A stretch of 64,000 nucleotides of DNA from the NCBI GenBank assembly GCA_951406725.2, contig OX597827.1, positions 22,382,001-22,446,000 of the forward strand, in the 5' to 3' direction. A program made the position numbers and the translations under genes. This stretch comes from Octopus vulgaris (taxonomy: Eukaryota). Below are positions 1 to 64,000 of this stretch, piece by piece (within the stretch, counting starts at the first letter, position 1; each line of letters begins with the position of its first letter). A model generated the notes under the pieces. The model was not told the origin of the DNA. It did no database searches and was given only the letters and a program-made list of their open reading frames with translations.

Positions 1-24
1 TATATATATGTGCGTGTGTGTGTG

Positions 25-135
25 TGGAACAACGGGAAGTAGAGTGTCTTGCTCAACGACACAAGGTGCGCGGGAACCAAACTCAGGACCTTACAACCGT
101 GGACTGGATCCCCTAACCACTGAGCTACGCGCTTT
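25..135 (-). mobile_element. tRNA-type SINE head fragment
   Basis: Reverse strand reads GCGCGTAGCTCAGTGGTTAGG (A-box-like), then a degenerate B-box and TTGAGCAAGACAC; a related fragment is at ~31990-32080. Confidence 0.45.
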
Positions 136-558
136 CACTACACGCACGCACACACACACACGCGCGCGCGCGCGTATGTGTATATACTTGTAATAAGAAT
201 GGAAACAGTAAATTCTAACTTTCCTCTACGTGTGTCTTCATTATTTTCATATTAAATAAACAGAAGTTTATATATACGCAGACGTTTATGTCGACGTTTA
301 GACAGTCTAACACACACAGACACACACACACGTACGCTTTTACCTTACTGGGCATATCATAATTCTTCTAATTAATAAACATATTTACTGAGAGTCCACT
401 ATAACTAATTAAAAGATTAGTTAGAGCTTTCACCAATCTCTGTGTAAAATAGGTAATTAAACGGAGCGACTACATCTCCAGAATGCATGCATACATACGT
501 ACATACATTCATACATATATATGTGTGTGTATGTAATGTATATTATTTATACACACAG

Positions 559-610
<52 letters not shown>

Positions 611-810
611 ATTCATATATATGTGTGTGTGTATGTAATGTATGTAATATATATTATTTATACACATACACACATCTTTTAAATTTGTTTACGGGAAACG
701 TTTTGAATATGCAAATAAAATATGTCGGCCACAGTCTAAAGATGGTGATTAGTGAAGAAGTTATGGGTGTTGCATCAAGCTGAACCGATATTATGTAGGA
801 GAAATATATT

Positions 811-1110
811 AATAATAACAATAATCCGTGAATAGAATTTATAAACACTGAATGCATCGCTACGCGCGTTTCCACAAATCACATGTCTCTTAAGATTACA
901 GTCCATATTCCTGGGATGATTACAGTGTAGTCCGTAGTATCCTTGAGCATCAACGTTATATCGCCTGAAGAAATGAATCCATGAAGATGTTCTACCCGAT
1001 GCCCTGCAGACTGTACTCTAATCGTTCCAGGAATACGGACTGTGATCTTAAGAGACGTGTGATTTGTGGAAACGCGCGTAGCGATGCATTCAAGGGTTAT
1101 TGTTATAATT
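811..1110. repeat. Fold-back inverted repeat (core arms 849-932 / 1009-1092)
   Basis: TGAATGCATCGCTACGCGCGTTTCCACAAATCAC... is the reverse complement of ...GTGATTTGTGGAAACGCGCGTAGCGATGCATTCA; about 8 differences over 84 bp. Confidence 0.92.
960..1085 (+). ncRNA. Type I hammerhead ribozyme fold with long stem II insertion
   Basis: ATCGC-CTGAAGA-(A ATGAATC...GATTTGT G)-GAAA-CGCGCG-TA-GCGAT; stem I ATCGC/GCGAT, palindromic stem III ACGCGCGT, GUA site. Confidence 0.7.
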
Positions 1111-1154
1111 TATATATGTATGTATAAAAAGTATGTATACATACCGCTTTTATC

Positions 1155-1567
1155 TCTTCTCTTTCTCTTGTTTCAGTCATTAAACTGCAGCCATGCTGGG
1201 GCATCACCTTGAAGTATTTTTAGTCGAATGAATCAACCCCGGTAGTTTTTTTTTAAGACTGGTACTTATTCTAGCGGTCTCTCTTGGCGAACTGATAAGT
1301 TACGGGGACATACAGACACTGACATCGATTGTCACGCCGCTGGTGGAGGACAAACACAGATACAAAATCTCTCGGGTGCACATACACAAGCACACACATA
1401 CATATACGACGGACTTCTTTCAGTTTCCGTCTAACAAATCCACTCATAAGGCTTTGGTCGATCCGAAGCTATAATAGAAGACACACAACGTGCCACGCAG
1501 TGGGACTGAACCCAGAACCTTATGGTTGGGAAGCAAAGTTCTTACTATACAGCCACATGTGCGCCTT
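1155..1567 (-). mobile_element. SINE family A (most abundant SINE in the window)
   Basis: Reverse complement of the ~400-bp unit at 37046-37455. Confidence 0.85.
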
Positions 1568-1835
1568 AAATATATTTTTAAAATATACGGTATGTACGAA
1601 TATGGTTTACGTATTTATACATACGTATGTATATTGAATTATATACTAGTAATAGAAAGGGATCTAAAACTCTCATTGAAAAGGCTTTTGTCAACCCAAA
1701 GCTATAAGATATTGTAGTAGAAGATATTTAGCCCCGGGGTGGGATCACAGCTAGAATCACATGATCGCGAAGGTATTGGAACTTGCTTTGCCATTCTACA
1801 TCAATATTTACCTGTACACCGAGAATAAATGCCAC

Positions 1836-1953
1836 GACTTTGCCTTTCATCCTTTCGGGTCGATGAAATAAGAACCAGTTACGCACTGGGGTCAATGTAA
1901 TTGACTCTTCCCCTCCCCGCAAATTTTAGGTCTCGTGCCTATAGTAGAAAGGA
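1836..1953 (+). mobile_element. SINE family B, 3' part
   Basis: GACTTTGCCTTTCATCCTTTCGGGTCGATGAAATAAGAACCAG shared with 17575-17790, 21398-21570, 28445-28570, 35480-35650 and 35690-35890. Confidence 0.7.
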
Positions 1954-1977
1954 TTATTATTATTATTATTATTATTA

Positions 1978-2166
1978 TTGAATGAGAGAGCAGCGCATGC
2001 CGTCAAAGTGACACTGTGTCCAACTGACAAGCAAATCTGTGGTATTGAGTATAATATTTGCTGTAACCCATCTTTTATACCAAGACAAATCAATATACAT
2101 GATAACACTTCCAATCACTTAAGATCAGAAGCCATGAGAGCTACTGTCTGGTACTGCATCGGAGCA

Positions 2167-2168
<2 letters not shown>
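1978..2168. mobile_element. Internally deleted copy of the ~545-bp (TAA)n-associated non-coding element
   Basis: Both termini of 5619-6163 joined directly; (TTA)n on both sides. Confidence 0.8.
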
Positions 2169-2224
<56 letters not shown>

Positions 2225-2500
2225 GGTGTTCTACCTTCACACTTGCACCGATCTTTTTCAGCCATGTTGGTAGTTGAGTGCTGATACTTCCAAGTTCACC
2301 AATTACTATTGCTATCACCTCTACTCTCCTCATTAACCGCAACCTTCGTATTTCCCATTTCAAATCTCGTCATAGTTGTTTAATTTTCTTCTTTCACATT
2401 GATCCTGTTGTCACCGGGGTATGCTATGTTGATTATCATACATATTCTTTCTTCTTTATTCACCACAACAAGGTCCGGTTCCGATGTCTGGTCGGGTGAT
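2225..2500 (-). pseudogene. R4/Dong-like LINE, REL endonuclease fragment
   Basis: Minus strand translates EPDLVVVNKEERICMIINIAYPGDNRI (decayed PD..D motif). Confidence 0.7.
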
Positions 2501-2527
2501 CGCACTGGAGCATTGCATCCCACAGGA

Positions 2528-2818
2528 CCCATGTTTCCAGAGGTGAATTATTCAAATCTCAAAGAATTCATTCCTCTCAACACATGGCTATGATGCTCCC
2601 CCAATACTTCTGCTCGTGATCGGACATATCGTCAGTCACCAAGAGACATGTTCAGCCGATTAAGGTCAAACAACATATAAGCAAATCTGTGGTATTGAGC
2701 AGAATATTTGCTGAAGCCCATCTTTTACATCAAGATGAAACATGTACATGATAACACTTCCAATCAGTTAAAATCAGAAGCCATGAGAGCCACTGCCTGG
2801 TACTGCATCAGGGCATTT
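2528..2818. mobile_element. Partial ~545-bp (TAA)n-associated element
   Basis: Matches the distal half of 5619-6163, ending CTGCATCAGGGCATT. Confidence 0.8.
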
Positions 2819-2914
2819 GTTAATATCATTGCTATTTCTTTTTATCTTATGTTGGAACTCCTGGAGTCTTGCATGCGTAGTGGGCTTACTACCTGTAGCC
2901 TGCGGTACCATGCT

Positions 2915-3240
2915 ATCCGTTCTTTTCAGCTATTTAATACTTTCCTGGTTATTCTGGCTGTGCCAAGGAGGCAAATCTTTTGTAACAGTTTATATTCCTC
3001 TTGATGCCTTCTGATACTGTTTCCAAGGATACAACAATAATTGGCACAATCTTCACCTTCTTCATTTTCCATATCCGAGCTATTTCGTACATAAGACGGT
3101 TGTATTTACCTATTTCTTCGCCTTCCTTTTTGGCTATTCGTGGTTCAGAGGGACACACAACATCAACTGTATAGCACATGTGGTGCATCTTGCTGACCAC
3201 TACTAGGTCCGGTCTCTCTGTTTGGATTGGGAAAGCCCAG
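2915..3240 (-). pseudogene. R4/Dong-like LINE, REL endonuclease fragment
   Basis: ORF 2949..3410: ERPDLVVV..TVDVVCP..KYNRLMYEIARIWKMKKVKIVPIIV. Confidence 0.8.
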
Positions 3241-3729
3241 AGGACTTTGCAAATCTCCGACTCCGCCATTCTCTGCTTCTCCCTATCCCTACTTTCTTCT
3301 TGTACTTTCAGGTAAATATCTACTGCTTCACCTGCTACACCTCTATGTTGCTGAGGTGTACGCAGCATTGTATGTTCTTGTCTTTGTTGGTGTTGGGGGA
3401 GTACAGGCACTGTATTGCATCAGTTTGTTTTGTTAAGGGGTTTGGCTGGAATTTTTTGTTGTATTAGTGTTTGAGTTGTGTGTGCAATGCAAGTTGTGCT
3501 TTTCTGTTGGGTATCCACCCTGTAGAGTACATGTTGTGGGAATTGTGTATTTTATTGCATATTTACTGTATAGAGTGCCTTGTGTTTGTGAATTGCTTTA
3601 TTTGGGTTCTATTATTGTTGACTGTATCTTGCGAAGGACGTGGGCTGTTCCTAGCAGGGCTATTTTGGGGATAGTGCTGAGGGTCCAGCTACGGCTTCTA
3701 CGTTTTAGTTCATGCTTTTATTTTTATTA

Positions 3730-3922
3730 TACCCCTTGCTCCAATTATTACTGATATTGTTTTTACCTTCGTCTCCCACATCTTGAATTCCTCAATTTCA
3801 AGATCTTTGTATTTTGAGAAATTCTCCACTTCTTTTAGGGCAATATTTTGGTCAGAGAAGATTACAATCAGTAGGTAGGTGTTCGTTTTCCAATCCTTGG
3901 TTATTGTCTGGACGATTAGTTT
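3730..3922 (-). pseudogene. R4/Dong-like LINE, REL endonuclease fragment
   Basis: Minus strand: KTNRPD...DQNIALKEVENFSKYKDLEIEEFKMWETKVKTISVIIGA. Confidence 0.7.
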
Positions 3923-3938
3923 TGAATCATCATCATCA

Positions 3939-3990
<52 letters not shown>

Positions 3991-4017
3991 CATAATAATT
4001 ATTATTATTATTATGAA

Positions 4018-4962
4018 AGTCTCTTGGAGAGTTCTTAATTACCGGTTATTCTTTACTTGAAAGCAGGCAATAACAAATCACCAAAGGTTTCAAGTAGTGC
4101 CTTCTCCTGTGACTCAGAGATAATACTCTCCTTAGAATGCGTGCTGTACCCAACAATGCTGTCTTCTGGATCACCTCCAGCCTGACAGTAACTCCAATAT
4201 TCTTAATATGTTTTTCAAAGCACCTGGAAACTGCTCCTAATGTTCCAATTACCACTGGTATCACCCTTACTTTCCTCGTGCCCCATAACCTTCCTATCTT
4301 GTCCCGTAGTGGCTGGTATTTCTCAATATTTTCTGTTTCCTCACATTTCACCCTCGAACCGCCTGGTATTGCAACATCTATTATCTTTACTTCTTTTTCA
4401 TCTTTATGGATGAGAACGATATCTGGTCGCCTTGCTTCTATGGCTTGGTCGCACTTCACGTTAAAATCCCATGTAATGTTGGTTTTCCATTATTCACTCT
4501 GGCTTGTGTTCATAGCATTGTTCGGCTCTCTCGAGGTTTGCCTTACTGCACAACAACCCGTAGACATATCTGGCCACGTTGTCGTGTCTCCATTTGTATT
4601 CGCGTTGTGCGAGCTTACAGCACTCACTAACAATATGGCTTATACGTTCTCCCTTCTCAGAGCACATCCTACACTGTGGCAAGTCTGTGTTTTTATCAAT
4701 GTGACATTTGGAGAAGTTTGTTCTGAGAGTTTGTTCTTGAGTGCTGCACACTAATGCCTCAGTGGACCCTTATGAGTCTCCTTTCTGCTGCCATTGCCAG
4801 GTTCTATTCCAATCAATCTCATCTATATTCTTCAAGAACTGACCGTGCATTTTCTTGTCCTGCCAAATTTCCTTCATCTGCTCTCTCTGCTCTTCCTTAA
4901 ACTGTGTTGGATCTACGGTTTCGTTCACTATTAAGGTTCCCTTAATTTTCATTGCTTCAAAC
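4018..4962 (-). mobile_element. R4/Dong-like LINE 3' portion (CCHC knuckle + REL endonuclease), frameshifted
   Basis: ORFs 4770..4952 (KKMHGQF), 4494..4751 (CRMC..HIVSEC..YKWRHDNVA) and 4046..4459 (RRPDIV..IIDVAIP..EKY..IQKTALLGTARILRRVL); bounded by (TAA)n. Confidence 0.9.
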
Positions 4963-5018
<56 letters not shown>

Positions 5019-5019
5019 G

Positions 5020-5561
5020 TTTGACTTTCGCTTTGTATTCGTACAAGTTGACTCCAAGAGACCTCAAAAGACAACAAGTTAGAAGTTCATGTTGGTCTTA
5101 TGCCTAGGGTGTCATATATTTGGTTTTGTACACAGTATTGTTCGAGAGAATGTTTAAGAAAACGTAAAATTAGGAGTGATTTCAATTTTGAAATTACATA
5201 GACAGTATTTTACGTAGGATATGGGTAGTTCCCATGAGCACTATCCTTTGAATTTCTGCCATTTTGGGGTTTCCTGGTATCTGAGCTAGGTAGGAATCAG
5301 CCCCTTTTGCTATCATTCCTAAGGCACTTATGACAATAGGTACTGTTTTAGTCTTCAGGTTCCACATTTTGCCAATTTCAATGTCAAGATCTTTATAGTT
5401 GCTCAGTTTTTGGTAGGTCTTGACAGGTACATTTATGTCGATTGGGACAGTCATATCAATGAGAAGGCATGATTTTTGTCTGAAGTCTTTCAATATAATG
5501 TCTGGCCTATTCGCATCTATCTTTCTGTCAATTTGAATGGTGAAGTTCCGGAGGAGTGAGA

Positions 5562-5562
<1 letters not shown>
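5020..5562 (-). mobile_element. R4/Dong-like LINE 3' end
   Basis: ANRPDIILKD..LLIDMTVP..YKDLDIEIGKMWNLK..GTTHILRKILSM followed by a 3' UTR ending at (AAT)n. Confidence 0.88.
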
Positions 5563-5618
<56 letters not shown>

Positions 5619-5619
<1 letters not shown>

Positions 5620-6159
5620 GAGTGAGAGAGCTGTGCATACCATTAAAGTGACACTGGGGTAAAATATACGAAGCCCAGTATACCCATCATGACTACTCGT
5701 CTGATAAGGGAACACCAGGCACAGGCATCACAACCATATGTGCACAACATAGTGATCTCATATCACGATAAATAACGCATAACCTTGCAGGTGGGGTCCA
5801 CTTAGAATTTTCTTCTGGTCAAGTAACCCATCCCGCCCAAAAGGTCCTTGAATAAGGATTGTTTAAGGATGTTGAACAAATCACCCATGTTTCCAAAGGT
5901 GAATTATCTAAACCTCCAAGAATTCCTCTCAACACACAGCTATGATGCTCCCTCTGATCAGAGATGCACATATCGTCAGCCACTAAGGGACATGGTCAAA
6001 TGGTGAAGGTCAAACAACTGACAAGCAAATCTGTGGTATTGAGCAGGATATTTGCTGTCGCCCATCTTCTATACCAAGACAAAACAATGTACATGAGAAC
6101 ACTTCCAATCAGTTAAGATGAGAAGCCTTGAGAGCCACTGCCTGGTACTGCATCAGGGC

Positions 6160-6163
<4 letters not shown>
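5619..6163. mobile_element. Full-length ~545-bp non-coding element inserted in (TAA)n
   Basis: Termini TGAGTGAGAGAGC... and ...GGTACTGCATCAGGGCATT; at least 8 whole or partial copies in the window, nearly all abutting (TTA)n. Confidence 0.85.
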
Positions 6164-6196
<33 letters not shown>

Positions 6197-6239
6197 TATG
6201 GTTTCTTTTCATTATTATTACCGTTGTTGTTGTTGTATA

Positions 6240-7270
6240 CTTTTAATCTGCATGTTTGTTACAATCACTTTCGGCGACACACCCAGAGTCCTGGGGTGAG
6301 TAAGGGATAAGAGATGTTACAGTATGACTGAAAGCTTAGGGAGGGGGAGTGGCAGGGGTAGTAGCGAAATATCTTCATGTAATACAACTGACATTTAAAT
6401 GGGTTTTTAAGGATGTCGGCAATACTTGTCAGTACTATCTTTTTTGATTTCTCTGAGGCATGGCTCTCCTGGGATCTTATCTAGATGTTTCTGACATTCC
6501 TTTTTTTTTATCATAACTGTTATTATTATTGTTGCTGTTGCTGTTGTTATCGTATTGACTCAAGATTTGTCCTATTCCAGCTAGATTTTATGAGGGTAGT
6601 GGGTTACTCCCTGTAACCTTAGATATCCATATGATTTCAAGAAGCCATCAAGTGCTCAAAACCCTTCTATATTCTTTCTTGTCCCTCAGAAACAAACCTT
6701 CTGTAGAAGCTCAACAGGACATTCCATTCCATTCACCTTTAATCATTTGTGTACGTCATTAATCACAGCCCCTAATGCACCAAATGTCACCGGTACTATC
6801 TTTACAGATTTCATGTTTCAAATCCTTGCAATCTCAAGTTTTAATAAGGGATTTTAGTTTTTCAACTTTTCATCTGTTTTCTTGACAATCCTAATATTAA
6901 ATGGACTTTCTGGATCATTCAGTCTGAAAATTCGATTTTCCATCTTTTAATCCGTTGGGATGGAAAAAATCCATAAAAATATAAATGCTTCCGACTCAAG
7001 CACTTTTTCTATCGGATGATTGTATACCATGCACTTCCGGCTTCAATCACCCATTTTTGATAAAACTTCCAGTGTAAAACTTTCAGAACATTCTAATGTC
7101 TCCATTTCGTATATTCACCCTGGACCAGCTCGAGGCAGTCTGCAACAGTGTGTCAATGTGTGCCGTTGTTTCATCTGAAGTTCCATATACTCTACATTTT
7201 GTTTGACACCTCCCTTTTACATATATTTTTTCAAGTTGTTGGTTAACAAAGCTTGATTTTGAGCTGCTAC
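6240..7270 (-). mobile_element. Two decayed R4/Dong-like LINE 3' fragments
   Basis: 6240-6510 matches the 3' end at 22450-22720; 6640-7270 begins VAAQNQALLTNNL and contains decayed knuckle/REL sequence. Confidence 0.7.
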
Positions 7271-7352
<82 letters not shown>

Positions 7353-7360
7353 GTATTAAT

Positions 7361-7722
7361 AACAAGACTCAGAGAACGCAAACCTCTGCCAAGGCAAGAC
7401 CAATGTCCTCTCAACAATTAGCCGGAGATGGCTTTTAAAATGAGAATATCTGAAATAAACTCGACTGCCCTCACAAACGAGAATACTAAAAATGAACCTG
7501 ACCGCTCTCAAAAATTAAGTTAAAACAAAACAGGAAAAATAGCACAGAATCCTTGTCTGGTACGGGATCGATCCCAAAACCTAATCAGCTCGTGCCAGTC
7601 ACAAGGTCAAATATCCCTGAAAGTTTCATCCGAATCCATCCAGCGGTTCTTGGGATATCTTGTCCGCGGACAAACAAACAAACAAACAAGCACGACTGAA
7701 AACAATACTTCCGCCTTCGCTG
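7361..7722 (-). mobile_element. Helentron-associated non-autonomous element (HINE/DINE-1-like)
   Basis: Minus strand: AAGGCGGAAGTATTGTTTTC, (GTTT)n microsatellite, ATGAAACTTTCAGG core, 3' GCCTTGGCAGAGGTTTGCGTTCTCTGAGTCTTGTT; this is the DINE-1/HINE architecture. Confidence 0.6.
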
Positions 7723-7780
<58 letters not shown>

Positions 7781-7800
7781 TGATGATGAGGATGATGATG

Positions 7801-8328
7801 ATGCCCTGACGCAATACCGGGCACTGACTCACATGGTTTTTGATCAATAATAATAATAATAATAATGATGATGATGAGGATGATGATGATGCCCTGACGC
7901 AATACCGGGCACTGACTCACATGGTTTTTGATCTTAACAGATTGGAAGTGTTATCATGTACATTGTTTGTCCTGGTATAAAAAAGATAGGTTACAGCAAA
8001 TATTCTGCTCAATTCCATAGAGTTGCTTGTCATTTGTTTGAACTTAACCAGCTGAGCATGTCTCTTGGTGGTTGATGATATGTGCATCTCTGATCATGAG
8101 CAGAAATAGTAGGAGAGCATCATAGCCATGTGTTCAGAAGAATTCTTTGGCTTTTGGATAATTCACCTCTGGAAACATGAATGTTTCGTCCAACATCTGC
8201 AAACAGCCCTAATTCAGGGACTTTTTGAGCGGTATGGGACACTCAACCCGAAGAAAGTTCTAACTGGGCCTCACTTGCAAGGTCATACGCTGTTTATCTT
8301 GCTATGAGACCACCATGTCGCGCACATA
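7801..8328. mobile_element. Diverged ~545-bp element in opposite orientation, first ~55 bp duplicated
   Basis: ATGCCCTGACGCAATACCGGGCACTG... is the reverse complement of the 6163 end; occurs at 7801 and again at ~7889. Confidence 0.75.
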
Positions 8329-8516
8329 TATATAGGCTGCTTGACGACGATTTAGCTTGCCGAAACATCGACGTCACTGTCAATGATATTCTTGTTTAAG
8401 AATAATACATTTATACTTCATAAAAGTATAGAGAAACCCTTCAGAATAATGTAAAAATGGTTTTATTATAACTGAATATAAAAAGAAACATTAATATGTA
8501 TGTATGTATGTATATC

Positions 8517-8720
8517 TGTTAGGCATGTGGAAGAGAGTGTAATTCGGCGGGAGGACATAAACGACATGCAAAGGTACATGAAGCCCAATTATAACTACAC
8601 CCGGCTATTACCGGTAAAGGTTTTAGCTGCCAATTCTGTACAAGACATTGTAGATCTTTGGCTGGGCTACAAAGTCACGTTCGATCACAGCACCATACGC
8701 GATAACAAGGGGCAGCCATC
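8517..8720 (+). mobile_element. RTE-like LINE 3' end with decayed C2H2 fingers
   Basis: Homologous to 25843-26070; ends GATAACAAGGGGCAGCCATC. Confidence 0.65.
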
Positions 8721-9182
8721 ATGTATGTATGTAATTATGTATGTTCATTGAAAAATCTGTTCCCTGCTAGCTGCTTGTTGTGCGCTATTGATTATTATTA
8801 TGGGATTATTATTATTATTATTATTATTATTATCGCCGGCGGCGTACTATTGATTATTACAGCCTCATAGTGTAGCTTGATGAGGAAGGTTGTGAGAAAG
8901 TCAACAAGACTAAAACCACATTTGTCATCAAAAATAAATAGATAAAAACCTCGATAAACAAAAACAGATCCATCCAGCAAGCGGTCAACTGCTATTAAGG
9001 CAAGAGTGAAGCAAGTTAGAAACCCTGGATATGATTTCCACTGTTCGGCAGAGTGTGCCACTAGGAAAAGGTAACTCTCTCACGGATTGCATGCTCTTCA
9101 GAGCCCACGCCAGATGATTTTAAATATAGGTTTGTCTCTGAATCAAGCCAAGTAAGGTAGACAGGGTATGGTGGTTGCCTAA

Positions 9183-9228
<46 letters not shown>

Positions 9229-9369
9229 TAATATATATTATATATATATTATATTTTATTATTTATATTATTATTTTTTATTTTATATTTTTTAATTATA
9301 TATTATTATAATATATGTAGTATGTAATATATATATATGGTACGTTGCCAAATACTAATTGAATAATCG

Positions 9370-9430
<61 letters not shown>

Positions 9431-9522
9431 TAGAGGGAAACCACTATGTGGACACCCTTATGCTAGAAATAGATCCGCTCTTCTGATTCCTCACCTCATT
9501 TTAAATATATATATATATATAT

Positions 9523-9570
<48 letters not shown>

Positions 9571-9667
9571 AAAAAGAAAAAAAAGAAACATAAATATATA
9601 TATATATATATAACTGTGAATTTTCCACGTCTAAAATATTCATACCTAGTCTCTGATACTATTTACT

Positions 9668-9752
9668 TTATTTGCATTTGACGGATATTTGTCTTCATCC
9701 TGTTTGTTGTTAACAAACAAGATGAGGACAAATATCCGTCAAATGTAAATAA
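9668..9752. repeat. Hairpin palindrome (~41-bp arms, 3 mismatches)
   Basis: TTATTTGCATTTGACGGATATTTGTC... / ...GACAAATATCCGTCAAATGTAAATAA. Confidence 0.9.
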
Positions 9753-9792
9753 TGTACATAATTTCTCATCTCTTAAATATAGAACTGTACTT

Positions 9793-9859
9793 GTCTCTGA
9801 TGACGGAATACGTACATGCTAACCTCCCACTTGGGTTATCCCAGAAATGGTTGAAAGAC
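9793..9859 (+). ncRNA. Decayed type I hammerhead
   Basis: GTCT-CTGATGA-CGGAATA...TATCCCA-GAAA-TGGTTG-AA-AGAC; same layout as 43608-43662 but stem III and cleavage site are mutated. Confidence 0.45.
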
Positions 9860-10217
9860 TTCAATTCCATCTTACCCTAATTAAATAATTGTAAATGACT
9901 TGAAATACTCATTCTGTCTTGGTTTTGATTTTCCCTCTAATATAATATATACCTGTTGTAACGATACCCTAACACAGGTCCCTAGATCCAGCCTTGGCTG
10001 AGATCTTGGAACCTAACGGGAGTCCAATAATAGCACGTAACCAGCGTACCTATTCGTTTAGAGCACAAGTGTACTAAACCCTTCATACTCTTTCTATACA
10101 TACATATATACACATAAATATACACACATGTGTATAAATACATATATGTAAATATGTATATATGTATATATACATATTTACATATAAATATGCATAAATA
10201 TACGTTCGTGTATATAG

Positions 10218-10267
<50 letters not shown>

Positions 10268-10284
10268 GTTTTCTTTTTTCTTTT

Positions 10285-10495
10285 AATTGTTTCAGTCGTC
10301 TGATTGCGGCCATACTGAAGCACCACCTTTAGTCGAACAAGTCGACCCCAGGACTTATTCTTTGTATGCCTAGTACTTAGTCTATCGATCTCTTTTGTCG
10401 AACGGCTATATTACAGGGACGTAAACACACCAACATCAGTTGTCAAGCGGTGATGGGGGTATAAACACAGACACAATAACACATACACATATATA

Positions 10496-10550
<55 letters not shown>

Positions 10551-10701
10551 GGCTTTTTCAGTTTTCGTCTACCAAATCCACTCACAAGGGTTTGGTCGTC
10601 CCGATGCTATAGAAGAAGACACTTGCCCAAGATGCCACGCTGTGGGACTGAACCCTGAACCATGTGGTTGGGAAGCAAGCTTCTTACCACACACCCACTC
10701 C

Positions 10702-10702
<1 letters not shown>
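10285..10702 (-). mobile_element. SINE family A
   Basis: Reverse complement of 37046-37455 with internal (TA)n. Confidence 0.88.
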
Positions 10703-10732
<30 letters not shown>

Positions 10733-10753
10733 CATACATACATACATACATAC

Positions 10754-10792
<39 letters not shown>

Positions 10793-11535
10793 CATGCATA
10801 CACACACACACACATATATATATATATACATACATACATGCATATACATATATATATATATATATATTTAATGAGAGAGAGAGAGAGAGAGAGAGAGACA
10901 GCACATATGTACGTATATGTGTACGTGTGTGTGTTTTGCCTATGTGTGTGCGTGTATTTATTTTGCACGTGCATATATCACTGGGTGCATACACTCACTA
11001 GGGAACGTAAAATGAAGAATCCCTAGAAATGGTTTACAAACTCTTACTCTCTGCTCAGTCTATTTCCAATTCCTTGTATTTAGAATTGCAAATCAATTTC
11101 GTTTGCCCTTTTTTGAGATCGAACCCGCGCATTCCTGGCATTGTTACGTAACCCTAACCCCTTATGATAATAGGAACAAATGAAAACCGTATATCGCAAC
11201 CATTGCGACGAATGCACGGTGCCAAGTGGGCCACGTTTGGTAAGCAGAACTGGTGATGTGGGACACAAGGGCGGTTGATTTCACATTACTTCTACGCAGT
11301 TGATTTTCTTTTGCCCTCTATATGTATGTTTATATGTATGTTTAAATAGATATGTGTGCGTGTGTATGTGTATGTATGTACGTATATCATTAGTCAGTTT
11401 ATTTCAAGATTTCTTGCCAATAGAGAAAGAACCGGTTTCTAACCTAGATCCACAGTTCCTTCATTGGAATTTCAACATCAACAACATAGTATTTTTATTT
11501 GTATGTATGTATGTATGTATGTATGTATGTATGTA

Positions 11536-11747
11536 TACTCTTTTACTCTTTTACTTGTTTCAGTCATTTGACTGCGGCCATGCTGGAGCACCGCCTTTAG
11601 TCGAACAAATCGACCCCGGGACTTATTCTTTGTAAGCCCAGTACTTATTCTATCGGTCTCTTTTAGCCGAACCGCTAAGTGACAGGGACGTAAACACACC
11701 AGCATCGGTTGTCAAGCAATGCTAGGGGGACAAACACAGACACACAA

Positions 11748-11795
<48 letters not shown>

Positions 11796-11848
11796 GACAG
11801 GCTTCTTTCAGTTTCAAGCTACTTACCACACAGCCACTCCTGCGCCTA
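11536..11848 (-). mobile_element. SINE family A with internal deletion
   Basis: Head TAGGCGCAGGAGTGGCTGTGTGGTAAGTAGCTT joined directly to GAAACTGAAAGAAG. Confidence 0.85.
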
Positions 11849-12731
11849 TGTATGTATGTATGTATGTATGTATATATGTATGTAAGTATGTATGTATATG
11901 CTCAGATTTGTATGTTTTGTTTTATGTATGTATTCTCATGCATATAGCTACATATCTAGACATGCTCACATATATTCAAATGATAAGCTTATGCAAAGTT
12001 TCTATAGTTCCAGTGTATGTAATTATGCATATATGTACGTATGTATATATACATATCTTTGCATGTATGTATGTTCTTCTATTTCCCGTTTTAAGCATAA
12101 GAGAAAATTTTGACTGGTCACCAAATTGGTAAAAGGGTGGTATAGGAAAGGATTTGGTTTCAGCCATCATCCTTTGAATCTTAAGAAAGAATTGGCAGAT
12201 GCTTATAGTCCCAGACACTCTGGTCATTTGGAGCATAGGAATTAAGGATATGCGTGCATGCATGTGCTTATGTGTGTATACATACATATACATATATTCT
12301 TACATTCATATACACATACATGCAAACTTGCAGTATATATATATATATATATATATGAGCGTGTATATGTGCATACATACATACATATGTATACATATAT
12401 ATATACACATATACATGCATCATATATGCATATATATATATATATACATATACATACATATATACACACACACATATAAATATACACATAATATAAACAT
12501 ACACATAATATATACATATTTATATATGCATATATATACATATATATCTACATATATATACATATATATATATACACACATACATATATATGTAGACATA
12601 TATACACATATATATATACATATACATACACATATATATACATATACATACACATATATATATACATATACATACTCATATATATACATATACATACTCA
12701 TATATATACACATATATACATATACATACAC

Positions 12732-12782
<51 letters not shown>

Positions 12783-12815
12783 TTACTGGGAAAAGGATGC
12801 GTGGTGTTCGATCAT

Positions 12816-13200
12816 ATAATAATATAAATAATATATAGATATATGTATACATACATACATATATGTACATACCTACATATACATGTATATATACATGCAT
12901 ATATGGGTACAAGACATCAAAAACACATTGAAAACAATGAGAAACGAAAACATAAAAACAAAAACATGGAAACGAACTTTTTTTTCAAACAATGAAAAAA
13001 CAGAGTACAAGACATACAACACAAGGAATATTGCCCTTCTTCAGTTGCCCCTGTTTCGTCTACTCCGCGTTTCGAAGGTATTGTGTTCAAAGTTTTTTGA
13101 TGTCCTGTACCCATATATGCATGTATATATACATATTGATGTAGGTATGTACACATATGTATGTATATATGCATATATTTATATATTATTTATATTATAT
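12816..13200. repeat. Fold-back inverted repeat (arms ~12816-12924 / 13092-13200); family also present at 26790-27150
   Basis: TACATGCATATATGGGTACAAGACATCAAAAAC vs GTTTTTTGATGTCCTGTACCCATATATGCATGTA. Confidence 0.85.
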
Positions 13201-13223
13201 TATATTTATATATATATATATAC

Positions 13224-13477
13224 AGGAGAGGAAAAATTATAAAAAGGCAGAATTTGAAGGTAAATTTTAATAAAAATGGGTGTATGGAAAATTTTAAAAA
13301 ATTAAAAAATATATTAAAAAATATTTAAAAATATATTAAAAAAAATAATATTTAAAAACAGTTTTTTTAATATATTTTTTTTAATTTTTTAATTTTTTAA
13401 AATTTTCCATACACCCATTTTTATTAAAATTTACCTTCAATTTCAGCATTCTGCCCTTTTATAAGTTTTCCTCGCCT
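13224..13477. repeat. Fold-back inverted repeat; family also present at 44650-44835
   Basis: GAAGGTAAATTTTAATAAAAATGGGTGTATGGAAAATTTT vs AAAATTTTCCATACACCCATTTTTATTAAAATTTACCTTC. Confidence 0.88.
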
Positions 13478-13546
13478 ACCATTTCTCCACATGCGGTTAA
13501 CACAACCCCACCATTTATTGATTTAAATATATACATACATACATAC

Positions 13547-13603
<57 letters not shown>

Positions 13604-13786
13604 TTCAGATAAACGTTCTTCGGCACGAAAAAAATCTACAACCTGTCGTCTCAATAAATCTCTATTATCCCTGAAAGTTTTTTTTTTTTAAATGTACTAC
13701 GGATTGCTTGAAGCTAACTTTCTTGCTACACCTCGATCCCTGGATCTTATATATATATATATATATATTATATTATATTATATATA

Positions 13787-13880
<94 letters not shown>

Positions 13881-13897
13881 GTTATATATCTATATAT

Positions 13898-13939
<42 letters not shown>

Positions 13940-14267
13940 GTATGTATGTATGTATGTATACATGTAAAATTTGTTGTGATCAGAAATGTTGACCTACTGC
14001 AACCGAACTCCAATCTCCTTCACCATGGGTAAGAATCAAATGATAGGAAATTGCTTCTTTTCTCAAACGAAAACCCTTTCCTCTCATCGGGATCAATACA
14101 ATAAACGGGGATTCTCAGATTGATTCATTTTTTGCGGACTAATTTTTATATATTTGATAAAATTTAATGTATTAAAATAAAGATTCATATGCACGCATCA
14201 CCTACGTTACATATGTGTGGTTGATGTGTTTGGTGTGTGTGTGTGTGTGTGTGTGTTTGTGTGCGCA

Positions 14268-14320
<53 letters not shown>

Positions 14321-14411
14321 GTATATACATACATGTGTGAAGTAATATACATATATTTATGTATGTATATTTATATCTCTCTATACAAAAATGTGTTTAT
14401 ACATAAGTGTA

Positions 14412-14453
<42 letters not shown>

Positions 14454-14472
14454 TACATATACATATATATTC

Positions 14473-14528
<56 letters not shown>

Positions 14529-14540
14529 TGTATGTATGTG

Positions 14541-14622
<82 letters not shown>

Positions 14623-14714
14623 TGTATGTATACATTTGTATATGGTATCCCCATATCTGTATCTATCTAGCTATCTAGAAATGTGTATAGGTATGTGAAT
14701 TACATACATTCACC

Positions 14715-14812
14715 CATTTATTAGAACCATTTGTGTATGGTGTAGATTTTTCTATAATTAATTGGAAGATTATAGAATAATCTACACCATACATAAATAG
14801 TTCTAATAAATG
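14715..14812. repeat. Hairpin (44-bp arms) at the 5' truncation point of a Penelope-like remnant
   Basis: CATTTATTAGAACCATTTGTGTATGGTGTAGAT... / ...ATCTACACCATACATAAATAGTTCTAATAAATG. Confidence 0.9.
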
Positions 14813-14936
14813 CTGGCTGTATTTGGCAGAAAGGCCACATATCCTATTTAGATCAAAGATACCAAACTCGATCTTGAACTCCCGATCCGAAATTTTTAGT
14901 AGTTGTAAACATATGCAAAAATTTCTTTTAAAAAAT
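14763..14936 (+). pseudogene. Penelope-like element ORF C-terminus (GIY-YIG endonuclease tail)
   Basis: WKIIE*STPYINSSNKCWLYLAERPHILFRSKIPNSILNSRSEIFSSCKHMQKFLL resembles the recalled PLE tail W.I...Y...C.LC..EK..I...LN.RSE....C.H..KFLL. Confidence 0.6.
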
Positions 14937-15485
14937 CGGAAGATATCACTCTTCCTGACGAACTCGTCAACAATTGATTTACTTATATACTTGTAGTTTT
15001 TTCTCATATTCATATTTTTATTACCTTTTATTTTATTATATTTCAAATATTTTATATTTCGATATATATTTTAATATTATTATTATATGCATATATTTTT
15101 CATATTCTCTCTTTATTTACATTTTCTTTATATTTGTATATTGTAAATTATATTTGTACATGCCCCTATTAAAAAAAAAAACATTTCTCCTTATATTATA
15201 TGTTTTGTATATTATTTGTACGTACCCCGATTTTTAAAATCTGTTCTATCATTCCTTACTTCTCATAAAATTTTTTCATCAAAATGTTTATTTAAGAAAA
15301 AAAAAAGAAGAAAATTTCCCAAACATTTTTTCCATCCGATTTTACACCATTCGATCTTCGCATCTCGAGATTTACATTCTGCGTCGTCAGCCTAATGCTA
15401 TCTTCCACATAATCCGTCCCTATATTGGGTTTCTTTCGCCCCGTGTTTAGATTCGGTCCAGTATTTGAAGTCCGATGGTATTCCT

Positions 15486-15535
15486 GCCGCCTGAAGAACG
15501 TACGTGGGTTCCATGTGCCTGAAAGTTTTAGTGGC
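15486..15535 (+). ncRNA. Type I hammerhead in putative pseudo-LTR
   Basis: GCCGC-CTGAAGA-ACGTACGTGG GTT CCATGTGCCT-GAAA-GTTT-TA-GTGGC; (TA)n begins ~25 nt later. Confidence 0.65.
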
Positions 15536-15759
15536 GTGGCCAGGATATATGAGGTGGTTTTATATATATATATGTATATATATACATATATATATATATA
15601 TGTATATATATATGTATATATAAATATATGTATTATGTATATATATATATGTATGTATATATAGATATGTATTATGTATATATATATATGTATGTATATA
15701 TATATATGTATTATGTATATATATATATATGTATGTATATATATATGTATGTATTCTTT

Positions 15760-16245
15760 GTCACGTGACTGTTGGCCGAAATCTGCCTTTCAGCTTCTGA
15801 CCCTCGTCGTGTTAACATCGCTGTTTTCGTCCGCCACTATAAAGGCTTTTTCCATTGCGCCAGAGAAAAAATTTGTTTGCTTGTTATCAGTCGTAAGACA
15901 CTGTTGTTTTCACCGTTAATGCTTCTGTATTTCATGTTTCTGTATTCCATTATTGTTTTTTGTTTTTTTATATCTGTCCCTTTTGCTGTCCTGGTGTTCG
16001 TATGCATTCGATCCTTCTTCCAGGAAATCTACGCTTCCAGCTTAGTTTTTCTAATGCTCGTTGCTTGGTTTTTCTTGGAGGGCTGGCCGTGATCTAGTAA
16101 TCTCAAGATTAATCAGCCGAAATTACTACGATGATCCGGTTCTTGACTGAAGACTGAGGGTTTCGAATGTCCTGTCCGTGTTTATTGTGTCGTCTTCTAA
16201 GAGTTATACGTTCTTGTCCATGTTGTATTTTTCTACATACCTTAA
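15760..16245 (+). mobile_element. Dispersed repeat ending in (TA)n, probable PLE 3' end
   Basis: 16098-16235 is repeated at 42261-42400; T-rich composition like the other pLTR-like tails. Confidence 0.5.
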
Positions 16246-16283
16246 TATATATATATATATGTATATATATATATGTATCTATG

Positions 16284-16314
<31 letters not shown>

Positions 16315-16442
16315 GTATATATATGTATATATATATATGTATATATATGTATATATATATGTATATATATGCATGTATATATATATATATATACATGCAT
16401 ATATATATATATGCATGTATATATATACGTATATACGTATAC

Positions 16443-16501
<59 letters not shown>

Positions 16502-16589
16502 ATATATATGTGTGTATATATATATGTATATGTATATATATGTGTATATATATGTATACATGTATAAGTTTTTTTTTATATATATATAT

Positions 16590-16705
16590 ATAGGGAGAAT
16601 TCACAAAGAAACAAAAAACAAAAGACGAAGACAGGTGGTGTAGACAACAAACAGATGTATTAGTATAACGCTCGGGAAGTGAAAAAGTCTTTAACGTTTC
16701 GAACC
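16590..16705 (-). mobile_element. pLTR-like repeat family M
   Basis: Shared with 18610-18712, 27665-27850, 37670-37730, 58640-58820 and 59600-59730; contains GAAACGT(T/A/C) hammerhead 3' half. Confidence 0.7.
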
Positions 16706-16707
16706 TT

Positions 16708-16842
16708 GGTACAAAATAGCAGCAGCATTGCAAGTAACAAGAGTCAAAAACGACTCAATTAGCCACAAAAAGCAATTAACTTTGTGGCTAATTTAGTCGT
16801 TTTCGACTCTTCTTTCTAGCAATGCTGGTACTATTTTGTGCC
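16708..16842. repeat. Fold-back inverted repeat (~62-bp arms)
   Basis: AAGAGTCAAAAACGACTCAATTAGCCACAAA / TTTGTGGCTAATTTAGTCGTTTTCGACTCTT, extending outward. Confidence 0.85.
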
Positions 16843-17269
16843 CTTGTTTATAAATTCGCCTGTAGGTTTTACTCGGTAATGAGCCACCTACATTATATAT
16901 ATATATATATATATATATATAATCATTTAGTGTTAATAGTTGGTACAAAGAGTCCTCAAAACCGTGGTAGAGATGAAGATTATATTCTATTTTGGTTGAG
17001 TCAGTCACTTGCAGCTCCACCTGTGGAGGCCTAGGATCTTCGGACCAGTTGTGAAACTGAGTAGCTGCAGACAGACTCGACCACAATAATAATAACGATG
17101 ATAATGATGATGATGATGGTACTGATAATAATAATAATGACATAAACATATGTATGCACACACATATAGCAATGATATATACATATATAAATATACACTT
17201 ATGTATGTATATGTACACATACATGTATATATATATATATATAATAGATAGATAGATAGATAGATAATA

Positions 17270-17313
<44 letters not shown>

Positions 17314-17314
17314 T

Positions 17315-17354
<40 letters not shown>

Positions 17355-17407
17355 TGCATATGTATATATATATATATATATATACATATACATTATCTAT
17401 CTATCAA

Positions 17408-17447
<40 letters not shown>

Positions 17448-17574
17448 GATAGATTGATAGATAGATAGATATAGGTATATACTGCATACATATATATGTA
17501 ACGTACATACATGCATATATACATATATATACGTACATATATGCATATACTTTATACACCCCCACACATACATA

Positions 17575-17790
17575 AAGCGAACTGAGAGAATTGTCGACCC
17601 TCTGGACAAATTGTTTAGCGGCATTTCCTACGGTTCTTTACGTTCTGATTTCAAATTCGACCGAGGTCGATTTTACCTTTCATCCTTCCAGGGTCGATGA
17701 AATAAATTCCTGTTGTCCACTGGAATCAATGAAATCGAATGGTCCCTTCTTTCAAAATTTGTTGGCCTTGCGCCAAAAAATTTAAGAATA
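17575..17790 (+). mobile_element. SINE family B (diverged)
   Basis: B-box-like TTCAAATTC followed by GAGGTCGATTTTACCTTTCATCC. Confidence 0.7.
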
Positions 17791-18350
17791 ATACAAACAC
17801 ACGCATATTTATGTATATATATACACTTACGCATGCATACATATCATTTAACATTCGATTATATTATATCATTATTGCTATATATATTATATTATATATA
17901 TATATGTGTGTATATATATGTATGTATGTTTGTATATCCATATACAGACGACATACATTACAATCTATGTCTTGAATTTTTTTTCATGTAAAAGCCACCA
18001 ACTAACATGTGATCGTTTCCCTCTCTTCCCTCTGTGTTCTGTATGTAAGACTCACCTTCAGAACACCTACATTGATATTTTTTTGCTATTTTTTTAAAAA
18101 TAAATCCGTTCAACGAATGCATCGGTTCAGTTAAAATTTTTCGTTTTTTTTCTTTGCTATTACTATAATATGAAAAATGTTCCCTTCCGTAAAAAATAGT
18201 TAGTCTTATTGAATTACATTTGTATATACATAAAATTAAATGCATTTTCATCCATTTCTCATTATTTTTCATATGCATACATACATATACGTATATTTAT
18301 GCACATATTACATTCATATATGATATATATACATATATGATATATATACA

Positions 18351-18382
<32 letters not shown>

Positions 18383-18451
18383 CATATATATATACATATA
18401 TATATATACATATATATATATACATATATATATACATATATATATATATCT

Positions 18452-18498
<47 letters not shown>

Positions 18499-19082
18499 AT
18501 ATATATGTATGTATATACACATATATACTTATATAATGTATATATGTACATACATATATATGTACGTATTTGTATATATATATATATATGTATAAGTACA
18601 TATAAGTACAAACGTAAAAGACTTTTTCTATTCCTGAGCGTTATACTAATACATCTGTTTATTTTGCACACCACCTGCCTTCGTCTTTTGTTTTTTTCGT
18701 AAACTCTCCCTATATATATATATATATATCTATCTATATATTACGTATTTGTATGTGTGTGTGTGTTTATACGTATACATACCGATATAGGAATTTCTTT
18801 ATTGTTATCACGAAATAATTTCAAGCATATTATTAACATTTCCTTCTACTTAAAATTTTGAAAATTGTAATTTTTGTGAATATGAATGAATTCTGTCGGT
18901 CTACCTGTCCGTCCATCCGTCTGTCTGTGTGTCTGTCTGTCTCTCTTTCTCTCTTCCACATTCACACACGAACTCACGCATTTTGTGTGCATTTCCTCGC
19001 ATAATTTATGTAATTATGTATTCCAATTAACGCTCTTTTACAGTTTATGATCATGAAAGAGATATGTATTTAGAGGTACGCA

Positions 19083-19131
<49 letters not shown>

Positions 19132-19188
19132 AAGTATGTATCTATGTACATGTGTGTATGTATGTATATATATACGTTCATATATATA

Positions 19189-19222
<34 letters not shown>

Positions 19223-19343
19223 CATGTGTATATATATATATTTTCATATATTGTTATTATTTTTATTATTAAATCTGCAAAAACATCACGAAAATATCAC
19301 AAATCAAGAAAGGAATAGATGTTTTTATTCCATTTTTGATCAT

Positions 19344-19385
19344 AACTGCTTGATGAACGGGAACGGGAAACTCCGAGTAGCAGTT
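19344..19385 (+). ncRNA. Type I hammerhead-like fold inside imperfect inverted repeat 19262-19427
   Basis: AACTGC-TTGATGA-ACGGGAACGG-GAAA-CTCCGAG-TA-GCAGTT; 6-bp stem I, GUA site, weak stem II. Confidence 0.6.
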
Positions 19386-19771
19386 TTTGTGATATTTTTG
19401 TAATGTTTTTAAAGCTTTAGTAATAAAGCATATTACTCTACCTCTGGTATTCGAGTACTATGTTCTCCTACCTTGTTTCACATGTTATGCCCTTATATAT
19501 ATATTCATATATATATATAGACAGATAGACAGATATCGTTATACACACACACACATACATACATACATACATACATACATACATACATACATACATACAT
19601 ACATACATACATACATACATACATGTCTCTATGGTCACAAACGCAATGCATTCATCGAAGCGGTTCCTCTAACCACCCCTCCATAAAATTAATACAATTT
19701 CCTTCATTCTCCAAGTTCTCTCACACACATTACACACTCGCGCACATTTATACATATATACACACATATAT

Positions 19772-19816
<45 letters not shown>

Positions 19817-20714
19817 ATCTATACAAAATAACGACAGAATTGACACCACGTGAGCAGAAGACGAAATTTCTTTGTGGTATATGGAATTGCTAGAAATAGC
19901 AACGTGGACCTATAAAAAGACAAGTGTGGTCACGGCCGGAGTCCATCTCCCGTTCCTGAGTCCACCAATTACTGTTGGCCTGGGGTTAAACAAAATTAAC
20001 GCTGCTGCTGCTGCTACTAGTACAACCGTCACCACCGATATCAGCACGCCACCATTTTGTTGGCAGCACTACCATCAACATCACCAGCACCACCTCCGCC
20101 GCCGCCGCCACCATCACAACCCCTGATAATAGTTCTACAATCACCCCCCTCCTATACTACCAACCACATTATTGCCACCACCACCACCACCAACACCACC
20201 ACACCAGCTTCAACATTCCGTTCCACACGTTTGAACGTTGAAATTCTATTCAGGGTGAAAGTTATAAAATATCGCGTGTGTGTGATACAGGTAGATGGCG
20301 ATGTATTGGTTGACGTAGGCAAATACCTGTAATTATTTGGGATTTACTCTTCAACTGGGAAAAGAAAACATAAACCTAGCGGCAATGGCGAGTAGCTTCG
20401 TAATACTTAAAGAAAGGGGATTTTCTTTTATATATGTATGTATATGTTTATGTGTATATGTATGAGTGTACGTGTGTGTATGTATATACACGTGTGTGTG
20501 TGTGCTTGTGTATATATGTTTGTGTATGTGTATGTATATATACGTATGTGTGTGTGTATGCGTGTTTATATATATGTATGTATATGTGTGTGTATGCGTG
20601 AGTGTATGTATGTGTGTACGTATGTATATCCTTGACACACACACATATATCACACATATATATGCGTATATGTATGTATACATTCATATAAACACACACA
20701 CATACACACACACA

Positions 20715-20750
<36 letters not shown>

Positions 20751-20853
20751 TATATATATGCACACAAGAATATACAGGTATATGTATAAACACGCATGCA
20801 TGTGTACAAGAATGTGTGTGTATGTATATATGTATGAATGCGTGTGTGTGTGT

Positions 20854-20892
<39 letters not shown>

Positions 20893-21351
20893 CGTCACTC
20901 ACCGTTTTTCATCGGCTGATTGTAAATTTATCCGTAACATTATGGTGGCCGTAAAACTGTAATGGCATTGAGAGATGCAGCAGCAGCAGCAGCAGTAGCA
21001 GCAGCAGCGGCGGTTGTAGCAACCGTTGTAGTAGTAGTAGTAGTAATAGTAGTAGTAGTAGTAATGGACTATTATAGTAGTTGAAGTGTTAGCATTGTTG
21101 TTTATGATGATGATGAAGATGATGATGGTGGTGGTTGTGTTGTTGTTGTTGTTGTTGTTGTTGGCGGTGGTGGCGGTAGTAATACTGTAATGTTATAATA
21201 GTTATGATGATGATATAATGACCGTAGTGGTGGTGGTGGTGGTGGTTGTTGTGGTGGTTGCAGCAACAAGGGCAATGCCAGTTGTTGGAGGAGATAACCA
21301 AACATGTAGCAGTATGCAGTAGTAGTTGTAGTAGTGGTGGTGGTGGTGGTA

Positions 21352-21392
<41 letters not shown>

Positions 21393-21397
21393 TTAAT

Positions 21398-21570
21398 GCG
21401 GCGAGCTAGCGGAATCGATAGCACGCTGGACGAAATGCTTAATCGTATTTCGCCCATCGTTATGTTCTGAGTTCAAATTCCACCACGGTCTATTTCGCTT
21501 TTCATTCTTCCGCGGTCGATAAAATAAGTGCCAGCCAAACACTGGCTTTGTGTCTATAGTAAAAAGGGGA
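21398..21570 (+). mobile_element. SINE family B
   Basis: GCGGCGAGCTAGCGGAATCGATAGC head; GAGTTCAAATTCC B-box. Confidence 0.75.
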
Positions 21571-21573
21571 TTA

Positions 21574-21611
<38 letters not shown>

Positions 21612-21614
21612 ACT

Positions 21615-23003
21615 TGAGAGACCAGTGCATGCCATCAAAGTGACACTGGGGTAAAATATACGAAGCCCAGTATACCCATCATAACTACCCGTCTGATAAG
21701 GGTACACCAGACACATACATCACAACCATATGTGCACGACATAGTGATCTCATATCAAGGCAAACACCGCATGACATTGCAGGTGGGGCTCACAATTTTC
21801 TTCAGGTCGAGTAGCCCATCCCACTCAAAAGGTCCCTGAATAAGGGTTGTTTAAGGATGATGAACAAAACACCCATGTTTCCAAAGGTGAATTATCTAAA
21901 CTCCAAGCAATTCCTCTCAACACATGGCTACTTCTGCTCGTGACCAGAGTTGCACATATTGTCAGCCACTGAGGGACATGCTCAACTGGTTAAGGTCAAA
22001 CAACTGACATGCAAATCTGTGGTATTGAGCAAAATATTTGCTGTAGCCCATCTTTTATACCAAGACAAAACAATGTACATGATAACACTTCCAATCAGTT
22101 AAGATCAGCAGCCATGAGAGCCACTGCCTGGTACTGCATCAGGGCATTTATCATTATCATTATTATTATTATTATTGAGTAAGAGATCAACGTATGCCAT
22201 TAAAGTGACACTGGGGTACAAATATACGAACCCAATATACCCATCATAACTACCCACCCGATAAGTATACACCAGGTACATGCATCACAACCATATGTGT
22301 GCGGCATAGTGGTCTCATATCAAGATAAACAGCGCATGACCTTGTAGGTGGGGCACAGAATTTTATTCAGATTGAGTAGCCCATCCTGCTGTCAGGTAAA
22401 CCCTTGTGGTTAATAAAGAAATCATTAATTATTATTATTATTATTATTTACTTTTTATCTGCATCTTTGTTACCGTCACTTGCCGATCACACCCAGCGTC
22501 CTGGGGCGAGTGAAGGATAAGAGATGTTACAATATGACGGAAAGCTTGGGGAGGAGAGGTAGGGAAATATCTTCATGTAATACAACACAGACATTTAAAT
22601 GGATAGGGTCTTTCTGAGGATGTGGGCAGTACCTGTCAGCACAATCTTTTGGATTTCTCTGATACATTGGTTATCCAAGGATTTTATCTAATTGTTTCTG
22701 AAATCCCTTTTATATCATACCTAGGGCACCCACAATATCAGGAACAGTTTTCGTTTTAAGATGCCACATCTTTCGTATTTCAATTTCCAGGTCCTTATAT
22801 TTACTTAGTTTGTCAAATTCCTTTACACATATATTTTTATCAGTGAGAACACTTACATCTATTAGTGTACAAGTCTTTTCTTCACTGTGTTTAATCATTA
22901 TGTCCGGTCCATTAGCCTGGATCATTCTGTCAGTGTTGACAGGAAAATCTCGGAGGATAGTAACATTTTTACCTTCAACGACTGGCTCAGGATGATGTTC
23001 GTA

Positions 23004-23055
<52 letters not shown>

Positions 23056-23519
23056 GAGTGAGAGAGCAGTTCATGCCATCAAAGTGACACTGGGGTAAAA
23101 TATACGAAGCCAGATATACCCATCATGACTACCCGTCTGATAAGGGTACACCAGGCACATGCATCACAACCATATGTGCGCGACATGGTGATCTCATATC
23201 AAGATAAACAGCACATGACCTTGCAGGTGGGGCCCAGTTAGAATTTTCTTCAGGTTGAGTAGCCCATCCCGCTCAAAAGGTCTCTGAATAAGGGTTGTTT
23301 AAGGATGTTGAAAGAACCACCTATGTTTCCAGAGGTGAATTATTCAAACCCCAGCCACTAAAGGACATGCTCAACTGGTTAAGGTCAAACAACTGACAAG
23401 CAAATCTGTGGTATTGAGCAGAATATTTGCTGTAGCCCATCTTTTATACCAAGACAAAACAATGTACATGATAACACTTCCAATCAGTTAAGATCAGAAG
23501 CCATGAGAGCCACTGCCTG

Positions 23520-23578
<59 letters not shown>

Positions 23579-24066
23579 GAGTGAGAGAGCAGTGCATGCC
23601 ATCAAATTGATACTGGGGTAAAATATACGAAGCCCAGTACACCTATCATGACTGCCCGTCTGATAAGGGTACACTAGGTACATGCATCAAAATCATATCT
23701 GTGCGACATGGTGATCTCATATCAAGATAAACAGCGCATGACCTTGCAGGTGGGGCCCAGTTAAATTTTTTTTTCTGGTCGAGTAGCCCATCCCACTCAA
23801 ATGGTGCCTGTATAAGGGTTGTTTAAGGATGACGAACAAAACACCCATGTTTCCAAAGGTGAATTATCCAACCCCCGAAGAATTCGTTTCAACACATGGT
23901 TATGATGCTCCCCCACTTACTTCTGCTCATGATCAGAGATGCACATATCGTCAGCCACTAAGGGACATGCTCAACTGGTTATGGTCAAACAACTGACAAG
24001 TAAATCTGTGCTATTGAGCAGAATATTTGCTGTAGCCCATCTTTTATACCAAGACAAAACAATGTA
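21615..24066. mobile_element. Cluster of four co-oriented ~545-bp elements (21615-22148, 22176-22390, 23056-23520, 23578-24066) separated by (TTA)n
   Basis: Each aligns to 5619-6163. Confidence 0.88.
22450..23002 (-). mobile_element. R4/Dong-like LINE 3' end
   Basis: ORF 22710..22925: ANGPDIMIK..TLIDVSV..KEFDKLSKYKDLEIEIRKMWHLK. Confidence 0.85.
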
Positions 24067-24080
24067 TTGGTAGATTTTGT

Positions 24081-24140
<60 letters not shown>

Positions 24141-24339
24141 CTCAGGGTGAGGTGATGAAGATTATGATGGCAGTTGTGATGATAATGCTGATGTTGATAT
24201 CACTGATAATGGCGATGGTGATAATGTTGGTGATGATAGGGATGATGATAATGTCGATGTTGGAGATAATGATGATGACTTTTGAGTGACAAAACAAAGT
24301 TCAAGAATTCTTTTATTTGTGTTCTTAGAAGAATAGAAT

Positions 24340-25200
24340 TGGTCGAATAGAGCTGAGAAGTTGTGGCTTGGTTTGTCAAAGACTTTTGAGTCAGTGTTAC
24401 ACAAACTGCTTGAGTATACCACGGAGCTGTTCTGGATCCCACCAGAAGTCTGCAAGCTGATGATGGATTACTGCAGCAGGTTCTACACGCGATTTACATC
24501 GAAGGATTACACACAGACTTGGCAAAAGCTTGAGATGAGGAATTGTAGCTGGGTGTACAATTTCAGTCATATGGTTCATTCTTGGAATGGAATTCGTCCT
24601 ATAAGGGATAATGGCTCACGACCATAAAATGAAGAGCCACTCACCTAAGAAAGTATTGTTAGATAGGGATCAGAAGTGAACGGTGAGAATCCTGTACAGG
24701 CTGGGTGAGGCTGATGAGCCGCACAGGGTAACACTCGTTAAGGGAGGACAGAAAGAAGTAAAGTATGAGATCGTAAGAGAAGTCATGACTACAATACCAG
24801 AGGATCGTGTGAAGGGCCTGGGCAGGCAGGCTGGATGATGGAATGTTTAATGATAGAAGTGAGGGGATGAGGATAAAGAAAATGGGGCTGACAAGGGACT
24901 CTCAATGATCAAGAAAAAGAAATACATTACCACCAGGTAAGTTCAAACTTTGGTGTTTGCAATTAGCTTTGAACCCCAGACTGCAGAGGCCAGTGATGTT
25001 AAGTGAAACTGCAGGGACACAGGTTGTGACAATTGAATGGAAATGTAACGCCTATATTCACAAGTGGCTAGGATTGCCAAGGAACTTTGTGTGGATGGCT
25101 TTGTTCAAGAACAAAGGTCCTTTAGAGACAGCAATTCTGTTGATAATTGAGCTGTACGAATGGGGGTTGTGGTGCAGAGATGGTTTTGATAATGCACTAT
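24340..25200 (+). pseudogene. Decayed R2-group (Hero-like) LINE reverse transcriptase
   Basis: VWLGLSKTFESVLHKLL..IPPEV..WQKLE, GIVAGCTISVIWFILGME, LPGKFKLWCLQ..PRL, KWLGLPRN. Confidence 0.7.
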
Positions 25201-25719
25201 TCGAACAAATTTGTTACACGTTCCTCCGGAGAAGTTTGTAACCTTCCTAGAATATGGAGATATAGTGGAGCACACGCACACACACACACACACACTGATA
25301 TCTTTGACTCCTCCACTAAATGCACACCCAACTGATTCTTGGAGAGTCGATCACAAAAAGCTCCATTTTTTCTCGGGTCCCCGGAAATCGCTGTCTTCTT
25401 TGCCTCTTCTACCCTTACTCTATCGGCCCCTATCCTTTCTTCACATCCCTGGAATTTCCCCCTCCTCTCTGTTCCTGTCTTCCCTGTCGTTGTTGACTCA
25501 GCAAATTTCAAGATGAACGTTAACGACATCAAGCTCACCAGTCTATGGGAGCGTTCGAAGGCTATAGGCACGACCCCTCATTCCAGACCCAGCAATTAAA
25601 AAACAAAACAGAAAGGAAAAAGTTGGCAAGATTGAGGATAAGAAAAAAGACAGGAAATTATTTTGTTTTTATGTTTATTGTATGACATTTTAATATCTCC
25701 CCACCTCAGTAAAAAAATA

Positions 25720-26070
25720 TATGTGGCACATGTGTGTGTGTGAGTAAAGCTGGACTCAAGAGCCATCTTCGTAGTCATAAAGCGAGACAGATGAGTGACA
25801 ACCTGGCCACTGGTGGTGGTGTAACACACCATACTAATCATATCTGTCGGGCATGTGGAAGAGAGTGTAATTCGGGAGGAGGACTTAAACGACATGCAAA
25901 GGTACATGAAGCACAGTTACAACTACAGCCAGCTATTACCGGTAAAGGTTTTAGTTGCCAATTCTGTACAAGACATTTTAGATCTTTGGCTGAGCTAAAA
26001 AGTCACATTCGGTCACAGCACTAGTAACAGTTAAGCTTCGTGCAATGGCCATACTCGATAACGAGGGGGC
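25720..26070 (+). mobile_element. RTE-like LINE 3' end encoding C2H2 zinc fingers
   Basis: ORF 25734..26024: CRACGREC..GLKRHAKVH and CQFCTRHFRSLAELKSHIRSQH; tail shared with 8517-8720 and 55915-55962. Confidence 0.65.
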
Positions 26071-26231
26071 AAGGAGTGGCTGTGTGGTAAGTAGCTTGCT
26101 CAGCAACCAGATGGTTCTAGGTTCAGTCCCACTGCGTGGCACCTTGGGCAAGTGTCTTCTTCTATAGCCTCGGGCCGACCAAAGCCTTGTGAGTGGATTT
26201 GGTAGACGGAAACGGAAAGAAGCCTGTCGTA

Positions 26232-26319
<88 letters not shown>

Positions 26320-26526
26320 TGTGTCTGTGTTTGTCCCCCAACATCGCTTGACAACCGATGGTGGTGTGTTTGCGTCCCCCGTAACTTAGCGGTTCGGCAA
26401 AAGAGACCGATAGAATAAGTACTAGGCTTACAAAGAATAAGTCCTGGGGTTGATTTACTCCACTAAAGGCGGTGCTCCAGCATGGCCACAGTCAAAATGA
26501 CTGAAACAAGTAAAAGAGTAAAGAGT
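26071..26526 (+). mobile_element. SINE family A
   Basis: A-box-like TGGCTGTGTGG, B-box-like GGTTCAGTCCC, internal (TA)n(TG)n, tail GAAACAAGTAAAAGAGT. Confidence 0.9.
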
Positions 26527-26528
26527 AT

Positions 26529-26595
<67 letters not shown>

Positions 26596-28239
26596 CATAT
26601 ATGTACATATATACATATATATACATATATATACATATATATACATATATACATATATATACATATATACATAAATACACATATATACATATATATACAT
26701 ATACATATATATACATATACATACATATAGATACATATACATACATATACATATATATACATACATATATATATATAATAAATTCATAAATAAATAAAAC
26801 ATATGCATATATACATACATATATGTACGTACCTACCTCTACATGTATATATACATGCATATATGAGTACAGGACACCCCAAAAAACGTCGAACACAATG
26901 AGAAATGAAAACATAAACACAAAACCAAGGAAATGGACATTTTTTTTAAACAACGAAAAAATAGAGTACAGGACAAACAAAACAAGGAAAATTCCCCTTC
27001 TTCAGTCGCTTTTGTTTCATCTACTCCACGTTCGAAGGTCAAGGCGATATATGACTTTAATGAAACCAATCCTTCCCGCGAAAATCAAATTAAATAAAAT
27101 TTGAGATTTTTCTGCGGAGGGGTAAAAATGGTAACAAAAACAGGACAGTAATAATGATGCGCACTCTTAACCTTTCTCTCCCCCTCCCTTTCTCAGCCTT
27201 CATTCTTTTGGCTTTCCATTTCTTCTACCTTACTGTCTCTCCCCCTCTCTCTCTCATTCTTCATTCTTTTCTCTACAATCATTCCCTTTTTTTCTCTCCC
27301 TTTCTCTTACTCCTCCTCCTCCTCCCTCCCGTCGTTGACCCGTGACGAGAACTCTGCTACTGTCTTTCTGTCCTGGCTACCTTCAAGTAGAAACGGCACT
27401 TTCTGTTGCTCCCTCGCCGTTCTCAAAAAATAGCGTTCGTAAAAATTTTTATCTCGTTCGGCTTAACAGCCCTTCTTGTTTGTGTTACTGTTATTCTCCT
27501 TGTCCTGTCTTTTACTGTTTATATTTTGTACTGTCGTTACTGTCTTAGACACAAAAACACATAGATGCATAGACGCATAGACGCAAAAACACACACACAC
27601 ATACACTCACACGTATGTGCATATATACATATACATATGCAGATATATATATATATATATATATAAAACGAAAAACGAAAAAAACAAAAGACGAAGACAG
27701 GTGGTGTACAAAACAAACAGATGTATTAGTATAACGCTCAGGAATAGAAAAAGTCTTTTACGTTTAAGGCCTGCGCTCTTCTATAGAAAGGGACACAGAA
27801 AAAACAAGGAGAGAAGAAAAATGTGTGTAGTGGCTAACGATCTATCATAGCGACTGACTGCCGGACAGAAGGGTCACACAGGAGAGCGAAGAAGTAGGGG
27901 AGATAAAAGACCAGAAAATACAGGAAAGTTTAGAAAGTATAAAGAAAGTAATGATAATAATAACAACAGTTTTACGTAAAGTTCAAAGGTTTTTGACGTC
28001 GTGGTGTATTGCAAGGATTTTTCATCAAGAGTAGCGTCCACAGTGATCCGTAGGTAGGTGAGGTGCAGCCGGAGGGTAAAATGTCCAAAAGAGAATCCGT
28101 AAAGGGTAGATAGAAAGTCCAGTGGAGAAGTTCGTGCGTGATAAGAAATGACAGGATCAATTGGTGCGACCACGTGAGCGTGTGATATATAGGGAGAGTT
28201 TACGAATATATATATACATATGTGTGTGTGTGTGCGTGT

Positions 28240-28662
28240 AATAAATTGAAATGCATAATGAATAAACGCATTAATTGGTCAAAACAACTTTATAACATTC
28301 CCTTATTATCACAAATCGAACATAAATATATGTTAAAACATCAGGGCCCCCAAGGGTAAAATTCAATAGCATAAAATATACACACATATATATATATATA
28401 TACCATTGGGTTTTGCCATTGGGTGCCCTGATGTTTACCAGTATTTTCGTCTTTCATCCTTTCGGGGTCGATAAATTAAGTACCAGTTGCGTACTGGGTC
28501 GATCTAATCGACTGCCCCCACCACACCTCACCAAAAAATTGCAGGCGTTGAACATAGAGTAGAAAAGAATATATATTTATGTTCAATTTATGATAATTTG
28601 GGAATGTTGTAAAGTTGTTTTCAAGAATTAAAGTTTTTATTCATTATACCTTTTAATTTATT
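28240..28662. repeat. Old ~130-bp-arm inverted repeat centred on (TA)n; right arm interrupted by SINE B (28445-28570)
   Basis: AAAACAACTTTATAACATTCCC vs GGGAATGTTGTAAAGTTGTTTT; AAACATCAGGGC vs GCCCTGATGTTT. Confidence 0.8.
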
Positions 28663-29109
28663 TCCCTCTCGTCTCAGTGTTACCTGAGCACTTCCATCTG
28701 CAGTCCTACTTTTATTCTTCGCTTTAACGAAATTATAAAATTATCTTCATATCATATACATACATACATACATACATTCCGTCTACCACATTCACTCGCA
28801 GGGCTGTAGTAGTAGACACTTGCTCTAGGTGCCATGTAGTGGCACAGAAATAGAATGTCTTGCGATATTTATTTCGGCTCTGTGCTCGATGAGTTCAAAT
28901 AGAGCCAAGGGTCGCCTTTGCCTCCCATCCTTTCGGTGGCAATAAAATATAATACCAGTCCTGCAATAAAGGAGTTTCTTTGTTCTCTCTCTCCCTCTCT
29001 TTCTCTCTTCCCTCTTTCTCTTTCTCTCTTCCCTCTTTCTCTTTCTCTCTTCCCTCTTTCTCTTTCTCTCTTCCCTCTTTCTCTTTCTCTCTCTCTCTAT
29101 AGGTATGAA

Positions 29110-29147
<38 letters not shown>

Positions 29148-30616
29148 CGTGTGTGCGCACTCGCGTGAAAGGTGTGGACTGCGGGAGAGAATTCACTCCA
29201 ATTATTGATTTTAATACAAGAATCCTAAAAGAGTCACTGTTTTTTGAATGACTATTCTTAGGTTGAAATTGCCAGCGTCATCTTCCGGGGCATTCTTTCA
29301 TTCTTCGTTCGTGCATGTAGACTTTTGGTATAGGCCCCTGTTCTTAAAGTTTCTCTCCCACAGTCTTTGATGATTTAATCTTATTGATCTTGTTCGATTT
29401 GCTGTGTCATTTTATTATAATAATGGCTTTAAACATCCAGCGTTGGCCAACAATGCTCTTTCCCTTAGTTCTGTCATTGCAGTCAACTTTCCCGGAAGTG
29501 GTCTTGTTGCCTTTCTCGTTGGGTTTTGTCTTTAGACGATCTTCATTAAATTACCAACAAGTGTGAAACAGCTAGAGCTACTCTTGATGTTTTATCTGTT
29601 GAATAGTTTTCTTAAACAAGACAAACACACGCCCTTGTAATAGTGAAGGGATGGGGGAAGTGTTAGTCTTTCAGTTATACGATCTCAATGTAAAAGTCAT
29701 ATGCATACACACACACACACACACCGAGAGAAAAGGGGGAAGGGAGAGGGTAGAGACAAAGAGAGCTATGTATATAAAGGGAGAAATCAAAGAGAGAGAC
29801 AGAGACAGACAAACAGAGAATGAAGGAAGGGGAGGGGTGAGAGAACGATATGGCGCCCGTTTCAACTGGAGACATTCATTTGTGAATACAAACTTGTTAC
29901 CAATTCAAATATGCTTGAGGCCTGTTCGAACCTGTAAGAAATTCATTCACTGTATTTTGTGATGGAGAAAATATTTCGCTGTAGATAGAATAGGTGTAAA
30001 TACACTGAGTCAGTTCACAGTATGCATTTCGGAGTGGTTATCTTCTCTTCAGCAGCAGAGACCGGAAGGGTAGACACAGCGAACTGCTACGAGATTTACA
30101 AAACCATAAATTTAATTGAACGTCGAAAAATCTCTATGACGCCATCAATCCGTAATCCCACCCTTTTGTTCCGATATATTCCTGAATGGTAAGCTAGAAA
30201 CTGATTTATTTGAAAACTAAACATCAGCATAGCAGTGTTTCGCAACACTAAATTGTATAAATATGTTTGAACCACTCTGTGTTGGAATGTAGGGAAATAT
30301 AATACTCTAGCCGTCTCTTTTTACGGCATCTTTTTGACGAACACAACACCCCCGACATATGCTGTGTAAACATTTCGGGCATTGACTCTATATCTGCTTT
30401 ACATGTTTCGACTGTTTCCAACACCAATAAGAATCTTATATATCGTCTTTTACAGCTCCGCAGATAAAAGGATCACGTGTCCATGTGTTCCAATGAATGT
30501 CTGACTACTAGAAACGCGATCGTACCCAGAGAAGATATAAAACATATTTCGTATTTATGTCAATACAGAGCCGGACTTGATTTTGAAGCTTCTCACTGCC
30601 ATAGCTGTACGCGTTT

Positions 30617-30673
<57 letters not shown>

Positions 30674-31391
30674 TGTTTATATTTATTTATAATTTTCTAT
30701 TTACACACATTTCTCTTTTCTTCTCTCTCCTCTCACTTTTTTTTTTACCTTTCTCTCCTCTTGTCTCTTCAAAAACACAACACCAAGTTCACGCCCCATT
30801 GTCAGTGAGAGCCGGGGAGGGGGAAGAGGAGGAGATTTTAACAAGCAAATTATGGAAGGAGGAGGACTGAAAAGAAAAGCGGTGGTGGTGGTGGTGGTGA
30901 CGGCGGCGGCAGAAGTAGATTGTGGAAAAGACGAAAGAATGCGAGGGAGGGGTGTGAGTAAAGCAGTAATGAAGACATGAGCAAGAGCTAGAGGAGAGAA
31001 GGGAATAGAAACAAGAGGGGTAAGAGGAGGAGGTTGAGGCTGGATGAGGAGGAAGGGAGAGAGGGCGAGAGAGAGAAGGGGAAACAAAAGGAGAAAGAAA
31101 GAGAGAGAGAGAGAGGAAAGTAATAAAATCAGTAATGGGGTAAGGGAGAGGAGAAATTAAAATGGTAGGAGGAGAGTGTTGAGCAGTAGGAACAGGAACT
31201 TTTTGATTGGCCCGTTCATCTCAACTGTTAACGGCAGACGACCAAGACTGTCTGTCTGTCTGTCTGTCTCTCTGTCAATGTCTGTCTCCTCACAAAAGAT
31301 ATATATATATATATATATATCATATCTATATATAGTATATATGCATACATATAGATAGACAGACAAACACACACACACACATATATACAGA

Positions 31392-31439
<48 letters not shown>

Positions 31440-31610
31440 TATGTGTGTATATATTACATATATATAATATATATATTATATATACGCACATACTGTATAT
31501 ATATATATATATATATTATATACACACATACTGTATATATATATACACACACACACACGCATATATATACACACACACATATATATATATATATACACAT
31601 GCACACACAC

Positions 31611-31685
<75 letters not shown>

Positions 31686-32229
31686 GAGAGCGAGATACTC
31701 TTGAGAGTTTCTTACCATTATAGATAGATAGACACACATACCCAAACTCGCGCGCGTATATGTATGCCTGTGTGTGTGTGCGTGTGCATGTGCGTCCATG
31801 CGTGCGTGCGTGTGCGCGTGTGTGTGCATGGCCTCATATCGTAAACGACAGGTGAGCCCTCGGCAACTTCTTACTGAACAACCTGACCGGATGATTCGTT
31901 TCTAATGATCAAATGTTCGTGTTGTACGTGGGAGCCGATTCCCTCCATCAAACTGGCATTCACAGGTGCACGGTGTGCCACAGGCCGGATGTCGAAGGGA
32001 TCGCAGAGTAATGGAAGATGAAGAGTTTTGCTCAAGATCCTAATGCACAACCCGCTCCGGGAGTGGAACCCTCAATCACTACAACACGCACCCTCACTTA
32101 TGTATTTAAGTGTGTGTTTGTGTGTATGTCTGTGTGTGCGTACGCACGCATACAACCATATATTTCCTTACTGGCACTAGAACTATACTTAGACTCTTAA
32201 AGCCTCGGCGAGAATTGGGCCCAGGCCAT

Positions 32230-35200
32230 GTCTAACTTAGTAGCGCCACTTGGAGAATCTAAATGTGATGGGTTCCACGTGCATTTCTCATTAGTAAACG
32301 CAACAGAAACCTGCTCGAATATTTCCAACTGTCTGACTGGTATCGACCGAATTTCCTGGTTGTACCAATGTCGACATGGATCAAGCGCATCGGGTCACCC
32401 ATTTTGTATCTAGATGGAGTATTCTGTCGGCCAGTAGAAAAGGAAAGTATAGGTGCCCACACTTTAAAATCGTCGGCTACACAGACTACAAATTTGGGAT
32501 CTGTACGGTTGACATACATAAGCTTCGTTGACAGGGCCCCGGTTACTGGAAATTGAACGCGTCAACCTCGGTGCGCCAAGTATACGTTAACGAAACACTC
32601 GTCAACAAAAAAATGTTGGTTCGCCCTGAAATGGGTGATTAGATAAGGTTTCGTATAGTCGTAGCGATAGAGAAAAATATAATAGAAGGGGACTTAGTAA
32701 CAAACTTAGAAGAGGCGCTTAGAAAAAGAATTGCAACCGACGTGAACGCGGCGAAATTGGCCTTCAACCAATTGACTTAAAATACGAAGATTATAGCTGT
32801 CAAAGTTAAGAAACGTGCTCTAAGACACGAGGAGCCGAAAGCCGTTCGATGGGCCTGAGTGGCAGAGTCGCAACGGAACATAAAGGAGTCTTGTTACACG
32901 AACGCAAGCAGATGAGTTCGGTTTTCAGAACTTCGGTCGAATGTTCAGAACGAATGGCGAGCCAGAACGTTGGAAGAATTTTAATACCTACCTCGACGGT
33001 CTGTTAGCGGCGACAGAAGAGGTGTGATGCGAAAAGCCGATAACAGTCGAGGAAATACGGAAAGCGACGGTTGACTGCACGGGGCGGAGGCATCTCCTCT
33101 GGTTTGGATGGTCTACTTTACAAGTTTTACTTTTATATGCCAGACTTGTTTGGAGGCCTCTTGTCAGATAAGTACCACAACTGGCTGCAGAACGGATATT
33201 TCTTAGTTCGTTGAGTCGAGGAGCGGTGGTGCTGCTGAGACAGAATCTAAACAAAGGGGATTATTGTTAAGAAACGGTCTTTCGCCACTGTTGGATCTGT
33301 CTTTCTACGGCGGTTGTCGTCCTGACACATATTGTTAGGGTCCATAGTCGTCGATAGAATGCTTCTATCCGGCACTGTACGACCCTCAATCGTACAGTGT
33401 TATTATTCTCAAAATGTTGGATCCTTATAAGGTCCCAGTATGATTACTGTATCAGCATTGATTACTATATCAGCACAGACACGACTATCAACACAGTCTA
33501 CACGTACTCTCTTATTATACGTACTCTCTCGATACTGGCCGACGTCACCTTACTTATAGTGATAAATTCATTCCACTCGTCACGTGGGAGGGGTGTACGA
33601 CTATTACTACTTCCCTACTACAATCATATTGATAATTTTCGGCCCCTAGCTCCGATAAGTGCAAATTTCAAAATTTTGGCCAAGTTGTTAGCAAAGAAGT
33701 TGTAGCTTGTCATCGACAGTTAGAAAAGTGATGCATGAAGCTGCACCATCTTGAACAAATATATCTAAAACAATCTCTGTCTCATGTGATCGCTCATTGA
33801 GAAGGTGAATAAGGAATCTGGCACGGGCAGGACTCTGACCAACTTAGATCAATCAAAAGCCTTCGATAGAGTCAGCTGCCTTTACGGTGGTCGATTACGG
33901 CCCTGTCTTCCTTGGTCTGATCACTGCAATGTACAGCGACATCTGCTCGATGGTTTTCGTGAATTGTCACTTATTGAAATCTTTCAGCATCTTGCACTCA
34001 GTCTGCCAAGGTTGTTTACTCTCGTCTCTTTTGTTTGTGCTCTTTCCGTGGAAATTAGAGATGCTGAGGGGCATACTGCGCGAACTAGGAAACGGATGAT
34101 CCGCGATGGCATACACGGAAGATACCATTGCCATAGTGCCGGATACAAGATACAATGACGTGATCGGCACTGCCCTAAGAGACTTGGAGGCGGTGAGAAA
34201 TGCAAAGACCAACCAAGAAATGTCAGTGGTCCTCCACCTTGAAAGGCAGGTCCAGTGGCGCGCATGACGAACGGACCGGATTAAATTGCACTGGGTTTGA
34301 TTTGGTGGACAAAAACTGGGATGAGGCGACATGCAGGGTGGCTAATCTTACCCAGAAATAGGCTGAGAGGAAACTATCCCTGAAGGCTAAGGCGGAGGTG
34401 TTGAATGCTTACATTCCATCCGCCACCTCCTACCGACTAACCGTAATGTCTTTCTCTACTTCATTGCTGATCAGGATGGAACGCTTGTTCCCCTGCTTTC
34501 TGTAGAGAGGACAGGTCCCGCTGGTCAAGCAGTACATTTACTGTCAACGTCGGCTGAAGTGAAGGATTGGTCATGCAGTGGTTGATAATCCGCAGAAATG
34601 TACTGAGGCTGCGACATCCAGCGTTTCTTTGGCGGCGAGCAAGTGAGTTCACCGTTTGTCAGGCACTCTTTTTGACAGAGTTGTAATCTTGCAGAAAAGT
34701 AAACCGAGACGGGGCACCTGGCACATAGAGTTTCGTCAGGTGCCCATGACACCTCTAGCAGTCCAGTAATGCGGTTGATGGATACTCTATCATAATGTTC
34801 TATAAAGGATGGTGAGTAAGAGCGATGATGTTCTTGGATAAACATTGGGCGCCGAAGAACATCAACTGGCTGGTCTTTTCCGGAAGACATTCAGGCTGAG
34901 ACCCATGGATTATTTCTAGCAGTCCCTGGCCAAGCAGTGACACTGAAGGGTATTACCAGGTCGGGATAAACTCTACAAATATGGTAGTGCGGTTACCCGC
35001 AACTGCCCGAGATGCGCACAGAGTGATGAAACCGCCCTGAGTACGATCGAACAGGGCTCGAGCAGTGTTAACTTGTAAAGTTGTGTAGAACAGCTACTAT
35101 CATTTATAGGACGGATCGAATTATCAACCGATTCCATTGTGAACATCGATCAACTGCTTTCCTTTGGTCGGGGATCGCAGGCATTTTTTCTCTGTTAGCC

Positions 35201-35420
35201 ATGGCCAAGTAGATTCTATGAAGGACAAGGTTGGTACATCTGAAGACAGACACTTCTCTTTTCAGAGAAAGCCTCACTGACTTCTTCAAGTTCCACTTAG
35301 AAAGGAATATATGGGTGGAGAGAGAGGTGCTGACCTACCGCCACTAAATTTATATCGAGGTCGGTGCACGTAGCGAGAATGGCCGAGTAAATGGACCCAA
35401 TCTAAGTATGCGCCTGTTAG
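32230..35420 (+). mobile_element. Decayed Tx1/L1-like LINE ORF2 (APE endonuclease + RT), with a foreign insert at ~33270-33625
   Basis: YLD..TDYK, GPGYWKLNAS, DNFRPL..FKILAKLLA, LDQSKAFDRV, SVCQGCLLS, AYTED. Confidence 0.8.
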
Positions 35421-35907
35421 ATGAAGAGAAGGGAGCCTTTGCCTTTCCCAGTGATCAAAGGGGCTTTGGATCTGTGGGGTGTGGCATTTCGTCCGTTTTT
35501 AAGTTCTGATGTCAAATTCTGCCGAGGTCAACTTAGCTTTTCAACCTTTGGGGGGGTCGATGAAATAACAGTTGAGCACTGGAGTCGATGACATCGACTA
35601 ACCCTCTCAACCTAAAATTTCAGGCCTTGTGCCGATAGTAGAAAGGGTTATTATTATTGTTGTTGCAACTGTTGTTATTATAGATATCGGTTTCTAATTT
35701 TGGCACCAGGCCAGCAATTTTGGGGAAGCGGGTAAGTCGATTACCTCGAATCCAGTACGTATTGTATCGATCCCGAAAGATTGAAAGGCAAAGTCGACCT
35801 CAGCGGGATTTGAACTCAGAACGCAAAAACAGACGAAATGCCGCTAAGCATTCTGCCCGGCGTGCTTCCAATTCTACCAACAAACCGCCTTATTGGCATT
35901 ATATACA

Positions 35908-36398
35908 CAGGGTGTCTCAGAGTTAACTATTTCAGAGAAATCGGAGAATATTTTTTAAAACTCGCTTTTATTTGTTTATAATGTTTAATATGTATCAAAT
36001 TTATCTTGTTTATCATTTTATAATTTTGATAATATTTATTTTACAATTTAATTTCATTTCTGTTAGATCCCACTTGTCTGTCCCCGACAGCCTTATTTCA
36101 GTTTGGCTGCCATCATTTCCTCTAGCCCTATCCCCAACAGGATGGAGTAATAGTTTACCTGAACTTAAAGGATGCATTACACTTGGTATGTTTCAAAATG
36201 TGTTTCGCAACACTAAGGTTAGATTTGAAATTTCCAGAGATACAGACGGAGCATCTGTTGAAAATGTTCAATAAAGTTTTGCAATAAGATTCATAAATCT
36301 ACTTGTTTTAATATCATAATTAAATAAACACAAAACCGCCAGTTTTTTCTTTTTATTTTGCCCGATTCCATTAAGATAGGTAATTCTGGGACACGCTG
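35908..36398 (+). mobile_element. Internally deleted Tc1/mariner element (MITE-like)
   Basis: TIRs CAGGGTGTCTCAGAGTTA / TAATTCTGGGACACGCTG-TA; transposase C-terminal remnant LPELKGCI..MFQNV..RFEISRDTDGASVE. Confidence 0.7.
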
Positions 36399-36729
36399 TA
36401 TTAAGGCAACGACGTTTCAGACACGATGGAAGGCCGGAATAAAAAGATTTGTGTTATGTGTTCTTCACCTTGGCGTGCTCAGTTCAAATTCCTTGAGGGT
36501 TAACTTAGCCATTCATCGTCCCAAGGCATTAAAATTAAGTATCAGCCAAGGTAGAAAACTAGTATTACTATTTTTACTTAATTTTTAAAATTCGTAAATA
36601 TATACAAATAGTGACGATGTGTCACCTCGTTTCTCAGAAGACTGTAAAATATACCTAGTATGAAAGTTTCAGGCGATGATAGGCACACAAATACACATGT
36701 ATATGTATATGCATGTACACACACACAAA

Positions 36730-36779
<50 letters not shown>

Positions 36780-37002
36780 AAACCGCTCGTGTCGGCAAAC
36801 GCGGTAGACTTCGATAGAGTTGTAGGTGTGTTTTTCGTTTCTCGTGTTTGTAATTGAGGCCGCGAACGAACTTTGGGGCACTTGAAGAAGTGTGGCAATC
36901 ATTGTATCCTTGATACAGAAACTTAAAGTCCTTTAAGTGAACCTCCTTAAATGTATCATTCAATATATATGAGTATACATACATACATAAATACATACAT
37001 AC

Positions 37003-37045
<43 letters not shown>

Positions 37046-37049
<4 letters not shown>

Positions 37050-37455
37050 CGCAGGAGTGGCTGTGTGGTAAGTAGCTTGCTTACCAACCACATGGTTCCG
37101 GGTCCAGTCCTATTGCGTGGCACCTTGGGCATGTGTCTTCTGCTATAGCCTCGGGCCGACCAAAGCCTTGTGAGTGGATTTGGTAGACGGAAACTGAAAG
37201 AAGCCCGTCGTATATATGTATATGTATATATGTGCGTACGTGTGTGTTTGTGCGTCTGTGTTTGTCCCCCTAGTATTGCTTGACAACCGATGCTGGTGTG
37301 TTTATGTCCCCGTCACTTAGCGGTTCGGCAAAATAGACCGATAGAATAAGTACTGGGCTTACAAAAGAATAAGTCCCGGGGTCGAGTGTTGCTCGACTAA
37401 AGGCGGTGCTCCAGCATGGCCGCAGTCAAAATGACTGAAACAAGTAAAAGAGTAA
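37046..37455 (+). mobile_element. SINE family A, near full length (reference copy)
   Basis: Further copies at ~44372-44580, 45205-45370, 48163-48325, 48740-49070, 50255-50460, 52950-53055, 58888-59310 and 62710-63100. Confidence 0.92.
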
Positions 37456-37726
37456 AATAGTAAATATATATATATATATGTTACTAATTTATATTCATGT
37501 TTCTTAATAATTGCTTGTATTCTTATTTTATATGCATACAATAATATGCTATATGTATGTATGTTATTATAATTATCAGTTTAAAAATAAATAAGCTAAC
37601 ATTTTTAACGTCCAAAGGTTGATGAACCAACTACTGTTTTCATCCATTTTCTTATTTGCAATATATATATATAGGGAGGGTTTACGGAAAAAAAACAAAA
37701 GACGAAGACGGGTGGTGTACAAAACA

Positions 37727-37786
<60 letters not shown>

Positions 37787-37870
37787 TAGATAGATAGATA
37801 TATAGATAGATAGATAGATTTGTAATTGTATGCAGTCACACACATACATATATATCTATATATAGTTGTA

Positions 37871-37907
<37 letters not shown>

Positions 37908-38725
37908 GCATGGTACATATGTACATATATATTAATATGTATGTATATCTATCTGTCTATTTCCTTCCTTTCTCTCTCTCTCTCCGTCTCTTTCACACAC
38001 ACCCTCTCTCTATGTGTGCGTGTGTGTGTGAGTGTGTGTACGTGTGTGTGTGTTTACGTGTGTATGTGGGTGCGTATGACGGTCTATGCATACATGAATA
38101 TATATATATATAGTTATAGATATGGATATATCTACACATATACATATGCATACGTATATACTTACACACAAATACATATATAATCACACACAAATGTCTA
38201 CATATATATAAAAACATGTGTATATGTGTGTGCCTGTGTGTGTGTTTGTGTCTGTGTACGTGCGTGCGTGTGTGTATACATATGTACATAAAGATATGCA
38301 TGTGTACATGTATTTGAATACTTCTAAATGTATACTGATATATATGTATAAAGATACGTACATATATGGATACATATGTTTAAGCATTATATACACACAC
38401 ACACACGTGTCTGTGTGTGTGCGAGCGGGTGTGCGAGCGGGTGTGTAAGCGGTCTATGTAAACAACATGTATGTATGTATAAACAGAGACAGACCGACAG
38501 GCAGACAGACAAAGAGAGAGAAAGACTTTCTGAACAGTCATCGCCTACTTAACGAAAGAGCCTATACACAAAATACACGCAATGTGAAAATTGCTTCCCA
38601 AAAGCTCTGACATTTTGCTTTATTAAAAAAGAAATTTTAAATAAAAAGAACTTTTTCATTAAATGTATGTACACACACACAGGCACACACATATATATAT
38701 ATATGTGTAGATATATGTGTATATA

Positions 38726-38775
<50 letters not shown>

Positions 38776-38877
38776 GATATATGTGTATATATATATGTAT
38801 ATAAAAATATGTATATATATATTTATATGTATAGATATACATATATATATATATGTATACACATATATATATATGTG

Positions 38878-38926
<49 letters not shown>

Positions 38927-38948
38927 GCATATATATATATTTATATGT

Positions 38949-38990
<42 letters not shown>

Positions 38991-39033
38991 AGATATATAT
39001 ATATGCATATATATATGTGCGTAGATATATGTG

Positions 39034-39064
<31 letters not shown>

Positions 39065-39321
39065 GTACGTTTAAATATTTGTTGTGCAAGATTTTTTATG
39101 TGAAGTCGTGTGTTGAAACAGATATTGTTATATTTCGGAATGGTCGAACGTATATAAACAGAAGATACAAATATTAAAGGCATCCCCCCACATACACACA
39201 CTAAATAAACATAGACGCACATAGAGATATAAGCATGCGCAAATGAAGACATACAATAGAAATACAAAATGGCTGACGGTTAGTAAGGAGAGACACAAAT
39301 AAGAAAGAAGAAAACAAAGGA

Positions 39322-39361
39322 CCACTGATGCGGTCACAGGAGTGTGACGAAAGAACTCTGG
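39322..39361 (+). ncRNA. Minimal hammerhead-like fold (A9C core variant)
   Basis: CCA-CTGATGC-G-GTCAC AGGAGT GTGAC-GAAA-GAAC-TC-TGG. Confidence 0.45.
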
Positions 39362-39498
39362 CCGAAATAAGATTAAGATTAATGTAAAAAATAAATAACA
39401 CTGAAGCAAAATAACACCAAATATATAGTGCGTGAGTTTCTATTGTCTAAACTGGCAATATGACCATTCCGAAATATAACAATATATATATGTAGATA

Positions 39499-39552
<54 letters not shown>

Positions 39553-39760
39553 GATATATGTAGATATATGTATGTATATATATATATATATATGTAGATA
39601 TATGTATATATATATATATATGTAGATATATGTGTATATATATATGTATGTAGATATATGTGTATATATATATATATTTATATATATATATATGTAGATA
39701 TATGTGTATATATATATATATATGTATATGTAGATATATGTATATATATATATATGTAGA

Positions 39761-39810
<50 letters not shown>

Positions 39811-40149
39811 GATATATGTGTATATATATATATATATGTAGATATGTGTGTATATCTATATATATATATATGTAGAGAAATGTATATATATACATATATA
39901 TATATACGTGTATATATATATGTATATATATATATATATTTATATATATATGTATATATATATGTATATGTATATATATATATGTATATATATATATGCA
40001 TATATATGTATATATATATGTAGATATATATATATGTAGATATATATATGTGTATATATATATATGTATATATATATACACATGTGCGCGTGTGTGTGTA
40101 TGTATAGATATATATGATTATACATGCTGGTATCTACATATATATATAT

Positions 40150-40205
<56 letters not shown>

Positions 40206-40551
40206 CTTAACGTCTGTTTTTATTCCTCAATAATATCGAAAAAAGTTTTACATTAATTTGAAGAGTTGTGCCATAATTCTGAACAATACAAATGTATTCA
40301 TCTTTAAAAAGAACAGTATTCAATGTGATAGTTTACCTCGCCCAATCTTCGAAATCACTGTCGATACAATTCTTGCTAAAGAATATATATATATATATAT
40401 ATATATAAATACATATATAAATATATAAGAATAAATATATGCATATATAAATATATATACATACATATATATAAATACATGTTCAATAATACTATACCTG
40501 TTCCACGTCCTCGCGTCGTTGTGTTTTCTCTTTGCGTTTTCATGTTTGGAT

Positions 40552-40634
<83 letters not shown>

Positions 40635-40829
40635 TTATATATGTATATATATTTATATATGTATATATATTTATATATGTATATATATATATACATATAT
40701 AAATATATATGCATATATAAATATATATATACATATATAAATATATATATACATATATAAATATATATATACATATATAAATATATATATACATATATAT
40801 ATATACATATATATATAACTACATATATA

Positions 40830-40894
<65 letters not shown>

Positions 40895-41258
40895 CACTTG
40901 TCTTCGTCTTTAGTTTTTCGTAAATTCCAACTATAGATATATATTTCGACACACACACACACGCATATTTCTATATACACACGTATATCTATAAATGGTT
41001 GTTGCATACAGCACATGTAATACATCACATTCTCAATGTGAATGTTACAGAATATAATTTTGGGGTTAGAGAAACTAGAAAATGACATCGGAAAATGTGG
41101 ATGGACCCATGTACACAAGCATGTCGCATGTCGCATGTCTGTATGCTTCCAAGCACGGACATAAATGGACGTTAATTCGTAAAAGGTGACACGCACACAA
41201 ATACACACGTATTTATATATCAGCGTGTACATAAATATATGCATTACATATATATAGA

Positions 41259-41339
<81 letters not shown>

Positions 41340-41342
41340 AGA

Positions 41343-41373
<31 letters not shown>

Positions 41374-41401
41374 GTGTGTATATATATACGTATATATATA
41401 T

Positions 41402-41610
41402 ATAGTTAATCCAAACAAGAAAACACAAAAAACACAACAACGCGAGGACGTGGAACAAATATAGTATTATTGGATGCTCAAGAAACAAGGGAAGAAGGAG
41501 GGTTTAACGTTTCGAGCGGAGCTCTTCGTCGGAAACATAGGAAAAGGAAAGATCCAGAGAAGGGATGACAGAGGAAAAAAATCGCCAACTTTACACACGA
41601 GGTCACATTT
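41402..41610 (-). mobile_element. pLTR-like repeat family L carrying a minimal HHR (41502-41536)
   Basis: Minus strand GTTT-CCGACGA-A-GAGC TCC GCTC-GAAA-CG-TT-AAAC; other copies at 40478-40557 (tail only), 49972-50172, 50500-50720, 57590-57755 and 62172-62380. Confidence 0.75.
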
Positions 41611-41662
<52 letters not shown>

Positions 41663-41728
41663 GGTCCCGGGTTGATTCGGGGTTAACCACAGTAAATAAG
41701 GTACTCAATACATAGCAGAGTAAAATTA

Positions 41729-41851
41729 ATTTATTATATAGAAGGAGCTTCTACAGGACTAGAACTGTTTCATTCAAGAGAAATCTTCAGGAAGCCTGAA
41801 GATTTCTCTTGAATGAAACAGTTCTAGTCCTGTAGAAGCTCCTTCTATATA

Positions 41852-41857
<6 letters not shown>
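41729..41857. repeat. Perfect palindrome, 63-bp arms, 3-nt loop
   Basis: 41729-41791 is the exact reverse complement of 41795-41857. Confidence 0.95.
41747..41795 (-). ncRNA. Type I hammerhead ribozyme
   Basis: GCTTC-CTGAAGA-TTTC TCTT GAAT-GAAA-CAG TTCTAGTC CTG-TA-GAAGC; canonical core, GUA site. Confidence 0.75.
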
Positions 41858-41933
<76 letters not shown>

Positions 41934-41982
41934 AATATTAAATTTCTAAATCTCTCATAGAGATATGTACGGTGGTGGGGCG

Positions 41983-42199
41983 ATAGAATGGTTGTATACT
42001 GTCAATCTAACGTCAATGTGACAGTAGGGGGTTACTTATATACATTTACGAAGGGGAGACAAACTCCCCTTCGTAAATGTATATAAGGACACAGGAAAAA
42101 TGTGTCGAAGCCAGCAAGAAGCGTCGATGCTTCCTAGGGCTAAACAGCGGTGGTGTAACCCCCTACTGTCACGTTCACGTTATATTGACAGTATACGAC

Positions 42200-42207
<8 letters not shown>
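41983..42207. repeat. Nested double inverted repeat (outer arms ~53 bp; inner perfect 24-bp hairpin 42035-42087)
   Basis: CTTATATACATTTACGAAGGGGAG-ACAAA-CTCCCCTTCGTAAATGTATATAAG inside GTGACAGTAGGGGGTTAC / GTAACCCCCTACTGTCAC. Confidence 0.9.
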
Positions 42208-42258
<51 letters not shown>

Positions 42259-42413
42259 ACTAATCTCAAGATTAATCAGCCAAAATTGCGAGGATGATCC
42301 GGTTCTTGACTGAAGAGTGAAGGCTTCGAATGTCCCGTCCGTGTTTTTTGTATCGTCTCCTAAATGTTTTGCGTTCTTGTCCCAGTTTGTATTTTTTTAC
42401 ACACACACACACA

Positions 42414-42448
<35 letters not shown>

Positions 42449-42450
42449 AT

Positions 42451-42512
<62 letters not shown>

Positions 42513-42539
42513 TTTTTTTTCTCTAGTTTCAGCTCAGAG

Positions 42540-43137
42540 CTGCGGCCATGCTGATGCACCGCCGTCTTGCGCCACACTGTTATTACGAAGAACCTCGTCT
42601 AACATGTGGCACCTGGTGAAGAATGGAGTTTGATATAGCTACTCTCATTTGCACCTCTTGCCGTGAGGTAGGTTCATCTGGGACTCTCGACAGGAAGATG
42701 TCCAGCTTTGATTTAGAAACCGCTACATCTACTTTGTGCAAGTTCCTCAGACTCTTTGGGGGAATATTAAAAAGCTGTGGGCCCTTGAAACCCAAGCTGT
42801 TGCAGAAGCTGGTCCTGAAGCGTGATGACATTGCTGGGATCTTTGGCACTATGCAGTGTCGTCCCGTTCTAGCATTGGTGTAGCTTACAATGCCAAAATT
42901 TGGCACAATTCCTTCCAGGATCTTCCAGACATATATTACTGCATACCTCTCCCGTCTTCTCTCCAGGGAGTAGAGTCTTAGCTGTTTCAACCGTTCCCAG
43001 TAGCTGAGCTGTTGCAAAGAGACGATCTTCTTTGTGAATCTTCTCTGGATTGCTTCAAGGTCCGCTGTTAATTTTACGCTGGTGGGTGACCATAGCTGTG
43101 AGCAGTAATCCAGGCGGCTGAGGACGAATGTCCGCCA
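42540..43137 (-). mobile_element. CR1/L2-group LINE 3' end
   Basis: RLDYCSQLWSP...YWERLKQLRLYSLERRRERYAVIYVWKIL..GPQLFN..KSKLDIFLSRVPDEP. Confidence 0.85.
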
Positions 43138-43337
43138 ATATATATGTATACATTATGCACACTCACGTACACACATATATATGCACGTTAGCTATTTACA
43201 TTCAATATACATATTGTCTATACAAATATATATAAGTATATATAAAAGCATGAAATTGTTTGATTATTTGGACAATAACCGACTGGGATTTGGTCACGTT
43301 CTATGTGTTTTCCTTTTCTTCTTGAATTATATATGTT

Positions 43338-43446
<109 letters not shown>

Positions 43447-43607
43447 ATATATATGTATATATATATTTATATATATGTATGTATATATATATATGTGTAT
43501 ATATATATATGTATGTATATATGCCTATATATATATAAATAATTTTTTTGTGTAATGAGATAAAAAATCCGAGGCTGTATAGATATTAGAGCATTTATAG
43601 ATAGAAG

Positions 43608-43662
43608 ATCTTACAGCTGTTTCTAGGATATTAATTAATAATAATATCCCTTCATCGGAGAC
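43608..43662 (-). ncRNA. Type I hammerhead (U4C core variant)
   Basis: GTCT-CCGATGA-A-GGGATA..TATCCT-A-GAAA-CAGCTG-TA-AGAT; palindromic stem III ACAGCTGT. Confidence 0.65.
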
Positions 43663-43756
43663 GATGTGAGAGGAAAATTTAAGTCATAGGAAGTTTCGAT
43701 GTGATATAAATAGAGAATGAGGTGGAAGAAAGAAAATAGATGTAAGATATGTATGG

Positions 43757-43867
<111 letters not shown>

Positions 43868-44023
43868 ATTTCAGCAAAATAATTAAGATTCAAATGAATT
43901 CAAATGAATTCAAATGAATATGGTACTTAACTTAGATGCACCAGAATTCTTTATGGTATTAACCATAAAATAATGTTGGGTGATTATAACCAAGGAAAAA
44001 AAGCAACAAGAATGGATTAGTAG

Positions 44024-44110
44024 TTTAGTACAATTGTTTCGTACTAAGAACATTTTATTTAAAGCTACAAATATTGCAGCAAATGCAATGTCCAGTATTC
44101 ATCAGCTAAA
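44024..44110 (-). ncRNA. Type I hammerhead ribozyme (left arm)
   Basis: TTTAG-CTGATGA-A-TACT...AGTA-C-GAAA-CAATTG-TA-CTAAA; canonical core, palindromic stem III. Confidence 0.8.
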
Positions 44111-44190
44111 TCATATATATGTTTTCCAAACATCCTAGATTCTCTATATACACATAGATTCTCTAGGATGTCTGGAAAACATATATCTGA

Positions 44191-44278
44191 TTTAGCTGAT
44201 GAATACTGGACATTGCATTTGCTGCAATATTTGTAGCTTTAAATAAAATGTTCTTAGTACGAAACAATGTGTACTAAA
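44191..44278 (+). ncRNA. Type I hammerhead ribozyme (right arm)
   Basis: TTTAG-CTGATGA-A-TACT...AGTA-C-GAAA-CAATGTG-TA-CTAAA (1-nt insertion in stem III). Confidence 0.78.
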
Positions 44279-44311
44279 CTACTAATCCATTCTTGTTGCT
44301 TTTTTCCTTGG

Positions 44312-44362
<51 letters not shown>

Positions 44363-44584
44363 CATATATACTCTTTTACTTTTACTTGTTTCAGTCATTT
44401 GACTGCGGCCATGTCAGAGCACCGCCTTAAGCCGAGCAAATCCACCCCAGGACTTATTTTTTGTAAACCTACTACTTATTCTATCCATTTCTTTTGTCGA
44501 ACCGCTAAGTTACGGGGACGTTAACACACCAGCATCGGTTGTCAAGCGATGTTGGGAGCAACACAGACACACATATACATACAC

Positions 44585-44642
<58 letters not shown>

Positions 44643-44791
44643 TATATATATAAATCAATAAATGGTGGGGTTATGTTGACCGCACGTGGAGAAATGATAG
44701 GCAAGGAAAAATTATAAAAAGGCAGAATGAAGGAAAATTTTAATGAAAATGGGTGTATGGAAAATTTTGAAAAATTAATAAAATATATATT

Positions 44792-44833
44792 AATTCAAAC
44801 CGGTTTTCGTCACAATGTGACTTTTCAAGAATT
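44792..44833 (-). ncRNA. Hammerhead-like fold with TTGAAAA core
   Basis: AATTC-TTGAAAA-GTCAC ATT GTGAC-GAAA-ACCGGT-TT-GAATT; all three helices pair perfectly. Confidence 0.6.
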
Positions 44834-45036
44834 GTAAGGTGGAAAGAAAAAAATTTTTGTTTAATGTTTGAGGAGGGGGAAAAAAGAAAATTACATTGTT
44901 TTTTGCCAAAAAATAATAATAAACATGTACAAAAATTAAAAAATAGGTATTCCGATACATTGTAAAGTCTTTGTGTATCTCGAGTTTAATGATAGTTCTT
45001 GAAAAAATTACCTTGGACGATTGAGATCCATGTGAT

Positions 45037-45080
<44 letters not shown>

Positions 45081-45146
45081 TACGCATACATACATACATA
45101 CATACATACATACATACATACATACATACATACATACATACATGCA

Positions 45147-45180
<34 letters not shown>

Positions 45181-45450
45181 CATACATATATACATACATA
45201 CATATGACAGGATTATTTCAGATTCCGTCTACCAAAACCACTCACAAGGCTTTAGTGGGCCCGAGGCTATAGTACAACACAATTGCCCAAGATGCCACGC
45301 AGTGGGATTTAACCAGGAACTATACGGTCCGTAAGCATGCTACTTACCACACAATCACTCCTATGCCTATAAGTATATATATGTAATTATATATATATGT
45401 ATATATAACATATATGTCATATATATATATGTATGTCAATATATATGTAT

Positions 45451-45511
<61 letters not shown>

Positions 45512-45630
45512 TATGTATATATATTATATATATATTATATATCTATATGCTATATGTATCATATTATATATCTATGTTATATATCTATATTATATAACCC
45601 TATTATGTATCTATATTATATACTTATGTA

Positions 45631-45668
<38 letters not shown>

Positions 45669-45944
45669 CCTATATTATATAAATATATTTTATATGTGTA
45701 TTATATGTATATTATATAAATATATATATATATTAAATCTATATTACATATATATTATACCTATATTCTATATTATATCTATTATATCTATATTCTATTC
45801 ATATATATTATATCTATATTATATCTTTATTATTATATATATATATATGTATAAATATATATTATATATATTATATATATATTATATCTATATATTACAC
45901 ACACAGACAAACTGCCGTTTATATATAGAGAGATATATATATTG

Positions 45945-46222
45945 TCGAGGCGCTATGACCTTGTGGTTAGGGCAGCGGACTCGCGGTTGTAGGGTCGTGG
46001 TTTCGATTCCCAGACTGGTCGTTGTGAGTATTTTTGAGTGAAAACACCTAAAGCTCCACGACGCTCCGGCAGGGTCCCTGCTGTACTCTTTCGCCACAAC
46101 TTTCTCACAATCTTTCTTCTGTTGGCCTGCTTGCTTAGCATTTGAAAGCTAAAAAAGATGCGAAGCGCACTGTGACCAGAGACGTGTAGCAACATCTGAT
46201 AGCCTGGTCGGTCATGGTGATT
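45945..46222 (+). mobile_element. SINE family C
   Basis: GTGGTTAGGGCAGCGGACTCGCGG..GTTTCGATTCCC head; tail matches the reverse of 60499-60620. Confidence 0.75.
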
Positions 46223-46487
46223 ATATATATATATATATATATTTTTGTTATATCTATATTATTTTTATATGATATTTATTATATATATATATATATTATA
46301 TCTATATTATATATATATATTTAATATATGTATATCGAATATATATATATATCATATATATATATATTATATATATATATATTTAATATATGTATATCAT
46401 ATATATATATTATATCTATATTATATATATATAATATATCCATATTATATATGTATATTTATCTATATTATATATATATATATATAC

Positions 46488-46518
<31 letters not shown>

Positions 46519-46698
46519 GATATATATATATTATATATATATATCTATATCATATATATATCATATATATATATATATATATATATATCTATATCATATA
46601 TATATCATATATATATATATATCATATCTATATTATATGTCATATCTATATTATATATATAATATCTACATTATATATATATATATTATATATATATA

Positions 46699-46751
<53 letters not shown>

Positions 46752-46882
46752 TATATATATATTATATATATTATATATATATTTAATATGTACATTATAC
46801 ATATATTATATATATATATTATAACTATGTTATATATATATATATTATATCTATATTATATATATATATTATATGTATATCA

Positions 46883-46935
<53 letters not shown>

Positions 46936-46936
46936 T

Positions 46937-47224
46937 ATACAATTGCAGCGTGGAAGGTGTTTATAAGCCATTTAAGAAACACACAAAAGCCGTTCGATTC
47001 ACTTCAACATTTAAGTTTAATTTGTCAAAATATTTTCGTCGCTAAAATCCGCGACCTGTTCACTGACAAAGTCCGTGCTGCAGCACGATCTTTGTCAGTG
47101 AACAGGTCGCGGATTTTAGCGACGAAAATATTTTGACAAATTAAACTTAAATGTTGAAGTGAATCGAACGGCTTTTGTGTGTTTCTTAAATGGCTTATAA
47201 ACACCTTCCACGCTGCAATTGTAT
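46937..47224. repeat. Loopless palindrome, 144-bp arms, 2 mismatches; each arm has a hammerhead-like fold (47021-47070 minus, 47091-47140 plus)
   Basis: Symmetry centre 47080/47081 (GCTG|CAGC); TTTGTCA-GTGAACA-G-GTCGC..GCGAC-GAAA-ATAT-TT-TGACAAA. Confidence 0.93.
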
Positions 47225-47278
47225 TCGTTTCAGCACACGATCTCAGATCAAATTACTTGCTATGCGAGTACATCTCCG

Positions 47279-47331
<53 letters not shown>

Positions 47332-47341
47332 CTATATTATA

Positions 47342-47396
<55 letters not shown>

Positions 47397-47500
47397 CTGT
47401 ATTATACATATATTATATATATTATATCTATATTATATACATATATATATTACATCTATATTATATATATATTTTATATCCACATCTATATCTATCAATC

Positions 47501-47532
<32 letters not shown>

Positions 47533-47634
47533 TGTATGGGGGGAAAAGAATAATACGCTGCTGAAGGTGGATAAATTTAATTTAATCCACTTCGGAAAAG
47601 AAGATACCCTGAAACGTCCATACTCCCTTCATTC

Positions 47635-47990
47635 AGGTGAAACTACTGGGGTCGACTAGAAAAGCTCAGGCCTTATTCCCTCCAACGCCGCCGTAGCGCT
47701 ACGTCATCTGCAAGATGTGGAAAATATTCCATCAACATTACCCAAATTATGTTGGCATCGCCTTTAAGATACACCTAACACTCGGACCCCGTGCTATCCG
47801 CCCACAACATAAGTCGTCCTCGCATCACATAACAACAATATCTCACCTCAATTGTCCTTGTTCTCTTGAACGTTACACCAAAACACATTCAAGCAGAAAC
47901 AGAAGTCTTTGGACAAAATGCTCCAAAAAATCCCGGATAAATCTCCTACACCCGGATATATCTCCGCACACAATAACTCTTTACTCGAGA
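47635..47990 (+). pseudogene. Decayed CR1/L2-group LINE 3' fragment
   Basis: NYWGRLEKLRPYSLQRRRSA..CKMWKIFHQHYPNYVGIAFKIH, homologous to 51390-51700. Confidence 0.7.
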
Positions 47991-48113
47991 GGGCCATGTT
48001 GTCCGATTCCTGATTTCAATGACTTTGCCAGGTGGCGCTAATAAGTTAGACGAGGGCTGCGCCAATACTGGCCGAAACCTATCAAAGTATCTAAGTATAT
48101 TGTGTGTGTGTGC

Positions 48114-48163
<50 letters not shown>

Positions 48164-48321
48164 CAGGAGTAGCTGCGTGGTAAGAAGCTTGCCTCCCATC
48201 TACATGGTTTGAGGCTCAGTTCCACTGCGTGGCACCATGGACAAGTGTCTTCTACAATAGCTTCCGGCCGACCAAAACCTTGTGAGTGGATTTGGTAAAC
48301 GGAAACTGAAAGAATCCCGTC

Positions 48322-48357
<36 letters not shown>

Positions 48358-48396
48358 GCGTTAGGTATTTATATTAAATATGCACATTGTAAAAGT

Positions 48397-48474
<78 letters not shown>

Positions 48475-49226
48475 TTATTTATTTATTTATATTTTCAAAA
48501 GAAAAAAATTATTTTCGAAATTTTTTTCTCTTAGGTTTTTCACGCTAACTACCTGATAATTTCTTGTTAAGATTCCTTATTAAGAAGTTATCCTTAATTG
48601 TTAAATATATACATATATATATATATATCGATGTATGTGTATATATATTATCTATGTGTATAAGTGTGTGTATGTATGAGTTGTCATATACAACTAACTA
48701 CATATAAACACACACGTATATATATGTATATATTGTTTCTTTTATTCTTTTATTTGTTGCCGTCATTTGACGCAGTCGTGGCGGAACACTGCCTCGAAGG
48801 ATTTCAGTCGAACGCATCGACTCCGAAACTTCTGCATTAAACCTAGTACTTATTCGATCTCTCTCCTTATGCCGAACCGCTAAGTTACGTGGACGTAAAC
48901 GCATTAACACTTGTTGCCAAGCGGTGATGGGAGGGGAACTAATGCATAGACACAGACTCGCACGCGGGCGCGCACACAAACAAATGACGGCCTTCTTTCA
49001 GTTTCCGTCTAGTAAATCCCCTCAAAAGGCTTTGGTCAGCCCGAAGCTACAGTTGAAAACACCCTGTAGGCGCGCGCGCATGTTTTCTGTAAACCTAATA
49101 CGCAAGCATATGAACATACATACACACACACATACATACATACATACATACATACAAGCATACATACATACAAGCATACATATATACATATATACATACA
49201 TACATACAAGCATACATACATACAAG

Positions 49227-49286
<60 letters not shown>

Positions 49287-49338
49287 GTATATACATACAT
49301 GTTCTTGACTCCCCAGACAGAAAATAAGCTTTTTACTC

Positions 49339-49376
49339 ATATTTGATGAGATGAGAATCATCGAAACCGGTAATAT
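49339..49376 (+). ncRNA. Minimal type I hammerhead (C3U)
   Basis: ATAT-TTGATGA-GATGA GAA TCATC-GAAA-CCGG-TA-ATAT. Confidence 0.65.
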
Positions 49377-49755
49377 TTCCTTTATATAAAATTTTAAATA
49401 ACTTAAAATCATTCTAATTAAATTCCTTCTTAAATTGGAATGTCTTACACTTATTTCTGTGCTATTTCTACCCAATTCCTTTATATACATGTGTGTGTGG
49501 ACAAATTTCTTCAAGGAATACCAGATAAGTCACCCATATCTGGATAGGACTCACTCATTCCTTACTCGAATAGACCATGATACCGCAAAACGCGACTAAA
49601 AAGGATTTAGATGATCCTATCAGGCGATGCTATTCAGTCAGACATGGCCAGGACCAATCTTTGGTCAAAACATATCTAAGTCCTTTACAATATTATTATA
49701 GGAAAACAGCACTTACCTAGCATACCTAATCGTTTATATATATATATATATATAA

Positions 49756-49811
<56 letters not shown>

Positions 49812-49827
49812 CTATCTACCTATCTAC

Positions 49828-49862
<35 letters not shown>

Positions 49863-49936
49863 AATATCTATCTATCTATATATATATATATGATATATAT
49901 ATATAATATATATATATATATATGTATGTATATAGA

Positions 49937-49975
<39 letters not shown>

Positions 49976-50070
49976 AACCAAACATGAAAACACAGAAAGA
50001 AAACACAACAACGCGAGGATGTGGAACAAATAAAGTGTTATTGGACGGTCAGGAAAAGAAAGAAAGAAAG

Positions 50071-50105
50071 ATTCAACGTTTCGAGCGGAGCTCTTCGTCA
50101 GAAAC
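50071..50105 (-). ncRNA. Minimal hammerhead, family L, canonical CTGACGA
   Basis: GTTT-CTGACGA-A-GAGC TCC GCTC-GAAA-CG-TT-GAAT. Confidence 0.65.
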
Positions 50106-50175
50106 ATAGGGAAAGGAAAGATCCAAGGAAGGGAAGACGGAGGAAAAAATTGCCAACGGTACACATGCGGTCACT

Positions 50176-50228
<53 letters not shown>

Positions 50229-50303
50229 GTATGTATGTATGTATATAAATATTTGTAAGCGATGTTGGGGGGGGGGGGCAAATACAGACACACAAACATA
50301 TAT

Positions 50304-50334
<31 letters not shown>

Positions 50335-50468
50335 CATATATACGACGGGCTTCTTTCAGTTTCCGTCTACCAAATCCACTCGCAAGGATTTGATCGGCCC
50401 GAGGTTATAGTAGAAGACACGTGCCTAAGATGCCACGCTGTGGGACTGAACCTGGAACCATAATTTGC

Positions 50469-50499
<31 letters not shown>

Positions 50500-50580
50500 A
50501 ATTCAAAATGAGACTTCGTGTGTAAAGTTGGCGATTTTTTTCCCTCTGTCTTACCTTCTCTGGATCTTTCCTTCTCCTAC

Positions 50581-50615
50581 GTTTCCGACGAAGAGCTCCG
50601 CTCGAAACGTTAAAC
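50581..50615 (+). ncRNA. Minimal hammerhead, family L (CCGACGA)
   Basis: GTTT-CCGACGA-A-GAGC TCC GCTC-GAAA-CG-TT-AAAC. Confidence 0.6.
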
Positions 50616-50729
50616 CCTCCTTCTTCCCTTCCTTCCTGAGCGTCCAATAATACTATATTTGTTCCACGTCCTCGCGTTGTTGTGTTTTCTCTTTGTGTTT
50701 TCAGGTTTGGATTAACTGTATATATATAT

Positions 50730-51867
50730 ATGAAAACTTCGACACCGGATTGAATATTTCCTGCAGAACAGAGCACAACATTCTCTGATCGGTGGAGTCC
50801 ACTGAAGCCCAGCAAAAGTCACGAGGGGTGTCCCTCGGGGAACTGTCCTGGGCCCGCTCCTCTTTATACTTTATATAAACAACCTATTCATCGTCATAAA
50901 ACGCAGCAAAGTGAATATATTCGCTGATGACTCTATGCTCCAGTAAAGTATCAATGAAAAAGAAGACCGAACTGAACTCTAATCGGATCTAGACAATGGG
51001 CAGACAAAAAGAAAATGCAACTAAACGAGGGAAAATTTGAGCTGAACCATTTTGGAAGAAAGACTATGGCTAAAACAGCCATATTCTCTTTCTTCAAGGG
51101 AATCGTTCATAGATTCAAATAATATCAGAGACATAAGAATAATTGTTGATAACAATCTCAGCTGGAGTGCCCACGTCAACAATAAGGTCGATATGGCTCG
51201 TAGGGTGGGCTCCTAGATTTTAAGAACCTTCTTGTCTAGAACAAGGTGTCATCATTCCTCTTTTCTCTTCATTTGTACGGCCACCCTTGAATACTGCTGC
51301 CCCTTGTGGTCTCCCCATACAATACAAAACAGCTCGAAAATTGAATCACCCCAGAGGTCATTCACTAAAAGAATTAAGGGCATGACTGATCTCAATTATT
51401 GGGACCAACTTAGAGCATTGGAACTCTATTATCTCCAGCGCCGCCGTGAATGATATAACATTCGCACGATGTGGAGAATATACTACCAGCATTGCCCAAA
51501 CGACCTCAGCATTAGCTTCAAGATTCATCCAAGGCTAGAACCACGGGCCATACGTCCCCTACCCAATTCAGGATCACAATACATATATACACTGCAACAC
51601 AATCTGTTTTCCTGAACAGACCTATTCAGCATTGTCCCGAAACAGATCAAAGAGGAAAAGGATCCCATCACCTTTAAACGGAATCTGGACAAATTTCTTC
51701 AAGGAATACCAGATAAGTCACCCATATCTGGATAGGACTCACTCATTCCTTACTCGAATAGACCATGATACCGCAAAACGCGACTAAAAAGGATTTAGAT
51801 GATCCTATCAGGCGATGCTATTCAGTCAGACATGCCCAGGACGAATCTTTGGTCGAAACATATCTAA

Positions 51868-51868
<1 letters not shown>
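50730..51868 (+). mobile_element. CR1/L2-group LINE, RT to 3' end, decayed
   Basis: GVPRGTVLGPLLFILYIN..IFADD..LEYCCPLWSP..YWDQLRALELYYLQRRRE; the last ~180 bp also occur at 49497-49680. Confidence 0.88.
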
Positions 51869-54190
<2,322 letters not shown>

Positions 54191-54280
54191 ATATGCATAT
54201 ATATATATACACACGGGCGCACTCAAACACACCAACGTCGGTTCACAACCGATGATAGGGCGGGCAAAGACAGGCACATA

Positions 54281-54358
<78 letters not shown>

Positions 54359-54434
54359 TATATATATCTATGTTAACCCAGAACCATGCGGTTGGGAAGA
54401 AGTTTCTTACAACACAGCAACGCCTGCGCCTATA

Positions 54435-54470
<36 letters not shown>

Positions 54471-54846
54471 GATTATGCATTTATATATCTATGTATATAT
54501 ACAAATGTACATGCATATAGATATATACACAAGCGTACATTGATATGTATATAGCTATACGCACACAAGCATGAGTGTGTGCATATATATATAGAATAGT
54601 ATAACAATATATGGATGTAAGTAGTTTAATAAGTATTATTAAAAGTATGTATATACACACACACATATATATGAATATATACTTATATATATATATATAT
54701 ATACACACATATATATACATATATATGCACACATTATACATAGAAATAATTATATATATGTATGTGTGTGTGTATGTACATATATTTTTATATAGATATA
54801 TATGTATGTATATACATATATATAAATATATATATACATACATATA

Positions 54847-54878
<32 letters not shown>

Positions 54879-54985
54879 CATACATATATGTGTGTGTATA
54901 TATATACATATATATATATTTATAGATATATATATATATGTATGTATATACATATATATACATATATGTGTGTATATATAAATAA

Positions 54986-55021
<36 letters not shown>

Positions 55022-55149
55022 TAATAATAAATATGTGGATATTAATAATTGTTAAATTTCTAAATAATATAAATTAATTTATGTATTGGATTAAGTCTTT
55101 CTGTGTTTGATTTGCATAATAGTGGTTTTGTCTCTAATTTAATATAATA

Positions 55150-55181
<32 letters not shown>

Positions 55182-55268
55182 CATACATATATGCGTGTAT
55201 ATATATATATATTTTTATATATATATATATATGTATATATACACATATATATATACGTACATATATGT

Positions 55269-55307
<39 letters not shown>

Positions 55308-55324
55308 TAATACATATATATACA

Positions 55325-55389
<65 letters not shown>

Positions 55390-55411
55390 ATATACATATA
55401 TTTATATATAT

Positions 55412-55960
55412 GTCAGGTCACTTTCGAGTGCTACTGGCAACATGTAACCCAGTACTACATGTTGCATGGTCAGGTCGTCGGCGACTAAACCGGCAACCCC
55501 ACAAGCTCGCTTGGTGAGGAGGGTGTTTATTGGTCACCCTGCGGGATGAAAAATAAAACCCGTCAAAGGGTGGAGGAACTCTTGAGAGTCAACGGCCATC
55601 CAATAAATGTCTTAAAGCTGTATCATGCGCGGGGACATAGAAATAATCGGATTGAATACCCGATCGCGCAGTTTAACCATTGGTAGTGAAGGACTTTTAG
55701 CCTTTGTTAGTGCGTCCTTCTAGGAGAAGTTAACTCAGGTAACTGGGATAACTCCGACATAAAACCTGCGGCTCAGTGGTTACCGATGATGTTGACTTGT
55801 TCTTCTTTTCGGATTGTGGCTGCTGTTGCTTAGTGAGTGGGATTGACTCAGTGCACAGCCTTTCCTCACTTAAAAAATATCTTCTTGCACAGGCATTGCA
55901 CGATAACAACATTGATTAAGCTTCGTGCAATGGCCATACTCGATAACGAGGGGGCAGCCA

Positions 55961-55962
<2 letters not shown>
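55412..55962 (+). mobile_element. Non-autonomous bipartite RTE derivative (5' UTR-like part fused to the last ~48 nt)
   Basis: CTTCTAGGAGAAGTTAACTC motif typical of RTE 5' UTRs; 3' TTAAGCTTCGTGCAATGGCCATACTCGATAACGAGGGGGCA identical to 26031-26071; flanked by (TA)n. Confidence 0.6.
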
Positions 55963-56011
<49 letters not shown>

Positions 56012-56012
56012 T

Positions 56013-56043
<31 letters not shown>

Positions 56044-56048
56044 CACAC

Positions 56049-56105
<57 letters not shown>

Positions 56106-56949
56106 CAAATATATATATAATATCTCTCTCCCTCTCTCTGTGCGTATATTTATATGGAATGTTGCTCTCTGAAGAGGCCTCAGTATTGAGCGGAGTCATT
56201 CCTGTATGTTTAGTAGTACCATTATTCTTTGTAGTGTCGTCTTTCTCAGGCACGCCACCCTCCGTCGTCCAGCCAGCTACACTGACCAGATGTGTCAACG
56301 CTACAAAAGTATCAGAAACAATCAAGGAACTTAAAACTACTGAAAAATTTGATCGTCGGATAATAAAATTACTCTGCAGAACCATTCTGGCAGGTTCCAT
56401 ACACTCTTCTGTCGGCCCACAAACAAACTGCAGTTAGAATAGTGCAAGACCAGCGTGTTTGCAGTCCAAAGTCAGAGTCGATGCTTGACCTCGGATTTCA
56501 TATGGTTGTGGCGATCCATCATCCCATGCACTGGGTCGAAATTTGCGTAGACGGTGCAAACCCAGGTCCAAATTTTTATTATAAACAAGGTCTTGTCTTA
56601 ATTATTTGTTTATTGTTGTTCTTTGAGAAGAAACCTAACTTTAATCTACATTTTACGCATTATTTTCTAAACCTGAGAAAAGTAAGTAGTGGTGAAAATT
56701 TCGATTCTGCATCCCCACCAAAATTTTAAGAGGTGCACTTGTACCCCTGCTCCCGGGCTCATGATTTCTTATGTATATTAAGATGGCAACAATGGGCAAA
56801 CGACCGACTGGCTGGATTCTAATATCACTCGCAATTTGAGACAAAGAAACCACGTAGCTCTTACGGAGACCATTCGTTCTCAATCGTTTGGATTATTGCT
56901 TTCAATTATGATCATCACAAAGTGTCATATTAATGACAGAACCCGAGGA

Positions 56950-57460
56950 AGCCTCGACGCAATACATGGACTACTTGGAGACGCTAAAAGAGCTGAGGTT
57001 GTTCTCCCTGGAGCGAAGACACAAAAGATATGAAGAGATTTACGAATGGAAAATCCTGGACGGTTTAGTAACAAAACTGGTGATTGAAAACTATATCCGT
57101 CACATGACAGGACGCCATTACGTAGTACCAAAAATCCTATCCTCTTAGTCCAGACTAAGAACTCAATACCGTTGCAACTTACGATTCAAAGGTCCGTAGT
57201 TTTTAATTTCTTGCATGAAAGACTTCAGAGATTTACGAGGCGTAGATCTGGATGTCTTTATAGAATAATTGAACAAAAATATATCCAACCAGTTGATCCT
57301 GTCTCACAGCTAGAAGGACTGCTCTTTCAGTTCATCAATCCACCCTGCCTGAATCCGGAGACAGGACAGGGACATGAATCTAAAACAGAACAACAATTAG
57401 TGCCAATAATGGTGCCACAGCATGGCCGCAACATCTGGCTGAGACTGATCATAGAATAAA
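56950..57460 (+). pseudogene. Highly decayed CR1/L2-group LINE 3' end
   Basis: MDYLETLKELRLFSLERRHKRYEEIYEWKILDGLV..TGRHYVVPKI. Confidence 0.75.
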
Positions 57461-57644
57461 CATATCTTTATCTATCTATCTATATATATAATACACATAC
57501 ATACATATATATATTTATATATTGGTATATACAAGCATAGACGTACAATATATATATATTGTACATGTGCACACCTGTATATACCCTTTCAAAATGTAAC
57601 CGCGTGTGTATCGTTGGCGATTTTCTACCTTTGGACTTTCCTCT

Positions 57645-57679
57645 ATTTCTGAAGAAGAGCAAGGCTTGAAACATTAAAT
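57645..57679 (+). ncRNA. Diverged family-L hammerhead
   Basis: ATTT-CTGAAGA-A-GAGC AAG GCTT-GAAA-CA-TT-AAAT. Confidence 0.55.
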
Positions 57680-57750
57680 CCTGACCGTCTGATAATACAG
57701 AACTTGTACCACGTCCTCGCGTTATTTTCCTTGCTTGTTCTTCTTTGTTT

Positions 57751-57799
<49 letters not shown>

Positions 57800-57803
<4 letters not shown>

Positions 57804-58252
57804 CGCAGGAGTGGCTGTGTCGTAAGTAGCCTTCTAATCACATGATTGCAAGTTGAGTCCCATTACATGGCACCTTGAGCAGGTGTCTTCTACTATAGCC
57901 TCGAGCCAACCAAAGTCTTGTGAGTGGATTTGGTAGACAGAAACGCAATAGGACAGAACACAGAACCATGTGGTTGGTAAGCAAGCTACTTACCACACAG
58001 CCACTCCTGCGCCTATGTATATATGTGTGTGTGTGTGTGTGTGTTTGTGTGTGTGTAAGTTTGTCTTTCTGTGCTTGTCACCTCACCATCGCTTGAGAAC
58101 CGATGTCGGTGTGTTTACGTTCCCGTAACTTAGCGGTTCGGCAAAAGATACCGATAGAATAAGTACGAGGTTTGCAAAGAATAAGTCGATTTGTTCGACT
58201 AAAGGTGGTGCTCCAGCATCGCCGTAGTCAAATTACTAAAACAAGACAAAGA

Positions 58253-58253
<1 letters not shown>
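57800..58253 (+). mobile_element. SINE family A containing an inverted second head (57962-58014)
   Basis: Head TAGGCGCAGGAGTGGCTGTG and its reverse complement CACAGCCACTCCTGCGCCTA ~200 bp apart. Confidence 0.85.
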
Positions 58254-58303
<50 letters not shown>

Positions 58304-58323
58304 TACATACATACATACATACA

Positions 58324-58354
<31 letters not shown>

Positions 58355-58559
58355 GTTTGTATGTATGAATGTATGTATATGGCTTAGTTTCGCGGGCGTG
58401 TTATCGGATAACAGGATAAACACCAGTGTGATCAGACATCAGGATAAACAAATAGATGTATTTATAGAAGTATATACATGTATAAATACAGATATACGTA
58501 AATATTTATATACATATCTGACATTTATAGATATATATGTATTTACATTTACACACACA

Positions 58560-58590
<31 letters not shown>

Positions 58591-58830
58591 GCGCGCGCGC
58601 GCGTATTCAATATGTGCAATCGTTAATCCAGACAATTTTCTCTCCTTTTTTCCACTCCCCACCTGTTTTTTCCTCTCGTTCCTTTCTGTAAAAAAAGCGT
58701 AGGATCGAAACGTCGAAGACTCTTCTTCAATGTCAAACTAACAATACACCTCTTGTTCCTCCACCTTTCTCTGTCTTTCGTTTTAAGGATTTGGGGGCTA
58801 TTTTTTCACAATCTCGAACCATATACATAT

Positions 58831-58888
<58 letters not shown>

Positions 58889-59072
58889 CGTGGTTGTATG
58901 GTAAGAAGCTTGCTTCCCATCTACATGGTTCTGGGTTCAATCCCACTGCTTGTCACTTTGGGTAAGTGTCTTCTTCTATAGCCGCGGGTCGACCGAAGCC
59001 TTGTGAGTGGATTTGGTAGAGAGAAACTAACAAAAGCCCGTCGTATACACACACACACACACACACACACAC

Positions 59073-59107
<35 letters not shown>

Positions 59108-59397
59108 ATTTCTGTGTTTGCTGTGTGTCTGTGTTTGTCCCCACTTGACAATCTACGGTGGTGTTGTAACTTAGCGGTTCAGCAAGATTTACCGATATAA
59201 TAGAGTACTAGGCTTATAAAGAATAAGTGTGGGCGTCGATTTCTCCGACCAAAATCCTTGAAGGCGGTGCACCGGCATGGCCGCAGTCAAATGCCTGAGA
59301 CAAGTGAAAGAAAGAAAGAATATATATATATATATATACACGCACATACACATATATATACACACACGCATACATATATATATACACACACATAAAC

Positions 59398-59476
<79 letters not shown>

Positions 59477-59725
59477 CACACACACACACATATATATATA
59501 CATACACATATATATATATATCGGATTCTACCTTCGCGGATTTCACTGGACGTTTTCGTTGATGTACATAGGTCCGATCTACCACGACTTTTGAACTTTT
59601 TGAACTCTCTTTCGAAGATCGTAGGCTCGAAACCTAAAAGAATTCTTCACTTTTCCGTCAAATTTTTACACTTGCTTGTTGTTCATATACTTGTCTTCCT
59701 CTTTTGTTTTACTATAAATTTCAAC

Positions 59726-59778
<53 letters not shown>

Positions 59779-59918
59779 TTATATATATACATACATAAAT
59801 ACATATATATATATATATATGTATACATACATACATATATACATGTATACATATATAATTATATATATATGTATACATATACACATATACATAAATGTAT
59901 ACATATATATATATATGT

Positions 59919-59955
<37 letters not shown>

Positions 59956-60216
59956 CATATATACATATGTATATATATAAACATATATATATGTATAAAT
60001 GTATACATGTATACATACATGTATATATGTATACATGTATACATATATACGTGTATATATATATATGCATATATACATATATATATATATGAATATGTAT
60101 ATGTGTATACATATAAACATATACATATATATACATATATAAATATATATATATATACGTATACATATATATATATATACGTATACATATATACATATAT
60201 ATGTATACATATATAC

Positions 60217-60247
<31 letters not shown>

Positions 60248-60286
60248 TATGTATATATATATATAAATATATATATACACATTTAT

Positions 60287-60319
<33 letters not shown>

Positions 60320-60435
60320 TATATATACATATGTCTTTATATACATATACACACATATATAAACATATACATATGTATTTATATACATATACTCACTCAT
60401 ATATATATATGTATATATATAGATATACATATATA

Positions 60436-60484
<49 letters not shown>

Positions 60485-60621
60485 ATACATATGTATATCA
60501 CCGTGATCACCGTGACCGACCAGGCTATCAGATGTTGTTACACATCGCTGGTCACAATGCGCTTCGCATTGTTTTAGCCTTGAAATGACGCCACCCCGCT
60601 GGCTAAGCGAGCAGGCCACAC

Positions 60622-60800
<179 letters not shown>

Positions 60801-60818
60801 TATATATATATACATACG

Positions 60819-60850
<32 letters not shown>

Positions 60851-61020
60851 TATATATATATAAATATGCATATGTATATATATATATACATATGCATATA
60901 TATAAATATGCATATGTATATATATATATATATATATACACATGCATATATATATATATATATACATATGCATATATATATACATACACATATGTATATA
61001 TATATACATACACATATGTA

Positions 61021-61052
<32 letters not shown>

Positions 61053-61185
61053 CATATGCATATATATATACATACATATACATATATATATACATATACA
61101 TATATATATATATATATATACGTATATATATATATACATACACATATGCATATATATATACACATATACATATATATACATATGT

Positions 61186-61227
<42 letters not shown>

Positions 61228-61374
61228 GTAATATGAGGGAATCTAATTCCAAACTTACAGGGAAAAATTCTATTCAGAAATACTAAATCAAATTTCACAA
61301 AATATAATATATATATATATATATATTGGTACACCGGCGATTATAATTAATTTTATTGTATCGCATTTATCTTT

Positions 61375-61505
<131 letters not shown>

Positions 61506-61574
61506 TGTTGATGCATATGCATACATACTATGTACATCTACACATATACACACACGTGCACACACAAACATATT

Positions 61575-62165
61575 TACGAGGTGTGTTCAAAAAGTATTCA
61601 TTTTTTCTGTCGAATCTAATTTTGCGGCGGCAAAATCCCTTTGATGAAAAGTGACGAAACCCTTCCTGCGCATTGTGAAAAACTTTCGCACCGACAGGCC
61701 GCTGTTTTTTCCGTCTGTTGCACCTAGAGTAGAGGCGTGTAGTGTGCGCCGTTCGGATTTTCAATTTCATCGAACGCATCGAGCAGAGACACTGCATCAA
61801 GTTTTGCAAAAGGTTGGTGATACTCAAACTCAAAGAATCCAGAAGATTCAGCAAGCGTTCTGCTATGATGCCATGGTTAAAACTCAGATCAAGGAGTAGT
61901 ACAACCGCTTTTAACATGGCCTCCTCTGAGTGGAGAGCGAGGCACTCTCAGACAAGCCATCCCTAAGCCGAAACGAGGAACTGATTGAGAAGGTTTGGCG
62001 AATAATCATGAAGGACCATCATATAACAATGCAGTAAATTGCTGACGAAGGGTGAATAAATAGATGATCAGTGCGTTCCATTTTAATGGAGGATTTGTGC
62101 ATGCGGAGTGTGTTGGCGAATTTCATCCCCAAGGTGTTGGCGGAGAAGTAGAAGCTACTCTGCAT
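61575..62165 (+). mobile_element. Mariner transposon 5' fragment (TIR + HTH region)
   Basis: TA-CGAGGTGTGTTCAAAAAGTATT TIR; ERIEQRHCIKFCK..KIQQAFCYDAMVKTQIKE*YNRF; truncated by a family-L repeat. Confidence 0.8.
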
Positions 62166-62208
62166 GGAAATCATTATTGGACGCTCAGGAAAGAAGGAAA
62201 GAAGGATG

Positions 62209-62243
62209 GTTTAACGTTTCGAGCGGAGCTCTTCGTCAGAAAC
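62209..62243 (-). ncRNA. Minimal hammerhead, family L, canonical CTGACGA
   Basis: GTTT-CTGACGA-A-GAGC TCC GCTC-GAAA-CG-TT-AAAC; palindromic AACGTT stem III. Confidence 0.7.
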
Positions 62244-62402
62244 ATAGGAAAAGGAAAGGTCCCAAAAAGGGAAGACGGAGGGAAAAAAATCGCCAAAGGT
62301 ACACACGCGGTCACATTTTGAATGACCAGAAGGGAATGGGTGAAGAAAAAGTTCTTTCAAAGACAGGAGAGTGCAAGAGGAGGTATGTATGTGTAAGTGT
62401 GG

Positions 62403-62458
<56 letters not shown>

Positions 62459-62875
62459 TCAGGTGTGATCTGCGGAAGAGAAGTGACGAGATATCAGACC
62501 TGCTTGCAACGTAATGTCGTGAAGATAGTCCGACATTTGGTCGTCTAAACAGTTTCTGGGGTGGCTGATATAGAAGGTGGCACAAGTGTTTGAACTTAAG
62601 TGTAACATAGAGGAGGATAATGCACCAAATTATTTGGTCAGATGTTCTGCTGATTCTTGTAATAAAGAATATTTTAAGTTGTGTGTGTATGTATATATAT
62701 ATATATATTTGTAGGCACAGGCCTGACGGTGTTGTAAGAAGCCTGCTTCGCAACTACATGGTTCCGGGTTCAGTCCCATTGCGTGGCATCTTGGACAAGT
62801 GTCTTCTGCTATAACCTCAGGTCAACCAAAGCCTTTTGAGTGAATTTGATAGTCGGAAATTAAAAGAAATCCGTC

Positions 62876-62916
<41 letters not shown>

Positions 62917-63119
62917 TGTGTCTGTGTTTGTGTGTTTGTTTGCCCCCCACCCCATCGCTTGACAACCGATGTTTAACTCACTTTAATTTAGTGTTTCGGC
63001 AAAAAGAAAACGACAGAATAAGTACTAGGATTACAAAGAACAAGTCCTGGGGTCGATTTGTTCAACTAGTCGATTAGCCGCAGTCAAATGACTGAACCAA
63101 GTATATATATGTATATATA

Positions 63120-63167
<48 letters not shown>

Positions 63168-63390
63168 TTAATGTGTCTATGTATATATAATATATATATA
63201 TACGCACACACATACATTCGTGTATATCATACATATTGTATACACATTATACACATAGATGTGCACGTGTGCTTGCATAAAAAATATAAAAACTTAAAAT
63301 TAATGTACGACAAATATTATGTTTTTAATTATATTCAAAGCCTGGCTTAATTAACAATATGCACGTATGCACGCATATGTATGGGGTGTG

Positions 63391-63848
<458 letters not shown>

Positions 63849-64000
63849 TATATATTCATGCATGTATATTTACATATAATGCAATATATTGTAATATACA
63901 TGGGAATGTGTGTATATACTCATACAGTTATAGATAAAAGTACACGTATGTAGACATAAGCAAGCACTTACACATAAATGTGACAGAATGTGCATGTATG

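Follow-up and report, generated by a model that had tools for sequence, protein, structure and literature searches.

What kind of genetic object is a 332-bp palindrome that carries a hammerhead ribozyme motif on each strand? Such a structure lies at positions 43985–44316 of the window (the whole stretch of 64,000 nucleotides of Octopus vulgaris DNA analyzed here), where a re-reading of the sequence and an alignment of the arms confirmed both the palindrome and its two motifs. The first-pass annotation of this DNA had pointed to a likeness with ambisense-ribozyme RNAs and had named a template switch by a Penelope-like element (PLE) as the simpler origin. We consider that the locus is very probably a 5'-truncated, double-ended PLE insertion, likely generated by priming at two sites on one RNA and likely closed by end-joining. 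The object itself is ordinary, the stump of a transposon of published architecture. Its family numbers hundreds of copies, ends sharply at two fixed sites and bears an exceptionally long tail, which makes the geometry of the arms countable, and how PLEs acquire their inverted copies and tails is still presented as an open mechanistic question (Craig et al. 2021, PMC8557442, section 15).

The window locus and its hammerhead motifs

The complete insertion spans 43864–44316 and is asymmetric, with a tail of about 120 nt on the left arm, which the first-pass annotation overlooked in starting the element at 43985, and none on the right. A (TA)n microsatellite (43758–43863), the insertion target, is followed on the minus strand by the tail (43864–43984), which leads to the long 3' end of the element (L end), and by the left arm of 155 nt (43985–44139), a 5'-truncated pLTR that we assign below by motif to a Hydra-clade PLE. 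A junction filler unique in the genome (44140–44157) separates it from the right arm of 159 nt (44158–44316), likewise a 5'-truncated pLTR, which lies on the plus strand and terminates without a tail at the short 3' end (S end). Another (TA)n microsatellite follows (44317–44357); both ends of the insertion abut (TA)n, and no TSD is discernible in these flanks. The junction contains an 11-nt direct repeat (44136–44146 and 44155–44165) enclosing 8 extra nucleotides, resembling a templated end-joining insertion. The right arm begins 4 nt further 5' than the left, and those four bases match the family. The longest perfect complementary run of the palindrome reaches 81 nt, where 100 shuffled sequences give at most 10, and the arms differ at four places (CAATTG/CAATGTG, TCAT/TCAG, CCAAAC/CCAGAC and an A7/A6 run). 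One variant is common to both arms and absent from all other fetched loci.

A near-perfect palindrome between two microsatellites might be suspected to be an assembly or library fold-back artifact, and none of the contigs of family copies from four sequencing runs crosses the window junction, a result that is uninformative about the locus. Against an artifact stand the arm differences, three of which the first-pass annotation had already invoked in the same sense and to which the A7/A6 run is added here, together with the one-sided tail, the unlike flanks and the structured junction filler. Moreover, dozens of loci, and two further families close by, repeat the design of one tailed and one tailless arm. 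We give the artifact practically no credence.

The hammerhead core (CUGANGA / GAAA / UH) is present in both arms, with CTGATGA starting at 44196 (+) and 44105 (−), so that, as first annotated, each arm holds one motif and the two face outward. These type I motifs occupy 44024–44110 on the minus strand and 44191–44278 on the plus strand, and their predicted cuts, after 44029 and after 44273, agree with those given earlier. The term "canonical" applied to them at first suits the cores and not the rest: position 10.1–11.1 is A.C in both window arms and in their subfamily (A-U, G.U or G-C elsewhere), and stem II is interrupted by an insertion of about 50 nt. The self-complementary stem III is intact in the minus-strand motif of the left arm and disrupted in the plus-strand copy by a private 1-nt insertion. 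Rfam gave no match to a hammerhead family at gathering score over the entire window, nor at E<=10 over 43850–44340, where only sub-threshold hairpin-type matches, mostly to miRNA models, appeared; the long stem II insertion is possibly the cause.

In the family at large, 82 of 101 distinct full arms keep an intact core, and whole base pairs in stems I and II are exchanged between subfamilies. Across 41 related sequences, 96.3% of cells are paired and four pairs are changed on both sides (two in stem I and two in stem II). Covariation in this set amounts to 0.176, compared with 0.119 in shuffled alignments, none of 500 shuffles being as high; the two measures based on counts of pairs or of pair types were no higher than in the shuffles (291/500 and 365/500). 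These comparisons suggest that the hammerhead fold was probably under selection in the active element.

The window copies are weaker hammerheads. Transcription in either direction would give, as already proposed in the first-pass annotation, a rod with a hammerhead in its 3' arm, and we computed a rod fold of −244 (+) and −250 (−) kcal/mol for the unit. The hammerhead of each polarity is preceded by its own antisense arm, and its core is predicted to be paired once transcribed. With the antisense arm invariably transcribed ahead of them, and a transcript that would fold into a rod of about 155 bp, the window hammerheads are predicted to be silent, buried in that rod. Forcing the hammerhead fold in the palindrome would cost about 120 kcal/mol, and in a single arm a competing hairpin over the cut site imposes a predicted penalty of 7–10 kcal/mol. 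The likeness to ambisense-ribozyme rods is, on these predictions, superficial. PLE hammerheads with a short palindromic stem III are, in the consulted part of one study, reported to be poor cleavers that depend on dimers (Cervera and de la Pena 2014, PMC4209133).

Two further tailed palindromes lie within 6 kb of the main one. A second palindromic insertion in (TA)n, at 46937–47283, has loopless 144-nt arms that are 99% complementary and a tail of about 60 nt on the right. It belongs to another family, a young one with 868 candidates and numerous copies 100% identical over 135 nt, in which the tailed and tailless design was seen at 6 of 18 other loci (L118, L121, L129, L131, L132 and L133); a motif scan of this family found no canonical hammerhead, and a search for its autonomous partner found none. 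A third (TA)n palindrome (129 nt, 98%), at 41659–41857, has a tail of about 70 nt on the left, and each of its arms begins just ahead of a hammerhead-like core (CTGAAGA...GAAAC) of yet another family. A further repeat with a compact hammerhead-like core and a short stem II occurs at 50101 (−), 57649 (+) and 62239 (−) and is probably another PLE family. Among the 124 window ORFs scanned, the sole clear host-like coding signal is an open stretch at 25713–26021 (+) with C2H2 zinc-finger matches (PF13894, E=1.2e-9); one further match fell below the cut-off.

The family and its full-length element

In the 2.8-Gb assembly (227 contigs), one arm used as query yielded 1707 candidates, 40 of which were scored, while exact patterns of the hammerhead core and of the tail matched 454 and 966 times, respectively, and their reversed controls not once. 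We examined about 250 fetched loci, mainly from contigs 1–3, and excluded from the counts loci L034–L045, where the query is mostly a flanking repeat. The copies have two fixed 3' end sites, each ending in TTATA, namely the short site and one 122–125 nt beyond it; the tail measures 122–125 nt in three reference copies, and the printed 3' flanks of family copies are mostly (TA)n.

Going 5' in long copies, about 1.3 kb of non-coding sequence leads to a GIY-YIG endonuclease (EN) and a reverse transcriptase (RT). From the other side, 27 of 30 loci anchored on the endonuclease contain a stretch matching the arm or the tail, mostly about 1.3 kb downstream of the endonuclease. One copy, L083, is complete and consists of a truncated pLTR with tail, the ORF region, and a pLTR with tail. 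Its ORF is flanked by a 377-bp direct repeat (97% identical), that is, by pLTRs arranged as a partial tandem, with tail sequence standing immediately 5' of the ORF region, and the element spans about 4.2 kb between its two tail ends. The linked long copies contain the motifs YRDD (RT) and VIY...YLG (endonuclease), with the EN C-terminal to the RT. Every long copy seen has frameshifts or stops. Pfam matches were weak and below cut-off for both domains (GIY-YIG, E=0.031; RVT_1, E=0.0016), the protein of copy L190 had no Pfam support, and two protein searches found no homologues of the endonuclease region, which is weak evidence. Judged from its sequence context, the arm represents the pLTR, at the 3' end, of a Penelope-like element of about 4.2 kb with an RT followed C-terminally by a GIY-YIG domain, so that the PLE origin proposed in the first-pass annotation is supported.

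Protein motifs, used in place of an RT tree, assign this element to the Hydra clade. RWK is found in L083 and L190, and DKT (in place of DKG) in L083, L190 and L188, both motifs being missing from the other 7 copies scanned, which are 5'-truncated; a CxCX5C linker of the CNCRIKSKC type occurs in 7 of 10 long copies, and CxxC and CxH in most. The endonuclease lacks CCHH, with a single Cys between VIY and YLG. The Neptune, Nematis and Poseidon clades were ruled out because their CCHH, with its two Cys lying between GIY and YIG, is missing here, and Naiad was ruled out by its N-terminal endonuclease, the EN following the RT here.

RWK, DKT and CxCX5C, the lack of CCHH, the CxxC/CxH flanking the catalytic E and N residues, insertion into (TA)n and the hammerhead in the pLTR are all shared with the EN+ PLEs of the Hydra clade, for example Penelope-13_HM and Hydra-1_Obim, as presented in the consulted parts of Craig et al. 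(PMC8557442). By contrast with these parts of the same source, where Hydra-clade elements are described as generally shorter than 3 kb, a trait that characterizes the clade without defining it, the octopus element reaches about 4.2 kb with its Asn-rich linker and its 3' region of about 1.3 kb; the loop of stem II has about 50 nt here, as compared with a few in the Hydra hammerheads listed there, the sequence of the motif is unlike that given for Hydra-1_Obim, and the tail has about 120 nt instead of the 30–40 bp described for PLEs. As for the PLE hammerheads covered by the consulted part of Cervera and de la Pena (PMC4209133), the octopus motifs share the type I topology, a 5-bp stem I and a short palindromic stem III, which is thought there to need a dimer, but they carry a long structured insertion in stem II and, in the window subfamily, A.C in place of the conserved G10.1–C11.1. 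Opposite-strand arrangements have precedents in both sources: dual hammerheads on opposite strands about 100–700 bp apart in Schistosoma (PMC4209133), and a 5'-truncated inverted copy of Penelope-13_HM with the same hammerhead on both strands (PMC8557442, supplement). Set apart from the published families as far as the consulted parts of these papers cover them, the family is new, and its architecture is already known.

Three additional observations concern the long copies. The linker that separates RT from EN includes about 300 Asn-rich amino acids (L076–L085), to be compared with the N-rich inserts of rotifer Penelopes. In both full-length copies, L083 (reverse strand, ~4530) and L190 (~990), the first ATG past the tail does not share the frame of the RT ORF, and the pyrimidine-rich sequence preceding it closes with AG, as a 3' splice site would; either a 5' intron or a subfamily-wide defect may account for it. 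On the reverse strand of L078 (2578–3507), a piece of a different PLE family, which has GIY-YIG and a comparable CxCX5C linker, stands beside the family copy.

Geometry of the double-ended insertions

Does the palindrome move as a unit? A self-propagating ambisense-ribozyme element, either a viroid-like rod or a retrozyme, would be in keeping with one hammerhead per polarity, with the rod fold and with stems that covary across subfamilies. Yet the first 100 of the 454 core matches contain 18 outward-facing adjacent pairs, 2 direct ones and 0 inward ones, and the 18 outward pairs have 18 different spacings (71–4098 nt), while the 40-nt center of the window palindrome occurs a single time in the genome with up to 2 mismatches allowed. 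The genome-wide check of turn points that the first-pass annotation had suggested has thereby been run: the turn point varies between insertions, and the palindrome is not a self-propagating unit. Furthermore, a single hammerhead per polarity, predicted to be buried in the rod, would release no monomer, and the covariation is inherited from the autonomous element. The consulted part of the viroid-like RNA literature (PMC10162972) describes circular replicons with paired ribozymes; one ribozyme per polarity and a rod-like fold are shared with the ambisense ones among them, whereas here we see one ribozyme duplicated in inverted orientation on a chromosome, and its junction has no independent copies. 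On these grounds, we hold such an element to be barely conceivable. Two candidates for remobilized palindromes, the identical-junction pairs L208/L209 and L247/L251, share their flanks and are segmental duplicates; L223/L269 have one arm limit in common and nothing more of the junction. Non-LTR retrozymes, described in the part seen of a preprint as head-to-tail tandems of short hammerhead units (bioRxiv 10.64898/2026.07.22.740005), were ruled out as well, the 2 direct pairs in the first 100 matches corresponding to one local duplication and one full-length element.

Those first 100 core matches collapse to 80 loci, which a hand tally classified as 52 double-ended (53 insertions), 25 single-ended and 3 unclear. 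All 53 double-ended insertions combine one tailed and one tailless arm, a few of the short arms having just 14–19 nt or an eroded end. Single-ended loci terminate at the short site in 16 cases and at the long one in 9. In a second sample of 95 tail-anchored ends, which overlaps partially with the core-anchored one and from which 5 duplicates were dropped, an inverted arm runs to the short site in 56, no inverted arm is found in 30, and 9 have inverted arms that end elsewhere or out of view; tail-with-tail pairs number 0. Hand-pooling after removal of duplicates gave 95 double-ended insertions (6 with the inverted 3' end hidden or interrupted), for which arm limits were hand-curated from BLAST ends with an accuracy of a few nucleotides. 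At least 15 further near-symmetric palindromes with two whole hammerheads are present in the sample. Side by side within one (TA)n tract, L168 (G000:C3:7357893-7361823) holds two adjoining near-symmetric palindromic insertions of the family.

The template switch of the first-pass annotation amounts to a fold-back, in which a single cDNA, or an antisense template, turns on itself and self-primes at a small palindrome. Self-priming has been proposed for rotifer Penelopes, according to the consulted part of PMC3846280, some junctions here are centered on short self-complementary words (L208), and both arms always belong to one subfamily (40 loci). The symmetry of the turn points is also what a fold-back would favor: in the pooled set, 27 of 95 turn points are symmetric to within 20 nt, where 7.2 are expected (at most 21 in 20,000 permutations, p=5e-5), and 11 agree to within 2 nt, where 1.1 are expected. 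However, a fold-back copy must nest within the tailed arm, and this rule fails in 38 of the 95 insertions, in which the tailless arm extends more than 20 nt further 5' (the tailed arm does so in 30), as well as by 4 family-matching nucleotides in the window itself. We infer from this failure that two priming events are needed. In addition, tailless single ends exist alone, which makes the short site a priming site in its own right. Fold-back from one cDNA appears, in consequence, an unlikely origin for these insertions, and this part of the earlier interpretation finds no support as a general route. The 56 turn points comprise 30 with 1–10 shared letters, 21 with inserted letters, 3 blunt ones and 2 with a larger overlap.

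If two priming events took place, did they use one RNA or two? Two RNAs or RNPs might each prime one end of the break, the tailed/tailless pairing being then set by an asymmetry of the protein complex. The comparison of arm pairs at 40 loci, in which the "other" copies may include repeat fetches of one locus, speaks in part for this: at only 11 loci is the partner arm the nearest of all copies, which falls short of proof for a single RNA template, and the two arms of L141 differ at 10 positions. It is an exception, all 39 remaining pairs differing at 5 positions or fewer, and, against two templates, none of the 40 pairs reaches the divergence of the median other copy (10–21 positions). Starts of tailed arms show no clear pile-up at the short site (10, compared with 9 and 8 in the neighboring bins; 8 versus 3 and 3 in sample A, 2 versus 6 and 5 in sample B). 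Such a pile-up is predicted by strict twin priming of the L1 type, and its lack would be compatible with separate templates. Nevertheless, two templates alone leave unexplained the correlated truncation points and the private variant of the window arms, and we regard them as a possible but rather doubtful source. The strict one-of-each pairing and the correlated stop points make engagement of one RNA the simplest reading; weighed against two templates and fold-back, the idea that both target ends engage one RNA at its two TTATA sites seems to us about evenly poised. Symmetric turn points could alternatively come from fold-back, later deletion or conversion. Finally, 5 arm starts fall within 3 nt of the hammerhead cut site, where 4.2 are expected; truncation is not enriched there, and there is therefore no sign of template cleavage.

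Proposed two-ended priming and its implications

Engagement of one RNA by both target ends would proceed as follows. The GIY-YIG endonuclease would cut both strands of a (TA)n target, and each 3' target end would pair with one of the two TTATA sites, which lie about 120 nt apart on the element RNA. Reverse transcription primed downstream would displace the upstream cDNA, both reverse transcriptions would stop early, frequently near one point, and the head-to-head cDNAs would be closed by microhomology or templated end-joining. The hammerheads would be passengers of the pLTR. We give somewhat less than an even chance to the view that the family preserves, from events in vivo, the traces of target-primed reverse transcription begun at both ends by a dimeric PLE protein on the same RNA with strand displacement.

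Two-site priming fits the behavior of the Poseidon element PAc in vitro, where, according to the consulted part of Frangieh et al. (2024, PMC11167929), both strands are cut and extended and reverse transcription begins at two internal sites that delimit a tail. An AT-rich target is likewise common to both systems. The PAc start sites lie within the ORF, are the same on both strands and show no homology to the target, whereas here both end in TTATA, match (TA)n and are paired one of each. A 5'-truncated inverted copy and a tail at one end only are presented as typical PLE features in PMC8557442, and published inverted insertions are, like ours, head-to-head with one tail, microhomology junctions and, between RT and EN, an Asn-rich insert (PMC8557442; PMC3846280; both consulted in part). 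What is added here is the pairing rule, the non-nesting and the symmetry excess, counted on about 95 insertions. A search of titles and the beginnings of abstracts, in which the subscription literature was thinly covered, found no earlier publication of a two-primer account of PLE insertion.

The shape of the palindrome likely records how these elements insert. The counts favor two priming events over fold-back and yield concrete predictions for the existing in vitro assay. If two-ended priming is correct, a single process would account for the inverted 5' copy, for the restriction of the tail to one side and for the surplus of near-perfect palindromes, and PLE inversions would be attributed to it instead of to self-priming. 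Screens for paired ribozymes on opposite strands in animal data should expect false positives of this PLE class. Were the window locus transcribed, it would likely supply dsRNA to small-RNA or editing pathways, and no cleaved replicon; inverted Penelope copies that produce siRNAs have been described (PMC3681739, consulted in part). Such insertions scatter many long perfect hairpins across the genome, which would become dsRNA substrates wherever they are transcribed.

Follow-up and report, generated by a model that had tools for sequence, protein, structure and literature searches.

Penelope-like elements (PLEs) carry minimal type I hammerhead ribozymes in their pseudo-LTRs (pLTRs). According to the available text of Cervera and de la Pena (2014; PMC4209133), these motifs cleave poorly in vitro and have, as standard features, an extra nucleotide before stem II and a palindromic helix III; a natural form with U3-A8 in the core occurs among them. 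The available sections of Perreault et al. (2011; PMC3088659) likewise describe U3-A8 as the sole natural covariation of the 3-8 pair and do not name G3-C8. That a G3-C8 swap can partly rescue activity, as an initial reading of the present DNA (the sequence-only reading) had stated, is in print in three papers (PMC11167929, PMC8495972, and PMC9901934): the C3G/G8C double mutant gives back part of the activity of a PLE hammerhead (PMC11167929), no other double change of the core led to rescue in a full pairwise scan (PMC9901934), and the swap appears as an engineered rescue (PMC8495972). The G3-C8 form is also reported to work better without C17 (data not shown in that paper; PMC3884650). At the level of whole elements, inverted 5'-truncated copies with a one-sided tail have been described for PLEs (PMC8557442), and for PAc (i.e., Poseidon of Anolis carolinensis; PMC11167929) the sections available report reverse transcription from two internal sites bounding the tail, cutting and extension of both target strands, and a protein that is predicted to form a dimer.

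The window analyzed here (i.e., the whole stretch of 64,000 nucleotides from contig OX597827.1 of Octopus vulgaris) contains a loopless 288-bp palindrome, which is real: its arms (46937-47080 and 47081-47224; 144 nt each) abut with zero spacer and disagree at two positions (47088/47073 and 47089/47072). It is near certain that this palindrome is a double insertion of the pLTR of a young, high-copy PLE, which we call family A. The insertion target is rich in (TA)n on both sides (46220-46938 on the left and 47283-47537 on the right). The right arm, recognized through a repeat search of the genome, is a tailed pLTR copy on the forward strand (47081-47282); the element had been thought to end at 47224, but the copy continues to 47282. 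The additional tail of ~60 nt (47223-47282, forward strand), present on this arm only, is likely the stretch between two reverse-transcription start sites (an interpretation taken from the description of PAc in PMC11167929), and its last part (47262-47282, forward strand) is likely the ATG and first 7 codons of the element open reading frame (ORF), the ATG being in frame with the reverse transcriptase (RT) ORF in tandem copies. The left arm is an inverted tailless copy of ~142 nt on the reverse strand (46939-47080), delimited by the 3'-end clusters of 307 copies. The tailless arm most commonly stops near element position 142, so that the outermost two base pairs of the 144 were probably contributed by the (TA)n target.

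The unit on the forward strand is a dispersed repeat in the 2.8-Gb genome. One search returned 924 candidates (57 scored matches), a further search with the element returned 8,190 candidates (150 scored, many of them 95 to 100% identical), and a 19-mer of the unit has 11,242 exact genomic matches. In long copies, the unit lies ~1 kb behind an ORF encoding RT and a GIY-YIG endonuclease, while in tandem copies it is joined directly to the ORF (junctions L158, L160, L170, and L171). The ORF is a 1,025-amino-acid (aa) open frame with YVDD and GIY-YIG motifs; the GIY-YIG domain scores 25.4 bits in Pfam (cutoff, 22.6), and the RT gives a weak Pfam match, seen in relatives, and one weak match in a PDB search. 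As in C-terminal EN+ PLEs of the Nematis/Neptune type (Craig et al. 2021; PMC8557442), a single ORF leads from RT through a CX3CXXC linker (i.e., the CX2-5CXXC feature of that type) to a C-terminal GIY-YIG domain with CCHH-type residues, and the short linker is similar to that of Nematis when compared by eye. The copies also show the layouts described for these elements in the same source: pLTRs from partial tandems, inverted 5'-truncated copies, and a tail on one side only, which at ~60 nt is longer than the 30 to 40 described. Of 10 copies that were reported by the script and picked by hand, 8 have target-site duplications. Unlike the Nematis/Neptune sequences shown in that paper, the RT of family A (L063:2971-6045, reverse strand) reads DKS instead of DKG, and its motifs 3 and 4 are separated by 129 aa (~60 aa in the Nematis rows). 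An insertion of this length does not fit the insertion-free fingers that are a Nematis/Neptune trait, and our protein tree contains no named references; judged from the protein sequence, family A could possibly represent an unnamed PLE lineage with a fingers insertion. The family A protein has 183 relatives at E values of ≤1e-30, nearly all of them unnamed. Two other kinds of element were ruled out: Naiad/Chlamys elements have an N-terminal endonuclease and no canonical hammerhead, whereas the endonuclease is C-terminal here, and non-LTR retrozymes lack an ORF and are built of monomers in head-to-tail tandem that bear a canonical type I hammerhead, whereas the copies here are solo, inverted, or linked to an ORF.

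Short head-to-head pairs make up at least 31 of 60 loci picked by position (25 of 54 once seven copies of one duplicated insertion are collapsed), so the layout is ordinary for family A and adds no novelty. Among 67 such pairs (again including seven copies of one duplicated insertion), 57 combine a tailed with a tailless arm, 2 have two tailed arms, and 8 have a broken arm. Long versions have kilobase arms, and the same tailed/tailless inversion is seen there with arms of 2 kb. One short palindromic insertion (L265, L267, L302, L303, L307, L308, and L311) was multiplied with identical junctions, apparently within another repeat.

The 3' ends of 307 distinct copies fall into two clusters (element positions 137 to 146 and 197 to 202). 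At the other end, the inferred transcription start is where 14 of 30 position-picked copies begin, and 29 of 49 short copies have a G immediately before it, at a position where C or T stands in the template; one base farther out, G is present in only 3 of the 49. An untemplated G at clustered 5' ends is expected from the copying of a cap. A splice acceptor before the unit was our first reading of this boundary, but the clustered 5' ends and the extra G fit a capped start better. In some insertions the two arms carry loops of different subfamilies (L010, L266, and L282; by eye also L011 and L280). Only such switches of loop type count here, as shared and private differences between arms are uninformative (31 shared and 343 private in 62 pairs). 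Arms of different subfamilies, clustered 5' ends with an extra G, and a self-complementary 4-mer, made up of bases from the very start of the element and common to both arms at the center (47079-47082), together fit an origin from two separate cDNAs. The element RNA would be capped and start ~5 nt upstream of 47081; the element protein would nick AT-rich DNA on both strands; copying of two RNA molecules would begin at a pair of internal sites (~47222 and ~47282) and continue to the 5' ends of the RNAs; and the two cDNA ends would anneal at the 4-mer, leaving a palindrome in which one arm has the tail and the other lacks it. The missing loop would thus be explained by microhomology at the 4-mer, which likely joined the two cDNA ends. 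Two internal start sites bounding the tail, AT-rich targets, and a predicted protein dimer are shared with PAc (Frangieh et al. 2024; PMC11167929), in which the tail is 30 to 40 bp, compared with ~60 in family A. Family A offers abundant natural material on the formation of inverted PLE ends, with a tailed and a tailless arm, sometimes of different subfamilies, and a likely cap-copied G, as well as a small RNA that lends itself to direct testing. The suggestion that the insertion is young stands as far as the copy in the window is of the youngest loop type; the near-identity of the arms, on which the suggestion had relied, dates insertions poorly, since the arms of a pair are in some cases drawn from different subfamilies.

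Each arm contains a minimal type I hammerhead (47091-47140 on the forward strand and 47021-47070 on the reverse strand, the latter with G3 at 47063 and C8 at 47058). In the forward copy, stem I pairs 47091-47097 with 47134-47140 and stem II pairs 47106-47110 with 47119-47123; G12 to A14 occupy 47124-47126, the palindromic helix III 47127-47132, and U17 47133, with the predicted cut at 47133/47134. The proposed hammerhead scaffold is borne out, in that stems I and II form in the minimum-energy fold and the three-way junction of these stems with the palindromic helix III is present; the fold of the whole unit is no more stable than those of shuffles (z = -1.27). The variant core (47098-47105, forward strand) reads G3 U4 G5 A6 A7 C8 A9, with G3 at 47098 and C8 at 47103, and is followed before stem II by one extra G of the kind typical of PLE hammerheads (PMC4209133). 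Its GUGAACA does correspond to a double change of C3G and G8C: the literal core CUGANGA...GAAA...UH is departed from at positions 3 and 8, where G3 and C8 stand instead of C3 and G8, and all other core letters are present. The 10-nt stem III that had been drawn is not tenable, since such a pairing consumes A13, A14, U17, and position 1.1 and is therefore a competing inactive pairing; only the 6-nt palindrome at 47127-47132 can serve as the active helix III. The 10-bp mispairing of this region is the more stable (-3.8 versus -0.2 kcal/mol for the active 6 bp).

The motif shares with the PLE hammerheads of Cervera and de la Pena (2014; PMC4209133) its pLTR position, the extra nucleotide that separates position 9 from 10.1, the G10.1-C11.1 pair, a short palindromic helix III requiring a dimer, and the occurrence of thousands of solo copies. 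It differs in the 3-8 pair, for which the available text reports C3-G8 and a covariant U3-A8 form, and in its stems: those of the Schistosoma families in that paper are 4 to 5 bp (stem I) and 7 to 8 bp (stem II), compared with 7 and 5 bp in family A. It lies ~16 to 65 nt behind the inferred transcription start and ~130 nt upstream of the ORF start. In PAc the hammerhead is also near the junction of pLTR and ORF, but the ORF starts inside it (PMC11167929).

A test set in advance addressed whether G3/C8 is private decay of this copy or the family consensus, and the consensus it is: 89 of 89 first-fetched copies carry it (with U17 in all 89), and genome-wide counts of exact matches with fixed flanks gave 7,728 for the 18-mer around the core (reversed control, 0), compared with 2 for C3/G8. 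The remaining counts comprise G3/G8 (255 copies), G3 with A or T at position 8 (224), and A, C, or T at position 3 with C8 (257; C3 in 11 of the first 100 listed), so that Watson-Crick G3-C8 accounts for 7,728 of 8,466 matches over the patterns counted. The three C3/G8 pattern matches proved to be an inversion junction of family C, a match by chance, and a copy of family A. Among the rows listed from four sequencing runs with four organism labels, no other letter occurs at positions 3 or 8.

The 255 G3/G8 copies are ~9 times the ~28 expected from mirror mutation. This state is found on several subfamily backgrounds and makes up 4.8% of older loop types (128 of 2,677) and 1.2% of the youngest (23 of ~1,875; the youngest counts mix 35- and 40-letter patterns). 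In a tree of 34 ORF-linked copies, all 3 G/G copies fall in the older clade, mixed with G-C copies, and the order of G3/G8 and G3-C8 is not separated. The G3/G8 copies, which carry the ancestral G8, may be relics of an intermediate step; recurrent mutation or recombination would also fit. Since the G3/G8 class was amplified, elements can retrotranspose without pairing of positions 3 and 8. Older family A copies cluster on contig C16 (G000), including 35 of the 128 G3/G8 matches, which suggests local amplification.

Related elements place the core in context. Family B, the sister of family A (57% protein identity), has C3-G8 with C9 in 19 of 19 fetched copies, and A9C recurs in 92 of the first 100 listed of 3,770 matches; this fixed, uncompensated change indicates that the lineage tolerates changes of the core. 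In family C, a third family and an older one, 36 of 40 copies show C3-G8. Metagenome searches gave 72 loci, of which 17 reach the ORF end; in 8 of the 17 the motif is present within 600 nt, the 3-8 pair being C3-G8 in 5 of them and U3-A8 in 3, and 9 have no match, several of these having short flanks. A further U3-A8 case (L090) was seen by eye only, and the antisense strand of the metagenome relatives has no motif match. The descriptor left positions 3, 8, and 9 free and was written after the sequences had been seen; shuffles yielded 0.005 regions per replicate. A first, strict descriptor had missed the motifs of the family B and C types. The 3-8 pair is Watson-Crick in all 11 families with a match (8 from metagenomes and families A, B, and C), the sequences of all three stems vary among these last three families without loss of pairing, and position 17 is U, A, or C, never G, in the 11 matches taken with a palindromic helix III. 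U17 also accompanies C3-G8 (in family B and others) and is thus not specific to G3-C8. In the protein tree, which comprises only the relatives found here, family A is the sister of family B (support, 100) inside C-G relatives; G3-C8 is therefore derived. U3-A8 occurs in two separate parts of the tree, and at least three changes of the 3-8 pair are needed.

With G3/C8 fixed in family A and its relatives having C3-G8 or U3-A8 at the same place, the proposal of a natural compensatory core variant is supported. We read the locus, with a probability of about 0.7, as a short double insertion of PLE ends, each half of which carries a G3-C8 minimal type I hammerhead that likely cleaves itself weakly, as a dimer or with the element protein. 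That the G3-C8 swap was selected as compensatory we consider very probable, and that the family A hammerhead retains self-cleavage seems probable from its sequence. The ribozyme would cut after U17 when two RNAs pair via the 6-nt palindromic helix III, and cleavage would not be needed for each insertion. Several results speak against retained cleavage: none of 30 position-picked copies begins within 5 nt of the predicted cut, as in PAc, whose main template is uncut RNA (PMC11167929); the unpaired G3/G8 class was amplified; family B fixed A9C; and the inactive mispairing of the helix III region is the more stable one.

Three other explanations were weighed. The hammerhead might be dead or dying, its two core changes having drifted to fixation in a master element and being complementary by chance; we hold this to be unlikely, because the other core positions are all canonical, the stems of families A, B, and C diverge and still pair, the Watson-Crick 3-8 pair of all 11 families survived at least three changes on the tree, and G3/G8 makes up 4.8% of older loop types but only 1.2% of the youngest, although the amplification of the G3/G8 class, the fixation of A9C in family B, the absence of copies starting at the cut among the 30 sampled, and the dispensability of cleavage for in vitro insertion in another PLE (PMC11167929) would all agree with drift. 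It is improbable that the fold, including the 3-8 pair, is kept for protein binding or through overlap with an internal promoter and that cleavage is incidental. What is conserved are the letters of the catalytic core and the H17 rule, and a promoter would call for neither, even if the position of the motif ~16 to 65 nt behind the inferred start recalls the pLTRs of Drosophila virilis Penelope and Chlamys-3, which hold the start site and an internal promoter (PMC8557442), and even if the tested PLE hammerhead cleaves only with protein (PMC11167929). A foldback or MITE-type DNA transposon or an assembly artifact with a chance likeness to a hammerhead, as a long perfect inverted repeat without coding capacity in AT-rich surroundings might suggest, is refuted almost completely by the ORF-linked long copies and the survey of tailed/tailless pairs, as well as by the 60-nt extension of one arm, the flanking RT/GIY-YIG ORFs, junctions that differ between insertions, the presence of the unit in four independent runs, and shuffles that almost never give the motif.

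Returning to the weakly self-cleaving compensatory variant, a fuller scenario can be sketched, which we regard as speculative and somewhat doubtful. Family A would then hold the first natural hammerhead with an active G3-C8 pair, reached from C3-G8 via a stage with G3/G8 unpaired, which kept transposing and of which a few hundred copies remain, and two RNAs held by the protein dimer during double insertion might pair through helix III and so switch the ribozyme on.

The layout of the palindrome, the kind of element, and the kind of hammerhead are known; what appears to be new, on sequence grounds, is G3-C8 as a natural core. The change at the 3-8 pair is compensatory, like the natural variant of Perreault et al. 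(2011; PMC3088659), and G3-C8, which is a laboratory mutant in PAc (PMC11167929), is natural in family A. Our literature search found no natural G3-C8 hammerhead; most subscription papers were outside its scope, and Lunse et al. (2017), on dimeric PLE variants, could report one. None appears in the available text of PMC6155905, PMC6765202, PMC7229834, or the preprint 10.64898/2026.07.22.740005. The expectation that standard searches miss the swap is right insofar as Rfam misses the family A motif: on 44000-50000 of the window it gave only sub-threshold miRNA-like hairpin matches, and on the unit alone no hammerhead. However, Rfam also misses the canonical minimal hammerheads of the relatives, so the swap is not the sole reason that such searches fail. 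Search patterns have treated C3/G8 as fixed, and a G3-C8 family of thousands of copies implies that these searches undercount; it would be worthwhile to search again, with no letters fixed for the 3-8 pair, in elements reported to lack hammerheads. The occurrence of three forms of this pair within one PLE lineage is comparative evidence for selection on active-site geometry, which bears on the question of what PLE ribozymes do.

Several further observations concern the surroundings and relatives of the locus. Two other long near-perfect palindromes of the window (44001-44300 and ~41720-41866) also adjoin (TA)n tracts, and a relaxed scan found no hammerhead core in them. Minimal-hammerhead-like motifs with a palindromic helix III are present at 44828 (reverse strand; U3-A8) and at 49343 (forward strand; U3/G8), each probably belonging to another PLE family. 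The metagenome relative L087 has C9 as well, and in another relative (region L085:4972-5030) C3-G8 is accompanied by U15.1-A16.1 within a palindromic helix III, which is likewise a rare variant of the core. Positions 39066-39485 of the window contain a family B insertion with the same inverted tailed/tailless layout, whose hammerhead at 39325 has C3-G8 and C9 in place of A9. Family B itself (L075 to L080) has many near-identical copies, some in tandem arrays, with open frames of 1,310 to 1,312 aa, and looks recently active.
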